Of a stretch of 64,000 nt of DNA, positions 1-64,000 are shown piece by piece. This stretch comes from a virus. Taxonomy: Duplodnaviria; Caudoviricetes. Under the pieces are notes generated by a model. The model was not told where the DNA came from and ran no database searches. It saw nothing but the letters and a program-made list of their open reading frames with translations. The translations under genes were made by a program, and so were the position numbers. Each line of letters starts with the position of its first letter. The stretch's first letter is position 1. Where the stretch lies: IMG/VR virus record IMGVR_UViG_3300028844_004840, positions 1-64,000 of that record. One strand, given 5' to 3'.

Positions 1-192
1 ACACCGCTATACACGCAATACACTCCGCTTGACACAACCCGCGAATCATTCTAGGAGTAACGTAACGCGATCAAAACCCAGTCAAGAACTGCCCACCACA
101 AAAATAATACACCCATCCATTCCCGAAATAATCCACCAACCCATCCACTTAATAAGTGCCCGCGTAGCGGGCGATTCGAAGGAGACCGATTC

Positions 193-1137
193 ATGAATGA
201 TTTACAAAACACCCACCAACGTATCAATACAACCAACGCGGCATTAGAAACGCTTTCAGATTCTGTATCTGACCTTTTAGATACCGTAGAAGAGCTTGTC
301 CAGTATCGCGAAATTTTTGGTAAGGCACTAGACCTCCTCGCCCAAAAGCTTGACGAAGTTGGTCTTGTATCCTGTGACGGAGAAATCATCACAAACTTAA
401 ACGTCCTGACCGAAGATCTGGGCATGCTGGAACAGACCGTTACAGATATGATGCTTGACGGCATCGATGATGAAGCCCCCGACGATTATTTTGATGAACA
501 CGACGACGCCTACTATAGTGAATGCGATGATGACGCGTATGGGTTCACAGGCTCCGACGACACTTCCTCCGACGAAGGTGGTACAACATACACCTTCGAT
601 ATTGAAGCCACTTCAAATGGTATTCCTGTATTCACCTCTACGCGCACACCGGATATGACTATTGAACGCATCTTCGCTAACACCGCACCATCATACGTGG
701 ATCCAGAATTGGAAGCGATCCTTGCAGAACTTAACACACCGATGGTCACTGCGGAGCCTATTCCTACTGAAACCATTACGTCCAGTCCTATTGATGCACT
801 CCATTTTGACGTGGCGGCTGCGGGAGAATCCTCTTATGTGTTGGAGGCCAGTAAACAGCTACGGTACAACGCTGAGCAACTGCTAGAAGCTGGGCACTTG
901 ACCACTCCCGACGCAATGTCGTTGTTACATCTCTCTTACGGCGAATTGGATGAAAATTTTAAGCAGAGCGTAGATGTGTACAACGTGCTTAAAATCGTAG
1001 ATGGAGAGTATATAACACCTGAACACGTCCTACACGTACTCATTGGAACGTATCTTCGCGTTATATCGGACGGCTCAATGTCTGCATACAAATCCCTAGT
1101 AAATGACATGTATGGATGGAAATCTACGTCGCTCTGA
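193..1137 (+). CDS. hypothetical acidic protein
   Basis: 314-aa ORF with AAGGAG SD; D/E-rich centre. Confidence 0.8.
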   Translation: MNDLQNTHQRINTTNAALETLSDSVSDLLDTVEELVQYREIFGKALDLLAQKLDEVGLVSCDGEIITNLNVLTEDLGMLEQTVTDMMLDGIDDEAPDDYFDEHDDAYYSECDDDAYGFTGSDDTSSDEGGTTYTFDIEATSNGIPVFTSTRTPDMTIERIFANTAPSYVDPELEAILAELNTPMVTAEPIPTETITSSPIDALHFDVAAAGESSYVLEASKQLRYNAEQLLEAGHLTTPDAMSLLHLSYGELDENFKQSVDVYNVLKIVDGEYITPEHVLHVLIGTYLRVISDGSMSAYKSLVNDMYGWKSTSL

Positions 1138-1245
1138 ACGAATCAGCACAGACGGCGGTCTTTTTTGACCGTTGTCAACCCTTTTTTATTGACATGTGCG
1201 AATTTATCCTACAGTATGCACTATATAAACTTGCTGGGATAACAC

Positions 1246-1776
1246 ATGACTACACCAACGCGCCCTGCGTGGAACCACAAAGAAGTAATTGAAGCGGCTG
1301 CAGCTACCATTGTGGAACCTGTTCGAGAGTGGGCTAGTCTTAGTGGATGTTTGAACGACACTGAGAATGGCCCACAATTCCACGCTTTGGTGACTGTTGC
1401 AGTTCTGGAAAGCCCTGACGCGTACAGAGCAGGCCGTTACTTTGAAGATTTCTACGGATGGCCTGTTGATCGTCCGTTGATAACAATACTCGACAGCGCT
1501 TTCAGACAAATGAAGGAACTAGAATCCAAATTTGTCCATGCGTGGGTAATGAAGCACAACATCCGTATCAACGCCAAAACTGGACAAGGTGTCCGTGTAC
1601 GCATTGGCGACGCCGAATTCACCGCCGAAGTAGTTGGCTTGATAAAACGAGAGGCACGTGTTGTCATAGAAACAGTTGGCACAGAACCAAAAACAATGGT
1701 CATCCCTTCCGAAGAGATTGTGGAAGCTTGGGATATGGCCCCCAAACCTGAAAAAACAAAGAAAGATCCCGCATGA
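1246..1776 (+). CDS. hypothetical phage protein
   Basis: 176-aa ORF after a TTGACA promoter; ATGA overlap with next gene. Confidence 0.8.
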   Translation: MTTPTRPAWNHKEVIEAAAATIVEPVREWASLSGCLNDTENGPQFHALVTVAVLESPDAYRAGRYFEDFYGWPVDRPLITILDSAFRQMKELESKFVHAWVMKHNIRINAKTGQGVRVRIGDAEFTAEVVGLIKREARVVIETVGTEPKTMVIPSEEIVEAWDMAPKPEKTKKDPA

Positions 1777-2288
1777 TAGTTGTAGGCATTGACCCCGGAA
1801 ATGACGGCGCTCTAGCTTTCCTAGACACAGATGCGGGAACAATGCGTATTGTCGATATGCCGATATTTCAATGGGAAACAACAAAAACCAGAAAGAAGAT
1901 CGACGGGTACACGATAGCCGCTGAACTAGGTGCGCAGTCTGTGGACCACATTCTAATGGAAGAGGTTTGGTCTAGTCCGCAGATGGGAGTAGTGTCTGCT
2001 TTCTCGTTCGGCAATGGACGTGGAATAATTGAAGGGGTTGCGGCTGGTATGCAAATTCCTATGTCACAGGTAAAGCCTGCCAAGTGGAAGAAAGACATGA
2101 AAGTACCAGCGGATAAGAAGGCTGCAGTACAGCGCGCCACGCAATTGTTCCCAAAGATCGGGCACATGTTTAGAGGCCCGCGCGGTGGTATTATAGATGG
2201 GCGTGCAGAAGCTGCACTTCTCGCGTTTTATTGCACGTTGGATCTAAATGCCACACCACGTGGTACTATTGAATTGGTTACAGAATGA
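1773..2288 (+). CDS. RuvC-like Holliday junction resolvase
   Basis: VGIDPG...EEV...SAFSFG...KWKK...DGRAEAALLA motifs. Confidence 0.88.
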   Translation: MIVVGIDPGNDGALAFLDTDAGTMRIVDMPIFQWETTKTRKKIDGYTIAAELGAQSVDHILMEEVWSSPQMGVVSAFSFGNGRGIIEGVAAGMQIPMSQVKPAKWKKDMKVPADKKAAVQRATQLFPKIGHMFRGPRGGIIDGRAEAALLAFYCTLDLNATPRGTIELVTE

Positions 2289-2464
2289 AATTAACTAATC
2301 CCCAACACGAGCAATTCAGCCAATGCTTGGCATTAGGTGCAAATTCTGCATCATCCTGCTACGCCAACGCTGGATATCAACAAGACCGTGTCGCCGCTGA
2401 ATACCTCGCGAAGACTAAAGTAATCGCCGCACGTGTATGTGAGATAAAGGAAGAAAATGCCTAA
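2285..2464 (+). CDS. 59-aa paralog of the terminase small subunit N-terminal HTH (not in ORF track)
   Basis: MKLTNPQHEQFSQCLALG...YANAGY...VIAARVCEIKEE aligns by eye with the TerS N-terminus; overlaps both neighbours. Confidence 0.7.
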   Translation: MKLTNPQHEQFSQCLALGANSASSCYANAGYQQDRVAAEYLAKTKVIAARVCEIKEENA

Positions 2465-3014
2465 ACTTTCTAATGAAAAGCACGACATGTTCGCACATGG
2501 ACTAGCTAAAGGCATGTCCAAAGTGGATGCTTACGTACATGCAGGTTACAATGATAGCCCTCCCAGCGCAACCCGATTATCACAAAAACCGGAGGTTGTG
2601 CAGCGTGTGCAGGAAATCCGTCAGGACATGATGGAAGTCGCGAAAGATTTAATTGAAGTACCCACCGAAGAAAATGCGGTAGCTTTCGCCGAGGCAGGTC
2701 TGACACTGGAATGGTGTGTGGAACAATTTAAAGACATTGCAGATAAGGCAAAAACTGCAGGACAGTTTGCACCAGCAAACGCCGCCATAAAAAACATCCA
2801 AGGCATCATCGAATTGAAAACTGCCAAAGACAGTGGCAAGGATTCTGATGATGCGGAACCACGTATCAAACTGTCCGACGCAACTGCATTTGCCAAGGCT
2901 CTTGCTGATCTACGCGACATACCGTCATTGGAGGGACCCACAACAATTGATGTAACCCCCCCGTCGGAATCTGCGTCATTTACGGAGAACACCAATGTTA
3001 ATCACACAGAATGA
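2457..3014 (+). CDS. terS: terminase small subunit
   Basis: HTH pattern KHDMFAHGLAKG...AYVHAGY; directly upstream of terL. Confidence 0.8.
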   Translation: MPKLSNEKHDMFAHGLAKGMSKVDAYVHAGYNDSPPSATRLSQKPEVVQRVQEIRQDMMEVAKDLIEVPTEENAVAFAEAGLTLEWCVEQFKDIADKAKTAGQFAPANAAIKNIQGIIELKTAKDSGKDSDDAEPRIKLSDATAFAKALADLRDIPSLEGPTTIDVTPPSESASFTENTNVNHTE

Positions 3015-4641
3015 GCGTAAAGAGTATCGCACCGCCCTATCTGAAATGACTGTACTACGTGACCGTGTAGAGGCACACATCGCTGGGCGCGAACCACTCG
3101 ATCCACGTGTCCTCGCCCTCACAGAACAGATGACGGGAACGTCGGACGTACGCAACCAATTACGCGCACTTGATGCTACCTATGATGATTTCAACACACA
3201 GTATGATGAAAAGCTACGCTATGCGTCCCAATTCCGTTTTTCACCGTTTTGTGAATACATGTTCCGCGATGAAGTACCGGCACAACACCATGAATTTTTG
3301 ATTGATCACATGGAAGCAATTTATCATGGAGACATAACGCGTCTAGCTATCTCCATGCCTCCCGGAGCAGCAAAAAGCTCTTACGCTTCACACCGTTTTG
3401 GCGCTTGGTATCTAGGACAGCGTCCGGATCACCGTTGGTTGCAGGGTGCGCACACGATGACCTTTGCCAAAGATCGCTTAGGTAAAGTTGTGCGCGGGAT
3501 GATGAGCGAAGATCGCTACAAAAACATATTTCCAGATGTACGCCTGAGCGCATCATCAAGCGCTGCGGACTATTTTGAATTTGCAGGCTACCGTGGGTAC
3601 TACAAAGCAGTCGGTGTCGGTACGGGCATTGCTGGGTATCGCTTTGAAATTGGGGCTATTGATGACCCTATCGCATCGCGCGCCGATGCAGAAAGCCCTA
3701 CATTCCGCAAGACATTGCATAGCTGGTTTGACGATGACTTTGGTACACGTCCATCCAATCCGGATGCGCCGATATTTGTTGTGAACACACGCTGGCACGA
3801 AGACGATCTAGTAGGGCATGAGCTACAGAAAATGGCAGAAGGACGCGGCGATGAATGGGTAATTCTGAACATCCCAGCACTGGCAGAAGAGGATGATATC
3901 CTAGGACGCCAAGTAGGAGAGGGCTTGTGGCCTGAGTTGTTTGGAACAGCCCACTATGAAAAACGAAAGATGACTTTGACGGGGCGTTCATGGAATTCCT
4001 TGTATCAAGGACACCCAACCGATGAAGACGGGGGTGTACTCAAACGTGAAGACGTTACCACATATTCGAAGCTTCCACGAAACGGTGTAGACTCTGACGG
4101 GAACGTTGCGGAGCAAGTTATAAAACGTGTTACACTATCTGTTGACTGTGCTGAAAAAGCGACAGAACGTTCTGACTACACGGCAGCGACTGTGTGGGTA
4201 GAGACTAATGAGAAAAAGCACTACCTAGTGCATGCGTCTCGTATCAAAAAAGAATTCACTGAAATGGTTCAGTGGATCGAAGAAATGGCAACTGCTACTT
4301 ACTGTGACACAAAAGTCTCACAAATTCTTGTGGAAGATCGTGGCGCAGGTACACAGTATATCCAAATTAGAAAGACCTCACCCGGACGCGTGCCTGTCAT
4401 TCCTATTGCAACTAAACAGCAGTCTAAAGCTTTCCGTTTCGACGGTGTCACACCAATGTTTGCCGCAGGACAGGCACTACTACCGGAGAAAGGCGTAAGC
4501 TGGATTGCAGACGTAGAGGCGGAGCTTTATGCCTTCCCTCAAGGCCGTAATGATGACTATGTGGACACCGTATCACAGTATCTAGCATACTCTCGTGAGA
4601 ACAATATTCAACGCGGAATGCGAAAATTAATTACCCACTAG
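2995..4641 (+). CDS. terL: terminase large subunit
   Basis: Walker A-like SMPPGAAKS, IDDP, TRWHEDDL, LYQG, nuclease SVD...DYTA and FP.G.NDDYVD. Confidence 0.96.
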   Translation: MLITQNERKEYRTALSEMTVLRDRVEAHIAGREPLDPRVLALTEQMTGTSDVRNQLRALDATYDDFNTQYDEKLRYASQFRFSPFCEYMFRDEVPAQHHEFLIDHMEAIYHGDITRLAISMPPGAAKSSYASHRFGAWYLGQRPDHRWLQGAHTMTFAKDRLGKVVRGMMSEDRYKNIFPDVRLSASSSAADYFEFAGYRGYYKAVGVGTGIAGYRFEIGAIDDPIASRADAESPTFRKTLHSWFDDDFGTRPSNPDAPIFVVNTRWHEDDLVGHELQKMAEGRGDEWVILNIPALAEEDDILGRQVGEGLWPELFGTAHYEKRKMTLTGRSWNSLYQGHPTDEDGGVLKREDVTTYSKLPRNGVDSDGNVAEQVIKRVTLSVDCAEKATERSDYTAATVWVETNEKKHYLVHASRIKKEFTEMVQWIEEMATATYCDTKVSQILVEDRGAGTQYIQIRKTSPGRVPVIPIATKQQSKAFRFDGVTPMFAAGQALLPEKGVSWIADVEAELYAFPQGRNDDYVDTVSQYLAYSRENNIQRGMRKLITH

Positions 4642-4657
4642 GGACCCAAAGAATTTC

Positions 4658-4690
4658 GAAAACGCCCCTGCATAAAACAGGGGCGTTTTT
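4658..4690. terminator. bidirectional intrinsic terminator
   Basis: AAAACGCCCCTG-loop-CAGGGGCGTTTTT between convergent genes. Confidence 0.8.
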
Positions 4691-4699
4691 GTTACAGCG

Positions 4700-4978
4700 C
4701 TACGCTTCGTAGACACGAATTCTTACAGCTAAAAAGTCGCGCGGATCAAAATAAACATCATCAATATACATCGCGCATTCACTATCTTTATCTTTTGTAG
4801 CATCTCTGACAACTCCTGCCAAGGTGTCCTTATGGCGCGTGACAACCTCTAACAAATTATCAGATGGATCGTTAAGATCGCTGGTGCCAAATATAGTAGT
4901 GCCAATCGGTACCCAACTCCCTGTAGCTGCTACCATTCCATCAATACGTAGGACTACATCTCGTTGCTTATTAGTCAT
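4700..4978 (-). CDS. hypothetical protein
   Basis: GGAG SD before ATG at 4978; upstream TTGAC promoter on minus strand. Confidence 0.65.
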   Translation of the reverse strand: MTNKQRDVVLRIDGMVAATGSWVPIGTTIFGTSDLNDPSDNLLEVVTRHKDTLAGVVRDATKDKDSECAMYIDDVYFDPRDFLAVRIRVYEA

Positions 4979-5474
4979 GTTGTTCTCCAATTCTGTTTCG
5001 TTTCGATGTATTATATTTATGCCAAGAAAGTATCCGCGTCAAGACATATTTTCAAGAAAAAATAATTCGAAGACACCCCCTCCCCTATATGCCAAAAGCA
5101 GCCGCCGAGGCGAATCGAAGTAATAATAAAAATATTGCTACAAATCGTTGACACGCCCCGAATCGAATCACGGCTTCGCCGTCAGAAATAACATCATACC
5201 AAATGGTATCATGTCCCTTATTTATGTGACAAATATGTCGATGTGCGAAATGATCCAGTCAGGTCTAAAAGTGTGCAAAAAGCACATCTGAAAACTCGAA
5301 AAAATACCGGTATCGTAAGTAGCTGTTTTTAAACGAATACTTTTCGCACAATTATCTACAGGATGTGCGAAATCCTCGAAATGCGAACAAATAGTCGCAT
5401 ATCGGACCTATTATTTTTAATATCTGACCCACTCACTGTTGATTCCGGATAAGGGTTGACTTACTGTATTTTTC

Positions 5475-6320
5475 ATGAAAACGGAATTTTGCCAAAAATG
5501 CGACCTCGAAACTCGTCGATATAAGAACGGGAATTGTGAGTGCTGTGCGTACATTTCTCGCTACAATGGTCAGTTGTTATCGGGTGGAATGTCTTACGCA
5601 GACGCTCGTAAAAAATCGCGTGCCGTGGGATTGGCTAGAGCGCGCGGAGAAGCGTTTCCCGCCCCCCTAGTTACACCAAAAGAAGTGCCCAAATCTAAAG
5701 AGTGGGAATGTAAAAACTGTGGCAACAAAACGGAGCGCAACTCCCGAGGATCGTGCCGACCATGTGACGTAGAACGCCGACTTAAACGCAAATACCCCGA
5801 CGCCTCTTGGGAAGAAATAGAATCGAAGATAGAGCGCTCCGAAAGACGTCGTAGAGGAGACCCGTGGGAGTGTAAAAATTGTGGTAACAAAACCGACCGA
5901 TGGAAAAGCGGCGCGTGCGCGCCGTGTGCTCGCCAGCGTAAAGTTGACAAGTATGTATCCGTAAAAGATTCAGACCCTGTAGTTCTCGAACAACGCCGCC
6001 AACTGGCGCGAGAGAATCGTGCTCGGCAGATGGAATTTGAGGATGACCCCCGTAAGCATTTTGAGGGGAAGAAAGAACACATAAAAGCTGCCACACCACC
6101 GTGGTTGGATGTGTTCCAGTTGGCAGATATTCAGGCCACATATTACAAAGCCCGCTGGCTCTCTAACAAGTCGGGAATCAAACATCACGTAGATCACACG
6201 GTACCGCTAAATCACCCCGATGTTTGTGGCTTACACGTGCCGTGGAATCTTCAAGTGATCACGTGGGAAGAGAACCAAGAAAAAAATTCCGCAAAATTTG
6301 AGGATGCAAATAGTTTTTGA
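5475..6320 (+). CDS. HNH endonuclease with zinc-ribbon repeats
   Basis: C-terminal ATPPW...HHVDHTVPL...VCGLHVPWNLQVI..EEN..K; two WECKNCGNKT repeats. Confidence 0.9.
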   Translation: MKTEFCQKCDLETRRYKNGNCECCAYISRYNGQLLSGGMSYADARKKSRAVGLARARGEAFPAPLVTPKEVPKSKEWECKNCGNKTERNSRGSCRPCDVERRLKRKYPDASWEEIESKIERSERRRRGDPWECKNCGNKTDRWKSGACAPCARQRKVDKYVSVKDSDPVVLEQRRQLARENRARQMEFEDDPRKHFEGKKEHIKAATPPWLDVFQLADIQATYYKARWLSNKSGIKHHVDHTVPLNHPDVCGLHVPWNLQVITWEENQEKNSAKFEDANSF

Positions 6321-6389
6321 AAAACTATCTTGACGTTCCCTCATTTTGTATTGTAGAAGGGACCCAGAGAAATTCAAAAGGAGGCCCAT

Positions 6390-6548
6390 ATGTGTTGCGC
6401 ACCATCCGGATATAGTGAAGAAGAAATAAATGGCGAATGTCCCGACTGCGGGGAAGATACTGTGGACGGCGACGCGTACTATCATTGTTCGTATTCTCCC
6501 GAAAGCTGTACTACCTGCGGCACCCGCTACTGTGATCTATCTTGTTAA
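6390..6548 (+). CDS. 52-aa Cys-rich mini-protein (not in ORF track)
   Basis: AAGGAGG SD; MCCAPSG...CPDCG...CTTCG..YCDLSC, 9 Cys. Confidence 0.75.
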   Translation: MCCAPSGYSEEEINGECPDCGEDTVDGDAYYHCSYSPESCTTCGTRYCDLSC

Positions 6549-6579
6549 GAGAACCCAGAGAAATTCAAAAGGAGGCCCC

Positions 6580-6777
6580 ATGACCCCACGTTTAGATGTA
6601 TTCGGAAGACCTATCAGTGTTGGAGATGTTGTAGCGGCTGCAACTCCAAAGTATGGTGTGATGGTTGTCGGGTGTGTTGTTTCTTTCTCCCCCAAAATGG
6701 TGCAGATTGAATACGCAGACGGAACTAAAAAGATGTCACATTACGCCCACAGTATTGCGAAGAGGGACCCAACCTAA
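6580..6777 (+). CDS. small SH3-like hypothetical protein
   Basis: AAGGAGG SD before ATG 6580; DVFGRPISVGDVV. Confidence 0.7.
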   Translation: MTPRLDVFGRPISVGDVVAAATPKYGVMVVGCVVSFSPKMVQIEYADGTKKMSHYAHSIAKRDPT

Positions 6778-6961
6778 TTCGATGACGGGCACCCCCCCTG
6801 ATTTAGATCGATCAAGGACCCAGGCAAATTCGAAAACACCCCCTACCTAGAATCGGAAAACTCACCCGCTACGCGGGCGAAAACTCTTATCACGATATCT
6901 CATTTTTTCTGGCGACCGACTTATCTTGATCGCTCACTTTTTGTATGGTAATCATTCCAGC

Positions 6962-7294
6962 ATGGAAAAGAAGAAACGCATCCCACCGCCCAGCGATGTT
7001 GCCGCAGACCGCCGCACAATCATCGACTCATTCGGACGAAGAATCGGACACATGTGGCCCGAAGATCTAGAGGCTTATTTGAAGGCAACGTTCGGTGATG
7101 GATGGATTGCATCGTTCGCCCGCTACGCGGGTATGTCCCGTGACACGCTGGATCTGTATCGTAGAGGCCACCTACCCATCCCGAAACATATTGCGCAATT
7201 AGTTCTGCTAACACGCTGGTACAATCTTAACACACCAAAGTACAAAGCCCGTCGAAAGGTGGATCTACAAACGCCTTGGCTCGATGTGGAATAA
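6962..7294 (+). CDS. HTH DNA-binding protein
   Basis: FARYAGMSRDTLDLYRRGHLPIP resembles an Xre/Cro HTH. Confidence 0.7.
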   Translation: MEKKKRIPPPSDVAADRRTIIDSFGRRIGHMWPEDLEAYLKATFGDGWIASFARYAGMSRDTLDLYRRGHLPIPKHIAQLVLLTRWYNLNTPKYKARRKVDLQTPWLDVE

Positions 7295-7801
7295 ACTTGG
7301 TGCGATGTGGTGACCGTCTCCGGTAGGAGCGGGCGCAGCGTGGTTGTGTTGGTGTAGGCCCGCGTAGCGGGAAATAAATAAAATAATACTTGACGCCCAT
7401 CGATAGTTTATCTATACAAAGGTTATGCAGGAAGTGCTTGATCGAGCCACTTCATGCTGCGAACGTTTTGAGTCGTTCAATGGTACACAAATAGGGCAGC
7501 TACGGGGCGGCGGAAATCTCGGTGCTGTCCTATTTGTGGTTTATCGTCAAACCTAAATTTGTCACAGTTCTCCATTTTTCTTATCATGATCGCTCATTTT
7601 TTTTCTCACTCTCGATAAATTTTTTTATCATAATCGGTCATTTTTTCTGGCGCGCCCCTGCCGAGTTTTTCGCAGACGAAATTTTCGATGGGCAGATTCC
7701 GCACTCCTAAACCGTCCCATACTACAGCGATATCCGTCGCCGTTTCCTGACCTCATAAACAACATATAAGGGGCTGTGATGATTCGCAACCCCCTAATTT
7801 T

Positions 7802-7984
7802 TTATTGGATAAAAGAACTTGCGGTTTCTTCATAAGGCCGTACCTCGCCTTGTACGCCCATATTGTAACCATAGACGTGCAACCACTCCAAACGGTAACG
7901 GGTGTGGGATTTAATGAAGTAGATAACGTCCAACGCGGTACCCGTAAATAATACAGCCTGATCTATTTTGACCTGATAAATCAT
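7802..7984 (-). CDS. hypothetical protein
   Basis: 60-aa ORF coupled (ATGA) to 7981..8271. Confidence 0.55.
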   Translation of the reverse strand: MIYQVKIDQAVLFTGTALDVIYFIKSHTRYRLEWLHVYGYNMGVQGEVRPYEETASSFIQ

Positions 7985-8271
7985 GCTATATGGACCAATT
8001 CAAAACGCGGCGTTTCCCGTATCGTTTTGGCTAGGTCGGATTCTAACCATTCGCAGATATACGAGTGATCACCGCAATGGGATGTTTCGCCAGCGTGTAA
8101 CCGCTGAAAAATCTTTGCAGTACCATAACCCAAACCTTTCCCTATCGCCGCGCGGCTTGTGCCTTCAATACATGGGTTGCGGTTGCCAACCATATCTGAT
8201 TCGTATACGTGAAACGCGCCTCCCTTTGTCCTAAGTACAAAGCGACCTTTACGTGGTGTTGGATGTGTCAT
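7981..8271 (-). CDS. hypothetical protein
   Basis: Own TTGACA promoter and AAGGA SD on minus strand. Confidence 0.7.
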   Translation of the reverse strand: MTHPTPRKGRFVLRTKGGAFHVYESDMVGNRNPCIEGTSRAAIGKGLGYGTAKIFQRLHAGETSHCGDHSYICEWLESDLAKTIRETPRFELVHIA

Positions 8272-8425
8272 TGTGTGATTCCTTTATTTCGGTTGTGTTC
8301 CTTATATATGGGTCACAAGGAACAACGTGTCAACAAAAAATAATAATGAAAAAAGCTATTGACGTATTACTGCGAATCAACCTATAACTAACTTATCGAA
8401 ACACAGGCCTTGAAAGGATGTAGAA

Positions 8426-8665
8426 ATGAAAGCCACTGCTTATCACACAATTGCCGCAACGGCGGAATTCACGATGCCGGATGGATACGCGGATTCAGAT
8501 ATTGAATCTGTATACGTTAAATGGGGAGACGTGTAATTGACAATGAAAGATGGCACCACGCACCACGTCGCGGAATGTGAAATTGAAATTGATTCGATTG
8601 ACCATAAACGCCCCGACTCTGTCAAAATTTCAGGGTGCGACGGAAATACTATTGTGACCAACTGA
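8426..8665 (+). pseudogene. 79-codon cassette gene with internal TAA
   Basis: Promoter and SD present; TAA at 8534-8536, frame continues to TGA at 8663. Confidence 0.65.
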
Positions 8666-8737
8666 AAAAAGCGCTTGACGCCACCCACCGAATCAACCTA
8701 TAACTAACTTATCGAAACGCAAAAAGGAATTTGCACA

Positions 8738-8938
8738 ATGCTAACAGCGCAAGAGATTTTAGATAAATATAAATTCACTGATGGCGGAATTGAAGTATTT
8801 CCAAGACAAGAATCCGCCTTAACACCTACCCAAAGAACCAAACTATTTTGGCACTATGAACAGGTGGTCCAATTGAAAGAAGCACGCGCCACCCTAGCAC
8901 GCCTAGAATCGCTTAAAGAAAAAATTACATCTGAATAA
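8738..8938 (+). CDS. hypothetical cassette protein
   Basis: Starts at the repeat ATG. Confidence 0.8.
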   Translation: MLTAQEILDKYKFTDGGIEVFPRQESALTPTQRTKLFWHYEQVVQLKEARATLARLESLKEKITSE

Positions 8939-9006
8939 ACCTATTGACGCCACCCACCGAATCAACCTATAACTAACTTATCGAAACGCAAAAAGGAATT
9001 TGCACA

Positions 9007-9387
9007 ATGGAATATATCGAAACAACCGACGGTGAAATATTTGACAAAACGGAGTGCACCCCCCTATTTCATAGCGCAACGTCCACCGAAATGGGGGACA
9101 ATTTAGGCGGGTGGGAAATACCAGATGGGACTTCACGGTTTGTTTCGGACGTCCAATATATCAAGGTTTATGTGATACACGGAATCGAATTCGCTGAGGA
9201 AGATTCGATGTGGGCGGAAAAATACTTGACAGAATGTTTCTGGCAAATGTTTGACGAAACCCAGCGCGCTGAATTAGAATCCGACCGCATTGCAATGCGC
9301 GAATCGTTTGCTAATTGGACGGATTGTCTATGCAAAGATGGGGACATTTGTCAAGACAGTTACAACGATTTAGGTATTGTTGAATAA
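9007..9387 (+). CDS. hypothetical acidic cassette protein
   Basis: Starts at the repeat ATG; C-terminal FANWTDCLCKDG. Confidence 0.8.
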   Translation: MEYIETTDGEIFDKTECTPLFHSATSTEMGDNLGGWEIPDGTSRFVSDVQYIKVYVIHGIEFAEEDSMWAEKYLTECFWQMFDETQRAELESDRIAMRESFANWTDCLCKDGDICQDSYNDLGIVE

Positions 9388-9455
9388 ACCTCTTGACGCC
9401 ACCCACCGAATCAACCTATAACTAACTTATCGAAACGCAAAAAGGAATTTGCACA

Positions 9456-9779
9456 ATGACTACTAAACGCGAAAAACCCGCTTTCACTGCCAACGGAAAA
9501 GCCATCTATCACTCTTATAAAGAGGATTCCCCCGCTTCTTATTGGTATAGGTTAACGCCAGATAAAAACGGGCGGAATAGCCGTTCCGAAGATTTAACAG
9601 GTGCGTTTGACGTGCGCAGTCTATCAGCACTAACACCCCCACCTTGTTATTCTGCGTTCATGACTGAATCCGGCGATGTAAATGAAGATTACGACAACTA
9701 TAAAACCGCGTTTATGTTGTGGGTAAAAGAGACTTGCGAATCCGATTTTAAATCAATCAAGAAAGTGACAATCAAATGA
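9456..9779 (+). CDS. hypothetical cassette protein
   Basis: Starts at the repeat ATG. Confidence 0.8.
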   Translation: MTTKREKPAFTANGKAIYHSYKEDSPASYWYRLTPDKNGRNSRSEDLTGAFDVRSLSALTPPPCYSAFMTESGDVNEDYDNYKTAFMLWVKETCESDFKSIKKVTIK

Positions 9780-10576
9780 ACGTCAACGGATATGAAACCA
9801 AAGCAAGCGCATTGCGTGCATTAAGAGCCAAAGGCCATAAATTTGTAGGGCTACTAACAGCACCGGAAAGCAACCCCAAAGTATACAAAAACATGAAAAG
9901 CGGGGTTATGACTTCCCCCTTACATCTTGCCCCTGCAAGCGTTAGCGGTTGGAATGTATGCCCTCAAGCTAGTGAGGGATGTATAGCGGCGTGCCTACAT
10001 ACGGCAGGAAACCCCGCATATATGGCCCAAAAATTCAATTCGCGGAATGACAAAACGCGCGCCTATATCGAAAACCGCGCGGCGTTCATGGCTTTACTTG
10101 TGCTTGAGATTGCAGCGTTAGAGCGAAAAGCGGCTAAGATGGATATGGCTTGCGGCGTGCGATTGAATGCAACGTCTGATATTGCATGGGAGCGCGTGCC
10201 TGTAACAGTTGACGGCGTGAAATTTACCAACGTCATGACGGCTTTTCCTGAAATTACTTTTTACGACTACACAAAGGTGACTAAGCGCGCGATGGCATTT
10301 GCTAATAAATCCCCTCGCTGGCCCTCTAACTATCACATAACGTTTAGCAAGTCGGAAACAAACTATTCAGACGTCACAAAAGTTTTAAAGGCAGGCGGAA
10401 ACGTTGCAGCGGTTTTCGAGAAAGCTTTACCCGATACATGGCAAGGCGTGCCTGTAATCAATGGAGATGAAACCGATTTTAGACCCCACGACGGAATCGG
10501 CGTAATTGCAGGCTTGAAGGCAAAAGGCGACGCAAAGAGCGATGAATCCGGCTTTGTAATTCGAGGGGCTGTATAA
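9776..10576 (+). CDS. Gp88-like (radical-SAM-like Fe-S) protein
   Basis: CPQASEGCIAAC, RLNATSD, FYDYTK, YHITFS, GDETDFR, GLKAKG. Confidence 0.75.
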   Translation: MNVNGYETKASALRALRAKGHKFVGLLTAPESNPKVYKNMKSGVMTSPLHLAPASVSGWNVCPQASEGCIAACLHTAGNPAYMAQKFNSRNDKTRAYIENRAAFMALLVLEIAALERKAAKMDMACGVRLNATSDIAWERVPVTVDGVKFTNVMTAFPEITFYDYTKVTKRAMAFANKSPRWPSNYHITFSKSETNYSDVTKVLKAGGNVAAVFEKALPDTWQGVPVINGDETDFRPHDGIGVIAGLKAKGDAKSDESGFVIRGAV

Positions 10577-10708
10577 TGGCAGGGTGGTTTATTACAACCG
10601 GAATCGTACTTATTTTATACATTGTACTATAAAATATAGTGACAAAACACCTTGACGAAATCAACCGAATCGCCCTAATGTGGGTACAACCAAACAGAAA
10701 GAGAGACC

Positions 10709-10852
10709 ATGAAAACATCTGATAAAGAATACCGGACACAAGAAAGAAATGCAGCACAACGCGACGCGACACGTCAGCGGGGCGGATGGAAAGACGCGCG
10801 ACAAACAGCACGACGCGCAAAGAGTATCCGACGCAACGCAGAACGCGGATAA
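10709..10852 (+). CDS. 47-aa Arg-rich peptide (not in ORF track)
   Basis: Follows promoter cassette; MKTSDKEYRTQERNAAQR...RRNAERG. Confidence 0.6.
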   Translation: MKTSDKEYRTQERNAAQRDATRQRGGWKDARQTARRAKSIRRNAERG

Positions 10853-10923
10853 CTGAAAAAAGCCTTTGACAAGGCACCACGAATCGCCCTAATGTAGGGC
10901 ATAACCAAACAGAAAGCGAAACC

Positions 10924-11271
10924 ATGACACACACACCAAACACACCCCGCCGGATTGATCCAGTATTATTGCAATTCCAAGGGCAAGCGGATGTGCAACG
11001 CGCTCTTGACGCGGTAGCAGGAACTAAGGTCACGAAAGTTTCTTTCATGACAAAAAGCGGCAAAGTATGCACCCGTGCCGGAATGTTAAATTGCCATTCG
11101 CGTCGCAAGGGTGGAAAAAAAGGGGCGATTGCATCAAAATCGTTAAAAGACGCAGGCAACATTTGGATGGACTACAGCAACAAAAACCGAAATGACGGCA
11201 AAAAAGGTTTTTCCTTCAATCTTGGGCGTGTCATCGCAATCGGGAACGAATTGGGAACGCATCCCGAATAA
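10924..11271 (+). CDS. Sm/SH3-like beta-barrel protein
   Basis: VSFMTKSG..R...LN...FSFNLGRVIAI pattern; own promoter. Confidence 0.65.
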   Translation: MTHTPNTPRRIDPVLLQFQGQADVQRALDAVAGTKVTKVSFMTKSGKVCTRAGMLNCHSRRKGGKKGAIASKSLKDAGNIWMDYSNKNRNDGKKGFSFNLGRVIAIGNELGTHPE

Positions 11272-11513
11272 ACCACAGCCATAGCGCAAAAATGAATCGC
11301 CCGCTACGCGGGCTTTTCACGCCACATGCCACTAAAAAAAAGAACGGATTCCGGCGACCCTCGCCTTCCATACTCTGGCGCACCCGCCGTTTCCTGACCT
11401 CACAATCTTTATAGGATGATTCGGGGTAAAACGTCAACATGAAAAAAGCTGTTGACGTCTTAGACGAATCAGTCCATAACAGACTTATCGAAACGCATAA
11501 AAGGATTAGGACT

Positions 11514-12125
11514 ATGGGCTGGACATTTCACGGCTACAACTCACCACAAACGCACCGCGAAGAAAAGGCAGAAATTGAAAAACTTTGCACGTGGGAATGT
11601 GACAAAGCCGTGCGCCGTCCTGTTCAAACGTCAAAAGTCGGTGGCGTCTGGTATGTGGCAATAAAGGTGGTTCCCAAGGTAGGGCAAGGGCCTACGGTAG
11701 ATGCAACATACGTGACAGACCCTGATGGATCATACACGTTCTGCGAAATTTTCTTGACGTCACGAAACGGGGGGAAATGGGGATATAAAGATATGACTGA
11801 ATCATGTGGACCTAACGAGGCAAAAGCACCGCTTTCCCTTATCAAACGGCTATCAAATATCCACGACGCCACAAGCTACGCTACACAATGGCGGGACGCG
11901 TGTAAGGCACATGCGCAATCAAAACCCCCTGCGTTGCGAGCTGGCGACGTCATAAAAACCCGCCCCATTGCATTGACCAACGGTAGCAGCGTGCAATCGT
12001 TTCGCGTGGATACCTACCGCCAAAAAAGACGCAACCACAAGGTGTTTTTCAGCCTAGAAAATGGGGGAACGTATCGGCTACAACGTCAACACCTTGTAGG
12101 GCTTGAAATTATTTCAAGGGCTTGA
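11514..12125 (+). CDS. DUF6927-like protein
   Basis: MGW start after AAGGA; WGYKDMTESCGP..KAP...WR..C. Confidence 0.7.
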   Translation: MGWTFHGYNSPQTHREEKAEIEKLCTWECDKAVRRPVQTSKVGGVWYVAIKVVPKVGQGPTVDATYVTDPDGSYTFCEIFLTSRNGGKWGYKDMTESCGPNEAKAPLSLIKRLSNIHDATSYATQWRDACKAHAQSKPPALRAGDVIKTRPIALTNGSSVQSFRVDTYRQKRRNHKVFFSLENGGTYRLQRQHLVGLEIISRA

Positions 12126-12195
12126 AAAAATCTATTGACGTCTAAGACGAATCAACCTATAACTAACTTATCGGAACGCAGCAAAGGTTAGACCC

Positions 12196-12426
12196 ATGAA
12201 CAACGCAGTATTCAACACCGTTATGACAAGCAAAACAATCGCCAAGTTTCGCAGTGAAAACCCTTTGGAGGTAGGTAGAGTGGGTGATTACACGTTTTAT
12301 GAATGCCCACGCCGAGGGGATGAAAGCCCCCTGTATGCCACAGACGGAAACGGCACGTGGGGAAAAACCCATCACTGGGAAGTCCCAAGCATTGAAGAAA
12401 TTGCAGCATTTGAGGTGGTGGCGTAA
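12196..12426 (+). CDS. hypothetical cassette protein
   Basis: Own promoter; FYECPRRGDESPL. Confidence 0.75.
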   Translation: MNNAVFNTVMTSKTIAKFRSENPLEVGRVGDYTFYECPRRGDESPLYATDGNGTWGKTHHWEVPSIEEIAAFEVVA

Positions 12427-12468
12427 AGCCCCACCCACCACAACCACCCAACAGAACGGAGAACGAAA

Positions 12469-12876
12469 ATGTCTAAACTAGCCATATTAGCCCTTACAGC
12501 CCTAACCACTTGCGGATCGATTGCAGCAGCAGACACCTGGCAAGGGGATGACTTCCACGCGCCTATAGAGGGCTTTGGAGGGATTGGATTGAATGATTTA
12601 CAAGCGTATGCACATGGGCTTGCAAATATCGTTATATGCGAAGCTGGCGAATCCACATGCGAACATGACTTATGGTCCTATGATATTAAGATGACTGCAA
12701 GTATTAGCGAATCATTGGGCAATGATAGTATCCTACATCCAGAGGTTTTAGAGGCATACGTATTGGCGATTACTAACATTGTATTATGCGAAAAACGCGC
12801 GGCGCAATGTGAATATGATATTTTGACGTTTGATCTAGAATTTGCTCATACTGTTCACGCGTTATTAGGTGAATAA
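12469..12876 (+). CDS. exported protein with internal duplication
   Basis: Signal-peptide-like N-terminus; two L.AY...NIV.CE...CE.D...D repeats. Confidence 0.7.
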   Translation: MSKLAILALTALTTCGSIAAADTWQGDDFHAPIEGFGGIGLNDLQAYAHGLANIVICEAGESTCEHDLWSYDIKMTASISESLGNDSILHPEVLEAYVLAITNIVLCEKRAAQCEYDILTFDLEFAHTVHALLGE

Positions 12877-12943
12877 AGTTCTTGACGGAAAGCACCGAAT
12901 CGCCTAAAAAGGTTATATCGAAACACAAACAAGGATTAAAACA

Positions 12944-13123
12944 ATGACATTCTCGAACGCAGTTAAAAAAGAACTCCGCACCGCATTTGGCCCAAAATGG
13001 GCGGCAAGCGCTGCGATGTGGGCTGTCATTGTTTCAGGTCTTTGTGTGGTAGGTGTAACAGGCGTTCAGGCGTTACAAGTTTCTGAAACGCTTGGAAACA
13101 CAATTGCAAATTCAATGTATTGA
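12944..13123 (+). CDS. 59-aa membrane peptide (not in ORF track)
   Basis: Promoter and AAGGA SD; one hydrophobic helix. Confidence 0.65.
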   Translation: MTFSNAVKKELRTAFGPKWAASAAMWAVIVSGLCVVGVTGVQALQVSETLGNTIANSMY

Positions 13124-13198
13124 AAAAAGCCCTTGACGTAGAACGTCGAATCGGTTAAATTAATTATATCGAAACACACAACTGAGAAAGACTAAGTT

Positions 13199-13345
13199 AT
13201 GAAAATTGTACCAGCAAACGCCACAATATTCCAAGGGTTCGAAACATGGGCAATCACAAACCCCCTTGAAGCCTTAGTTTTAGTACTTATTTCTTTCACT
13301 GTTTTCTGTTACGGAAACGCCTTAAAAGACGCATTTAGAGGGTAA
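13199..13345 (+). CDS. 48-aa membrane peptide (not in ORF track)
   Basis: Follows promoter cassette; hydrophobic helix. Confidence 0.55.
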   Translation: MKIVPANATIFQGFETWAITNPLEALVLVLISFTVFCYGNALKDAFRG

Positions 13346-13349
13346 TATA

Positions 13350-13616
13350 ATGGCCTACATTGAAACTACTATTTATGTGCAAACTAAATCCGGTACGGAG
13401 TACGAATTAGACGTATACGTAGAGGCGTGTGTAACTGAGGGCGGGGCGGATAGATACGGGTCAGATGATCCTTCATGGGTAGACGTGGAAGATGTGCGCG
13501 TGACCTCCCCCACAACAGGGCGGAATGTAGGTAGACACATCCTAGAAAGCCTAACCGCAACCCAACTGGCAGCGATAGACAGTGCCTTGATTGAGGCACA
13601 TCAAACACACTGGTAG
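13350..13616 (+). CDS. hypothetical protein
   Basis: 88-aa ORF with GAGG SD. Confidence 0.7.
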   Translation: MAYIETTIYVQTKSGTEYELDVYVEACVTEGGADRYGSDDPSWVDVEDVRVTSPTTGRNVGRHILESLTATQLAAIDSALIEAHQTHW

Positions 13617-14200
13617 GCCACCACCCACCACCCACCACCACACGCCCCGCTCAATGCGGGGTGAAAGCGTTAGGGCACGTACACACACACACCAACCCAC
13701 CACACAACACACACCAACCCACCACACAACACACCCCCACCCACCCACCACAGCACCAAACGCGCCAACGTGTGACAACTATTCTAATTAGACACCCCCC
13801 ACCCCCCACCCCCTACCACAGGAACACACCAACAAGGGCGCACCCACCACACGCTGATCATATCCACACGCCACGGCGTGCCGTATGCGGTATGCAGGAT
13901 GTAGGACAGGGCAGGGCAGGGCAGGCACCGCCTTTATTGCACATACACGTGCCCCATACGCCCACACCCCCCACCACGGCAGCGCGAACAATACTAACCG
14001 ATGTAGAGAAGGCAGGGACAACCTAACGCGCATAGCGATGCATAGCGGTTTATATGTGGGGCAGGCGGGACACCACCCACCCACCCACCCACCACAGGGC
14101 GCAGGCACAACTACCTACCCACACATAGACTGAACTATGTGTAGGCATAGGGCAGGCGTGCCCCCCACCCCACACCACGAGAGCAAACACACAACTGATG
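13617..14200. repeat. C/A-rich low-complexity non-coding tract
   Basis: Many CCACCCACC/CACAC units; strong strand asymmetry. Confidence 0.85.
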
Positions 14201-14509
14201 CATGTATACAACGCATGTATATAAGAGACATAAAGGCGTTGACTTTTAAAAAGTAAGAGGGACCCAAAGGGGAATACCCCCTACCTGATTCGGGCCTGTA
14301 AGTAGCTGTGGGGGTGTACCGTGTTAACATTACATGTTCACCTTCCGTACTCATAGGTACTGCGGACCCGTGGTCACAATGTTTTTCTGTCAGATTAACA
14401 CCCCCTGCCTATTTTAAAAATATCGTCCAAAAATTTTTTCAAAAAATTCTTGCAAGGGCTTCACATTTTCGATAATACTAGGACAACTGATTCATATAAG
14501 GAGAGAACC

Positions 14510-14830
14510 ACGCCCGAAATTAGTCAACAAAAATTAGACGAAATGCACCGACAGATCGCAAAACTCAACGCGCTGGAAGCAGGCGGCGTGGATAACTGGC
14601 AGTGGTATGGTGATAGCCTGCGTGAGTGGCGCGAAAAGAACGAGTTGGACGAGGCCATTGACAGTGCTCTAGAAGGCATCGATGATGTTCTGACGGAAGC
14701 TGATGTGGATTACTTCGCAGGACAAGAAGCGGGACACAGTATAACATTTGATTATGCCGCCATGAAAAAAGTCTTGGAACTACTGGTTTCGGAAGTAGTG
14801 GACATCGAAGAATCCAAGGAGAAGATGTGA
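14510..14830 (+). CDS. hypothetical protein (apparent ACG start)
   Basis: AAGGAG SD points to ACG at 14510; LNALEAGGVDNWQWY motif. Confidence 0.7.
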   Translation, partial: TPEISQQKLDEMHRQIAKLNALEAGGVDNWQWYGDSLREWREKNELDEAIDSALEGIDDVLTEADVDYFAGQEAGHSITFDYAAMKKVLELLVSEVVDIEESKEKM

Positions 14831-15153
14831 TGGAACACCTCCTAACAGAAACACAGCTTGCTGAACTCGAAATGAGTGCAACACAGGGAATCTGGGGACA
14901 GTTCTCGCTATCATACGGTCCGTGGCAAGTGGAGGCGAAAAAGCTGTGGAAGATGAATCGAAAAGCGGCAATCGCTTCGCAGGACACATCACACCACGTC
15001 TCCGCGCTACGCGCGCATAAACCAAATCGACTAGCGACATTCACACACGCAGATGACGCAGCATTCGCAGAAAGTTTGGTAAATCTATGGCTTGGTCTTC
15101 GACGCAAGTTGAAGCGTGCAGGGTTTCTAACTTATACAGGGAATAAGACATGA
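14827..15153 (+). CDS. hypothetical protein
   Basis: Overlapping start/stop with both neighbours. Confidence 0.65.
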   Translation: MMEHLLTETQLAELEMSATQGIWGQFSLSYGPWQVEAKKLWKMNRKAAIASQDTSHHVSALRAHKPNRLATFTHADDAAFAESLVNLWLGLRRKLKRAGFLTYTGNKT

Positions 15154-15332
15154 AATATCAAGACGGAACAATATTTATGACCGAAGATGAGGTTAGTGAA
15201 GCCGTAGAAATGTACATACAGCACAAGCAAGGCGGGGAAGCTTACGGAGTAACCTCAGGAGATAAGTTGAAAATACTCCCCGCCCCCGTGGTGTTTGACC
15301 AGCGCTATGACTTTATGGTGTGTTCAAGATGA
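15150..15332 (+). CDS. hypothetical protein
   Basis: 60-aa coupled ORF. Confidence 0.6.
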   Translation: MKYQDGTIFMTEDEVSEAVEMYIQHKQGGEAYGVTSGDKLKILPAPVVFDQRYDFMVCSR

Positions 15333-15662
15333 AACTTAAAATCCTTTCTATCTTACAAACACTATTCATTGGAAAACATTTGTCACCTCCTCAGAATATA
15401 ATTATGCTATGATGCAGCCAACAGGTATTGAACCGTCTTACTGTGGTCAGTGTGGTTCAACCTGTCGAGGATGTTTGAAAGCGCAATTACCCGACCACGA
15501 CTATAATAAGATTCCGTGGAAAGAACCGCTGCCTGCGCAGAAATTACCGCTTCCGCTCGCAACAATGTAACTTTTTCTTTGACAACTGACGCCGTAGGCG
15601 TTATTTGGTTACGAAAGATCAACAAAGGATTCGTCTTACGATTCTGATATAAGGAGATTCAC

Positions 15663-15899
15663 ATGAAGGGCTGGCGGAAGAGCACACACGGCGGACAGGA
15701 ATACTTTTGGCGCGTGACAACAGATCGTATCGTTGTTCGTATCGAAAAAGGACCACAGGTAGTTAACGAGTGTCTGTACAAATTCTTGAACATGGCACCT
15801 GATGATCTTGAGCGCAGCCGTTGGAAGGGAAACCCTCACAAAGCGGTGAAGCCTTCCGATATTGTAACCATGTTAGATAAGGAGTTGGACCATGCTTGA
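15663..15899 (+). CDS. hypothetical protein
   Basis: AAGGAG SD. Confidence 0.7.
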   Translation: MKGWRKSTHGGQEYFWRVTTDRIVVRIEKGPQVVNECLYKFLNMAPDDLERSRWKGNPHKAVKPSDIVTMLDKELDHA

Positions 15900-16173
15900 T
15901 TGTACCGTGATCCTGCGTAGCGTGCGCAGCAACCAACGGCAAGAAATGCGTATCACCGCCGACCGATTGTTGGAAATGGGGATTGTGAAAGGACATGAGG
16001 ACATTGGTATTCACCGTGATCCTAGCGGACCAACGACACACACCTCGATCCACGTAAACGAAAACTACATCATTCGTGTGGGCAATATTTATAGCCTAAC
16101 GCGCGGGGTGGAAATAGCCGAAGCTGTTATGGACAGCGGCGTAAACGTGACCTCAGGGACGCTACATTTTTGA
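15892..16173 (+). CDS. hypothetical protein
   Basis: AAGGAG SD. Confidence 0.7.
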   Translation: MLDCTVILRSVRSNQRQEMRITADRLLEMGIVKGHEDIGIHRDPSGPTTHTSIHVNENYIIRVGNIYSLTRGVEIAEAVMDSGVNVTSGTLHF

Positions 16174-16466
16174 AGGAGAATAACACTTGACTGTATTTGA
16201 ATTAGCTGATGAAGAAATGCATTCAGCATTGTTGGATGATGAATTTGACGAAACATGTCTCGCTGATGAATTCGGGTGGACCATCGATACTGAGGATGAG
16301 TTATGAGTGTTTGGTTTTGGAATATGTATAGGTGCTGCCGTGGAATTGGGTTTTCACATTACAAGTCATTTAAAATGGCGTGGGGAGCGAGGCGCGGTCC
16401 TGACCCTAAAGTAATTGAAGCAGCACGACAATATCGTCGCATTCAAGAACATAAGGAGAAGTCAGT

Positions 16467-16661
16467 ATGACGGAAAAAGTAATCCGCCGAGATAGCGCAG
16501 AATCGACAGCGATTTCGGTAGCGCAACAACGTTTGGAAAAACTTGGATGGAGATATGCTGCGGAAGACATCGGTGAATACGCCGCAAAAATTCTGATAGG
16601 AATGGACAGCCTACTAGACAAAGAAGAACGACGTAAAACAGAAGAGCAAGCACGTGGGTGA
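16467..16661 (+). CDS. hypothetical protein
   Basis: AAGGAG SD. Confidence 0.65.
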   Translation: MTEKVIRRDSAESTAISVAQQRLEKLGWRYAAEDIGEYAAKILIGMDSLLDKEERRKTEEQARG

Positions 16662-16863
16662 GAATCTTCCAGAGAAGTGGCATAGAATCGACAAACCCGA
16701 AGACGGTTTGTTTACGCTCATTATGTTGGCAGGACTAGAGACGCCTGACGGCGTCAGACAACCACCACTCTACGTCTGTATCAGTGATGAGGGATACCTC
16801 AGCGAGGCATTCCATTTCAACGATACTAGATGGCAACCATGTAATGGAGAGGACTTGGGATGA
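16654..16863 (+). CDS. hypothetical protein
   Basis: Coupled ORF. Confidence 0.55.
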   Translation: MGENLPEKWHRIDKPEDGLFTLIMLAGLETPDGVRQPPLYVCISDEGYLSEAFHFNDTRWQPCNGEDLG

Positions 16864-17054
16864 CAACGAATAGTGTACTGGAAGCTCTTGAATGGTTCAT
16901 TGAATACGATGAAACCAATGATGTACCTCATAATGGATTTTGGATAAACGGGTTTGAAAAAGCTCGAAAAGCGGTCGCCGATGCAAAAGGGGAACCATAC
17001 GCACCGTTCCACTGGAACAACTGGACGCCTGACTGGGAGAATCGCGGTGAATGA
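16860..17054 (+). CDS. hypothetical protein
   Basis: GAGG SD; coupled ORF. Confidence 0.65.
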   Translation: MTTNSVLEALEWFIEYDETNDVPHNGFWINGFEKARKAVADAKGEPYAPFHWNNWTPDWENRGE

Positions 17055-17376
17055 AGAACGACAATACATGATCCGCAAAAGTGGTTATTGGTATCGCCCA
17101 AATGCATCCGGATATACAAGCGTCCCCGCTGACGCGGGATTATTCAACATCGATGAAGTCTCTCTGTGCATAAAAGATAATAAAGAAGTTTCTTACATTG
17201 CACAGGCGGATTTTCTGAAAGAAGAGTTCTTACCCAGCCTCCAGCTTGCACAGGCAGCAAGTTGTACATGCCAAACGATGTCTCCGGAGATTACATATCA
17301 CAGCCCTGCGTGTATGTACCGTCTTCTAGAGGAAAGTCATCGCATTATCGAAAAAGGTCTGGTACAAGACAAGTAA
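17047..17376 (+). CDS. hypothetical protein
   Basis: GGGAG SD and GTG start; YWYRPNASGYT...AGLF. Confidence 0.65.
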   Translation: MNEERQYMIRKSGYWYRPNASGYTSVPADAGLFNIDEVSLCIKDNKEVSYIAQADFLKEEFLPSLQLAQAASCTCQTMSPEITYHSPACMYRLLEESHRIIEKGLVQDK

Positions 17377-17399
17377 TATGATTCGAAAAGGAGATTAAA

Positions 17400-17652
17400 A
17401 TGGAATTGTGGATATTAAAACCTGAGCGGGGCCTTGGCGCTAATAGCCCGTGGGAACCTTGGTATGACAAAGCGTTCGGAATGGTTGCACGTGCCCCCTG
17501 ATGAAGAAACTGCGCGAGCCATCGCGGCAGATAACGCAGGACGTGAGAAATTGAAAACGAATCCGTGGCTTGACCCTACGTTGTCAACATGTACAGCACT
17601 GGCCAAAGAAGGCGCGGCTGGATTGGTATTATGCGATTTTGCGTCTGCTTGA
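17400..17652 (+). pseudogene. small phage gene split by a +1 shift at GCC-CCC-TGA
   Basis: SD+ATG frame MELWILKP...PWYDKAFGMVARAP stops at 17499; +1 frame continues DEETARAIA...WLDP..STC. Confidence 0.65.
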
Positions 17653-17805
17653 AAATAGCAGCAGATACTTGAAATGCTGATACGCGTCAAAAACAAATGG
17701 ATACTCAGAATTGTCTGGCGACGTTGGGATGTTCCTAGCGACGTCACTGCCAATCACGGCTTGTGGATAAACTGGGTGTTCGAAATTAAAATAAAAGAGG
17801 AAACA

Positions 17806-18072
17806 ATGTTACGTAAAATTCATAAAACATTAAAGTATAATATGATGTACGGGATGTGGCGTATATTATCGGTTTTAGTATTCGTCTGCATGTTACCATT
17901 AATGGTTATTCTAATTATAAGTGGGATATGTGGTGTGGTGCTTAGTATTATAGGAGTCATTCTGTACGCCGTAGGGGAGCTTGGTCTAAGAAGTATGCAC
18001 ACCCCGCTGTATTGGCTTCAAAGCAAACTAAAAAAGACACGCGAAAAAATTCATGGAGATAATAATGCCTAA
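17806..18072 (+). CDS. membrane protein
   Basis: GAGG SD; long hydrophobic segment. Confidence 0.65.
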   Translation: MLRKIHKTLKYNMMYGMWRILSVLVFVCMLPLMVILIISGICGVVLSIIGVILYAVGELGLRSMHTPLYWLQSKLKKTREKIHGDNNA

Positions 18073-18568
18073 TTGGAGTAAAGTAGCACGAAATCGTGCG
18101 GAGAACGCCCGTAAAGCCATGGAATTGTTGGAAAATACAGCCAATAGTACCTATGAATTCACCCCAGAAGAAGGTTTAGAGCTAATTTCAGGGCTTCAAG
18201 ACGCGCTTGATAACTTAAAACTGGCATATAAAGATCGCTTGCCCGAAAATTCGGGTTTCGCTACCGCTGGGGACACGCTGAACAAAGATGAACTGATGGC
18301 ACTGGCTTCTCCTGTCATCGCTGTCGAAGCGGGCAAAGAGCCGCGCTATCCGGAAGACCCAGAAGTTCTTGCTATTACAAATTCACGAAATCCCGCCTCC
18401 GCTGGCGGACATGTCGTAAATACACGCTCCGACGAGCAACTGGTCATCCCGATGTGGACGCAGATCAAAGAATTCGTCGCTGCAGTACCGAATAACCAAC
18501 TCCCGGCTTATATTCTCCATATCGGGGGCCGTATGTACGAAGATGCCTACGAAATGGTAAAAAAATAG
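18065..18568 (+). CDS. hypothetical protein
   Basis: GGAG SD before ATG 18065. Confidence 0.75.
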   Translation: MPNWSKVARNRAENARKAMELLENTANSTYEFTPEEGLELISGLQDALDNLKLAYKDRLPENSGFATAGDTLNKDELMALASPVIAVEAGKEPRYPEDPEVLAITNSRNPASAGGHVVNTRSDEQLVIPMWTQIKEFVAAVPNNQLPAYILHIGGRMYEDAYEMVKK

Positions 18569-18846
18569 CGTTTTTCATGTATTTTGGTATTGACGACTGT
18601 GAATTGTTCCTTTATGAGTGATTTTGTCCACTAAACGGACAGAAAATTGGGGTCGGGTCAGTGACCACCGTAAGGTCGTCGTATTCCCGATCCCACGTTA
18701 CTGAAAGAGGTTAATGTGATAGGATTAAATGATATATTGGCTGCAGCAGTCCTAGCCACTGGAATAATGTTATACATGGACCACAGTGCTGTAATTGGCA
18801 CGTTGGAAGACATGGCTAAGCAATTAACTTTTGAATTGGCAATAGA

Positions 18847-19248
18847 ATGACTAATATAATCGAGTGCTTTAAGGTGCGGGTGTTTCCTGACGGAGACTCT
18901 CCTGACGATGACAAATTGTTTGTTATGGCGCTGTTTGACCCCGATGAAGATGAAATCATTCATCTGACGGTAGGCGATAGTAAGGAAGAATTCGATAAAG
19001 GTCTCCTGATGCTGCAGAACTGGATGGATGAGCACATTCGCCTACCTATGGACCCAGATCTTTCCAAAAAATCTATTTTGGAAACGGTTCAGAGCCGAAG
19101 CCTTGATGGAAAACACGTTGTGCAGTATATGCAGCAACGCGGATGGCTCACTGACGAACAGTTCAAGGGGTATCTGATGATGCTAGAGGGGAACCACCCA
19201 GTATCGACAGAAACAGCCTTCGGCGAAGAAAAAGTACCCTTTCGATAA
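18847..19248 (+). CDS. hypothetical protein
   Basis: 133-aa ORF. Confidence 0.7.
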   Translation: MTNIIECFKVRVFPDGDSPDDDKLFVMALFDPDEDEIIHLTVGDSKEEFDKGLLMLQNWMDEHIRLPMDPDLSKKSILETVQSRSLDGKHVVQYMQQRGWLTDEQFKGYLMMLEGNHPVSTETAFGEEKVPFR

Positions 19249-19566
19249 AAAATCTATTGACAACTTAAACACAACCACGTATATAGAAGCACATTAGCGA
19301 CAAATAGTAAAAGGAGGTCGTACAGATGACATTTTCACGCTCACATGCGACCCATAGTCGCTGGAAGCAGCTAGCCAGCGCCCCTACTACACCAAATTCA
19401 GTAGGGAACATCTGGCGAGAACACTTTCCCACCGACAAGCGATATCGCGGCGGTGAGAATGAGATCACAGACAGTATTATAACCTGTCGAATGCCCTCAA
19501 CATCAGTTCTCAACTAAGCGTTACCGTTTGAAGGTCTACCAAAGTAAGGCGAAAGCTTTATGACAC

Positions 19567-19643
19567 GGAGCCTTCGTCTAAACGGACTAGGACGCTTCCC
19601 TTTCAAGGAAAAAATGCGGGTTCAAGTCCCGTAGGCTCTTCCA
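19567..19643 (+). tRNA. tRNA-Glu(TTC)
   Basis: Cloverleaf, loop CT-TTC-AA, encoded CCA. Confidence 0.85.
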
Positions 19644-19648
19644 AATTA

Positions 19649-20014
19649 ACAGATAATAATTCGTAGTTGTACAGACACATATTTAATGTAGATTAAACAA
19701 CTGGAAGATTTCTAATTAAAGGTGTTGCCATACGCCTGATACGAGATTAAAACCGAGGTACTGCCAAGAGGGCAAATTTGGGTACACCCTGACGGGTTAG
19801 AAACTCTAAATGATGCACTTGACAGAGACATGGAGCACCTGCTAGATATTGGTGCTCTAAAACGAGACGAACCGGAAGCTGCGAACTAATGTAGCAACCA
19901 CGATCTTTGATATTGCTGGTTATTCGATCACGCGCCTTGGTAGAGGCCTGTTTAGGCAGAAACAGCGTGGCACATGTAGGAACGTGGTATTACGCCCATG
20001 AACCGATTATCTGT
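19649..20014 (+). ncRNA. candidate ~370-nt multi-stem ncRNA
   Basis: Closing helix ACAGATAAT/ATTATCTGT, at least six internal helices, flanked by tRNA-type elements. Confidence 0.55.
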
Positions 20015-20021
20015 GTATTAT

Positions 20022-20098
20022 GGGGAGGTGCGCTAAGAGGAAACGCGGCGGGAATTAAGTCCTGTGTATGGAACCTTCGAAGGTTTCCCTCCCCACCA
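20022..20098 (+). tRNA. aberrant tRNA-like RNA (8-nt loop AATTAAGT)
   Basis: GGGGAGG/CCTCCCC-A-CCA acceptor; irregular anticodon and T arms. Confidence 0.55.
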
Positions 20099-20360
20099 TT
20101 TAATTAAATTAAATGTTGACGAACCTTATCAGGTTGGTTATACATATTTCAAGGAAGATTTGAAGTGCAACATCGCTCTACCTGAACGGCTCCTCCAGCA
20201 CGTTCGAAGGTGATTAGTGGGTTGGCAACAATACAAATGAGCAGCGTTTCGATAAAATATTGCTCGCGATGTTGTACTTCTAATCTTTCTATGGCGAAAG
20301 CCTCCCCCGCTGAACATCTCAGGATTAAGACAAGGGGACGCTAGCCGTAGTTAGATTTAT

Positions 20361-20434
20361 GTCCAAGTACGCTAATTGAACGCGGGCGGCTTCATCGTCG
20401 CTGTTTGTAGGTTAAACCCCTTCCTTGGACACCA
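20361..20434 (+). tRNA. aberrant tRNA-like RNA (loop TTCATC)
   Basis: GTCCAAG/CTTGGAC-A-CCA acceptor; degenerate T-loop. Confidence 0.5.
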
Positions 20435-20467
20435 TTAAATTTATGTTCCTTTAGGAACTGTAGTTAT

Positions 20468-20575
20468 GCAGAGGTACGCGAATTAGCGGATCGACAATTG
20501 CTTCCAAATATTCGGAGATATCTGATGGAGCAAGGGTACGATTGTATGTAGGTTGAAATCCTACTCTCTGCACCA
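20468..20575 (+). ncRNA. tRNA-like RNA with greatly extended anticodon arm
   Basis: GCAGAGG/TCTCTGC-A-CCA; T arm GTAGG-TTGAAAT-CCTAC; TTGCTTCCA/TGGAGCAA helix. Confidence 0.6.
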
Positions 20576-20626
20576 AATAAACACCAGTTTCCATTGGTGT
20601 AAGATAACGGAGGGTCGCTACCTCCT

Positions 20627-20716
20627 AGGCGTATAGCTCAGTAGCATGTCTTGTGGGACAAAGAGCAGCCCGTTAAGGGGGTTGGTCGCGGTTGGAATGT
20701 CGAGCCGCTACGCTGT
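20627..20716 (+). tRNA. aberrant tRNA-like RNA (TAA loop, expanded D and T loops, no CCA)
   Basis: TAGCTCAG...AGAGC D arm; AGCCC-GTTAAGG-GGGTT arm. Confidence 0.45.
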
Positions 20717-20727
20717 TTAATTATTTT

Positions 20728-20802
20728 AGCATTGGAGCGGTAGGTGCTCAGTATCCTCTCATAAGGGATAACCGCCGAGTTCGACCCTCGGTGATGCTAC
20801 CA
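20728..20802 (+). tRNA. tRNA-Met/Ile2(CAT)
   Basis: Loop CT-CAT-AA, GTTCGA T-loop, CCA; weak D arm. Confidence 0.75.
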
Positions 20803-21012
20803 AACAACAGGCGTTGGATTACCTCCGTAAATCGCGTGAAATATAGACCGTCGAGAACGACCGTCTGTTCCTATGTACCGTTTCCATTCTAATCAGATGG
20901 AGTAGCTATGTGATAGGCCACTGCTCGTGGACTTAGAGCAAGGTTTAACCGTACCGTACGGGGTAGGGCTGCTACGGTCCTAGTGCAAGGTTGATTACCG
21001 TAGAGAAACAAT

Positions 21013-21088
21013 GACACGAAGTCTGAACGGTTAGGTCCCAGATTGCAAACCTGCGGTAAGGCGGGTTCAACTCCCCCTCGTGTCTCCA
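21013..21088 (+). tRNA. tRNA-Cys(GCA)
   Basis: Loop TT-GCA-AA, U73, CCA. Confidence 0.75.
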
Positions 21089-21264
21089 AACAGCGGTTGA
21101 GAACAACATACACCAGTGGTGAGTTGGTATCCCTATCAAGCCGTGTGGCAAAAAGACTACACCGCCTCTGGAAAACGTGGAAACCCGGCAAGTAATAACA
21201 CAAAATGCATTGTTGCGACAGTCGGAAAAGACCGACAACAAATTTTCGGTGTGTAACACCGTTT

Positions 21265-21340
21265 CAGGGTGTAGCTCAGTAGGTAGAGTGCTTGATTTGG
21301 AATCAAGAAGCCGCTGGTTCGAGTCCAGTCACCCTGACCA
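21265..21340 (+). tRNA. tRNA-Pro(TGG)
   Basis: Canonical cloverleaf, CCA. Confidence 0.93.
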
Positions 21341-21409
21341 ATACATCCGACGCAGGCTATGCCAAGCGGGTAATAAGTTCACCGTAAGGGGACTCGGATG
21401 ACACTCTTT

Positions 21410-21487
21410 TGCGGGGGGTGGAGAAGTAGTTAACTCGCCAGCCCCATACGCTGGAGAACAGAGGTGCAAATCCTCTCCCCGCAACCA
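21410..21487 (+). tRNA. tRNA-Met(CAT), initiator-like
   Basis: GCGGGG..GGAG..TAACTCG body, loop CC-CAT-AC, CCA. Confidence 0.8.
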
Positions 21488-21529
21488 AATAATCCCTTGA
21501 CGCGTGTTAATACATAGCGTACAAGGGTA

Positions 21530-21850
21530 GTACGAAACACACGTATATCTTCAAGTTTGAAGACATTTAGGACCTCGGGGCAGTACCGAGCAGGTCCACC
21601 ACATATTCACTGGTAGTGAATATTTGAGGGGCCTGAAATAGGATCGACTAGGTGGATTAGAATAAGCGGCGTGTCGGGTTGGCCTAAACGTTATCTGGGC
21701 AATTGGTCTTAGGACTGAGGAAACAACTAAATGCAGCAAATGATAATGCAGCACCTACTGAAATGGCAATCGCAGCCTAAGCCTCTGGCTTAGATGCAAC
21801 CGCCGATCAGTTCGGGGGTCCGGTGGCACCTAGCAACAGAAGCCACCAAC
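21530..21850 (+). ncRNA. ssrA: circularly permuted (two-piece) tmRNA
   Basis: Acceptor piece ...CAGGTCCACCA ends 21601, intervening hairpin, coding piece GGGCCTGAAATAGGATCGAC starts 21629 (G3.U70); tag AANDNAAPTEMAIAA* at 21733-21780; outer ends approximate. Confidence 0.92.
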
Positions 21851-22048
21851 TAATTCTGTTGAGATAATTCTTGACACACCACTATTATGACGCGTAGTAT
21901 ACCACTACGTAGGGTGTCTGTCCCTAACTTGACAGAATGGTGGAGACAAATAAGCAATTACTTATTTCGTCCTTTCGATGACTTAGGTCAGATCGCATGC
22001 TGGGTACCCAAGTAAAAAGGCCCTTTTAAAAATATTTAGGAGGGTACG

Positions 22049-22966
22049 ATGACAAAACTAAAAGTATTGGACCTGTTCAGCGGCATCGGTGGTTTCACCG
22101 AAGGATTGCAACGGACAGGGCATTTCGAAACCTCCGCATTCTGTGAGATTGAGGAACCTTGCCAAAAAGTCTTGAAAAAGAATTGGCCTGATGTGCCGAT
22201 CTACACGGATATCACAAAATTAACAGCAAAAACACTGAATGATGATGGCATCTATCCAGATGTTATTACAGGCGGGTTCCCCTGCCAAGACATCAGCATT
22301 GGAAGTAAATCAGCGGAGGGTTTAAATGGAGAACGATCAGGACTGTGGTTCGAATACAAACGACTTATTGATGCGGTCGGACCCCGATTTGCCATTGTGG
22401 AGAACGTGTTCACCCTCCAATCGCGAGGACTGGACAGAATACTCTGGGACTTGGCCGAAATCGGGTACGATGCGACTTGGACCATGTTCGACAGCCAATA
22501 TTTCGACTACCCGCAACGACGACGTCGTATTTACATTTTGGCAGCACGCGATGGAATTCCCGCTGGTGTTGAAGTCTTCGACGCTGACAAGCGTACTGGA
22601 CTCGACGCCCCCGAAGGGTTCGCCGATTTCGAGCAAAGCCGCATACGGGCAATTGCGACGGGGGCTGGTGAGCAAGAAGGCATTGCCTACTTTACTCGAC
22701 AACGCTCTGATGAGTATGCTAACAACGGAGTTGCAAGCACAATTACTAAGCGAGACTACAAGCAATTCACAGACCTCGTAGTACATCCAGACGGCACTGT
22801 TCGTCGTATCATGCCACATGAGCGCTTGCGTGTTCATGGATTTCCTGATACGCACTTCGAGAACACTGGATTAACTAAGTCTCAACAGTTTGAGTGGAAC
22901 GGAATGTCCACACAGGTTATTGAACACATTGGAGGACAATTGTATGGAAAACTCGTTCACGTTTAA
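22049..22966 (+). CDS. DNA cytosine-C5 methyltransferase (alpha chain)
   Basis: DLFSGIGG, GGFPCQDIS, ENV, PQRRRRIY, ER.RVHGFPD. Confidence 0.93.
   Translation: MTKLKVLDLFSGIGGFTEGLQRTGHFETSAFCEIEEPCQKVLKKNWPDVPIYTDITKLTAKTLNDDGIYPDVITGGFPCQDISIGSKSAEGLNGERSGLWFEYKRLIDAVGPRFAIVENVFTLQSRGLDRILWDLAEIGYDATWTMFDSQYFDYPQRRRRIYILAARDGIPAGVEVFDADKRTGLDAPEGFADFEQSRIRAIATGAGEQEGIAYFTRQRSDEYANNGVASTITKRDYKQFTDLVVHPDGTVRRIMPHERLRVHGFPDTHFENTGLTKSQQFEWNGMSTQVIEHIGGQLYGKLVHV
22326..22781 (+). CDS. nested alternate-frame protein, M.EcoHK31I beta-subunit-like
   Basis: Own GGAGG SD; WPKSGTM..G, STLTSVLD..P, LRR...LP..L..AL. Confidence 0.65.
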   Translation: MENDQDCGSNTNDLLMRSDPDLPLWRTCSPSNREDWTEYSGTWPKSGTMRLGPCSTANISTTRNDDVVFTFWQHAMEFPLVLKSSTLTSVLDSTPPKGSPISSKAAYGQLRRGLVSKKALPTLLDNALMSMLTTELQAQLLSETTSNSQTS

Positions 22967-23579
22967 AGATTTCGATGGATTCGATGATCACATAAACAAC
23001 TCCATCCCGACGCTTTCCCAGTTGGACGTAATCGTCCAACGGGTTTGCTACGACATGGCGCAAGAGTACACGCATGTTGTGGACCTTGGATGCAGCACTG
23101 GACGTGTTCTACGCAGTCTAGACAAACGCGCAGATGTTTCATATTTAGGCATTGATCGCGACATGGTGATAACACCAGAGCAAGGTGTTACGTTTTTGTC
23201 GGGGGACATTACCGACATCGAGATACCTTACAGTAGTGTGATCATTTGTATGTTCACGCTTCAATTTCTTCCTCCGCATCAGCGCCAGACTATGTTGGAC
23301 AAGATGCATGCGTCTTTGGTACGCGGCGGGGTTCTTATATTGGCGGAGAAGACGCACGCGGACAATCCGCGCATCGACGTCATTAACCAGACGGCCCTTA
23401 TGCAGCACAAAGCGGCGAGTTTTACCGCAGAAGAAATTGTAGCGAAACAAATAGGCATTTCTCCAATTATGCACTTGCGTACCGAGTCAGAACTGTTTAA
23501 AGAGTTGGATCAGTACCAAAGCGTCACAACGATATGGGCGTGGGGAGGATTTAGAGCGCTAGTCGCAGTGAAGGAGTGA
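22944..23579 (+). CDS. CmoA-like SAM-dependent transferase
   Basis: FDDHINNSIP, DLGCSTG, FTLQFL, GGVLILAEK; GGAGG SD. Confidence 0.8.
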   Translation: MENSFTFKDFDGFDDHINNSIPTLSQLDVIVQRVCYDMAQEYTHVVDLGCSTGRVLRSLDKRADVSYLGIDRDMVITPEQGVTFLSGDITDIEIPYSSVIICMFTLQFLPPHQRQTMLDKMHASLVRGGVLILAEKTHADNPRIDVINQTALMQHKAASFTAEEIVAKQIGISPIMHLRTESELFKELDQYQSVTTIWAWGGFRALVAVKE

Positions 23580-23582
23580 ACC

Positions 23583-24533
23583 ATGACCGAGATTATGAGA
23601 ACAATTGCAGGTTCGCGCCTATACGGAACGAACAATGCGGATTCCGACACGGACTACAAAGCGGTTCACCTTCCAAGCTCTCGTGACATTCTTCTGCGCC
23701 CAAAGCGTCAGATGGTTCGCTCCACATCGAGTGGTGGAACCGAAACGAACGGCGCGGACGACGTAGACATGGAGAGCTTCGAATTACAGCGCTACCTGAA
23801 ATTGGCGAGCGACATGCAGACCATTCCGGTGGAGCTTCTGTTCGCTCCTACGCTGTCCAAATCATGGACGTGGGACCGCATCGTTGAGAACAAGAATCGC
23901 ATCCTGAACCGAAATACAAACGCCTTCGTGGGCTACTGTAAAGGACAGGCAGTGCGCTACTCGATGCGCGGCACACGCCTCAACACCTATATGGAAGTTG
24001 TGGCTGTACTGGGCCAATATGCGGGTACAGGAGAAAAGGCACAAACCATAAAGGACGAACTTATCGCTATTGAGGGTGTCAAAGTCATCCCCAAAGAAGA
24101 AGGGGGAGGCCCCATCGATTATCTGGACGTTTACGGACGCCAAACGCCAATGACGGTGCGCATTGGTGAAGCTCTAAAGATTTACCAGAAGCCTGTCAAT
24201 GAAGCAGGTAAACGAGCCAATAACGCACAACAAGCGAATGGCGCGGATTGGAAAGCCCTTTACCACGCGGTTCGAATTGCAGAGCAAGGCGTAGCGTTGT
24301 TCAAGACAGGGGTAATCAGTTTTCCTTCACAAAACGTGCCACTGCTGATGCGTATTCGAAATGGCGAAATGGACATGAACGAGGTCCTAGATTACTTCGA
24401 TGAACAGGCAGCAGAATTGCAAATGATCGGAGCTAATTCTCCTTTACCGGAGAAACCTGATTACGAGTGGATTGACGCATTCGTATGCCAAGTACATGCG
24501 AAAATCGTAAGAAAAAGTGGGTGGGGCGCATAG
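23583..24533 (+). CDS. Pol-beta superfamily nucleotidyltransferase (RlaP-like)
   Basis: GSRLYGT...DSDTDY, DWKALYHAVR, IRNGE, SPLPEKPD. Confidence 0.85.
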   Translation: MTEIMRTIAGSRLYGTNNADSDTDYKAVHLPSSRDILLRPKRQMVRSTSSGGTETNGADDVDMESFELQRYLKLASDMQTIPVELLFAPTLSKSWTWDRIVENKNRILNRNTNAFVGYCKGQAVRYSMRGTRLNTYMEVVAVLGQYAGTGEKAQTIKDELIAIEGVKVIPKEEGGGPIDYLDVYGRQTPMTVRIGEALKIYQKPVNEAGKRANNAQQANGADWKALYHAVRIAEQGVALFKTGVISFPSQNVPLLMRIRNGEMDMNEVLDYFDEQAAELQMIGANSPLPEKPDYEWIDAFVCQVHAKIVRKSGWGA

Positions 24534-24543
24534 TCCCATTTAT

Positions 24544-24619
24544 ACTGAGTTAGTGATAGCGGTAGCACATCTGGTTGTGGACCAGATAGGGGCGGGTTCG
24601 ATTCCCCCACTCAGGACCA
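24544..24619 (+). tRNA. tRNA-His(GTG), A73 and no G-1
   Basis: Loop TT-GTG-GA; discriminator A; base -1 is T. Confidence 0.85.
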
Positions 24620-24660
24620 GAAAAGTTGTGCGTACTTGCAAATACAAGGGTGTGTATACA

Positions 24661-24728
24661 AGCAGCGAGGTTGTAACCCTCGCCCCGTAACGGTTAACAC
24701 GAAGGTTCGAATCCATTCCGAGCCACCA
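24661..24728 (+). pseudogene. 5'-truncated tRNA-Tyr(GTA)
   Basis: Anticodon arm, variable arm, T arm and CCA present; 5' acceptor strand and D arm absent. Confidence 0.75.
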
Positions 24729-24778
24729 TATTACAATAAAACTTGCAATTTTATTTAAGATGTGGCACTGTTCTAAAC

Positions 24779-25135
24779 ATGACTGTTGAAGTACGTGAAA
24801 ATTTTTATTACTTGATGGAAGGTCCGGCAGTAAATCCGGATCTTGTTGCTGTTGCACTTGATATTCAGTATTATGCCGTGTCTGGGTCGTTCATAGGAAC
24901 GCAGCTCCCCGCTGGTAATGCGTACATCAATGAGGAAAGATATTACACAATTTCTGGCGGGGTCTCTCTCCAGACAGATAAAGCCCACGTCAATGAAACA
25001 AAATATTACCTGATAGATGGGAATCCATCCGAGCGTATAGGGGCTGATCGCGTATCCCTTTGGCAGATAGAGGGTAATCCGCAAGATCGTGTGAAAGCGG
25101 GAACAGCAGTTTTGTACATAATAACATCTAACTAA
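24779..25135 (+). CDS. small repeat protein, possibly virion-associated
   Basis: Repeated V.E..YY.I.G units. Confidence 0.65.
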   Translation: MTVEVRENFYYLMEGPAVNPDLVAVALDIQYYAVSGSFIGTQLPAGNAYINEERYYTISGGVSLQTDKAHVNETKYYLIDGNPSERIGADRVSLWQIEGNPQDRVKAGTAVLYIITSN

Positions 25136-25150
25136 TTAAGGAAAAGTCTT

Positions 25151-26110
25151 ATGACAATTCTACGTGTATTCGCAAATGAAGTCGATCTATCCATCCCAGG
25201 AGCAGTCTCAACAGTAGACCCCGCATTCTTCGATGATTCCCGCGTTACACAGGCATTCAGTTTCATTGATGGTCAAACATCCTCTGTGGACAGCGAACCT
25301 GCAGCAGGAGCGGACACGTGGTACCATTTTCGCATGGTACACGGCTCGACGGCCTCCAGTTGGGATGGGATCACGATGCAAATTAAAGACCCATCGGGAA
25401 ACATCGTGGCACTGATGACCGTGTCCAATGGATCCCCTAATTTTTCTGCGGTAGGAGATACCACAGCAACCACCCTAACTCAGGTCATATCTTCCAACAC
25501 GCAGTATTCTATAGATGTAAAGGTGTCCGTAACACCTGCTAATGTTTCCATGAGTGCCTATATTAATAACAACCTCATAGGAACACAAACGGTATCAAAC
25601 ACTTCTGGGAACCGAACAAATCCAACGCGTGTTACGTTTGCAAATCCTGATAATGTGGGACCCTTATACATATCCGAAGGAATAATTGCGGATGAGGATA
25701 CCCGAGGATTTCGAGTGCGCGAATTACGTCCTCAGTCTTTTGGAGTTGACCAAGCGTGGGCTGGATCCGCAAACGACGTCGTTGACAATGATCTGGCTAC
25801 AGGAATTTCTACACCAACAACAGGTGCCCGCACATCTTTCGGCGTGTCCAACTTGCAGAACATAACAGCAGGCGACATTGTAAATCGAGTCGTTGCCCAA
25901 ACATACGCACAACGTGGTGCCACAGGGTTAACCAGAATAAACCACTATTTTAGATATCCAGACACGACAAGACAAGACGGCCCAGACATCACGATAGACA
26001 CCACGGGATCGTGGTATTTGACAGAGTTTTTAAATAATCCAAGCACATCTGCACCATGGGATCCTGCGGATTTGATTGGAATTCAGATAGGGGTTCGCGC
26101 CCAAACATAG
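25151..26110 (+). CDS. lectin-like, putative virion protein
   Basis: T/S/N-rich beta-strand composition; NPSTSAPW C-terminus. Confidence 0.65.
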   Translation: MTILRVFANEVDLSIPGAVSTVDPAFFDDSRVTQAFSFIDGQTSSVDSEPAAGADTWYHFRMVHGSTASSWDGITMQIKDPSGNIVALMTVSNGSPNFSAVGDTTATTLTQVISSNTQYSIDVKVSVTPANVSMSAYINNNLIGTQTVSNTSGNRTNPTRVTFANPDNVGPLYISEGIIADEDTRGFRVRELRPQSFGVDQAWAGSANDVVDNDLATGISTPTTGARTSFGVSNLQNITAGDIVNRVVAQTYAQRGATGLTRINHYFRYPDTTRQDGPDITIDTTGSWYLTEFLNNPSTSAPWDPADLIGIQIGVRAQT

Positions 26111-26134
26111 TGCGACCCTTTTAGGACCCAAAAC

Positions 26135-26209
26135 GGACAGGTAGCTCAGGGGTAGAGCGGGAGGTTGAAGACCTCCGCGCCGGAGGTTCAATTCCTCCTC
26201 TGTCCACCA
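26135..26209 (+). tRNA. tRNA-Phe(GAA)
   Basis: Canonical cloverleaf, CCA. Confidence 0.92.
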
Positions 26210-26231
26210 ATTATTGTAAGGAAACAACAAA

Positions 26232-26441
26232 ATGCCAGTATTCAAAGATGGTATGACTGTCACTGATTTTAAAAAAATTCTTGATGGAGAAGGCGTCCAA
26301 GGGGATGATCTTTTTTACGTGAATGGTGAATATGGAAAGACGCCTGTATATTCTATCCGTAGATCCGTACCAATTCCCATGGGAGATCCAGACGAAGGCC
26401 GTGTGGAAGGAGAAGACCCTTATATCATTCTTAACGGTTGA
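26232..26441 (+). CDS. hypothetical protein
   Basis: AAGGA SD. Confidence 0.65.
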   Translation: MPVFKDGMTVTDFKKILDGEGVQGDDLFYVNGEYGKTPVYSIRRSVPIPMGDPDEGRVEGEDPYIILNG

Positions 26442-26472
26442 CGTCAGGGTGTAAACCTGTTACGAGTGTCTT

Positions 26473-27087
26473 ATGACAAAATATAGTAACTTTGAAAAAA
26501 TACCGCAAGATCAGTATTTCACGCCGTTAAAGGCTGTGGAGCCTCTAGCGAAGTTTCTACCCCCGAACGCGACTTTTTATGAGCCGTGCGCGGGGGACGG
26601 ACGATTGGTTCAACACGTCGAAAACCTTGGCATGGGAATAACGTGCGCGGGGTATTCTGACCTCGATCCAGTATCTGCACGCCAGACCGCCGACGATCAT
26701 TTCAATGGTGCGGCAAAGACTGACGTAAATCAACTTGATGCACTGGCCCTGACCCGTGAAGATTTAAACGGGGCACAGATGATCATCACTAATCCGCCTT
26801 GGACACGCACCAAAGCATCCGGATACATCCTGCACAAGATGATCGAGCACTTCTCGAACCTTGCGCCGACATGGCTTCTGTTTGATGCCTCATGGGCGAA
26901 CACGTCTCAGGCTGTTCCTTACATGAACCGCTGTACCGATATCGCCGCCATCGGGCGCGTCAAGTGGTTTCCGAATACAAACCAGTCCGGCAAAAAAGAC
27001 GCCTGCTGGTACCGATTTACACATCCAGATCTACGAACACGCCCAGCGCCGCTGTTTCATGGACGTGGAATGGGTATGTCCGGTTAA
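26473..27087 (+). CDS. DNA amino (N6-adenine) methyltransferase
   Basis: D.YFTP, EPCAGDG, IITNPPW; 3' end overlaps tRNA-Val. Confidence 0.85.
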   Translation: MTKYSNFEKIPQDQYFTPLKAVEPLAKFLPPNATFYEPCAGDGRLVQHVENLGMGITCAGYSDLDPVSARQTADDHFNGAAKTDVNQLDALALTREDLNGAQMIITNPPWTRTKASGYILHKMIEHFSNLAPTWLLFDASWANTSQAVPYMNRCTDIAAIGRVKWFPNTNQSGKKDACWYRFTHPDLRTRPAPLFHGRGMGMSG

Positions 27088-27152
27088 CTCAGTGGTAGAG
27101 TGCCTCCCTTACATGGAGGAAGCCAGAGGTTCGATCCCTCTACTGGACACCA
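27078..27152 (+). tRNA. tRNA-Val(TAC)
   Basis: Cloverleaf, CCA. Confidence 0.92.
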
Positions 27153-27240
27153 ATTTAGTTTCGATCAAAGAGAGGGTTGTCCTCATACTGGATCGTAAGG
27201 GCAGCGCCGGGGGCAGCGCCTTGTAAATCCCGGACAAACT

Positions 27241-27315
27241 GCGTCCTTAGCTCATCGGTAGAGCGGTTCCTCGACATGGAAAAGGTCACAGGTTCAAATC
27301 CTGTAGGACGCACCA
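27241..27315 (+). tRNA. tRNA-Val(GAC)
   Basis: Cloverleaf, loop TC-GAC-AT, CCA. Confidence 0.88.
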
Positions 27316-27329
27316 CAACGGAGGGTTAA

Positions 27330-27563
27330 ATGTTACGACCACACAAAGTACACGTCACAAGTCACCTACCTATTGAGCAACGGAGCCACGGACCTCTCGC
27401 AGATGAGGGGCAGTATGCTATTCATTTAAAAAATGGGTACGCCCATGGACTAGTATTTGGCACTGTAGCGACAATAGGGCAAGGGGAACGACGTATCGCG
27501 GAGGAGAAGGTAGTGCTTCTATCCGACGCAGAGATATTAGAAACGGCTGACGCCGATTTATAA
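27330..27563 (+). CDS. hypothetical protein
   Basis: GGAGG SD. Confidence 0.65.
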   Translation: MLRPHKVHVTSHLPIEQRSHGPLADEGQYAIHLKNGYAHGLVFGTVATIGQGERRIAEEKVVLLSDAEILETADADL

Positions 27564-27612
27564 AAAACACTTGCAATATACGAACAAGTCGTGTATTGCT
27601 AGTAAAAGATAC

Positions 27613-27684
27613 GGGGCTGCTGTATGGGACAGACTCGACATTTGCAATGTTGATGGCGGGGATCGTTACCCCGTAGCTCCACCA
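27613..27684 (+). tRNA. tRNA-Ala(TGC), shortened D arm
   Basis: G3.U70, loop TT-TGC-AA, CCA. Confidence 0.78.
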
Positions 27685-27894
27685 ATATATCGGCTCTGTA
27701 ATCAATCGCGGATAACCGATCCCAAACCTTGGTGTCAGCAAGGCCAATGGGTGATAGGTGGCAGCTTCCTACAAATGCCTGCTCCTGGCACGTGTACCGA
27801 TTGATTAAACGGGTGATACGAAAATTCATCTCCGGAACCGTAACCGGAAACAGTTTGACCATGGACACCAAACATGGTACGAGATAAGAATTGT

Positions 27895-27972
27895 TCGGGA
27901 GTAGCTCAGATGGTAGAGCCGTTGACTGTTAATCAATGCGTGTCGGGGGTTCGAGACCCTCCTCCCGAGCCA
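27895..27972 (+). tRNA. tRNA-Asn(GTT)
   Basis: Cloverleaf, G73, CCA. Confidence 0.92.
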
Positions 27973-28159
27973 AATAATTTAGGAGAGATAAAATGCAGAA
28001 ACCAATTTGTAAAGAAGGCTACGGCGTTATCTATCCAAAAGAAGGATGGGTAAACCCCGAGAACTAATCTGCTATAACGATATTTGTGCCTGCAAAGCAC
28101 ATCTGAAAGAGGGCAGAATGGCGGAGCCAATATTCTGCCCTCAAGTATTTTAAGGCAAT

Positions 28160-28234
28160 GCGTCGGTAGCTCAGTGGTAGAGCAGGGGACTTTTAATCTC
28201 AAGGTCGTGGGTTCAATCCCCACCCGACACACCA
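28160..28234 (+). tRNA. tRNA-Lys(TTT)
   Basis: Cloverleaf, CCA. Confidence 0.9.
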
Positions 28235-28252
28235 AAACGAAAGGACTACCAG

Positions 28253-28555
28253 ATGGCCTTCATACCTGTAATTGCTTTATGCACGGCACTGAATGGTGAA
28301 ACGGATGTAAATCGTTGCGTCTTTATAGATGATCAAACATATCCGTTTCAGACAGAGACTGCATGCGCAATCCGAGCGACAGACATTAAGGACAGTCTGT
28401 ACGTCCAACAAAGCGCAGCCTATGCGCTATACATCCAGTATGGCTACAGTGGTTCAATGAATTTCAGCCTGTGGTGTATTGATGAGCACAATTTACGCGA
28501 CTTCTATAACGAAAAGGGGGTTGTAGGATTGGAAGATATCCCACAAGACGCGTAA
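28253..28555 (+). CDS. hypothetical Cys-containing protein
   Basis: AAGGA SD. Confidence 0.7.
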   Translation: MAFIPVIALCTALNGETDVNRCVFIDDQTYPFQTETACAIRATDIKDSLYVQQSAAYALYIQYGYSGSMNFSLWCIDEHNLRDFYNEKGVVGLEDIPQDA

Positions 28556-28563
28556 CAAAATAA

Positions 28564-28638
28564 GGACGTGTATCTAATTAGGAAATAGACCCCGTTGTCT
28601 GCGGGAGAAAGCGGGTTCGAGTCCCGTTACGTTCGCCA
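28564..28638 (+). tRNA. tRNA-Asp(GTC)
   Basis: Loop TT-GTC-TG, G73, CCA. Confidence 0.82.
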
Positions 28639-28746
28639 ATATATGGTCTCCCCAGACCGCAAGGACGGGGCAACACGTTACTCTTTTGAAGAGAAAACAC
28701 CGACAAGTAAGCGTGCGGTGACGGCCATAAACGACGGGAGATAGTT

Positions 28747-29150
28747 ATGAAAGTACTTGTATGCGGCGGACGAGAATACGATAATTATGAGAATATATGC
28801 CGAACGCTCGATAAACTACACGAAGAACATCAATTCACAGTTGTGATACACGGCGACGCTGGAGCGTACAAGCAAGGCTACAGGGGGGTAGCCCTGTGGC
28901 GTACAAAGGCGCAGATGCGCTTGCCGGACGATGGGCAGAAGAACGGGGCATTCAGCAAGTAAAGATACCAGCCAATTGGTCGGGTAAGGATACTGCTGCA
29001 GGGATGCTACGAAACAAGTTCATGCTGGAATTCGCAGAACCACACCTGTGCGTCGGGTTTCCTGGCGGCGTGGGAACCAACGCGATGATGTACCTCGCGT
29101 TCAAATCAAAAGTACCCGTCATTGACACAGATGACGTAACGCATCCGTAG
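28747..29150 (+). pseudogene. SLOG/DUF2493-family gene split by a frameshift
   Basis: VLVCGGREY...VIHGDA in one frame; GADALA..WA...ANW...AAG..RN..ML...FPGG.GT in another; G6 run at the junction. Confidence 0.75.
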
Positions 29151-29217
29151 CTCAACTGGATAGAGCACTTGATTACGAATCAAGAGGTTGTGGGTTCGAA
29201 TCCTACCGGATGCACCA
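29141..29217 (+). tRNA. tRNA-Arg(ACG)
   Basis: Canonical cloverleaf, CCA. Confidence 0.95.
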
Positions 29218-29447
29218 ATAATGGAGACTGAACATGCTTTTTGTAACATGGATTGCCGCAAACACTGCCACAGTATGGGCGTGGGGCAAATGGACAGACA
29301 ATCGCAACGAAGATCCCGTCAGAGATTCATTTCTGGGCCTTGCTGCGATGATTGTCTTGAACCTAGTATTTTTAGGTATTTGGATTTTCTGACTTTTACG
29401 TGCTTGACATGCGCGTAGGGTAGAGGTAGGTTGAGTACATTGAATAC

Positions 29448-29523
29448 GGCGATGTAGCTCAACGGTTAGAGCAGGGGCCTCTAAAACCCTTGGTTGTGGG
29501 TTCAAATCCCACCAACGCCACCA
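29448..29523 (+). tRNA. amber suppressor tRNA(CTA)
   Basis: Standard register gives stem GGGGC/ACCCT and loop CT-CTA-AA; canonical D and T arms, CCA; upstream TTGACA promoter. Confidence 0.85.
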
Positions 29524-29532
29524 AGACAACAG

Positions 29533-29616
29533 AAGGAGACAAGCCATGAAGAGCTAGATCAGACCGCCACCCTGATCCTTAGATGAATTCACTTAATACG
29601 AAAGCAATCTAAGGAG
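29533..29616 (+). promoter_or_regulatory. leader mini-ORF with in-frame amber and RBS-sequestering hairpin
   Basis: AAGGAG-N7-ATG AAG AGC TAG ATC AGA CCG CCA CCC TGA (29546-29575); TCCTTAGAT (29576-84) pairs with ATCTAAGGA (29607-15). Confidence 0.75.
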
Positions 29617-29623
29617 ACATAAA

Positions 29624-29992
29624 ATGTCACATGAACTAAAGATCAAAGCAAAATCCCTCGCAGCCGAATCACAGATGATCCGTCAAGAGGAACTGAAACT
29701 CAAGCGCAGCGCACAGTGGAACCGAGAGCACCAGAACACCGTAGAAGCGGAAGAGTTCAACAGTATTCGACAGTCACTATACGAACATCGAACTTGGGAC
29801 GTACGCCGCGAATCACGCGCAACAAACATCGCCCGTGCATACATCACTGGTAAGCCGTATCACACAGTAGAACAAACCACACGCGCCAACGCGATGGAAA
29901 TGGGATACATGCAGGGTCGCGTACAGAAGTTGGTCAAGAAGTACGGTGAAGGAGCATCTGGCGAAGAAATCGCTGCATGGCTTGCAGAATGA
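29624..29992 (+). CDS. basic helical hypothetical protein downstream of the amber leader
   Basis: AAGGAG SD; ELKIKAKSLAAE...L.EHR..DVR.ESRAT.IA...G.PY. Confidence 0.85.
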   Translation: MSHELKIKAKSLAAESQMIRQEELKLKRSAQWNREHQNTVEAEEFNSIRQSLYEHRTWDVRRESRATNIARAYITGKPYHTVEQTTRANAMEMGYMQGRVQKLVKKYGEGASGEEIAAWLAE

Positions 29993-30240
29993 ATTGGATC
30001 GCGGTCACAGACCGCTTTCCACCCCACGGTGAAGTGGTTCTGGCTTGGTCCTCATGGGACGAGGCCACCGCCATCTACATGGACGGAACATGGTATCGTG
30101 CCGAAGAAGGTATGGTGATGCGTCGCGAAGTTTACAAACGATGCAGAATGGGATGTTGCGGCGAGTGGGAGAACGAAGACGTGGAAGTATGGCAAACACC
30201 GACACACTGGTGTGAAATTGTACCTCCGGACATAGAATAA
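29989..30240 (+). CDS. DUF551-like protein
   Basis: MNWIAVTDRFP...PTHW..I..P. Confidence 0.75.
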   Translation: MNWIAVTDRFPPHGEVVLAWSSWDEATAIYMDGTWYRAEEGMVMRREVYKRCRMGCCGEWENEDVEVWQTPTHWCEIVPPDIE

Positions 30241-30244
30241 GATT

Positions 30245-30319
30245 GCGGGTGTAGCTCAGTGGTAGAGCTTCTGATTTCCAATCAGAATGTCGTGAGTTCG
30301 AATCTCATCACCCGCTCCA
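30245..30319 (+). tRNA. tRNA-Gly(TCC)
   Basis: Canonical, U73, CCA. Confidence 0.94.
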
Positions 30320-30524
30320 AAAAGTAGCACGGGGAATCCTCTGACACGAAGATTGGTTTAACCAACTGGATCTGATGACTGTCATGAACCCGTGGGCTTG
30401 CGCAGTATGGTGTGGTGCCGAACTACGTCCTAGGAAGCCGCTGGTTATCTAATAGGTGCCAGTATAGGGAGACACGCTGATGAGGCATTTGGCACAGCTA
30501 CGGCGCTGCCGTAGTCTCCCGTAT

Positions 30525-30598
30525 GCGGGTGTAGCATAAAGGTAATGCACTTGGTTGCCAATCAAGATAAGAGGGATCGTTACCCTTCACCCGCTCCA
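30525..30598 (+). tRNA. tRNA-Gly(GCC)
   Basis: Cloverleaf, U73, variant T-loop. Confidence 0.88.
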
Positions 30599-30606
30599 TT
30601 AATTCT

Positions 30607-30681
30607 TGTCCCGTAGCTCAGTGGTAGAGCATCCGCCCGATAAGCGGGGTGTCGCTGGTTCGATCCCAGTCGGGACAACCA
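30607..30681 (+). tRNA. tRNA-Ile(GAT)
   Basis: Loop CC-GAT-AA, CCA. Confidence 0.9.
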
Positions 30682-30753
30682 AATATATTCCTTGACATTA
30701 TAGAAATAAAAATGCATCACTCCAGCATCTTAAATCAAATGGAGGAATATACC

Positions 30754-31323
30754 ATGTCAGCAATCAAAGACGCAGTTACCACAGTGAAAGAGAAAGAAGC
30801 CGAGCTTCTGAAAATTCTCAGCGAGGCGGTCAGTCCGGTACTCGATGCCATCGCCGCTACAGGCGAAGCCGATATGATTTACATCTATGGCTACACGCCC
30901 GGTTTCAACGACGGAGATCCGTGTGAACACGGGGCAACTGTTCTGGTGAATCTCGAAGAAGTGTTCTACGAAGAAAAAACCGAAGAATACTTCCTAAAAA
31001 ACGAATTCGGTATGGAATCGGAAGAAATTGCAGAACTTCTTGAAGGACTGGACAACATTCCGTACGTTTCCCGATATTCTGACGGTGTTACCGACGAAGA
31101 CATCGCCGAGCATGCCGCAAAGAAGAAAGTGTTTCACGACGCCCTTTCAAAAGAAATCGGAATTCGTTGGGACAAACCTACCGACGCGGACATCACAACA
31201 GCCATCGAAACGATTGTAGTTCCAGCACTCGACCGAGAATTCGGCACCAACTATCAAGTACTGTATCGCCTGAAAGATGGCAAGTTCGTGCGTACCCACA
31301 GCGAATACGAGTGCGGCTGGTAA
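30754..31323 (+). CDS. hypothetical acidic phage protein
   Basis: GGAGG SD; YTPGFNDGDPC motif. Confidence 0.8.
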   Translation: MSAIKDAVTTVKEKEAELLKILSEAVSPVLDAIAATGEADMIYIYGYTPGFNDGDPCEHGATVLVNLEEVFYEEKTEEYFLKNEFGMESEEIAELLEGLDNIPYVSRYSDGVTDEDIAEHAAKKKVFHDALSKEIGIRWDKPTDADITTAIETIVVPALDREFGTNYQVLYRLKDGKFVRTHSEYECGW

Positions 31324-31913
31324 TGCCAGTCCTCGCATTCAACTCGGAGGCTCCCGCTTACGCGGGGGTCATCCTACCAGAGCATATTCACTTCCATAAG
31401 GAAGACTGGAAGTATGCGGACATAGAATACTTGTTCCCGCGCTTACCAAGCACACTACAACATGTCGTGGAGCAAGCACCTTTGAAAGGCGGGTACAAAC
31501 GGACGCTACTAGATATCAAAGTGCAGCTATTGGTGCCTGAGAAAACCTCATGCATTCCTGGTTGGCATCTCGATGGGCCAGAAAATCCATTACACGATTC
31601 TCAACCGGAGGTGCATCACCTATTCGTTCGAGGTGGGGGACCCACAGAATTTATCGACCAAGAACTTACGCTACAAGTCCAGCCGGACATGAACCAGCGT
31701 GAGCTGGTTGCACAAATACCAGACGAGGTTTCGATCAAACCGATAGGTCTAAACGCTTTTCACAGTTTCACGCGTTTCGATTTTCATAGAGGCGTAAATG
31801 TAGCAAAGCCATTGACACGACTTTTGATCCGTGTTACTGAAACAGATACAATATTAGCCCGTAACAAGCCTTTCACACAGGCAGTAGGAGGACGCAATGG
31901 AGTTAAATTTTAA
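31323..31913 (+). CDS. 2OG-Fe(II) oxygenase-like protein
   Basis: IPGWHLDG (HxD)...TEF...FHRG...RLLIRV; TAATG coupling. Confidence 0.65.
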   Translation: MPVLAFNSEAPAYAGVILPEHIHFHKEDWKYADIEYLFPRLPSTLQHVVEQAPLKGGYKRTLLDIKVQLLVPEKTSCIPGWHLDGPENPLHDSQPEVHHLFVRGGGPTEFIDQELTLQVQPDMNQRELVAQIPDEVSIKPIGLNAFHSFTRFDFHRGVNVAKPLTRLLIRVTETDTILARNKPFTQAVGGRNGVKF

Positions 31914-32091
31914 AGATGATGCGGAGTTTGTAAGTTCTGGCGAAACACACTATGACTTGTTCGACAGTGGCTACATCAGTCCTAGCAAACTCCTCGAACC
32001 AGAAGACGCCGAACGCGTCAACAGCGCAGTGGCGTTGATACATCAATTTCTAGAAGAAGCCAGAGACAATGGCTTGTTGGAGGTATTCTGA
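31897..32091 (+). CDS. hypothetical protein
   Basis: GGAGG SD; YDLFDSGYI.P..LL. Confidence 0.7.
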   Translation: MELNFKDDAEFVSSGETHYDLFDSGYISPSKLLEPEDAERVNSAVALIHQFLEEARDNGLLEVF

Positions 32092-32423
32092 TGCATTTCT
32101 GTGATAATTGGGTTATTATAAAAATCAACGGAGACGATCCACACTATCGCGTTTTGACTGGAACATCTGGGGGGTTCGGGACGGGAGATAGCTGGCGCAT
32201 GAACAGTGGAATTACCGCTGTTCGAGAAGATGCTGACTATTTTTACTTCGCTGGATCATCCGGATCCGAGTATGAGTGCCACAAAGATTCTTATTGCCTA
32301 CGAATGAACAACGCCCATATCTGGACACAGATGCAGAAAAAGAACAAAGAGAAGGGTGAAGAAATTTACGAAATGATGCCCGAAGACGTCGACTGGACAG
32401 CAGTAGACTGGTTAATAACATGA
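32091..32423 (+). CDS. conserved-type phage hypothetical protein
   Basis: GGF..GDSWRMNSGI...F.GSSGS.Y.C.K. Confidence 0.8.
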   Translation: MHFCDNWVIIKINGDDPHYRVLTGTSGGFGTGDSWRMNSGITAVREDADYFYFAGSSGSEYECHKDSYCLRMNNAHIWTQMQKKNKEKGEEIYEMMPEDVDWTAVDWLIT

Positions 32424-32487
32424 AACACGGTTTATAAAAAATCCAGTTATACCGAGATTGGTTAATTACAAGAAGGATCATCCAAAT

Positions 32488-32789
32488 ATGCCGATGTTTA
32501 GAAAAACCCGTTGAAATTGAGGCCGTTCAGCTGACGGCAGACACGGTGCGCGAAGCCTACTAATTTATGCACGGTAGACAGGATATATCAGGACTGACCG
32601 CTGAATATTGGTATTACTACTGCGTTTCCGTTTGCGATACGGGAATGAATGTCACGACCCTAGAAGATGGCCCAGACGCGCGCCAAGCATGTGGCTTCAA
32701 TTGGAGATTGGATCATTAAAGGGATCAAGGGAGAGTTCTACCCTTGTAAGCCTGATATTTTCGAAGCCACGTACGAACCCTGTAAATAA
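32488..32789 (+). pseudogene. decayed PGDYG-like gene
   Basis: FRK/PVEIEAVQ...TLEDG.../[25 protein letters not shown] with two frameshifts and one TAA. Confidence 0.8.
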
Positions 32790-32808
32790 AAACGTTTAAC
32801 ACTATCAT

Positions 32809-32887
32809 GCCCTCACGATGTAATAGGAATAGCATACCGGACTTAAAATCGGGGTTTTGTGGGTTCGAGTCCCACTGGGGGGTACCA
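32809..32887 (+). tRNA. tRNA-Leu(TAA), short variable loop
   Basis: Loop CT-TAA-AA, A73, CCA. Confidence 0.82.
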
Positions 32888-32950
32888 AACACTTGACATG
32901 TACATATTATGCAATTAGTGATGTATACAGAATTTAAAAGGAGAACCAGC

Positions 32951-33172
32951 ATGGTAAAACGCGCCGTTCAGTATATTCGGAATAAGTTAACAACTATCGG
33001 GGAACACATCCGCCGAAACAAAGCTGAATTGATTCGTGGATCAGTTCTTGATCCAATTAATCACCCATCGTATTCTACAGACAAAATGCTGCAAGTCTAC
33101 CGCGCGGCTAATCACCGAGACCGTACAATAAAGACTGCAAACGGTAGATACGAAAACGCGGTAAACATTTAG
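32951..33172 (+). CDS. hypothetical basic protein
   Basis: TTGACA promoter; AAGGAG SD. Confidence 0.65.
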   Translation: MVKRAVQYIRNKLTTIGEHIRRNKAELIRGSVLDPINHPSYSTDKMLQVYRAANHRDRTIKTANGRYENAVNI

Positions 33173-33175
33173 TAC

Positions 33176-33270
33176 GGACGGCCATCTGGACAGGCGAACC
33201 AGTCCCGTTTCGAAAGCGGTGAGTACTTGTTAATAGCAAGTATGGGGATCGAGACCTCGGCCTTCCGCCA
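33176..33270 (+). tRNA. tRNA-Ser(CGA)
   Basis: Long variable arm, G73, CCA. Confidence 0.82.
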
Positions 33271-33278
33271 AAAATAAC

Positions 33279-33363
33279 GCTTCGGTAGCTTAACGGTAAA
33301 GCTCCTCGCTCATAACGGGTGTTCGAAAGAACTATGTAGGTTCGAATCCTACCCGAAGCACCA
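33279..33363 (+). tRNA. tRNA(CAT) Met/Ile2 with long variable arm
   Basis: Loop CT-CAT-AA; extra arm GTTC-GAAA-GAAC. Confidence 0.82.
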
Positions 33364-33364
33364 C

Positions 33365-33459
33365 GGATAATCAACTGGACAGGCGCGCCAGACCCGCTTT
33401 GAAAGCGGTGTGCACGGGTTAACAGCTCGTGCGGGGATCGAGACCTCGATTATCTACCA
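33365..33459 (+). tRNA. tRNA-Ser(TGA)
   Basis: Long variable arm, CCA. Confidence 0.8.
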
Positions 33460-33507
33460 ATTAGCCCTTGCACAATCACGCGTGATGTGCTTAAATGGGC
33501 ACAACAT

Positions 33508-33582
33508 TGCGGAGTAGCCAAGTGGTAAGGCGTCGGGTTTTGATCTCGATATGCGTAGGTTCGAATCCTACCTCCGCAGCCA
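33508..33582 (+). tRNA. tRNA-Gln(TTG)
   Basis: U1-A72, G73, canonical. Confidence 0.93.
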
Positions 33583-33616
33583 GAACACCGATATTTTGGT
33601 AAACTAAGGTCACTGC

Positions 33617-33693
33617 AGGGGTGAAGCTCAATAGGAAGTAGCGTCGGATTCCAAACCCGAAGGCTGTCGGTTCGACTCCGACTACCCTTGCCA
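33617..33693 (+). tRNA. tRNA-Trp(CCA)
   Basis: Loop TT-CCA-AA, G73. Confidence 0.88.
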
Positions 33694-33711
33694 AATTTAA
33701 GGAGACACGAC

Positions 33712-34035
33712 ATGTCGACCAAGAAAGACAATAAACGCCACGTCGTTCGTCGCGTCCGCCGCGCCTTGAACCTTGCTGAAACACCTATTATGTCTGTGGG
33801 AAATATTCTTATCCGTAGTGGGCATGGAAAAGGCGCAGGACTAAAACAGGTCGACGCTCGTGATAGAATCGACATTTACGATTATAGAAATTTGTTTTAT
33901 TTCGAAGATCTCACTTGTGATGAATGCGATTGCTACAACTGCATGCACGTAGTGGATGCTACAGCGGGCAATGGGTGGTCTTTTGAATCAGAAAATGACA
34001 ACAACCCTAAATTAGGTGAATTAATCGCCGTGTAA
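33712..34035 (+). CDS. hypothetical protein with Cys cluster
   Basis: AAGGAG SD; CDECDCYNC. Confidence 0.65.
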   Translation: MSTKKDNKRHVVRRVRRALNLAETPIMSVGNILIRSGHGKGAGLKQVDARDRIDIYDYRNLFYFEDLTCDECDCYNCMHVVDATAGNGWSFESENDNNPKLGELIAV

Positions 34036-34055
34036 CAGATTAACGCGCATCAAGT

Positions 34056-34151
34056 GGATGGTGAAGCAGACAGGCGTGCTGCACCTGCTTGGAAAGCAGT
34101 GTGTGCCTCGACAAACCGAGGTACGGGGATCAAGACCTCCGCCATCCGCCA
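34056..34151 (+). tRNA. tRNA-Ser(GGA)
   Basis: Long variable arm, G73, CCA. Confidence 0.85.
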
Positions 34152-34267
34152 CGTATATCGAATAACAGTAAGCATCAAATTTAAACTTAGATGAATCTAT
34201 TTTACATGTTTACATTACAGCCTCATCTCGTTATGAGTACTTTGTAACCCAAAAAAGGAGTGTGAAT

Positions 34268-34645
34268 ATGGCACCAATTTTATACATCTTAATGCGTACA
34301 GACCTTGCCTCCATGAATTCGGGCAAAGGGATGGCACAAGCCTGCCACGCCGCAAATCAGTTTGCGCACAAATACGCTGGGACGGATTTCCTAGAACAGT
34401 GGGAAGCCGAAACAGGAATGGGATTTGGAACTACAATTGTATTAGCCGTTGAAGATTGGTACGCACTAGCTTATTATACTTCTTATGCGGAAGATGTGGG
34501 TATACCAAGCGGGGTCACTCACGATCCGTCTTACCCGATTCGAGATGGAAAGGTAACGCACACAGTATCTTTAAGTACGTGTGGGTATATTTTCAGCGAA
34601 GACGGTCCTCTGGATATTCTGAGCAAACTAAATCTACACCCGTAA
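34268..34645 (+). CDS. peptidyl-tRNA hydrolase, PTH2-like
   Basis: YILMRTDL.SM..GK.MAQACHA...W...TIVL. Confidence 0.8.
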   Translation: MAPILYILMRTDLASMNSGKGMAQACHAANQFAHKYAGTDFLEQWEAETGMGFGTTIVLAVEDWYALAYYTSYAEDVGIPSGVTHDPSYPIRDGKVTHTVSLSTCGYIFSEDGPLDILSKLNLHP

Positions 34646-34681
34646 TCACACCAAAAATGGTTAAAAATAAGGAAATACACC

Positions 34682-35194
34682 ATGTTTAGCGATGAAAAAT
34701 TGCAAGAGGTGATAACGTACTTAGCTCTGTGCGATGAAAAAACCAACGTATTTATTGGGTGTGACAGTAAACGCAGCCACGACAAGCAGGGTAACTGGAC
34801 GGCAGCTTACACAAGCGTGGTCGTTATTCACCTGAAAAACGATAGCGGACGGGGATGTGGTGGCGTCGTCTTTTCTGATACCACGCATATGCCTGATTAT
34901 GATCAGAAATTCAACAGACCGTTCATGCGTATGATGAATGAAGCATATAAAGCGACCGAATTGTACCAACAGCTTGAGGATGTGCTGATAAACTTTGACG
35001 TAGAATTACATCTGGACATAAACAAAGACGCGCGACACGGATCTAACGTCGCCCATAACGCTGCTGTTGGGTACGCCACAGGAATAACGGGGCGTCCAGT
35101 GAAGACAAAACCCGACGCGTGGGCTGCAACTCATGTTGCCGACCACGGTGTACACGGTGGCTTCGATGCCAAAGTTACGCGCACGGTGCATTGA
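34682..35194 (+). CDS. RNase H-like YkuK (DUF458) protein
   Basis: IGCDS...RMMNEA...HLDIN...GSN...KPDAWAATHVAD. Confidence 0.85.
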   Translation: MFSDEKLQEVITYLALCDEKTNVFIGCDSKRSHDKQGNWTAAYTSVVVIHLKNDSGRGCGGVVFSDTTHMPDYDQKFNRPFMRMMNEAYKATELYQQLEDVLINFDVELHLDINKDARHGSNVAHNAAVGYATGITGRPVKTKPDAWAATHVADHGVHGGFDAKVTRTVH

Positions 35195-35239
35195 ACCACT
35201 GGTGGTTACATTTTAGAATGTAACCATCTACACTTACAC

Positions 35240-35334
35240 GGATGGTGAACCGGACAGGTGCGCCGGAACCGATTGCTAATCGAGTTGTGCCCGTTAATAG
35301 CGGGCATGGGGATCAAGACCTCCGCCATCCGCCA
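35240..35334 (+). tRNA. tRNA-Ser(GCT)
   Basis: Long variable arm, G73, CCA. Confidence 0.83.
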
Positions 35335-35471
35335 TGTAGTCTATTTCTTATCGCTGTACACGTGGATGGAATGCACAGACCGCATGGCGGGTATTCCTGC
35401 ATAAGGCATTGTACAGACGTAGTGATCGTGTAAAATATCTCCTGTAGAAACAGCACATGGAGATATTTAAT

Positions 35472-35609
35472 ATGTTTAAACGATTCACAAAATCTTTAGT
35501 AGTGGCGCGCACTGTGTCAGCACTATCGTATCTTTCCGACAAACAATTGGATGATATTGGAATAACTCGCGCCGATATCCGTAAACACGCGGAGAAAATC
35601 AATGCTTAA
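35472..35609 (+). CDS. DUF1127 (YjiS-like) small protein (not in ORF track)
   Basis: LSYLSDKQLDDIGITRADI; GGAG SD. Confidence 0.85.
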   Translation: MFKRFTKSLVVARTVSALSYLSDKQLDDIGITRADIRKHAEKINA

Positions 35610-35733
35610 AGCTTTCGCACGCTGGCGCACAGAAACAACAGTACAACGAGAGCTTTCTGCACTGACAGATCGTGAGTTGGCCGATATAGGTATTTCTCGT
35701 GGAGAAATAATCTATATTTCAAAAATGAAATAG
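35602..35733 (+). CDS. second DUF1127 small protein (not in ORF track)
   Basis: RELSALTDRELADIGISRGEI; GGAG SD. Confidence 0.85.
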   Translation: MLKAFARWRTETTVQRELSALTDRELADIGISRGEIIYISKMK

Positions 35734-35735
35734 AC

Positions 35736-35806
35736 ACCCTCACCGCTGGGACGGGCATGGTTTTCTAGGCCGGAGATGGTGAGTTCGATTCTCACTGGGG
35801 GTTCCA
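35736..35806 (+). tRNA. tRNA-Arg(TCT), degenerate D arm
   Basis: Loop TT-TCT-AG, good T arm and acceptor, CCA. Confidence 0.65.
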
Positions 35807-35811
35807 AAAAC

Positions 35812-35886
35812 GCCGATATAGCTGATCTGGCTTAGCAACTGCCTTGTAAGCAGTAGAAGGGGGTTCGAGACCCTCTATCGGCACCA
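35812..35886 (+). tRNA. tRNA-Thr(TGT)
   Basis: Cloverleaf, CCA. Confidence 0.88.
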
Positions 35887-35961
35887 AAAACTTGTGTTAT
35901 GCTGCGGGATGTGGTACTGTTTTTAGAACAGTATTTTTGGCCTTTATAATGGAGAAAAGCC

Positions 35962-36261
35962 ATGACCATGCACGTAGTAAGTGACTTGACTATCGGGAAC
36001 TCATCCGTAGTATCTATAAAAGAATCTGGTAAGTATTTTATTGCCGTTACTGGGGAATTTCATGGAGCCACCGCGAGTGTGTTCGTCAATATCGGAGAAA
36101 CCGCCGATTGTATTGTAACGGATTCTTCTTTCACAGAAGACGGTACTAAGGTTATGTGGCTACCCACGTGCACACTATACGTCGGTGTCGCTGGCGAAGG
36201 GGCGGCAACTTCCGTAAATGCATCTATTGCGTTGTTGGAAGAAAACTATGACCGCGTTTAG
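35962..36261 (+). CDS. small beta-sandwich protein, probably virion-associated
   Basis: GGAG SD; precedes large spike-like gene. Confidence 0.7.
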   Translation: MTMHVVSDLTIGNSSVVSIKESGKYFIAVTGEFHGATASVFVNIGETADCIVTDSSFTEDGTKVMWLPTCTLYVGVAGEGAATSVNASIALLEENYDRV

Positions 36262-39200
36262 TAATCCGGTATATCCGGTTGTAAGTTACCCAATATTGGC
36301 GGCTGTATTTGGTTCTGTGACAGGTGGTACACCCATAACAAACCTACCTGATTCTGTTTTAGCCCCCTTTACTACTGCTGTATGGGGGCAGTCAGAACAT
36401 CAGCACATCCTTAATGAGTTTGATGATCGCTTAGACCCAGAATCACTCGTGGATCAAGATCGTGTAACATTTTGGTGGCACGACCGCACGAACAATGACG
36501 CTGCGGGAGTACAGTCCGTTACCCTGAATGACGCAACTGTTGCTACAAGCACAGTTACAGCAGCTATGGTCGCAATGGGAAACACCTTTATGCGTCAAAT
36601 ACCTGATCGCGACATTAAAATTGTGATGCATACACAATCAGGCACATCACCAAGTGAAATAATGGACAACAGTGCTATTCCAGAGACACCTGATGGAGAA
36701 GAGGATAACGCCCCGCGCCGTTGGCAAGACGACTGGGCGCTAAATGCAGCGGCAACGGCTGACGGACATCTAATCGACCACCCGTGGCATTCGTGGTTTG
36801 CCGCACCAGGATCTTACGCCGACGACTACGGTCAAAACATGTTTACATTTATAAAAGGCCGCGACCACGAGACAGGCGCGGAACTTGTTTATTCGGACAC
36901 CGACCCCCTCGATGTGAACGGCATTCAAGTGTCGCGAACACTGCGCGATGTATATACACACGAACCTGCTTGGGTGGTTCCGTCCAGCAGCCATGTATTT
37001 ATCCCAACGGACGACCTGAATAACGCAACCACGTTATCTGCGGGCGGTATAGATTTCTCGCTGCTCAACAAACAACGATCAACAGAAAGCTGGCGCACGG
37101 TTATTCGAAACGAAGCGCTGTCTGCGCATTTCTCGAATGAGGTACCACATCTTAACGGATACGCCAACGGTGAAGACCAAGGAGGCGAGTGGCGCGACCA
37201 AGCACACCCTACGGGGATAATCGATGCAGGAATTAACCGCATGGCACGCCAGATCGCGCATACGATTATGCGTGGGGCGGATGTTACCTCATGGGATGTT
37301 CCATCAATCACAGACGCAGAATGGCAAGATGACGGTTCCTATATGGAAATGTGGTCTAGTGCTGGTCCCGTAACAAGCGCACGAGCTGCTAAGGCTGGGG
37401 AGTTTCTAGCCTCACTAGGTGTGGCCCAAGTTGAAGCGATGAACGACGCCGTTAAAGACGGTCGTGTCCACACGGGGCACCGCGTAGCCAACTTTGAAAG
37501 CGCGGCTGACTGGTCCGCTCGAACAGGTATTTCACTACCCAATATTGAAGCAGATGTACATATTGAAGGTGTGGACTTCACAGGGCTGAATATTCGTATT
37601 GAGGGGGATAATACCGTCACATTTACTGATTGTCTTTTCAATCACAGTGATGGCCCTAATCTTCTCGACGTATTCAAAAACGCTACTGCTATCGCTGAGT
37701 ATTGCACATTCTCGTGTGATGGGGACGGAACAGGCCCCGGTACTCTGGCGCGACGTAGATATGAAGCAGACGGCACGGGCCATTTCGCAACGATACTTTG
37801 CCGTGCAGAAGGGTATCCGAGCGATTCCATTAAGCCGACTGATAGCGATATTGCGCTGTTTAACTACTGCGACACGCCTCTAAACAGCACGGTCAACCCT
37901 ATCGTTTACGTGTCTGGAACGTATGACGTTGGTGTTAAAGTAACTGCAGATAATATTCGCAATCCTTTCGTTTGGGTAAACACCGTTACGGGAAACACAG
38001 ATGCACCAGACTTTAGCGCATCTACAGGAACCACCATCAATGGTTGGGAGGCAACCAACATCCATGCGGATAACATGACGCTCGTAAATGGCGCTAATGC
38101 TATCATCTTCGGTAACGTCTTAAACATGGACCCTAACCGCCGACAGTTTCCGCGCGACAATCCAAACACGAGCAATTTCGTCATCGGGCCTAACGCGAAC
38201 CTATGGAGCGAAGGGGTAAACGCGCCGAACGCCATAATTGCAGGAAACCTATGCCTGCGTGATCCGGACGAAATTGGTGGTCAGCCAATGGCAGGCTTTA
38301 ACGGAGCGTCGTACCTATTGAACCGCATTGAAAGCTTCTCACATGAAGGTGTCAGATATGTTCGTGACATGACTGCGGACCAATCCGCCACATTTGAGGG
38401 CAATATAGACCCAACCACTGGGCAGCCTATCGTACTGCCTACAGGCGGTGTGGACGGTGTTGTGGATCGTACTTTGCTGGAGCCTGTATTGGTTCACGGA
38501 CGTACAGCTACCTCTCGCGCGCAACGCAACAGCGCAGCCGTGGTGCTTGATCATTGGACTGATGTTATGGGCGTTGAGATTGATGGTCAGCCAGCACACC
38601 GTGCGGAGATTCAGTCGAATGGTCGTGTGCGTGTCTATCCTAATTCGGGCGCGTTCACTAACACCTCGCTAATCTCATTTGCAGGTGGGGGTTCATCAGG
38701 CTTTGTGGATCACAACGCGGACGCCTTCGCGGGTTTGTGGGATGATTTCCCAATTGTGGACGTAGGTTTGGGGGATCTTGCAGGTGTTCCGTTGAGTGTT
38801 CTTCCTGACCCTGCAATTTTGGAAAGCACCATTGTGGGCGCAGCGTCGTTCAGCACGACAATTGATGGCCCTCTTTTCTACGATACAGCCAGAATTCCAG
38901 CTAACACGTTCGAGCTTACCGCGCTGTTCAGAGGCTCTGTGTCCACTGAACAAGGAGGCACAGCCCGTCTTTTAAACATTAGCGGATCGCAAATGAGTCT
39001 TGAAGCGCTGTCTAATGGTAATCTGAGATTATCGCTTCGTGATGGGGCTAACGTCAAGGTTGTAGATCTTGTGACGGCAGATCAGGGGTATACTAAAGGT
39101 GTCGTATTTGAAGTCATCATCAGTGTTGATATGGCCAACGGATACGCACGTATGTGGCTCGACGGCACACAAGTGCTTGACGCGACATTTGCAGCAACAG

Positions 39201-39409
39201 TAGCCCTTTCAGCCAGCCGAAATGTTAGCTTGCTAGCGTCAACTAACAGTGGGACGAATCAGACCGTGGGCACGGTGGAACGTTTGGCGGTGTGGTTTGA
39301 AGCAGCACCTGACGGAACGCTTCCATTGGGAATACCGCACAAAGATATTTCCGGCGGACCATCCACTGTCAATGCAGATACGTGGAAACTAGGGGCGGAC
39401 GCAACCTAA
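36248..39409 (+). CDS. large spike/depolymerase-like protein (SGNH-like, beta-helix-like and lectin-like parts)
   Basis: WGQSE...DQAHP; Asn/Gly repeat centre with HAD; ConA-like C-terminus. Confidence 0.65.
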   Translation: MTAFSNPVYPVVSYPILAAVFGSVTGGTPITNLPDSVLAPFTTAVWGQSEHQHILNEFDDRLDPESLVDQDRVTFWWHDRTNNDAAGVQSVTLNDATVATSTVTAAMVAMGNTFMRQIPDRDIKIVMHTQSGTSPSEIMDNSAIPETPDGEEDNAPRRWQDDWALNAAATADGHLIDHPWHSWFAAPGSYADDYGQNMFTFIKGRDHETGAELVYSDTDPLDVNGIQVSRTLRDVYTHEPAWVVPSSSHVFIPTDDLNNATTLSAGGIDFSLLNKQRSTESWRTVIRNEALSAHFSNEVPHLNGYANGEDQGGEWRDQAHPTGIIDAGINRMARQIAHTIMRGADVTSWDVPSITDAEWQDDGSYMEMWSSAGPVTSARAAKAGEFLASLGVAQVEAMNDAVKDGRVHTGHRVANFESAADWSARTGISLPNIEADVHIEGVDFTGLNIRIEGDNTVTFTDCLFNHSDGPNLLDVFKNATAIAEYCTFSCDGDGTGPGTLARRRYEADGTGHFATILCRAEGYPSDSIKPTDSDIALFNYCDTPLNSTVNPIVYVSGTYDVGVKVTADNIRNPFVWVNTVTGNTDAPDFSASTGTTINGWEATNIHADNMTLVNGANAIIFGNVLNMDPNRRQFPRDNPNTSNFVIGPNANLWSEGVNAPNAIIAGNLCLRDPDEIGGQPMAGFNGASYLLNRIESFSHEGVRYVRDMTADQSATFEGNIDPTTGQPIVLPTGGVDGVVDRTLLEPVLVHGRTATSRAQRNSAAVVLDHWTDVMGVEIDGQPAHRAEIQSNGRVRVYPNSGAFTNTSLISFAGGGSSGFVDHNADAFAGLWDDFPIVDVGLGDLAGVPLSVLPDPAILESTIVGAASFSTTIDGPLFYDTARIPANTFELTALFRGSVSTEQGGTARLLNISGSQMSLEALSNGNLRLSLRDGANVKVVDLVTADQGYTKGVVFEVIISVDMANGYARMWLDGTQVLDATFAATVALSASRNVSLLASTNSGTNQTVGTVERLAVWFEAAPDGTLPLGIPHKDISGGPSTVNADTWKLGADAT

Positions 39410-39422
39410 CACGCAAAACAAA

Positions 39423-39452
39423 AGAGTAAGCCCCGCTAAGTGGGCTTACTCT
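39423..39452 (+). terminator. hairpin, probable terminator
   Basis: AGAGTAAGCC/GGCTTACTCT. Confidence 0.6.
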
Positions 39453-39585
39453 CCCCGCCAGCAATGGTTAATTTACCCAATTAATTCCTCAAACCAACCC
39501 TCCCCTCAAATACCCTGTCAGAAACAGAAACCAAATCAACCCACATATGTTGACTTGTGCTTAGCAATTCTGTTAAGGTGAAAAC

Positions 39586-41229
39586 ATGAATGCACAAGTA
39601 CCCAACCCCGAAGCTAGATCAATTCTATCTATACCATTCCGCGCAGCCCTTTCAGTGCACCCAGATTACACATACTGGGCACCGCACTGGGAGACAATTC
39701 GTGACGCGGAAATAGGTGAAGTTGAAGTAAAGCGCAAGGCAGATAAGTACCTTCCTAAGCTGTCTAGTCAAGACGCCAGCGAATATCAATCATACCTGCG
39801 CCGAGCCGTGTTTTTCAACATGACCTCACGCACGCTTAACTCTTTATATGGGACTGTGTTCCGCCGCGCCCCTAAAGTTTCAGGGCTACAGGCGAAAACG
39901 CTGGAAGCAGCAAAATCCATAACCAAAGATGGTACAAGCCTTCATTTGATGGCAAAAACTACTGTTAAAGAAGTTCTAGCCGTTGGACGCTATGGTCTGA
40001 TGGTCGACGCCGAGCAGGACGGGCGTGGAGGAGCACACGTGGCGTGCTACACCGCAGAGAACATCATCGATTGGGATATGGCAGAAGTTGGAGGCAAGTG
40101 GCAACTTGTGCGTGTTGTGCTGCGTGAAATATTTTACGACAGAGATGAGGCGTGGGGACCGTACCAGTACAAGGCACGTTTTCGTGTACTAGTTCTAGAT
40201 GAATCTACAGGCAGTCCGGTATACAAGCAATTTGTGTTTATCAATGAAATTGGAACAAATGTTCCTGACGTCGACGCGCTTGACGGTGCCACAGAAATTG
40301 TACCAAAAGTGCGCGGGGCGGAGTTGGATTATATTCCGTTTATAATCGTAGGACCGTTTACAAACCATCCTGATGTGCAAAAGCCGCCCATGCTCGATAT
40401 TGTAACATTAAATTATTCTCACTATCTATCTTACGCGGACATGGAATCCGCACGTTTTTTGACGGCGTCACCTGTTTACAAGGTCAATCTAACGAACGCA
40501 GATTCTGCACCAGATTTTAAAGTTGGACCCAATGTTGTGTGGCAATTTGGTCCGGGCGAAGATGGGGGAATTATCGAGTTCACGGGACACGGTTTACGCT
40601 TCTTAGAAAATGCCATGAAAGACAAAGAGGCACAAATTTCTGCCATTGGTGGACGCCTGATGCCAGGCGCATCGAGAGGTGCGGCGGAGAGCGATAACGC
40701 ATTAGCGCTGAAAGAGCAGAACGAACAAACGATGTTACTGAATCTCGCTGATACTGTCGATGAAGCCACTACAAAAATACTCCGTTGGTGGGCTGACTGG
40801 AACAACGTTAGTAAGGATGCTGTAGAGAAAATTGTTTTTGAAATAAATAGAGATTTCTTGATCAGTGATGGAGGCGCACGCGAGTTTCGCGCAATTCAAC
40901 AAATGTACGAAGCTGGTATCATCCCAGTCGATGTTGTGTATTCGTACCTGCGTAAGAATGACGTAATTCCGGAATGGATGTCCGAGGAAGAATTTGCTAG
41001 CAGATTGAACGATAGTAAGCAGTTCCCCAATATGGTCGACGTACTTGCGCGTATGAAGAATTTCCCCGATGCGAATGCTTTTCATGAATTTGAAATGCAG
41101 AAAAAAATGATGAACAACGCTGAAACAGTCGCGCCAGGACCAAACGATCCCGATAATCCGCCAGTACAGCCTGAACAGGTTAGAGGCGGGCGCGCATCAG
41201 AATCCTCTGGAAATGCAAAAATACAATAA
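39586..41229 (+). CDS. portal protein (DUF4055 type)
   Basis: HPDY...YLP...Y..YL.RAVFFN...GRYGLMVD...YTAENIIDW...IPF...PPMLDI. Confidence 0.9.
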   Translation: MNAQVPNPEARSILSIPFRAALSVHPDYTYWAPHWETIRDAEIGEVEVKRKADKYLPKLSSQDASEYQSYLRRAVFFNMTSRTLNSLYGTVFRRAPKVSGLQAKTLEAAKSITKDGTSLHLMAKTTVKEVLAVGRYGLMVDAEQDGRGGAHVACYTAENIIDWDMAEVGGKWQLVRVVLREIFYDRDEAWGPYQYKARFRVLVLDESTGSPVYKQFVFINEIGTNVPDVDALDGATEIVPKVRGAELDYIPFIIVGPFTNHPDVQKPPMLDIVTLNYSHYLSYADMESARFLTASPVYKVNLTNADSAPDFKVGPNVVWQFGPGEDGGIIEFTGHGLRFLENAMKDKEAQISAIGGRLMPGASRGAAESDNALALKEQNEQTMLLNLADTVDEATTKILRWWADWNNVSKDAVEKIVFEINRDFLISDGGAREFRAIQQMYEAGIIPVDVVYSYLRKNDVIPEWMSEEEFASRLNDSKQFPNMVDVLARMKNFPDANAFHEFEMQKKMMNNAETVAPGPNDPDNPPVQPEQVRGGRASESSGNAKIQ

Positions 41230-41279
41230 TACACGTAAAGGCTCGGATACTGTTACGCAGAATCTGGTGAAGGAAACTA

Positions 41280-41504
41280 ATGACTAAAAAAATTGTAGGG
41301 GTAAATCCTGAGTATGCCGACCACGACGAAATTGATTACGACGTCGAAGATTTAATTGCTGAATTTGAGCATGGCGTTGTAACATTTGATGAATTGAAGT
41401 GCATAGTGGGAACTGAGACCGCGCGCTCAGTCCAAAATCGCGTCCATGGGGAGGGGGATCCAAGTGACCCTGAAACGTATTTCGATGACCCTTCCGCGTA
41501 TTAA
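41280..41504 (+). CDS. small acidic protein
   Basis: AAGGA SD. Confidence 0.65.
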   Translation: MTKKIVGVNPEYADHDEIDYDVEDLIAEFEHGVVTFDELKCIVGTETARSVQNRVHGEGDPSDPETYFDDPSAY

Positions 41505-41715
41505 CTCTAAAAAGTACCAGCCTGACCCTTTTATGCACTTTTCTTGACTTTTAACGTGTAGTCAGGTAGAAATATCCTCACAGCCTTATGTGCGAAATTG
41601 TACAGCAATCAGCACATGGCTGCATCTACTACTGGAGACACCCATGTCTCCACCCGTCGCGGAGCGATGGTCCAAACAAACACAAGGGTCCATCGCGGGG
41701 CGGTGGGAAAAATAA

Positions 41716-42522
41716 ATGGCAACAACTATTCCATTCGCACAACTGTCTGATATTCCGGAGGGACTCCGTGAACACGCAGTTGAGACAGACGGCACTTACA
41801 CTGTTAGTGTAGAATTCTCAGGACGAGTAAAAGAGTTTCGAGACAACAATGTTGAAGTTTCCAAAGAACGTGACGGACTAAAATCTGTGTTATCTCAATA
41901 CGAGCAAGCCACTGGTGTTACCATGGAAGCGCTCGAAGAAGGTAAACTTGATGACTTTGTGTCGACGTTTACGACACTAAAAGATACCAAGCAGCGTGTA
42001 GACGACGGAAAACTTGTCGAGGAGACTTCACTAGAAGAAGCGTCCGCATCCCGCGTTTCTGAGGTACACAACTCGTATCGAGGACAGCTAGCAGACAGTG
42101 CTAAAGAACGTGACGCGCATAAAGCCCGTGCAGATGCTGCGGAAAAACGCGCGAATTCCATGGTACTGGAAAATGCAGTACGTATCGCGGCAGGAGATGT
42201 CGATGTTGGAATGCTGGAAAACGCCGTCCAGATGATTTTACCGCAGGCGCACGGAATATTCCGTGTTGACGATAAAGGTGGAATTACACCGAAAGACGCG
42301 GACGGAACAGTGATTTACGGGGGCGATGGAATGTCGCCAATGTCGATTAAAGAATGGTTGCTAAAGCAGCGTGAGACGAACGACTTCTTATTCAAAGGAG
42401 CTACTGGCGGAGGGGCACACGGCTCCAACAACAACGACAGTGGTAAAATGACTTTTGATCAGATGCAGAAGGCCAACATTCGTCCCGAAGAGCGTATGCG
42501 CCTAGCGCGCGCAGGCAAATAA
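41716..42522 (+). CDS. head scaffolding protein
   Basis: Acidic coiled coil upstream of capsid gene; LF...GGGA.G. Confidence 0.8.
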   Translation: MATTIPFAQLSDIPEGLREHAVETDGTYTVSVEFSGRVKEFRDNNVEVSKERDGLKSVLSQYEQATGVTMEALEEGKLDDFVSTFTTLKDTKQRVDDGKLVEETSLEEASASRVSEVHNSYRGQLADSAKERDAHKARADAAEKRANSMVLENAVRIAAGDVDVGMLENAVQMILPQAHGIFRVDDKGGITPKDADGTVIYGGDGMSPMSIKEWLLKQRETNDFLFKGATGGGAHGSNNNDSGKMTFDQMQKANIRPEERMRLARAGK

Positions 42523-42729
42523 ATTTTTCCCGTGGAGGGCGTTACAGCGCCCTTCACTCCCACACTAATTACTAATTTCACACCACGGGGTGGTACTGAG
42601 ATTTCACGAAATACCTTCGACACAACTTGGGCTAGTCGAAGGGTATTAACAACAGGCTCGGGGAGCCTGCTTCCACAGCCCGAAGTAACCCTACTTGGAT
42701 AGCAAGCAACCTGAACTTAGGAGATTAAA

Positions 42730-43656
42730 GTGCTTACTCTTTTTGAAGCTGCAAAGCTTAATTCCGGTGACGTCGTACGTGCGACAATCATCGAGCACTT
42801 CGCCCGTTCGTCTGAACTATTGCGCGCAGCGCAATTTATCGACGTACAAGGCGGAGCATATGTCTACAACATGGAAGGCCAACTTGGCGCTTCTGCGTTC
42901 CGTGGTGTTGGTCAAGGATACACGCCTAGCGCTGGTATTGTCAACCCAGAAACCGAGCGCTTGCGCATCATCGGTGGAGAATTGGACGTAGACTTAGCAA
43001 CACTGAAAATTCATGGCGAAAATGTTCGTTCTCAGTACGAACTCATGAAGGTTAAATCAATCTCACTCGCCATCGGCGCTGCGATGATTAACGGTAACTC
43101 TGTAAACAACCCACTAGAATTTGACGGCCTACGTCAGCGTATTGGTGGATCACAGTTGATTGAAGCGGGCGCTACAGACGGTGGAGATCCTCTTTCCATC
43201 CAAAAACTGTACGAACTAATCGATGCTGTCGATAATCCAACTCACCTGATCATGTCGAAAAAAATGCGCGCACTTCTTTCCGGCGCAGCGCACGACATCA
43301 ACGTGGGGGGCTTCATCAGTTATACCGACGACGAATTTGGCCGCAAGGTTATGATGTTCGACGGCCTACCGATTTTGATCACAGACTACGACAACTTCGG
43401 CAACCAGATCATCGACTTCAATGAAGTTGGCGGAACTGGATCGACAGCTACTGCCACGTCAGTATATGCCGCAAGCATGGGTCCTGGCGGCGTCATCGGA
43501 CTGCAAAACGGTACGATGGAAGTTCGCGATCTCGGTGAATTGCAGACACAGCCAGTTATGCGTACGCGCGTCGAGTGGCTTGTCGGTATGGCAGTGGAAG
43601 GACAGCGTTCTGCTGGACGTCTACGCGGTATCAGCAACGCAGCCGTAACAAAGTAA
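42730..43656 (+). CDS. major capsid protein
   Basis: LTLFEAAKL, FRGV..GY, GGELDVD, EFDGL..R, VRDLGEL...RTRVEW. Confidence 0.92.
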   Translation: MLTLFEAAKLNSGDVVRATIIEHFARSSELLRAAQFIDVQGGAYVYNMEGQLGASAFRGVGQGYTPSAGIVNPETERLRIIGGELDVDLATLKIHGENVRSQYELMKVKSISLAIGAAMINGNSVNNPLEFDGLRQRIGGSQLIEAGATDGGDPLSIQKLYELIDAVDNPTHLIMSKKMRALLSGAAHDINVGGFISYTDDEFGRKVMMFDGLPILITDYDNFGNQIIDFNEVGGTGSTATATSVYAASMGPGGVIGLQNGTMEVRDLGELQTQPVMRTRVEWLVGMAVEGQRSAGRLRGISNAAVTK

Positions 43657-43720
43657 AAGTGTTCTGAGGGGCTTAGGTCCCTCACCATACCCCCTCAGAA
43701 ATCTTAGGAGAAAACTGAAA

Positions 43721-44188
43721 ATGGCACGTTCCAACGTAAACTACCTGTTTGACGCAAGCACCGCGTTTGTACAAGCAGGAACTGGGCAAACAATCACTGC
43801 ATCTGAAAATCTCGCGTCTCGTGTGAATTTGGATAAGATGGTTAACGCCCGTGCAGACGGCGAGCTGCGCAACAAACTAGGCGCAGAAGGCTACGCAATC
43901 GTAATCGCGATTTCGGCAGCGAAAGCAAGTGCTGGTGATGAATCATACAGCTTTGTTGTACAAGCAACTGACGCAGCAGGCGGAAACGCTGCTGACGTAG
44001 GTAGCTTGACAATTCCAGCCACAGCAGCAGCCGCTGGACAGTGGGTTGTACACGTAGATGCTGACACTGTTGAGCGTCTCGGCGCTCCAAATAATGTGCA
44101 GTTAAATGTTGCAGCCAATGTATCCGGCACGTCACCTTCCGTAACGGTAGCTGCAGCATGGCTGGCGTACAACCGCGTAAACGGTTAA
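43721..44188 (+). CDS. minor capsid/decoration protein
   Basis: Directly after capsid gene; beta-rich; strong SD. Confidence 0.7.
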   Translation: MARSNVNYLFDASTAFVQAGTGQTITASENLASRVNLDKMVNARADGELRNKLGAEGYAIVIAISAAKASAGDESYSFVVQATDAAGGNAADVGSLTIPATAAAAGQWVVHVDADTVERLGAPNNVQLNVAANVSGTSPSVTVAAAWLAYNRVNG

Positions 44189-44198
44189 ACAAATACAG

Positions 44199-44222
44199 AG
44201 AGGGCGCAAAACGCGCCCTCTT
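44199..44222 (+). terminator. hairpin terminator
   Basis: AGAGGGCGC/GCGCCCTCT. Confidence 0.65.
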
Positions 44223-44260
44223 AACTCCTCATATACCCTCTAGCCGAAGGACCCGACATA

Positions 44261-44587
44261 ATGGCCCAACTTGAATTCACCCCCGCAAACCCAAATGACG
44301 TTGTAGAAGTACACTCACCAGAAGGTGAAATTGTTAAGTGCTCCATAGCCAACGCCAGTGATCTTGTTCGTCTAAACGGATATTTCTGGAAAGCCGAAGA
44401 AGCCGTTGCAGTTGCTGCAGCCAAGGCATCCGAAGCAGAAGAAAAAGCAGCCAAGGCTACCGAAGAAAAAGCAGCCAAGGCTACCGAAGCAGGTGCAGAA
44501 GCAGGTGCAGAAGCAAATGCAGAAGCAACCAAAGCCGAAATTACAGATGTAAAGGCGAAGAGCAAGACACGCAAAACAGGATCCTAA
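44261..44587 (+). CDS. hypothetical protein with A/E/K repeats
   Basis: SPEGE...NASDLV..G.W domain plus low-complexity tail. Confidence 0.75.
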   Translation: MAQLEFTPANPNDVVEVHSPEGEIVKCSIANASDLVRLNGYFWKAEEAVAVAAAKASEAEEKAAKATEEKAAKATEAGAEAGAEANAEATKAEITDVKAKSKTRKTGS

Positions 44588-44622
44588 TCCTGCAGACGCT
44601 CTAATTTTAAAGGAGACCTGAC

Positions 44623-44925
44623 GTGTCCAGCACAACTGCACATCAATACAGAACTACAACCACTGCCACGGTAACCCCCGTAGCAGCGGTTTCCCTTACG
44701 ATTGCACCTAATGACACTCCGCGCACAGTCAGATTTGTTTCTGACGTGGCTGTACACTTGAAGTGGGCAGTACGTGACGAAGATGCCAGTGTATCCACAC
44801 TCGACGGGTATGTTCCGGCAAACTGTGTTGAATACATAACAATAGGACCGAACAATCAGGTTGAAATTATCGGGGCACAAGGCGTTACAACAGGAAACGC
44901 TTGGTTCACCGAAGTTTCAGGATGA
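44623..44925 (+). CDS. small virion-type protein
   Basis: AAGGAG SD, GTG start. Confidence 0.7.
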   Translation: MSSTTAHQYRTTTTATVTPVAAVSLTIAPNDTPRTVRFVSDVAVHLKWAVRDEDASVSTLDGYVPANCVEYITIGPNNQVEIIGAQGVTTGNAWFTEVSG

Positions 44926-44931
44926 TCCGAA

Positions 44932-45708
44932 ATGCAGATGACACAACCACTACGTTCTGGAGTTGCGGGATGGTTACGCGGAACAACGTTTAACCCTCTC
45001 GCAGGTGTAGTTCAACTGGCCTTATCTACCACGGATCCAACTTATGACGCATCGGGGGTCTCTGAGCCTTCGGGAGGCGGCTACGCCCGTAAAGATGTTT
45101 TGTTCGGGGATCCAACACAGATCGCAAATGTTCAATCACGTTCCAGTATATCTCAAGTAATATTCGAAGCGACTGCTGACTGGGGAACGATAACCCATGC
45201 TGTGTTGTACCGAGGTACTGAGGCGTACTGGCAGGGGACCCTGAACGCCCAAAAACTGGTAAATAGTGGGGACTCCTTGAGTTTTGCTGTGGGAGACATC
45301 GAGCTGACGGCAGGCCTTCGTTGGTCAACGTATTCCCGTGATCTTATTTTAAACACCGTAACAGGTGGTGCGCTACAGGGATTAGGGCAACTGTACCTGG
45401 CACTTTCAACCGCCGACCCTACGGAAACTGGTGCAGGTATTTCAGAACCTTCTGGGATGTACGCTCGCCAAGGAATATCCCTAAATGAAACGGCAAATGA
45501 ACCCACGGGAATAGTCGTGAGCAACCCAAATGCTGTTGTATACGGCCCCGCCACAGGAAATTGGGGCAACATAAGCCACATGGCTATATATGACGCTGTG
45601 ACAGGAGGGAATATGGTAGCATATGGCCCTGTCGCCGTTCAGCGTAACGTCGTATCCGGAGACGCGTACGCCGTTTCCACAAACTCTCTGGCCTTAACGA
45701 TCCGATAA
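44932..45708 (+). CDS. fibre-associated protein with two repeated domains
   Basis: LALST.DPT...EPSG.YAR...AT..WG.I.H repeated twice. Confidence 0.8.
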   Translation: MQMTQPLRSGVAGWLRGTTFNPLAGVVQLALSTTDPTYDASGVSEPSGGGYARKDVLFGDPTQIANVQSRSSISQVIFEATADWGTITHAVLYRGTEAYWQGTLNAQKLVNSGDSLSFAVGDIELTAGLRWSTYSRDLILNTVTGGALQGLGQLYLALSTADPTETGAGISEPSGMYARQGISLNETANEPTGIVVSNPNAVVYGPATGNWGNISHMAIYDAVTGGNMVAYGPVAVQRNVVSGDAYAVSTNSLALTIR

Positions 45709-45718
45709 GGAGTATGGC

Positions 45719-46387
45719 ATGTCCGCGTCTAGCACAGGTCCACTCCCTTCGTTCGGTGTTTTTGGCTGCCTCGGTTGGAGTAGTTCGGGGACCATCGACC
45801 GCCCCGCAACGATAAGCACCACAGGAACGCTCCAAACAGCATTAAGTGTTATTTCCCCTATCCATGCTGCTGCACCCGTGCGATGGGATACAGGCACAAA
45901 TTTACGTATTAACTCGGCGACAGATTCCACTATAAGAATGTCCGCAGAGTTGATGGGGTCCGAGGACCCAAGAACACCTACTGACACGCCTTATTTTGTA
46001 AACAATATCGCAATTGTTACAGGTGGAAATTCTGGCGGAGGTGGAAGTGTTTCTATATATGATGAAGGCGGACTTGTGCGTGCCAATACACAAGAGATTG
46101 ATGTAATAGGGGCAGAGGTCGCCGCCACGATTTCCGCACAAGGTTCCAACAGAGTCGCGCTTACAGTGACTTCGGAGGGATCCACTGGATATCCATTTCC
46201 AGACATATTAGACGAATCTGATCCTGTTTATTTCTATTTTGGATGGGATTTCACAGGAAGTGATTGGGCTATTCAACGTCAAGAACGCAGCACGTCCCAA
46301 ACCACTATAGCAGTGTTCTCCGCCAACACGACGCACGCCACCTTGGACAGTGCGTGGGAAGACCGAATAGTTTTGACTTACACGTAA
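45719..46387 (+). CDS. putative virion protein
   Basis: AAGGAG SD; structural cluster. Confidence 0.7.
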   Translation: MSASSTGPLPSFGVFGCLGWSSSGTIDRPATISTTGTLQTALSVISPIHAAAPVRWDTGTNLRINSATDSTIRMSAELMGSEDPRTPTDTPYFVNNIAIVTGGNSGGGGSVSIYDEGGLVRANTQEIDVIGAEVAATISAQGSNRVALTVTSEGSTGYPFPDILDESDPVYFYFGWDFTGSDWAIQRQERSTSQTTIAVFSANTTHATLDSAWEDRIVLTYT

Positions 46388-46427
46388 TTTCGTGGTACAT
46401 TTTTTCTGAAATTCTAATACAAGAGAG

Positions 46428-47813
46428 ATGTATAAAATGGTTCTAATCACTGATCCAGATGGTCTAAACCAAGCCGTTGAGGTGGATTTTGATCCAGTTT
46501 TAAAGACCATAACTCTGAATATTGCCGGAAACCTATCGGCAGACGGTGTCACACTAAAAACGCTATACTCGTTCACCAAAGAGGAATGGCGTACTGATAT
46601 TGATTTAATTAAGTATGAGTTCCCTTTTACACCGATTACTGACGAATTTTTTGAGCTAAAGGACGGTTGGGACTTCGCTTCGGCTACGTCTGAAAACTTG
46701 ATTCGACGTTCGGGGTGGCTCGTACGCGACGGATCCAATAATGTTGTAAAGCATTTCTGTGGTGTAGCGATTCTTGGTGCCGAAAATGATGATCAGATTT
46801 ACTATCAATTAGACGGAGACGAGTCTCCCTCTGATTTTGTATTCCTAGGAAATACCGCAGAAGCTGTTCAGATTATCGATGACCCCGATGGAGACGGCAC
46901 ATACGCAGACGGATTCAATAAGTCTTCTAGTATTAATGTTTTCAACCGTGAGCAGGGGCAATTATATTCCTCCGGATCCACGACCGCTAACGGTGAAGCC
47001 AGTTTACTCGCGCCTAAACTGTTCTCGCTAACACTGAATACCGGGACCGATCTAAAAGTTTCATCGAGCGACTCTGCCATCGATACTACGGCACCGTACA
47101 CAGGAATGTCGATAACGTACTACGCCACGCCGCAGTCACGCACAATCGGCGCGGCAGGACGCGATTTTGGAATTATAATTGACGGCAATAACGGCACTGC
47201 TGAACAAATTTATGAATACGTACAAAGACAACTGCGCTTAGCAACAGATATTGATGCTGATTCTACTTCTCAAATCGGTAAACTTTCTGATGAACTTCTA
47301 CTCTTCGTGGGGGATAATCTTGAAACACTGAGTTCTACCAACCCTGACGGGGGCGGTACAGGTGTGTATATTGATAATTTCCAAGCGGCAGACACCAACC
47401 GAATCTCTTTCCGAGATAATGCCCAAACGTCCCGCGCATTCCCGTTTGTTTCTGTGGTAACTCTGTCGTTCAGCCAGACTTTGGAGAAAGACACGGATGC
47501 TATTTATCGTGTGTTTTTCACGAACGCTAACGGCAATAATTTTGGAGATTCCGATGCTATTCTCGTTGAGGATAATGGCGGAAGTGTTGTTTCAGGCAGC
47601 ATTTCGGGGGTCCCTTCGATTCAATTCGACTTTGATTACGACGGAAATGTACAAGGCGGGCGTACACCAGCAACTGACGCGGATATCACTGTGGTGGCAC
47701 TCGGCTTAGACACTGGGCAGTATGTTGTGGCTACCGGAACCATTGCACGATCAACCGCTAACAGTGTTTCTCTTGTTGCACCGACTGAGCGTCAATATGA
47801 AAATGCCGTCTGA
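46428..47813 (+). CDS. putative fibre/filament structural protein
   Basis: LYSFTKEEW...FP...GW domain; FDFDYDGNVQGGRT. Confidence 0.75.
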   Translation: MYKMVLITDPDGLNQAVEVDFDPVLKTITLNIAGNLSADGVTLKTLYSFTKEEWRTDIDLIKYEFPFTPITDEFFELKDGWDFASATSENLIRRSGWLVRDGSNNVVKHFCGVAILGAENDDQIYYQLDGDESPSDFVFLGNTAEAVQIIDDPDGDGTYADGFNKSSSINVFNREQGQLYSSGSTTANGEASLLAPKLFSLTLNTGTDLKVSSSDSAIDTTAPYTGMSITYYATPQSRTIGAAGRDFGIIIDGNNGTAEQIYEYVQRQLRLATDIDADSTSQIGKLSDELLLFVGDNLETLSSTNPDGGGTGVYIDNFQAADTNRISFRDNAQTSRAFPFVSVVTLSFSQTLEKDTDAIYRVFFTNANGNNFGDSDAILVEDNGGSVVSGSISGVPSIQFDFDYDGNVQGGRTPATDADITVVALGLDTGQYVVATGTIARSTANSVSLVAPTERQYENAV

Positions 47814-47862
47814 TAAACTTACTTGGTAGGCGCTATCCTACCCCGACAGGCGGAGGATACCC

Positions 47863-49116
47863 ATGGCATATCGCGACGATATAATTGGTCTAGGGGCAAA
47901 CCATCTATTCCCTTTTGATGGTGATGCAACAGACCTTGTAGGAAATTTATCTACAACCCCCGTAGGAATAACTTACGGGGGTCCTTCCATATGCGAAGAC
48001 GCCTCCCAGAGTTTACTGATCAGCTCCGTGACTAATAGACTAACCTTAGATGCCACACCCAATATAGAAGATGCAAATCAGCGTTTCGCGGTAGCAGGAT
48101 GGTTTATGGTGGATTCCATTCAACTCCCTCCCAAGAGTATGTACGCAGATGGTGGGTCATTAAATTCGATGAAGATAATATTCGGATTCGGCAACAATTT
48201 AATGCTTGAAGTGCTCAGCTCCTCTGCCCAAAATCCGTTTCTAGTACAGGTGTACGGGCCGATTCTCCAGCCCAATAGAATTTATCACATATGCGCGGTG
48301 TTTGAAGGACCTGCCTATGGCAACGAAGCGCGCTTATACGTGGATGGAGTGAAGTATACACAGGCAAGCCCCGTCGGAGGCGCACCTAACGACGTACTAG
48401 CCGCTGGACGCGATACAGGAGTATTCGGGGTTCCAATCACGTCCGAAATAGGAAACGACAGCGTGGTACAAAACGCTGCGGTGGATTCTAGATTAGGTTT
48501 CTGGGCATTCTGGGGAAACAACAGCTCCGCAGCACTGACTGACCAACAAGTACGCCGCGATCTTTTCGAAAAAGGGGCACCACCTAGTATCACAATCGAA
48601 TCGAATACGCAAGAAAGTATGCAGGCAACTTTAAATACACTTGCTAACACAGTACGCCCCGATCAACCACTAAACATACGTGTTGAACCCGTTCTAGGTG
48701 GCGGGGATTTCCAGCTAGTTGCTGATAATATAAGACACGACGCACTGGCGAGCACGCACCTACAGTACACAGGCACGGACACACTTACATGGATCAATGA
48801 TAATGGAAGCAACACATCGATAGTAAGTGTACCCAATTTGGGTGCTGTGGATATAATTACGCCTGCTACGCTAACCATTTCCTCCCTGATTCCAGATACA
48901 GAAATACGAATTCTAGTGTCAGGGACAACTGATGAAATTGTCGGGGTAGAAAGTTCTGGAACATCCTTTCAAGTTATGCTACAAGCAAGTGTTGTGGATG
49001 TAGTTATACATAAAGAAGACTACGAAAATCTTTTTATAAAAAATGTATCCATGATGGACGGAAACGTCGAATTATCGATTGATCAGATATTTGATAGACA
49101 GTACGGGAGTGGATAA
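47863..49116 (+). CDS. LamG/ConA-domain virion protein
   Basis: F.VAGWF...YHI..VF...LYVDGV. Confidence 0.75.
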   Translation: MAYRDDIIGLGANHLFPFDGDATDLVGNLSTTPVGITYGGPSICEDASQSLLISSVTNRLTLDATPNIEDANQRFAVAGWFMVDSIQLPPKSMYADGGSLNSMKIIFGFGNNLMLEVLSSSAQNPFLVQVYGPILQPNRIYHICAVFEGPAYGNEARLYVDGVKYTQASPVGGAPNDVLAAGRDTGVFGVPITSEIGNDSVVQNAAVDSRLGFWAFWGNNSSAALTDQQVRRDLFEKGAPPSITIESNTQESMQATLNTLANTVRPDQPLNIRVEPVLGGGDFQLVADNIRHDALASTHLQYTGTDTLTWINDNGSNTSIVSVPNLGAVDIITPATLTISSLIPDTEIRILVSGTTDEIVGVESSGTSFQVMLQASVVDVVIHKEDYENLFIKNVSMMDGNVELSIDQIFDRQYGSG

Positions 49117-51777
49117 ATGGGTGTAATTAAAGTTGAGTCTTTTGACGTTTCCCCCACAAACGACGGAGACATGCACACACTGACCAACGACGTGGGAAAC
49201 CTGTCGAGCGCGTTCGTAAAAATAAACGGGGCGTCTGATAAAGGTTCAGGACGTGTTGGGAACACAGGCAACATTGGGCCAAGAGACACCCATATGGGCG
49301 CACGGCTCACTGGTACAGGCGAGGTAACGTTCCATAAAGGCGGAACGCTACAGATGCGTAAAATGGGAGAAGTGTGGCGCTATACGGGGCTTCCGGGTGG
49401 CCCCGACGAATTTATTGTGCGCGGACATCTTGTAGTTACCCTGCCCGCAGGAACCTCTTCTGGCAGCGCACCTGTGCCTTCCCTGATCAATAAAAACGAC
49501 GTGGTGCCATTTCTAACGGGGCTTAGTTCTACGTCAACAAGTGTGTCCGACTTCGACGCTGCCACAGTTGCCACGCACATAGACACTAATGGGGACTTAG
49601 TTGTGAGTCGCCGATCCACTGGTATCGCAATTACGGTATATGTGTCGGTAGTGGAGTTCACTGGAACAAATTGGACCATTGGTCACGCTATCTCGGCTAA
49701 CCACGACACCGCACAAGAGATTGTAGAAATAAATAGTGATAGCACCGGAACGGGTGGGACAGCATTCAGTGTCGGCGATTGGGAACACGCCTTCATAGAG
49801 GGATCTATGCAGGGAGACACCAGTGAAACAGGTCTCTCCGATAATCTAATTGTCATGGAACCTGGAGGGACACCAACACAAATACGCTTCTTCCTACACC
49901 AAGACGCTAATGCGCGCAACGACGGCGTGGCGTACGCACATGTTTTAAGTAATCCAGCTATCTCCGTAGCACGTGAATCTGATACTGATTTCGCGGAGAC
50001 CAATGGTACCGTTGGAACCATGGGTTTTCCATCGGGGGCACCGACGAACACCCCTATAGATGAGTTGTCTTTGGAATGGTTTTCGGATACGAGCGGCGTA
50101 GGAACGGCGCACGCCCGTGGACGCGTAATAGCTAGAATCACAGATTCCTCCGGAACAATCGAGCACTGGGTACATCGAACCGGAAATACTGTATCTGTTT
50201 ACTGGGGTGTGATAGATTTATCCAACGTTATAGGCGTGGCGCGTCCTGTGATCGACTCCACTAATGATGTTGTCTACGACGGCGGCTCCAATATCACGGT
50301 CACTGGAAGCAACTATCAAACTGTACAAGGTTCAGGAAAACTTGAAATATGGGGGGATCTGGAGGGCACGCTGCGCGTAGAGCAGGCCGTGACTACGTGG
50401 ACTGACGTTTCCATATCGTACAATTTTGTTAGAGGGGGGCTACCGGACGGTGTCGGATATTTGGTAGTGACCAATGCAGACAGCGTCGCGAGCGCCCTGT
50501 TCATTATAGATGTAGGGTTTCCGGACTATCTAACCGTTGTAAACCGCGTGAACCCCGATCACATGTGGGTTTTGGACGGGAACTACGATGATACGGGATC
50601 CTTTCCCACCTCTCCGATGACAAGTAGTGTAACAGGAACACAAAATTTTATCAACGATCCGCTGTGTGAGAATGTTGTACAAACGGTACAGTTCACTGGA
50701 ATCAATTCGAAGAGAGAAGCCGCCGACAACACTGAAATGAACTTAGGAGTGCACACTGCACGCACTATGTGGGGGTGGATTAAAGTTTCTGACATACAGG
50801 AACAGCTTTCTCTAATTTATAAAGAAGGCGGCACCATAAACAATATTATGTTTGCACGTGGTTATGGCAACAAAATTATGGCACAACTGGCAGACACTGG
50901 AGATGACAACGTACAAGCGTATTCTGATAGATCAATAATTCCCGAACGAGCGTACTTAATAGCATTTCGATACGACTATAGCGACACAACCCCCGCATTC
51001 GAATTTTGGATTGATGGAATATTGCAATCACGTTCTACCGGAAACCCGCTAACGGCTTCGTCGCTAGATTCCCACTCAGGGGATATCTTGTGGAATGACA
51101 GCGATTCCAGTCTTGAAGTAGGGGGAACCGACGTCACGTTTCGCGGAAACAATGACATTAAATACAATGTATGGGGATCCACAACTGTTAAATTGACAGA
51201 CGAACAGATGCGTTTTGAATTATTTGAGTATGGCGCGTTGCCCGATTTCAGTATAACGTCAGATACGCCAGCAAACATGCAGGCGCAACTGGATTCTATA
51301 GCCAACACGCACCGCGCGGACAGCCCCTTAGCTATTCGCGTGGAGAAACCTGTTGGAACCACGGATATGACGCTAATCGCTAATAATATTACATTTGATC
51401 CACACTGTTCTATAGACGTCCAATGGGCAGGGACCGGAACGCTGTCATGGATAAATCTGAACGGATCGAATACGGAAAAAACCTCTGAAAAATTTGGGGG
51501 AAATATGATCATTGTCAATCCAGCCACGCTAACTCTTACTGGATTGCAAAATCCAACAGAAGTACGTATATATGATACGGGAACCACTACCGAAGTTGCT
51601 GGACAAGAGGATGTAACATCTGGTACATTCTCTACAGACATACTAGTAGAGGCTGTTGACGTGGTGATACATTCTCTAGGATTTCAGTATAAACGTCTAA
51701 CAAATATAAATACTTCTGGAGGAGACGTCAATCTTCCGATACAGCAACGCATCGACCGACAGTATCTTAACGCATAG
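49117..51777 (+). CDS. large LamG/IPT-domain virion protein
   Basis: C-terminal part paralogous to 47863..49116. Confidence 0.75.
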   Translation: MGVIKVESFDVSPTNDGDMHTLTNDVGNLSSAFVKINGASDKGSGRVGNTGNIGPRDTHMGARLTGTGEVTFHKGGTLQMRKMGEVWRYTGLPGGPDEFIVRGHLVVTLPAGTSSGSAPVPSLINKNDVVPFLTGLSSTSTSVSDFDAATVATHIDTNGDLVVSRRSTGIAITVYVSVVEFTGTNWTIGHAISANHDTAQEIVEINSDSTGTGGTAFSVGDWEHAFIEGSMQGDTSETGLSDNLIVMEPGGTPTQIRFFLHQDANARNDGVAYAHVLSNPAISVARESDTDFAETNGTVGTMGFPSGAPTNTPIDELSLEWFSDTSGVGTAHARGRVIARITDSSGTIEHWVHRTGNTVSVYWGVIDLSNVIGVARPVIDSTNDVVYDGGSNITVTGSNYQTVQGSGKLEIWGDLEGTLRVEQAVTTWTDVSISYNFVRGGLPDGVGYLVVTNADSVASALFIIDVGFPDYLTVVNRVNPDHMWVLDGNYDDTGSFPTSPMTSSVTGTQNFINDPLCENVVQTVQFTGINSKREAADNTEMNLGVHTARTMWGWIKVSDIQEQLSLIYKEGGTINNIMFARGYGNKIMAQLADTGDDNVQAYSDRSIIPERAYLIAFRYDYSDTTPAFEFWIDGILQSRSTGNPLTASSLDSHSGDILWNDSDSSLEVGGTDVTFRGNNDIKYNVWGSTTVKLTDEQMRFELFEYGALPDFSITSDTPANMQAQLDSIANTHRADSPLAIRVEKPVGTTDMTLIANNITFDPHCSIDVQWAGTGTLSWINLNGSNTEKTSEKFGGNMIIVNPATLTLTGLQNPTEVRIYDTGTTTEVAGQEDVTSGTFSTDILVEAVDVVIHSLGFQYKRLTNINTSGGDVNLPIQQRIDRQYLNA

Positions 51778-51788
51778 GAGGTTAGGAC

Positions 51789-52262
51789 ATGACCGACTTC
51801 CTTTTTAATGGGGTCACTAAATTAATAACAGAACCTTCGGGCGCTGGGGATAGTTTATTCACCGTGAAGCGTGACGTGTATTCTGCGTGGAAACGCTGGG
51901 TACAGCGTGGGGATGGTGCTCCTTTTCTGCGTCCATTCGATCTGGAGGGCGGGAGACCTATTGGGACTACTGGGTTATTTACGGGGGTAACATATATTTT
52001 AATAAATGGGTGGAAAATACGCGGCGCGGATCGCGATCACCAATTATTTTTAGACGGAAATATATATGCAGAAGACGGCAAAGTAACTTCGCCTAACCCA
52101 AATTTCAACGTAGAAGTTTTCATAAACTCTTCCACACAAGCACAAGGCATCAGTACTACAGGCACACAAGGTGGGTTCACGGAAAACGACCGAACTGATT
52201 TACAACTGACAAGAGACCACGCACGTGCCGCAAATCAGCAAACTAAAATGGAAAATCCGTAA
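51789..52262 (+). CDS. putative virion protein
   Basis: VYSAWKRW...GG.P...LINGWKI. Confidence 0.75.
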   Translation: MTDFLFNGVTKLITEPSGAGDSLFTVKRDVYSAWKRWVQRGDGAPFLRPFDLEGGRPIGTTGLFTGVTYILINGWKIRGADRDHQLFLDGNIYAEDGKVTSPNPNFNVEVFINSSTQAQGISTTGTQGGFTENDRTDLQLTRDHARAANQQTKMENP

Positions 52263-52334
52263 CCGTGGTATATCGACAAAATAGCGTCGTCGTGATATAA
52301 GTATCCCACCAAGCGGTTAGCGGGAGAATATGAA

Positions 52335-52583
52335 ATGTATAAAAAAGTTTACGCGCCAGACGGTTCGATGTTTGAGGTACCTCAGCACGTTTTTGAGGAT
52401 GTCATCCTTAATCTCGGTTGGACGCAAACAAAACCTGACGACAAACCTGTGGATAAACCCTCAGATAGTTATGTAGGTAAACTGCCTGATGAAACGGTAC
52501 GTTCTCCTAAAAAATCTGAAAAATCTGCACGACGTGGCTCCACAAAAGTATCTAAAAGTACTTCAAAGAAAACAACAGATTAA
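52335..52583 (+). CDS. hypothetical protein, similar to 44261..44587 N-terminus
   Basis: VYAPDGSMFEV...D.I...GW. Confidence 0.7.
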   Translation: MYKKVYAPDGSMFEVPQHVFEDVILNLGWTQTKPDDKPVDKPSDSYVGKLPDETVRSPKKSEKSARRGSTKVSKSTSKKTTD

Positions 52584-52585
52584 AC

Positions 52586-53029
52586 GTGACGGGAAACAGT
52601 CTTATGGGCCTTTTCACAGGAAGTAAAAATGAAAACTCCGGTGAAGCGGTAGGTGTAGCTCTGATGCTGGGCGAGATTCGCGATTTACGCGGAACAATAG
52701 ATAAACACGACGAACGTCTTCGCGGCGAAATTGGGGGAGTGAAGCAATCTGTTTCTGACCTATCCCAAGCCGTACTTAGATCGCAAGGAGACGTAGGGGC
52801 CATCCGCACAGATATTGACCGTATGTCAGATAATTTTGATTCTATGCAGAAGGATTTGACAGGAGTACAATCCGAAGTCAATGAATTAAAGAACGCCCGT
52901 GACATCGATGATGCCGGATGGGTAGGCCCCAAGAAATTGGCACGCAGCGTAATTCTAGTAGGAAGTTTTCTAGCCGCTGTGGCTATTCTAGTAAAGTTTG
53001 GCCCCGGAATATGGGCAGCTTTTATATAA
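52586..53029 (+). CDS. coiled-coil protein with C-terminal TM helix
   Basis: Heptad pattern and hydrophobic end. Confidence 0.7.
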   Translation: MTGNSLMGLFTGSKNENSGEAVGVALMLGEIRDLRGTIDKHDERLRGEIGGVKQSVSDLSQAVLRSQGDVGAIRTDIDRMSDNFDSMQKDLTGVQSEVNELKNARDIDDAGWVGPKKLARSVILVGSFLAAVAILVKFGPGIWAAFI

Positions 53030-53117
53030 CGATATACACATATGGGGAGTAAAAACACACGTTCGCGTGAACAATGAATGACGCCTAATACCTTTTACCA
53101 CGTCGGAGAAATATCGT

Positions 53118-53930
53118 ATGAACGAGACCAAGCAATCCGAGATGTTCGAAATTAGTGCGAAAGCACAACGCCGCCATGCACGTAAAGCCGAAAAAGAAAT
53201 GAAGCAGGCCAAGCGAAATCCCAAGCCAATTGAAGCGCGTAATACACGCCAGCAGTTTTATATTGATAGCCTACACAACAATGAACTAACATTTGGAGTA
53301 GGGCCAGCGGGTGTAGGAAAAACATACGTACCAGCGCGTATATATGGAGCCATGCTTGCTTCTGGAGAAATAACTAAGTTGTATGTCGCGCGTCCAAACG
53401 TCGCTAAAAAACAACATCAAAATGGATTTCTACCCGGAACGTTAGAAGAAAAAACCGCACCGTGGCTCGTCCCGATATTTGAAGGCATCAAAGACAGTAT
53501 GAGTCCTGCCGAATTTGAGCGCCTAAAACGTGAGAAAAGAATAGAAGAAGTACCGTACGAGTACATCCAAGGACGCACATTTAAGAATGCGGCGTGCATC
53601 ATTGATGAAGCTGAAAATCTGGATCTAGATGATCTGTATATCACATTGACTCGCCAAGGTGAAGGCCTAAGTATGGTTCTATGCGGCGATATCTACCAAT
53701 CGCGCATCCCTAATAGCGGTTTGAAAACTGTTGTAGATATGGCACAGTCCTCTCATATGGAATCTATCGGAATTATTGAATTCCAAGACGAGGACGTGGT
53801 TCGCTCACGCCAAGCGCGTCAGTGGGCAAAGGCATTCCGAGACCACCACTCCTTGAAAAATGCACCGGATTATGATAGTGACCAAGGGGTATTAGACTTG
53901 CCCGATTTCATAACCAAGGATAAAATTTAA
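53118..53930 (+). CDS. phoH: PhoH-like ATPase
   Basis: GPAGVGKT, GFLPGTLEEK, GRTF, IIDEAEN, LTR.G, GD..Q, DVVRS. Confidence 0.93.
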   Translation: MNETKQSEMFEISAKAQRRHARKAEKEMKQAKRNPKPIEARNTRQQFYIDSLHNNELTFGVGPAGVGKTYVPARIYGAMLASGEITKLYVARPNVAKKQHQNGFLPGTLEEKTAPWLVPIFEGIKDSMSPAEFERLKREKRIEEVPYEYIQGRTFKNAACIIDEAENLDLDDLYITLTRQGEGLSMVLCGDIYQSRIPNSGLKTVVDMAQSSHMESIGIIEFQDEDVVRSRQARQWAKAFRDHHSLKNAPDYDSDQGVLDLPDFITKDKI

Positions 53931-54448
53931 TGGCTTTCGTTTTCACAGTAGAGACAGGCGCAGGGACAGACCCTCTAGCCAACTCTTATGTCTCCGTTGT
54001 GGAAGCGGACGACATCATTACAACAAACATCCATGCAGCGCTTGAATGGGACATGTTGGCGGTAGAACAAAAAGAGAGATTACTGGTATGGGCATCTCGA
54101 TATCTCGATGAGCACACCACGTGGAAAGGCGAGAAAACCATTTCTACAAGTCCACGCCGCTGGCCCCGTTCAGGAGTATGCGACCGCGATAACACCCATA
54201 TTGGACCTAATGAAATCCCTGTCCAATTGAAAGTGGCCACCGCCGAAATGGCTCGATATTTAGTGGCGCAAGATCGTACTGTTGAACGCGATAGTGATGG
54301 ACTCGAACGTGTCAAAGCAGACGTTGTAGAAATCGAGTTCCTTCCGGGCTACCGCCTCCCATCTGTACCATCCAATATGCAGTATCTTGTACAAGGTCTT
54401 GGAGCCATTTTTGGTGGCGGATTTCGCTATGGAAAGGTGACACGTTAG
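53930..54448 (+). CDS. head-tail adaptor (DnaT-like family)
   Basis: ANSYVSV.EAD...WKG...WPR...IP..LK.A.AEMA. Confidence 0.85.
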   Translation: MAFVFTVETGAGTDPLANSYVSVVEADDIITTNIHAALEWDMLAVEQKERLLVWASRYLDEHTTWKGEKTISTSPRRWPRSGVCDRDNTHIGPNEIPVQLKVATAEMARYLVAQDRTVERDSDGLERVKADVVEIEFLPGYRLPSVPSNMQYLVQGLGAIFGGGFRYGKVTR

Positions 54449-54852
54449 TGGGCTTTAAATCTCTTCTTGATAATCAGGTGCAAGGTCTAATGAAGACCCT
54501 AGGCCAAGCCGATGGCCTAGCACCGAATCATACGTACAATCAGGTCACCGCTAACGCGTATGACCCTGCAACAATGACTAATGCTGCAACCGAAGTTCCC
54601 TATACTGATGTTCCAATGGTTATGGCAAGATTTAAAATTGAAGAAATAGACGGGGAAAAAGTTGTCGCCACCGATTTAAAGGCAATCATTGCCTCTCTTG
54701 ATTTGGCTGTACAACCTTCTGAGCAAGATATTATTGTCATACAAACTGCAGGTACTGTAGCCGGACCTGTCGGAACCCGCTATCAGGTAGAAAAAGTAAT
54801 GGGAGTTCCGGGCAACAGTGTGCACATTCTTCAAATTAGAAAGACTACGTAA
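54448..54852 (+). CDS. head closure protein
   Basis: YDPAT..., LQIRK; gene order. Confidence 0.75.
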   Translation: MGFKSLLDNQVQGLMKTLGQADGLAPNHTYNQVTANAYDPATMTNAATEVPYTDVPMVMARFKIEEIDGEKVVATDLKAIIASLDLAVQPSEQDIIVIQTAGTVAGPVGTRYQVEKVMGVPGNSVHILQIRKTT

Positions 54853-55337
54853 TGCCGCGCGGGAGTACTGTAATAAACGCTGTTGGCTTCAATAGTAGCC
54901 TTGATCGCACAATCACCCGCTTAGAAAAGAAGTGGATGAAACGTAACCAGACATTGGTTAACACGGCGATGAAGAAGTTGATAGCACGTACACCCGTACA
55001 TACAGGGCAGACCGTACGCAATTACATCGCCTCGAACGGTAACCCCGCCTCCGGCGGTGTTATAGCAGGTGAAGCTCCTGTTGAGCGCACAAACTCAAAG
55101 TCTCTAGGAACTGAGCGCCTGCGTGGAGGGGCGGAAGCACAGGCTTTAGCAACTCTCGCAACCGTGGATTTTTCAGATCCATACGATACATTCTTTATAA
55201 CTAACAGATCCCCCGCCGTAGGCGGGTTGGAGATTGGGGCATTACCCAAAGAGCCGTTCACGCCTAGATCCCCCGCAGGTATGTTTGGAATAACGCTGCA
55301 GGATATATCAGCTATCGCAGACCGAGGAATATTTTAA
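54852..55337 (+). CDS. tail completion protein (HK97 gp10-like)
   Basis: TPVHTG..RN...N...LE.G...P.GM. Confidence 0.8.
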   Translation: MPRGSTVINAVGFNSSLDRTITRLEKKWMKRNQTLVNTAMKKLIARTPVHTGQTVRNYIASNGNPASGGVIAGEAPVERTNSKSLGTERLRGGAEAQALATLATVDFSDPYDTFFITNRSPAVGGLEIGALPKEPFTPRSPAGMFGITLQDISAIADRGIF

Positions 55338-55750
55338 TGACACCTGATATGGTATCAGACGCCCAAGTTCTTTTTTCAACACGACTACATGAACTGTATC
55401 CGGATATGCCCGTGTTTTTCTCGAATACAGATGTAACCGACCAGATCGGATATTATGCGGTGTTTCACGTTTTACCGGGGGATACGCTGCCGATAAATCT
55501 AGGCATAACCGCGAAATCTCGTAACGTTGGTTTGATTCAGATTGATGTTATTGGTCCGTTAGACGTGGGCCGTGGAGAAGCTTTTAAACGCGCGTTTTCC
55601 CTTGGTAAGGTATTTCGCCGCCAAGTACGTACCGTAACCACTGAGGGACAGGTTACTTACAAAGATCCGAGCGTTGCAGACGCGGGGGAAGTTCGCGGAA
55701 AGCACATGGAGATGGTGCGAATTCCGTATAGATACGACTTTGTGGGTTGA
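55337..55750 (+). CDS. tail terminator protein
   Basis: G.IQIDV..P...G; gene order. Confidence 0.75.
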   Translation: MTPDMVSDAQVLFSTRLHELYPDMPVFFSNTDVTDQIGYYAVFHVLPGDTLPINLGITAKSRNVGLIQIDVIGPLDVGRGEAFKRAFSLGKVFRRQVRTVTTEGQVTYKDPSVADAGEVRGKHMEMVRIPYRYDFVG

Positions 55751-55931
55751 CAGTATCCCCGTTGTCAGCTATTCTGGCCCGTTACTCCGACCAATCTTGA
55801 CTTTCATGTAGATATTGGGTAGTCTCCCCAGTACGTAGAGAACGCTCAGCGCACTCTATCTGATCAGATTTAGAACGTAGGGGTGGCACGGCTACCCTCC
55901 TATACCCGCCCATTATAAGGAGGCATGCATA

Positions 55932-58034
55932 GTGACCTTTGCTGACGCAAACCGCGCACAAATTCGTACTTTAGAAGAAGTTACTTGGGGGATCACTCCC
56001 ACGGTAGGATCTTCTCGCGAAATGCGCTTAACATCTTCATCTCTGTCCGCGACAAAAGAGACGGCGGTCTCCGACGAACTTCGTGCGGATCGTATGGTTC
56101 CTGATATTGTCGAAGTCGCAGCGCACTCTAGTGGTGAAATTAACTTTGAATGGTCTTCTGGCCCGCAGGACGAATTCCTTGCCGGATTCCTTCTATCCAC
56201 TTGGACGCGCCCGATGAACATGGATTTCTGGAAAGGATCCATTGTAACCGTATCTGCGGCTAATACCTTCACATTAGTAGGCGTCGACGCTACGCCGTAT
56301 ATTGAAGCAGGCCGTGTCATCAAGATTGTTGGGTTAGAAGCCGCTGCAAATAATGGCTACTTCACAGTGGCTACTGTAGCTGTAAACGGATCCAATACTG
56401 ATATAACCGTAGCAGCATCCAATTTGGTTGTAGAAGCAGGCGGGAACGCGGCGCGTCTATATGACGCCAATGACGTCATCATTAACGGTAATGAAACCAT
56501 CTCAGCAACCGCATCTGGTTTTGCGGGAACAGGTGTGTTTGCTTCTGCGATTGCTGCTGGACAGCTACAAGTAGGACAGCAAGTTACAGTAGAAGGCATG
56601 GGATACGGTACAGCGGTCGTGACCTTTACAACTGCTGCTGCGTCCACATTTGCTATGGTACTCAGCGACGGTACAAACGAATTAACCATCACAACTACGA
56701 CTGATTTTGACCCAGGCGTGGATCACATTGCATCTGCCGCAGCGCTTGCGGCATTCATCAACACAAACGCCCGTACAGGTGCCACAGCGCTTAACGTTAA
56801 GGCTTCCGACGACGGTGCAGGGGTTGTTACAGTAACCAACCTTAATACCTTTGTGACTGATCCTGTAACACTGGTTCGCACTGCCTCAACTGGCGGCGGA
56901 CAAGCGTACGTAACAGTGCCTGATGCAAACGTTGTTGTTACATCCTTTTCTGCAGCAACGATCACAGTGGCAGGGGACATTACAACATCTGTTCTAACAC
57001 TCGATAACGGTAATGACACGATCACAGCATTAACAGCAGGCACAAGCTATCCGGTAACGGGAGCAGGCGCAGCGGCGGACGGCGCGGCGCTGGCGGCGGC
57101 AATCAATGCTCTGGAAGGCTGGACGGCTGTTGATGATTCTGCTGGAATTCTGACGGTATATCCAAAGCACGCGAATGCTACAATCAACGTTACTACAGTT
57201 GATGCAACGGTTGTCCTAACAACTCCCGTGGAGTACACAGGCAGCACTGAATCGCGCGGCGTATTCAGAATTACAGGCGTAGCTGACGACTTGTTGAGCG
57301 TCACACCTGCACCGCAAATCACACCTGCTGGGCAAGCTGTTGTTATTAAAGGGTCACACCTACGTAACTCTGGAAATGTAAACGCGATTGCGCAGCGTTC
57401 GTGGAGCATTGAAACGGCTTACACCGACATCGATCAGTACATGGAACAGGATGGCATGGTCGTAGGTACCATGGGCTTAGAGATTGCTTCTGGGTCTATC
57501 CTAACGGGTACACTCGGTTTCGAAGGACGTGCTACGTCATTGCGCCAGTCCACGCTACTTGGATCGCCACTGTATGTGCAGCAAGTCGCCCAATCAGGTG
57601 AAGTGTCCAACGCAACCACAGACGTGGGTAATATCGAAAAAGATGGTGAACTTCTTCCAGCATGTATCCAATCGTTGTCTATTTCTGGGGAAGCCGGACT
57701 GCGTATGCAAAATTGCGTCGGATCTAAGTTCCCACGCGGTATTGGTACAGGACGATTCAACTTGTCTGGATCCGCAACGATCTACTTTGAAAATCAGACA
57801 CTGTTCAACGACTTCATCTCCCATAGCACACTTTCGCTAGGGTGGTCAGTGGCTGACGCTGAAAATATCGCCTATTATTTCCGCATTCCTGCAGCGAAAT
57901 TCTCTGCAGATGAGATTGCACCGGGTGGTATCGACCAAGACGTGTTTGAAAATATCGAGTGGACAGCGTTCCGCGATGCGGCGACGAATACCATGCTTAT
58001 GTTGGATCGATTCTCTAACGACACAGCAGTGTAA
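55932..58034 (+). CDS. major tail tube protein with large inserted domains
   Basis: E.TWG.TP...SDELRADR...GEINFE; GRF..SGS..IYFE. Confidence 0.88.
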   Translation: MTFADANRAQIRTLEEVTWGITPTVGSSREMRLTSSSLSATKETAVSDELRADRMVPDIVEVAAHSSGEINFEWSSGPQDEFLAGFLLSTWTRPMNMDFWKGSIVTVSAANTFTLVGVDATPYIEAGRVIKIVGLEAAANNGYFTVATVAVNGSNTDITVAASNLVVEAGGNAARLYDANDVIINGNETISATASGFAGTGVFASAIAAGQLQVGQQVTVEGMGYGTAVVTFTTAAASTFAMVLSDGTNELTITTTTDFDPGVDHIASAAALAAFINTNARTGATALNVKASDDGAGVVTVTNLNTFVTDPVTLVRTASTGGGQAYVTVPDANVVVTSFSAATITVAGDITTSVLTLDNGNDTITALTAGTSYPVTGAGAAADGAALAAAINALEGWTAVDDSAGILTVYPKHANATINVTTVDATVVLTTPVEYTGSTESRGVFRITGVADDLLSVTPAPQITPAGQAVVIKGSHLRNSGNVNAIAQRSWSIETAYTDIDQYMEQDGMVVGTMGLEIASGSILTGTLGFEGRATSLRQSTLLGSPLYVQQVAQSGEVSNATTDVGNIEKDGELLPACIQSLSISGEAGLRMQNCVGSKFPRGIGTGRFNLSGSATIYFENQTLFNDFISHSTLSLGWSVADAENIAYYFRIPAAKFSADEIAPGGIDQDVFENIEWTAFRDAATNTMLMLDRFSNDTAV

Positions 58035-58047
58035 ACTAATAACAAAG

Positions 58048-58080
58048 AGGGCAGACCCCGAAATCTGCCCTTTTTATTTT
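58048..58080 (+). terminator. intrinsic terminator
   Basis: AGGGCAGA/TCTGCCCT followed by T-run. Confidence 0.8.
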
Positions 58081-58191
58081 CTATCCCCGACATTCAGTTT
58101 CTGAATAGCCATGGCTCGCGGAGCGTGGAAGGTTGTCGGGGCCGTTATAACCACGCTCCGCACCTAAACACAACCCGACGAGGAAGCAACA

Positions 58192-58653
58192 ATGACTACA
58201 CTAAATAGCACAAATCTTCACGCAATCTTTGCAACAGATCGATCCAAAGAAGAAGACGGATCGTGGGTGGATATCAACCAATTCCAAGGATTGAAGATTA
58301 AAATTCGTCGCCTACGCTCGGACGCGGCGGCAAAAGAATTTGAAACTAAACTGGCTGCACGCTACGGTGAAGGCAAGCTGCGCGAAATGCAGAAAAATTC
58401 TACAGGCGGAGACACCAACGAAGGTGCTGAGATCCTGAAATTACAACTGTCTTGTGTTTTGGTTGATTGGAAAGGGTTGGTAGATACTTCTGCAGAGGCT
58501 GACGAAGACGGCATTCTACCTGAAATTCCGTATTCAGCCGAACTGGCCACAGAACTTTTAGAACTACGTGATTTCCGTGAATTCGTATTCCAAGCGGCGA
58601 ATGAACGAGACGCCTTTCGCGAAACGTCAAACAAAGACGCAGTAAAAAACTAA
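58192..58653 (+). CDS. tail assembly chaperone (G)
   Basis: F.TD...E.G.W...LVDWKG...YS; ends at slippery site. Confidence 0.85.
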   Translation: MTTLNSTNLHAIFATDRSKEEDGSWVDINQFQGLKIKIRRLRSDAAAKEFETKLAARYGEGKLREMQKNSTGGDTNEGAEILKLQLSCVLVDWKGLVDTSAEADEDGILPEIPYSAELATELLELRDFREFVFQAANERDAFRETSNKDAVKN

Positions 58654-59105
58654 CTAGCTTCCTTCGCTGGACTTTGGATCAATCCCCAACGTCCAGCAAG
58701 GAAGCCAGCAAAGAAAAATTTAAGGCGGCATTGGCGGCGAAGGGTAGTAAGAAGATCACAGCGGTCTCCAAAACCCCGCCCGCACAAAAGGCAGTAAAAG
58801 AAGAAGTTCCTATCCTGTTTCCAGATTTATTCTGGGTATGGGGTGCGTACTGTTTTTTGAACGAGCGCCGCCAAGTGGGACCAAATGGACCACAGCCTAT
58901 TTCGGTTGAAGCGATGCAGGCGTACTCGCAGCTAACCAACCGCATCGAAACCACCTATCGTGAACAACTACTTCTTTTCATTCCAGAACTAGATCGACTG
59001 TTTCTACATGATTTCTACGCGAAACAACAGGAACAACATGAAGAAATGCAGAAGAAGCAAGACCAATCCGCGCGCCGCGCAAAAAACACAGGACGAAGTC
59101 GATAA
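58644..59105 (+). CDS. tail assembly chaperone -1 frameshift extension (GT)
   Basis: A-AAA-AAC at 58644-58650; -1 frame open to 59105; W.AY.FL..RR.G..G..PI. Confidence 0.8.
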   Translation, partial: KKLTSFLRWTLDQSPTSSKEASKEKFKAALAAKGSKKITAVSKTPPAQKAVKEEVPILFPDLFWVWGAYCFLNERRQVGPNGPQPISVEAMQAYSQLTNRIETTYREQLLLFIPELDRLFLHDFYAKQQEQHEEMQKKQDQSARRAKNTGRSR

Positions 59106-62100
59106 ATGGAATCCAATGAACTCCGCCTGATTATCAACGCTGCCGCTGCGAAAACTGGCGGCAAGCAATTTGTTGCGGCTATACGACAAGTACAGCAATC
59201 AGTAATGGATCTTGATCGAGATTCTGCGGGATCGTTCACCAAACTAAAAGCCGAAGCTAAAGCGGCAGGAACTGCAGCACGCGCAGCGGGTAAGGAAATC
59301 GGTGCGGCAGGTAAATCCGCCAAAGCAGGCTCGGATGAAGCTGTCGCAGGCCTTTCAAAACAAACCACTGCAGCACAACGCGCCGCCGCCGCGCAGGCCC
59401 AATTCACTGCATCTATGGGCGCAGCACAGCTTGCGTCTGAACGATTACGTGCGCGATTACTCCGTTCGGGAGACGCTGCGGGGGCTGAATTAGTTACAGC
59501 GGCGTACGATAAGTTAAAAGTGTCTACAACAGGTCTGGCAGGGAACACAGAACGTGCTCGCGCTTCGCTGGCGACGTTCAGAGGCACGCTTACGCAGATA
59601 CAAGTAAAAGCGCTAGAAACCGCCAATAGCTTTGGGCGCACATCCGCACAGGCGCAGGCACTAACGGGCGCTGTTGGTCGTGTATCCGGTGCAAGTAATA
59701 ACGCTGCAGGCGGTATCCGCAATGCAGGCGGAGCTGCGCGACAAGCATCCCGCGATTTCCAAACAGCGGCTGGAAGCATGCGTGGATTTGAAAACGCACT
59801 GAACGGCACATTTCAAGCGTCATCACTACTGCGAAATGCTTTCGGAGCGATCACCATCGGCGCATTCACCTCTAGTGTATTTCAAGCTGGCGACGCCCTT
59901 GAGCAATTTAAAACTACGATGGAAGTGGCGAGCGGATCCGTTGCTGCCGCAAGCAGCGACCTAGAGTTTATTGATGGAATGGCAAGCCGTCTCGGTACAA
60001 ACCTTGGCGCGTCCCGCGATGCGTTCTCAAAGTTCGCCGTTTCGGCACAAATTGCAGGCGTTGAAACTGGCCAAACCCGTGAAATATTCGAATCCGTATC
60101 GACCGCCATGGCTGTTCTTGGTAAAGGTACTGAGGATCAGCGTCTAGCTTTCTTAGCCCTAGAGCAAATGATGTCAAAAGGGGTGATCTCCGCCGAAGAG
60201 CTGCGTCGTCAGCTCGGTGAACGCTTACCTGGCGCCGTATCTATCATGGCGAATGCCCTAGGCGTGGGCGTAGGTGAATTACAGGATATGCTTAAAGCGG
60301 GGGAGCTTGTATCCTCAGAGGTTCTGCCCAAATTCGCCCGTGAATTAGATAAGGTTGTCGGATCGCAGTTGGAGCGTACGTTCAACCGAGCCGGATCCAA
60401 CTTAGGCCGTCTACAAGTTGAATTTGCTAAATTGCTGGAAGTAGTGTCGAGTAGCGGATTCTTAGATGAATTATCCTCACAATTTAAAGACCTAACAACA
60501 CTGTTGCGCTCATCTGAGGCAGAGGAAGTCGCCCGCCGCATCGGTCAAGGGATGGCAGATATGGCACGCATGGTCGGAGACGCCGCCCAGTTTATCGTGC
60601 AACATTTAGATACCATCGCCACTGTAGCTAAAACCGTGTTCGGGGGTATCCTTGTACGTCAAATTGGCTTAGCAATTACCGCAATTACCGCGATGGGATC
60701 AGCCTCGAAGGTTTCGGTAGCCGCACACCTATTATTTGGACGCTCCGCCGCTGCTGTCGGAACGCAAATGGCCACTACTACAGGTAAACTGACTGCAGGG
60801 GCAGCAGCTACTACATTGTTTGGCAGCGCATCCGCAGGCGCGGCAGGTAAAGTTAGACTTCTAGGTGCAGGTATGGGACTCCTGCGCGGATCTTTCGCGT
60901 TTCTAACTGGACCAGTCGGGCTGGCACTTACCGCCTTAACGCTTCTTCCTGCCATTTTCAGTGATGCAGGTAATGCTGCTGAAAATACATCCGCGCAGTA
61001 TGAAAAAGCTATGCAGCGCATGAATACAGCAAGCTTCGATTTCTTGGATACTGCTCGTCAGATCGGAGAGCTTACACCGTTTGATCGATTAAATCAAACC
61101 CTTGGCGCGCTATCCGAAGGACGCGTTATAATTGAGGAGCTGGCTTCTTCCGGAACGTTTTTGACTAATCTCGCTGACAATATGCGCGATCTAACAGAAG
61201 CAACGCAGGGAACGGGAGCGGCTGCAGAGGTTTCTGGATTAACAACGCTTGTAGAAGACCTTCTGGCTATGAACCTGACTGCCCCAGAAGCGGCTGACAA
61301 GGTTAATGAAATCTCGGATGCGATGAACGCGTTGAACGGTTCTGGAGAATTGGGGGACAACTTTTCCGAGCTGAAAACATTGGGCGACACCTTGAATCCG
61401 CTGGGACAGGCCATCCTAACGTTCAGTGGATCAATGAAGGAAGCCGACACAATCGCTGGAGATCTGGGTGGCACACTTTCAGATCTCAATGTAAAACAGG
61501 GAGAGCTTTTTGCGGCGCAAGAACTGCTGATCACCGGGCAGGGCAATTTAAATAACATGTCAGCCGAGACAGCCGCTGCATTTGATGGGCTGGCGAACGG
61601 TCCTATCGTTGGTTTAGTCAGCCAAATGAGCCAGCTTGAACAGCGTATGCAGCGTATTTCTAACTTAAATGGTTCTGGTGTACGCGTAAATGAACTTGTA
61701 ACTAATTTACAACTACTGAGACTGACGTTCGACGGCACGCAAGAATCCATCGATGAGTATGCAGCCCACTTGGAAGAGGCACGCGCTAAGGCACAGCAAG
61801 TCGCTGATAATGATTCGCTTTCTCGCCGTCTCAGAGAAGATGCAGCAGCCGCCTTAGAGGCAATCAGTGAAGCGGAAGCGTACGTAAATTCCTTATTGAA
61901 TCTACAGGCGCAGGGAGATACAACTGCTGCGGCGCAGGAGAATTTACGCAATAACGTAAACGGAGCGAGCGGTGCCATGAGCAACGCCTCCGCAGTCGCA
62001 TACGAATATGCAGGGGCGCTTGCGGTGGTTGCGTCGGCGCAGGCAAACGTTTCAGACATTTCAACTGATTTCCGAGAACAAAACCGTCTTCGCGTAGAAT

Positions 62101-63752
62101 TATCCACGCTTGAAGGCGAGGCGCGTGCAGTATTCCAAGATCAAAACTTCGGTAACACTGCGCGCGAAGTCGCGGCAGTAAATAAAGAAATAGCAGCAGC
62201 CGAGGACACAATACGAAGCCTATCTACAACAGGTGACGCAATGGGTGCGGAACTCGCCCCCATCAACGCAGAGATTGTGAAATTGTACGATGAACGTGCC
62301 CAAATCATGGCAGAGGGAGAAGCCGCAACAACGTCGATTTTTCAGAACAATGAAGCCCGCGCAGCGGCGCGTCGTGAAAGCCCGCGTAGCAAACGCGGTG
62401 GTGGAGGCGGTAGTAAAGGCGGTAAATCAGATGCTGCTAAAGCGCTAGAAGCAGAACAGAAAGCATACGAACAAGCCGAAAAAGCGCTTAAAGACTACGT
62501 CTTAGGGCTGCAGGATGAGTCAATCGCACTGTCACTCGTTACAACTGGACGAGCGTCTTCCACCGAAGCCGCTAGTCTTTTAATTGAAGCGCAGCGTTTA
62601 GGTGTAATTACTTCCGACGAGCAAGCAGACGCATTCCTGCGTCAGGCACGCGCTGCGGAAGAACTCAAGAGAGAAATGGAAGCGCTTGCAAATGACCCTG
62701 TAAAGCAGTGGCTTGCGAGTGTCCCTGCATGGCGCGAAGCTGGGCAGCAAATCGAAGTAGGCGTGTTCGAATCACTCAGTGATTCTATTTCAAACTTTAT
62801 CAAAACAGGTCAATTTAGTTTCGAAGCTTTAGGAGAGTCAATTTTGAGCACGGTATCCGATATTGTTGCGGATAAAGCCGTTAAGGAGTTGGCAACACTA
62901 TTTGGCGGAGGTGAAAATGGTTTTGATCTGGGTGGGATACTGAGCGGAGCCTTTGCTTCTACGGGTGATGACACGGGCGGAATAGATATTGCATCGGCAG
63001 ACCAGTCGGCTGTTATCCAAAATGCCCACAACCTTGGAGGACAGCAGGTTGCTAACGCAATCCAGCAAGCGTTCACAGGAGTGTCTGGACAACTACGCAC
63101 CGACATAAAAAGCGGTGGCTCAGAAGCTGCGGCGAAATTAAAGACAGGCTTACAGACGGGCGGAACAGTCGCGTCGACTCAAATGGGAACACAGGTTAGA
63201 ACTGCTGCAACGTCTGGGGCAGGTAATATGCACAACAAAATTGTTACAGCGTCACGTACAGGGGCATCTGCGATGGGATCAGCAATTGCATCCAGTTCAG
63301 GTGCGCCCGGTGGAGGGGGTTTATTAGGACTCTTCGGAGGCGGCGAAGGCGGTGGCTTATTCGGCGGCGGAGGCGGTGGTGGAAGTTTAGACTCTATACT
63401 ATCCTTTGCCACGGGGTTCTTCTCGGAAGGAGGGATGTCTACAAGTCCAGTTGCAACTCAATCCGTACCCGCATCTGCATTCAAAAACGCACCACACTTT
63501 AGTCGCGGCACCGCGAACACTTCGGGAATACCTGCAATGCTGCACGACAATGAAGCAGTTGTACCGTTGTCAGGGGGTCGAAAGATTCCTGTTGACTTGG
63601 GGGATGCAGGTGGTGTAGGAGGTGGTTCTACTGTAATAAATCAATCGTTCAATATCACGACACCAGACTCTGACAGCTTCCGACGCTCTCAATCACAAAC
63701 CGCCGCTGACGCGGCTGGTGCTGCTAATCGTGCTCTTAGAGCGAATACATGA
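59106..63752 (+). CDS. tape measure protein
   Basis: 1548 aa, Ala-rich; QMMSKG.ISAEELRRQLGERLPGA. Confidence 0.95.
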   Translation: MESNELRLIINAAAAKTGGKQFVAAIRQVQQSVMDLDRDSAGSFTKLKAEAKAAGTAARAAGKEIGAAGKSAKAGSDEAVAGLSKQTTAAQRAAAAQAQFTASMGAAQLASERLRARLLRSGDAAGAELVTAAYDKLKVSTTGLAGNTERARASLATFRGTLTQIQVKALETANSFGRTSAQAQALTGAVGRVSGASNNAAGGIRNAGGAARQASRDFQTAAGSMRGFENALNGTFQASSLLRNAFGAITIGAFTSSVFQAGDALEQFKTTMEVASGSVAAASSDLEFIDGMASRLGTNLGASRDAFSKFAVSAQIAGVETGQTREIFESVSTAMAVLGKGTEDQRLAFLALEQMMSKGVISAEELRRQLGERLPGAVSIMANALGVGVGELQDMLKAGELVSSEVLPKFARELDKVVGSQLERTFNRAGSNLGRLQVEFAKLLEVVSSSGFLDELSSQFKDLTTLLRSSEAEEVARRIGQGMADMARMVGDAAQFIVQHLDTIATVAKTVFGGILVRQIGLAITAITAMGSASKVSVAAHLLFGRSAAAVGTQMATTTGKLTAGAAATTLFGSASAGAAGKVRLLGAGMGLLRGSFAFLTGPVGLALTALTLLPAIFSDAGNAAENTSAQYEKAMQRMNTASFDFLDTARQIGELTPFDRLNQTLGALSEGRVIIEELASSGTFLTNLADNMRDLTEATQGTGAAAEVSGLTTLVEDLLAMNLTAPEAADKVNEISDAMNALNGSGELGDNFSELKTLGDTLNPLGQAILTFSGSMKEADTIAGDLGGTLSDLNVKQGELFAAQELLITGQGNLNNMSAETAAAFDGLANGPIVGLVSQMSQLEQRMQRISNLNGSGVRVNELVTNLQLLRLTFDGTQESIDEYAAHLEEARAKAQQVADNDSLSRRLREDAAAALEAISEAEAYVNSLLNLQAQGDTTAAAQENLRNNVNGASGAMSNASAVAYEYAGALAVVASAQANVSDISTDFREQNRLRVELSTLEGEARAVFQDQNFGNTAREVAAVNKEIAAAEDTIRSLSTTGDAMGAELAPINAEIVKLYDERAQIMAEGEAATTSIFQNNEARAAARRESPRSKRGGGGGSKGGKSDAAKALEAEQKAYEQAEKALKDYVLGLQDESIALSLVTTGRASSTEAASLLIEAQRLGVITSDEQADAFLRQARAAEELKREMEALANDPVKQWLASVPAWREAGQQIEVGVFESLSDSISNFIKTGQFSFEALGESILSTVSDIVADKAVKELATLFGGGENGFDLGGILSGAFASTGDDTGGIDIASADQSAVIQNAHNLGGQQVANAIQQAFTGVSGQLRTDIKSGGSEAAAKLKTGLQTGGTVASTQMGTQVRTAATSGAGNMHNKIVTASRTGASAMGSAIASSSGAPGGGGLLGLFGGGEGGGLFGGGGGGGSLDSILSFATGFFSEGGMSTSPVATQSVPASAFKNAPHFSRGTANTSGIPAMLHDNEAVVPLSGGRKIPVDLGDAGGVGGGSTVINQSFNITTPDSDSFRRSQSQTAADAAGAANRALRANT

Positions 63753-63791
63753 TCCCTTGACAGGGGCGATATAAATTGCTAAGGCGTAAAC

Positions 63792-64000
63792 ATGGCACTA
63801 GGTTTTCATAATGTTAGATTCCCCACTGATGTAAGCTTTGGATCGCAGGGCGGACCAGAATTCAAGACGCAGGTATTCACCTCACACAGAGGGTACGAAA
63901 AACGCAACATTGAATGGTCTCAACCGATGATGCGATTCAACGTTGCCTACGGAATAAAAACCGACGAACAGATGATGCAGGTTCTTGAGTTTTTTAACGC
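63792..64000 (+). CDS. DUF2460 GTA-like distal tail protein (partial)
   Basis: FHNVRFPTDVSFGSQGGPEFKT...E.RN..W. Confidence 0.88.
   Translation, partial: MALGFHNVRFPTDVSFGSQGGPEFKTQVFTSHRGYEKRNIEWSQPMMRFNVAYGIKTDEQMMQVLEFFN

What the first reader, a model, noticed from the sequence alone, without database searches (positions are those of the whole stretch)
29448..29992. Amber-suppressor tRNA coupled to an amber-containing leader peptide that appears to gate the next gene
Seen: a tRNA with anticodon CUA; 22 nt after its CCA a mini-ORF with a strong SD, ATG AAG AGC TAG ATC AGA CCG CCA CCC TGA (M-K-S-amber-I-R-P-P-P-opal). The base after the TGA begins a perfect 9-bp stem (TCCTTAGAT/ATCTAAGGA) that buries the AAGGA SD of the 122-aa gene at 29624. 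Known: PPP stalls ribosomes without EF-P, and leader ribosomes can open RBS hairpins. Inference: a ribosome stopping at the TAG (18 nt before the stem) leaves the hairpin shut; one reading through reaches RPPP-TGA, covers the left arm and frees the RBS. The gene would then report the balance between charged suppressor tRNA and RF1, for example as a feedback loop or a sensor of tRNA integrity. The rest of the window uses the standard code, so the suppressor seems regulatory rather than for recoding. I know of no described system like this.
Basis: partly seen in the sequence, partly recalled or inferred. Interest (0 to 1): 0.93.

Follow-up and report, generated by a model that had tools for sequence, protein, structure and literature searches.

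The report
Suppressor-tRNA-keyed phage gene switch
This phage carries a small cassette in which a gene appears to be translated only when the phage's own stop-reading tRNA carries ribosomes through a stop codon in a tiny upstream leader, and related phages have changed the stop codon and the tRNA together, often to what looks like a four-letter codon.

Summary
A CUA tRNA, a TAG-containing leader ending in Pro-Pro and a hairpin over the ribosome-binding site (RBS) precede an uncharacterised basic helical protein (1,397 representatives at 50% identity). An automated scan found the leader in 133 of 165 homologous loci (shuffles 1.3 of 70; other ORFs 7 of 204). With hand curation, leader codon and neighbouring anticodon match in 148 of 149 loci showing both: TAG/CUA with PP in frame 0; TGAA/UUCA and TAGA/UCUA (8-nt loops) with PP in frame +1; one TAA/UUA. 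Searching by tRNA alone, 49 of 54 viral 8-nt-loop UUCA tRNAs have the gene nearby, against 1 of 62 ordinary Glu tRNAs. Six loci put the stop inside the gene's own start, so read-through means ON. A ribosome modelled on PP halves the RBS opening energy (9.4 to 4.7 kcal/mol). The conserved motif is PP-stop or RxPP, not EF-P-type PPP. The genome is not recoded. Limits: no RNA or experimental data, only 3 well-supported independent codon switches, protein function unknown (best guess: negative feedback on termination, about 0.4). Ten literature searches listed no such system.

The parts
29448..29523 (+). Amber-suppressor tRNA (CUA, 7-nt loop, A73, encoded CCA; not a true tRNA-Pyl)
   Evidence: ARAGORN; Rfam alignment; anticodon unchanged in a relative
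29533..29538 (+). Shine-Dalgarno of the leader (AAGGAG)
   Evidence: sequence
29546..29575 (+). Leader ORF M-K-S-amber-I-R-P-P-P-stop
   Evidence: four synonymous or stop-to-stop changes in a relative; conserved design in 133 of 165 loci
29555..29557 (+). Gating TAG codon, followed by A (purine follows in 103 of 109 TAG leaders)
29561..29575 (+). R-P-P-P-stop pause/arrest element
   Evidence: PP-stop or RxPP across the family; stalling itself is inferred
29576..29615 (+). Hairpin (9-bp outer stem) that sequesters the gene's Shine-Dalgarno at 29611-29616
   Evidence: z -4.38; modelled opening energy 11.0 to 4.8 kcal/mol when the ribosome moves from TAG to the prolines
29624..29992 (+). Gated gene: 122-aa basic, all-helical protein of an unnamed viral family
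   Evidence: no family hit in Pfam, PHROGs, NCBIfam, PADLOC or PDB sequences

Best explanation
A three-part phage cassette (suppressor tRNA, leader, gene) is a translational switch. Default: a ribosome on the leader meets the early stop, a host release factor ends translation, and the hairpin keeps the gene's RBS shut. If the cassette's charged tRNA wins the A site (3 bases for CUA; a net 4-base, +1 step for UUCA and UCUA), the ribosome goes on a few codons, pauses at PP-stop or RxPP, melts the left arm and frees the RBS. Output thus reports charged suppressor tRNA versus release-factor activity. SHOWN in sequence: anatomy, conservation, codon-anticodon-frame match, ON direction, modelled hairpin opening. 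INFERRED: charging, read-through, stalling. Switch mechanism about 0.85. Purpose (my commitment, about 0.4): a prfB-like negative loop in which the protein, a basic helical hairpin with invariant K/R/H/E residues, acts on the ribosome or termination step and is made when termination falters, keeping read-through low.
For: Leader in 133 of 165 loci and 48 of 70 cluster representatives; dinucleotide shuffles mean 1.33, max 4 of 70; other ORFs 7 of 204. Codon and anticodon match in 148 of 149 loci with both. PP lies in frame +1 with U-first 8-nt loops (UUCA, UCUA) and in frame 0 with 7-nt loops. tRNA-first control 49 of 54 versus 1 of 62. Stop inside the gene's own N-terminus in L009, L016, L017, L044, L048 (TAG) and L052 (TGAA, +1); L032 leader ends on the gene's ATG. 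RBS opening energy median 9.4 to 4.7 kcal/mol, drop over 1 in 41 of 48, rise in 1; shuffled spacers change 0.4 versus 4.6 (47 loci). Synonymous-only leader changes. For a negative or sensing role: the gene's own stop avoids the suppressible codon (TAG 2 of 73 versus neighbours 43 of 244; TGAA 0 of 30 versus 36 of 171) while neighbours still use it freely; no neighbour family recurs in more than 6 of the clusters.
Against: No expression, ribosome or proteomic data. Only 3 independent codon-switch pairs on well-supported branches (all same direction, p 0.25; 10 on all branches). 37 leader and 18 tRNA classes of 167 were set by hand, and loop registers come from my stem-pairing score, with ties or a rival Arg(UCU)/Glu(UUC) register in some loci (L001, L006, L047, L128, L130). 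Nine loci with an 8-nt CCUA loop have frame-0 TAG leaders, so loop size alone does not set frame. L029 is mismatched; L005, L051, L053 unclear; four loci lack a leader, and two complete genomes carry the gene with no leader and no match to two suppressor patterns. Most RAPP-like motifs tested out of context did not arrest efficiently (PMC10987492) and these leaders are very short. The footprint (-12 to +12 from the P site) is my assumption. The protein's target is unsupported by any fold or family match.
Confidence: 0.85

Rival explanations
1. Same switch, but the protein is unrelated to termination: the tRNA is a reporter of infection time, genome copy number, co-infecting kin or survival of tRNAs against host nucleases, and licenses an effector only when phage tRNA is mature and charged.
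For: Several private codon-anticodon keys; cassette often sits in tRNA arrays; the window's genome has an integrase, so a life-cycle decision is possible; sensing of co-infecting phages through suppressor tRNAs was proposed for recoded phages (10.1101/2021.08.26.457843).
Against: Many loci have no other tRNA within the fetched flank; keys are few and shared across distant phages; the gene's own stop avoids the suppressed codon, which fits a role tied to high read-through.
Confidence: 0.27
2. Positive feedback: the protein blocks release factors or helps charge the tRNA, flipping the cell to high read-through (host sabotage, or a starter kit for genetic-code change).
For: Own-stop avoidance; tRNA acceptor ends are not conserved (discriminator A 37, G 13, T 9, C 1 among 60 CUA tRNAs), which leaves room for a dedicated helper.
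Against: TAG ends 36 of 167 ORFs in this genome; neighbours use TAG and TGAA freely; no PHROG family spans any of six long in-frame TAG junctions (four had hits); the gene occurs without leader or detected suppressor in two complete genomes, hard to square with an RF inhibitor.
Confidence: 0.18
3. Toxin-antitoxin-like unit: the stable suppressor tRNA is the harmful part and the protein binds or cuts it, its synthesis tuned by the tRNA's own activity.
For: Self-contained and mobile across unrelated phages; protein median net charge +11 with invariant H55, R56, R65, E15, E83.
Against: tRNA bodies and anticodons differ widely while the protein surface is invariant; most viral CUA tRNAs have no such partner (24 of 116 do).
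Confidence: 0.12
4. No switch: chance mini-ORF beside a mis-called Arg/Glu tRNA, or an EF-P sensor.
For: Registers tie in a few tRNAs; the window's leader does hold three prolines.
Against: PPP is rare in the family, PP is the constant.
Confidence: 0.03

Closest known systems
SecM / ApcA / ApdA / ApdP / RQH arrest leaders (PMC10987492, PMC12992588; passages read)
   Same: Stalled ribosome on an RxPP-like leader opens a stem-loop that hides the downstream Shine-Dalgarno.
   Different: Those leaders are long secretory or membrane monitoring substrates without an internal stop. Here the leader is mostly under 20 codons, is gated by a stop codon, and needs a tRNA encoded beside it.
prfB (RF2) autoregulatory +1 frameshift at an early UGA (PMC5009743; passages read)
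   Same: Competition with a release factor at an early stop sets output; +1 shift at UGA in the TGAA version.
   Different: prfB shifts by slippage of a host tRNA on the codon before the stop and makes RF2 itself. Here a dedicated tRNA matches the stop plus one base, the product is no release factor, and no RF gene was found in this genome or five named relatives.
PepNL of E. coli (PMC11890864; passages read)
   Same: Short leader where stop-codon read-through by a tRNA competes with RF2 and affects the next gene.
   Different: Near-cognate host Trp-tRNA prevents arrest at the leader's final stop; here a cognate suppressor is needed to reach the arrest site.
Stop-recoded phages with suppressor tRNAs (10.1101/2021.08.26.457843; PMC13037316; passages read)
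   Same: Phage-encoded suppressor tRNA conditions expression of phage genes.
   Different: Those recode many structural and lysis genes. This genome keeps TAG as a stop and the only target found is one leader codon.
Expanded-loop frameshift-suppressor and engineered quadruplet tRNAs (PMC5009743 passages; PMC8481270 and PMC9094753 seen as search listings only)
   Same: 8-nt anticodon loop matching a 4-base codon with a +1 outcome.
   Different: Those are mutants or engineered. The 2016 review notes phage tRNAs with odd loops but none known to mediate frameshifting; here loop, codon and frame of the downstream motif match in nature.

Membership tests
RAPP-type arrest-peptide leaders | C-terminal RAPP-like motif in an upstream ORF | tested here: met
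   Window RPPP; RxPP in 24 of 32 leaders that continue with a sense codon, 6 of 101 that stop. Most leaders are PP-stop instead.
RAPP-type arrest-peptide leaders | Stem-loop hiding the downstream SD, opened by the stalled ribosome | tested here: met
   Computed only:
RAPP-type arrest-peptide leaders | Localisation signal and a sec/yidC-type or transporter gene downstream | tested here: not met
   9-codon leader; downstream gene of no known family
RAPP-type arrest-peptide leaders | Demonstrated ribosome arrest | not testable with these tools
   Needs toeprinting or profiling
Stop-codon-recoded (code 15) phage | Suppressor tRNA with CUA | tested here: met
Stop-codon-recoded (code 15) phage | Many genes with in-frame TAG; TAG rare as terminator | tested here: not met
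   TAG ends 36 of 167 ORFs; ORF coverage 0.84 standard, 0.87 TAG open, 0.89 TGA open; no family spans six TAG junctions
prfB-type autoregulation | Regulated product is a class I release factor | tested here: not met
   No Pfam or NCBIfam hit for the query; no RF family among 148 members
Pyrrolysine system | tRNA-Pyl body (short D and variable loops; recalled) and PylS/PylBCD | tested here: inconclusive
   The tRNA fits the generic model with a normal D loop and 5-nt variable loop; ARAGORN's 'Pyl' label follows the anticodon. pyl genes were not searched.
PspA/ESCRT-III, HEPN or other known fold family | Significant fold or profile match over the domain | tested here: inconclusive
   Best Z 9.3-9.4 over residues 1-78 only, rmsd 1.1-1.9, tied among unrelated helical hairpins; Foldseek PDB no E under 0.001

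The most novel reading that the evidence does not exclude
A widespread viral cassette uses natural four-base decoding (UUCA on UGAA, UCUA on UAGA, perhaps AAUG on CAUU) or three-base stop suppression by a private tRNA as a built-in reference against host release factors, and switches on an unknown translation factor that acts on termination.
Probability: 0.4. Interest if true: 0.96.

Novelty: categorically new. Interest (0 to 1): 0.92.

Why it matters
It would be a regulatory circuit whose input is a self-encoded tRNA reading a single private codon, and would give natural +1-decoding tRNAs with their cognate codon and a built-in reporter, so whether nature uses four-base decoding becomes directly testable. 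It explains part of the suppressor tRNAs in standard-code phages (24 of 116 CUA hits, nearly all UUCA hits sampled), points to an unstudied family of about 1,400 protein clusters that may act on translation, offers a stepping stone towards phage code change, and supplies evolved suppressor scaffolds for genetic-code expansion. Several isolated phages carry it (DSS3_MAL1, BUCT-ZZ01, Summit, DLP3, DLP5, OLIVR1-3, NCTB).

Tried and rejected
Family and fold searches gave no name: Pfam, PHROGs, NCBIfam, PADLOC on 148 members (at most 2 members per family), PDB sequences 0 hits, ESM Atlas no usable hit, Foldseek PDB and VIA only generic hairpins, BFVD only uncharacterised phage proteins. Complex prediction with RF1_RUEPO: no answer, score 0.00, no evidence either way. 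No RNA holder listed. HEPN RxxxxH considered from memory and dropped: the Arg before H55 is not conserved. EF-P sensing dropped (PPP not conserved). Genome recoding dropped. Arg(TCT) assembly error dropped. Chromosomal copies: a narrow protein pattern found none in GTDB and 0 of 120 UUCA-pattern hits had the gene; both are limited samples. The 81-aa insert in long leaders has no Pfam or PHROG hit under E 0.4. No sigma-70 promoter match in 29100-30400. Single-protein scan of viral contigs found nothing. The tree is the quick version; the careful search did not finish. Two papers on Pro-stop and RxPP stalling (PMC2787343, PMC3593848) were not held; I saw titles only. Supplements were closed; those of PMC12992588 (RAPP/RGPP uORF lists) and of 10.1101/2021.08.26.457843 could list related loci.

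Full report
CONTEXT. The window is bases 1-64000 of a complete 139,562-bp virus record with terminal repeats, with 20 tRNAs and a two-piece tmRNA and an integrase. The closest named homolog of the 122-aa protein is in phage DSS3_MAL1 (46%); an alphaproteobacterial host is my inference.

OBSERVATION. A related haplotype seen in three other runs keeps the anticodon, TAG and stem arms in the rows shown and has only synonymous or stop-to-stop changes in the leader, on both sides of the TAG (40 rows shown, 37 not). That is what selection on a peptide read through the TAG would leave, though it is one comparison.

FAMILY. phmmer finds 1,397 representatives at E 0.001 or better. tblastn found 9 and 11 phage records; I fetched six. 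All four fetched first have a CUA-containing tRNA next to the gene and a start-TAG-[IV]-x-[KR]-PP leader. I then took all 53 loci, the best 80 of 314 and the best 80 of 200, so the set leans to close, TAG-type relatives. Of 218 sequences with the window, 171 differ in the 100 nt upstream; 165 had a start and 170 nt of flank. An automated rule (SD, start, stop within 13 codons, PP 1-8 codons later in any frame) fired in 133 of 165: TAG frame 0 in 107, TGA +1 in 22, TAG +1 in 2, TAA frame 0 in 1, TGA +2 in 3 (classes overlap). Among 70 cluster representatives (60% single linkage; one cluster holds 86 loci) 48 fired, against 1.33 (max 4) in 100 shuffles and 7 of 204 other ORFs.

CODON AND ANTICODON MOVE TOGETHER. 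After reading the misses I set 37 leader and 18 tRNA classes by hand in 167 loci: TAG+0 with CUA 7-nt loop 105, with CCUA 8-nt loop 9, with no tRNA seen 10 (all under 1 kb of upstream contig); TAGA+1 with UCUA 4; TGAA+1 with UUCA 28, with UUUA 1, none seen 2; TAA+0 with UUA 1 (register ambiguous); no leader 4; unclear 3. One of the two missing UUCA tRNAs lies 2.6 kb upstream in phage NCTB. So 148 of 149 match; no TAG leader sits with UUCA and no TGA leader with CUA. Some hand-classed TGAA leaders end in GP-stop or RSPT rather than PP. On a quick tree of 112 proteins (L051, L056 and near-copies left out) the TGAA/UUCA state needs 13 changes, at least 3 forced by starred branches; independent pairs are 3 on starred branches, none going the other way, which cannot reach significance. 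The reverse test avoids the protein-first bias: of 120 viral hits to a UUCA-loop pattern, those pairing best as an 8-nt loop have the gene within 3 kb in 49 of 54, those pairing as ordinary Glu(UUC) in 1 of 62, ties 2 of 4. Of 45 distinct such loci 34 have an automatic TGAA+1 PP leader; by eye about 14 of the 45 are loci already held. For CUA, 24 of 116 hits (20 of 82 with room) have the gene, 19 of 23 with an automatic TAG leader: most amber suppressors belong to other contexts.

FOUR-BASE STEP. In TGA leaders the next base is A in 21 of 23 automatic cases and the proline motif lies in frame +1; L024 has two TAGA steps before RGPP; L052 enters the gene's frame only by +1 at TGAA. This shows a net +1 step matched to a 4-base anticodon. 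It does not show four base pairs at once; the 2016 review says most frameshift suppressors pair no more than three at a time (PMC5009743, passages). CCUA 8-nt loops go with TAG-A in frame 0, in line with a mismatch at the fourth base.

DIRECTION AND STALL. Five loci read M-T-TAG straight into the protein, one does so by +1, one leader ends on the gene's ATG: read-through is ON. Nine loci carry an about 80-aa domain between TAG and PP-stop. PP is followed by a stop (directly or after a third Pro) in 101 of 133; when a sense codon follows, RxPP is present in 24 of 32 versus 6 of 101. Either a Pro-stop pause (title of Hayes 2002 seen in a reference list; detail recalled) or an RxPP arrest (PMC12992588, PMC10987492, passages) is kept, which argues for selection on stalling. 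With the footprint blocked in ViennaRNA, moving the ribosome from the stop to the prolines lowers the cost of opening -16..+3 from median 9.4 to 4.7 kcal/mol in 48 representatives (122 of 133 loci drop by more than 1); shuffling the spacer removes the effect. The hairpin is conserved as structure, not as sequence.

NOT A RECODED GENOME. See: long in-frame extensions follow TAG in 6 of 36, TAA 8 of 84, TGA 4 of 47, and matched families lie on one side of each TAG. No release factor gene was found here or in five named relatives. In related loci, neighbours use the suppressible stop at 18-21% while the gated gene avoids it (2 of 73; 0 of 30; Fisher p 0.0009 and 0.003, not corrected for kinship, neighbours from mechanical ORF calls; cross-controls p 0.06 and 0.41).

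PROTEIN. AlphaFold2 with 148 sequences gives pLDDT 95.6: two long helices (3-35, 39-75) and a small helical cap. L5, L12, E15, R65 are invariant; K8, H55, R56, E83, W119 reach 98% or more; median net charge +11. No family or fold names it. A surface fixed across distant phages while tRNA bodies vary suggests a conserved partner such as the ribosome; this is inference. One record labels a homolog 'putative structural protein'; the passages of PMC10132094 that I searched give no basis for it.

PURPOSE. Low avoidance in neighbours, avoidance in the gene itself and leaderless, tRNA-less copies in two complete genomes favour a sensor or negative loop (0.4) over an unrelated reporter (0.27), a positive loop (0.18) or a toxin-antitoxin pair (0.12).

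NOVELTY. Ten full-text searches listed no paper on such a cassette; I saw listings for most, and passages of nine papers. The library lacks most subscription journals, so absence from print is not proven. The parts work like SecM-type anti-SD control and prfB-type stop competition, but a co-encoded tRNA as the key, with codon, anticodon and frame changing together, fits no family tested.

Noticed in passing
L051:2965-2996 and tRNA near L051:3290-3370: A tRNA with a 9-nt loop holding AAUG lies after the gene, and an ATG followed by CATT would enter the gene's frame by a +1 step: a possible sense-codon quadruplet version. One locus, no clear SD.
   Followed up: partly
L060, L062, L064, L066, L068, L076, L078, L089, L094 upstream of the gene: A conserved about 80-aa domain sits between the gating TAG and PP-stop, so a second protein depends on read-through; no Pfam or PHROG hit.
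   Followed up: partly
L024 and L065 leaders: Two gating codons in series (TAGA twice; TAG twice), which would sharpen the response.
   Followed up: no
window 21509-21871, 23583-24533, 34262-34645: Two-piece tmRNA, RlaP-family nucleotidyltransferase and PTH2 peptidyl-tRNA hydrolase near the tRNA array: other ribosome-rescue and RNA-repair genes.
   Followed up: no
L004, L101, L103, L116, L119, L125, L126, L202, L204: tRNAs with an 8-nt CCUA loop and C in place of U33; annotated tRNA-Val in OLIVR1. DLP3's CUA tRNA is annotated tRNA-Glu.
   Followed up: partly
L460-L575: About 52 viral CUA tRNAs with flank have neither this gene nor a clear recoding signal by a crude ORF-density test; their targets are unexplained.
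   Followed up: no
L548, L571, L543: tRNA-first loci with more divergent homologs and shorter TAG-to-PP leaders missed by the automatic rule.
   Followed up: no
window 28747-29150: A YspA/SLOG-family gene appears split over two frames (28747-28962 and 28896-29150).
   Followed up: no
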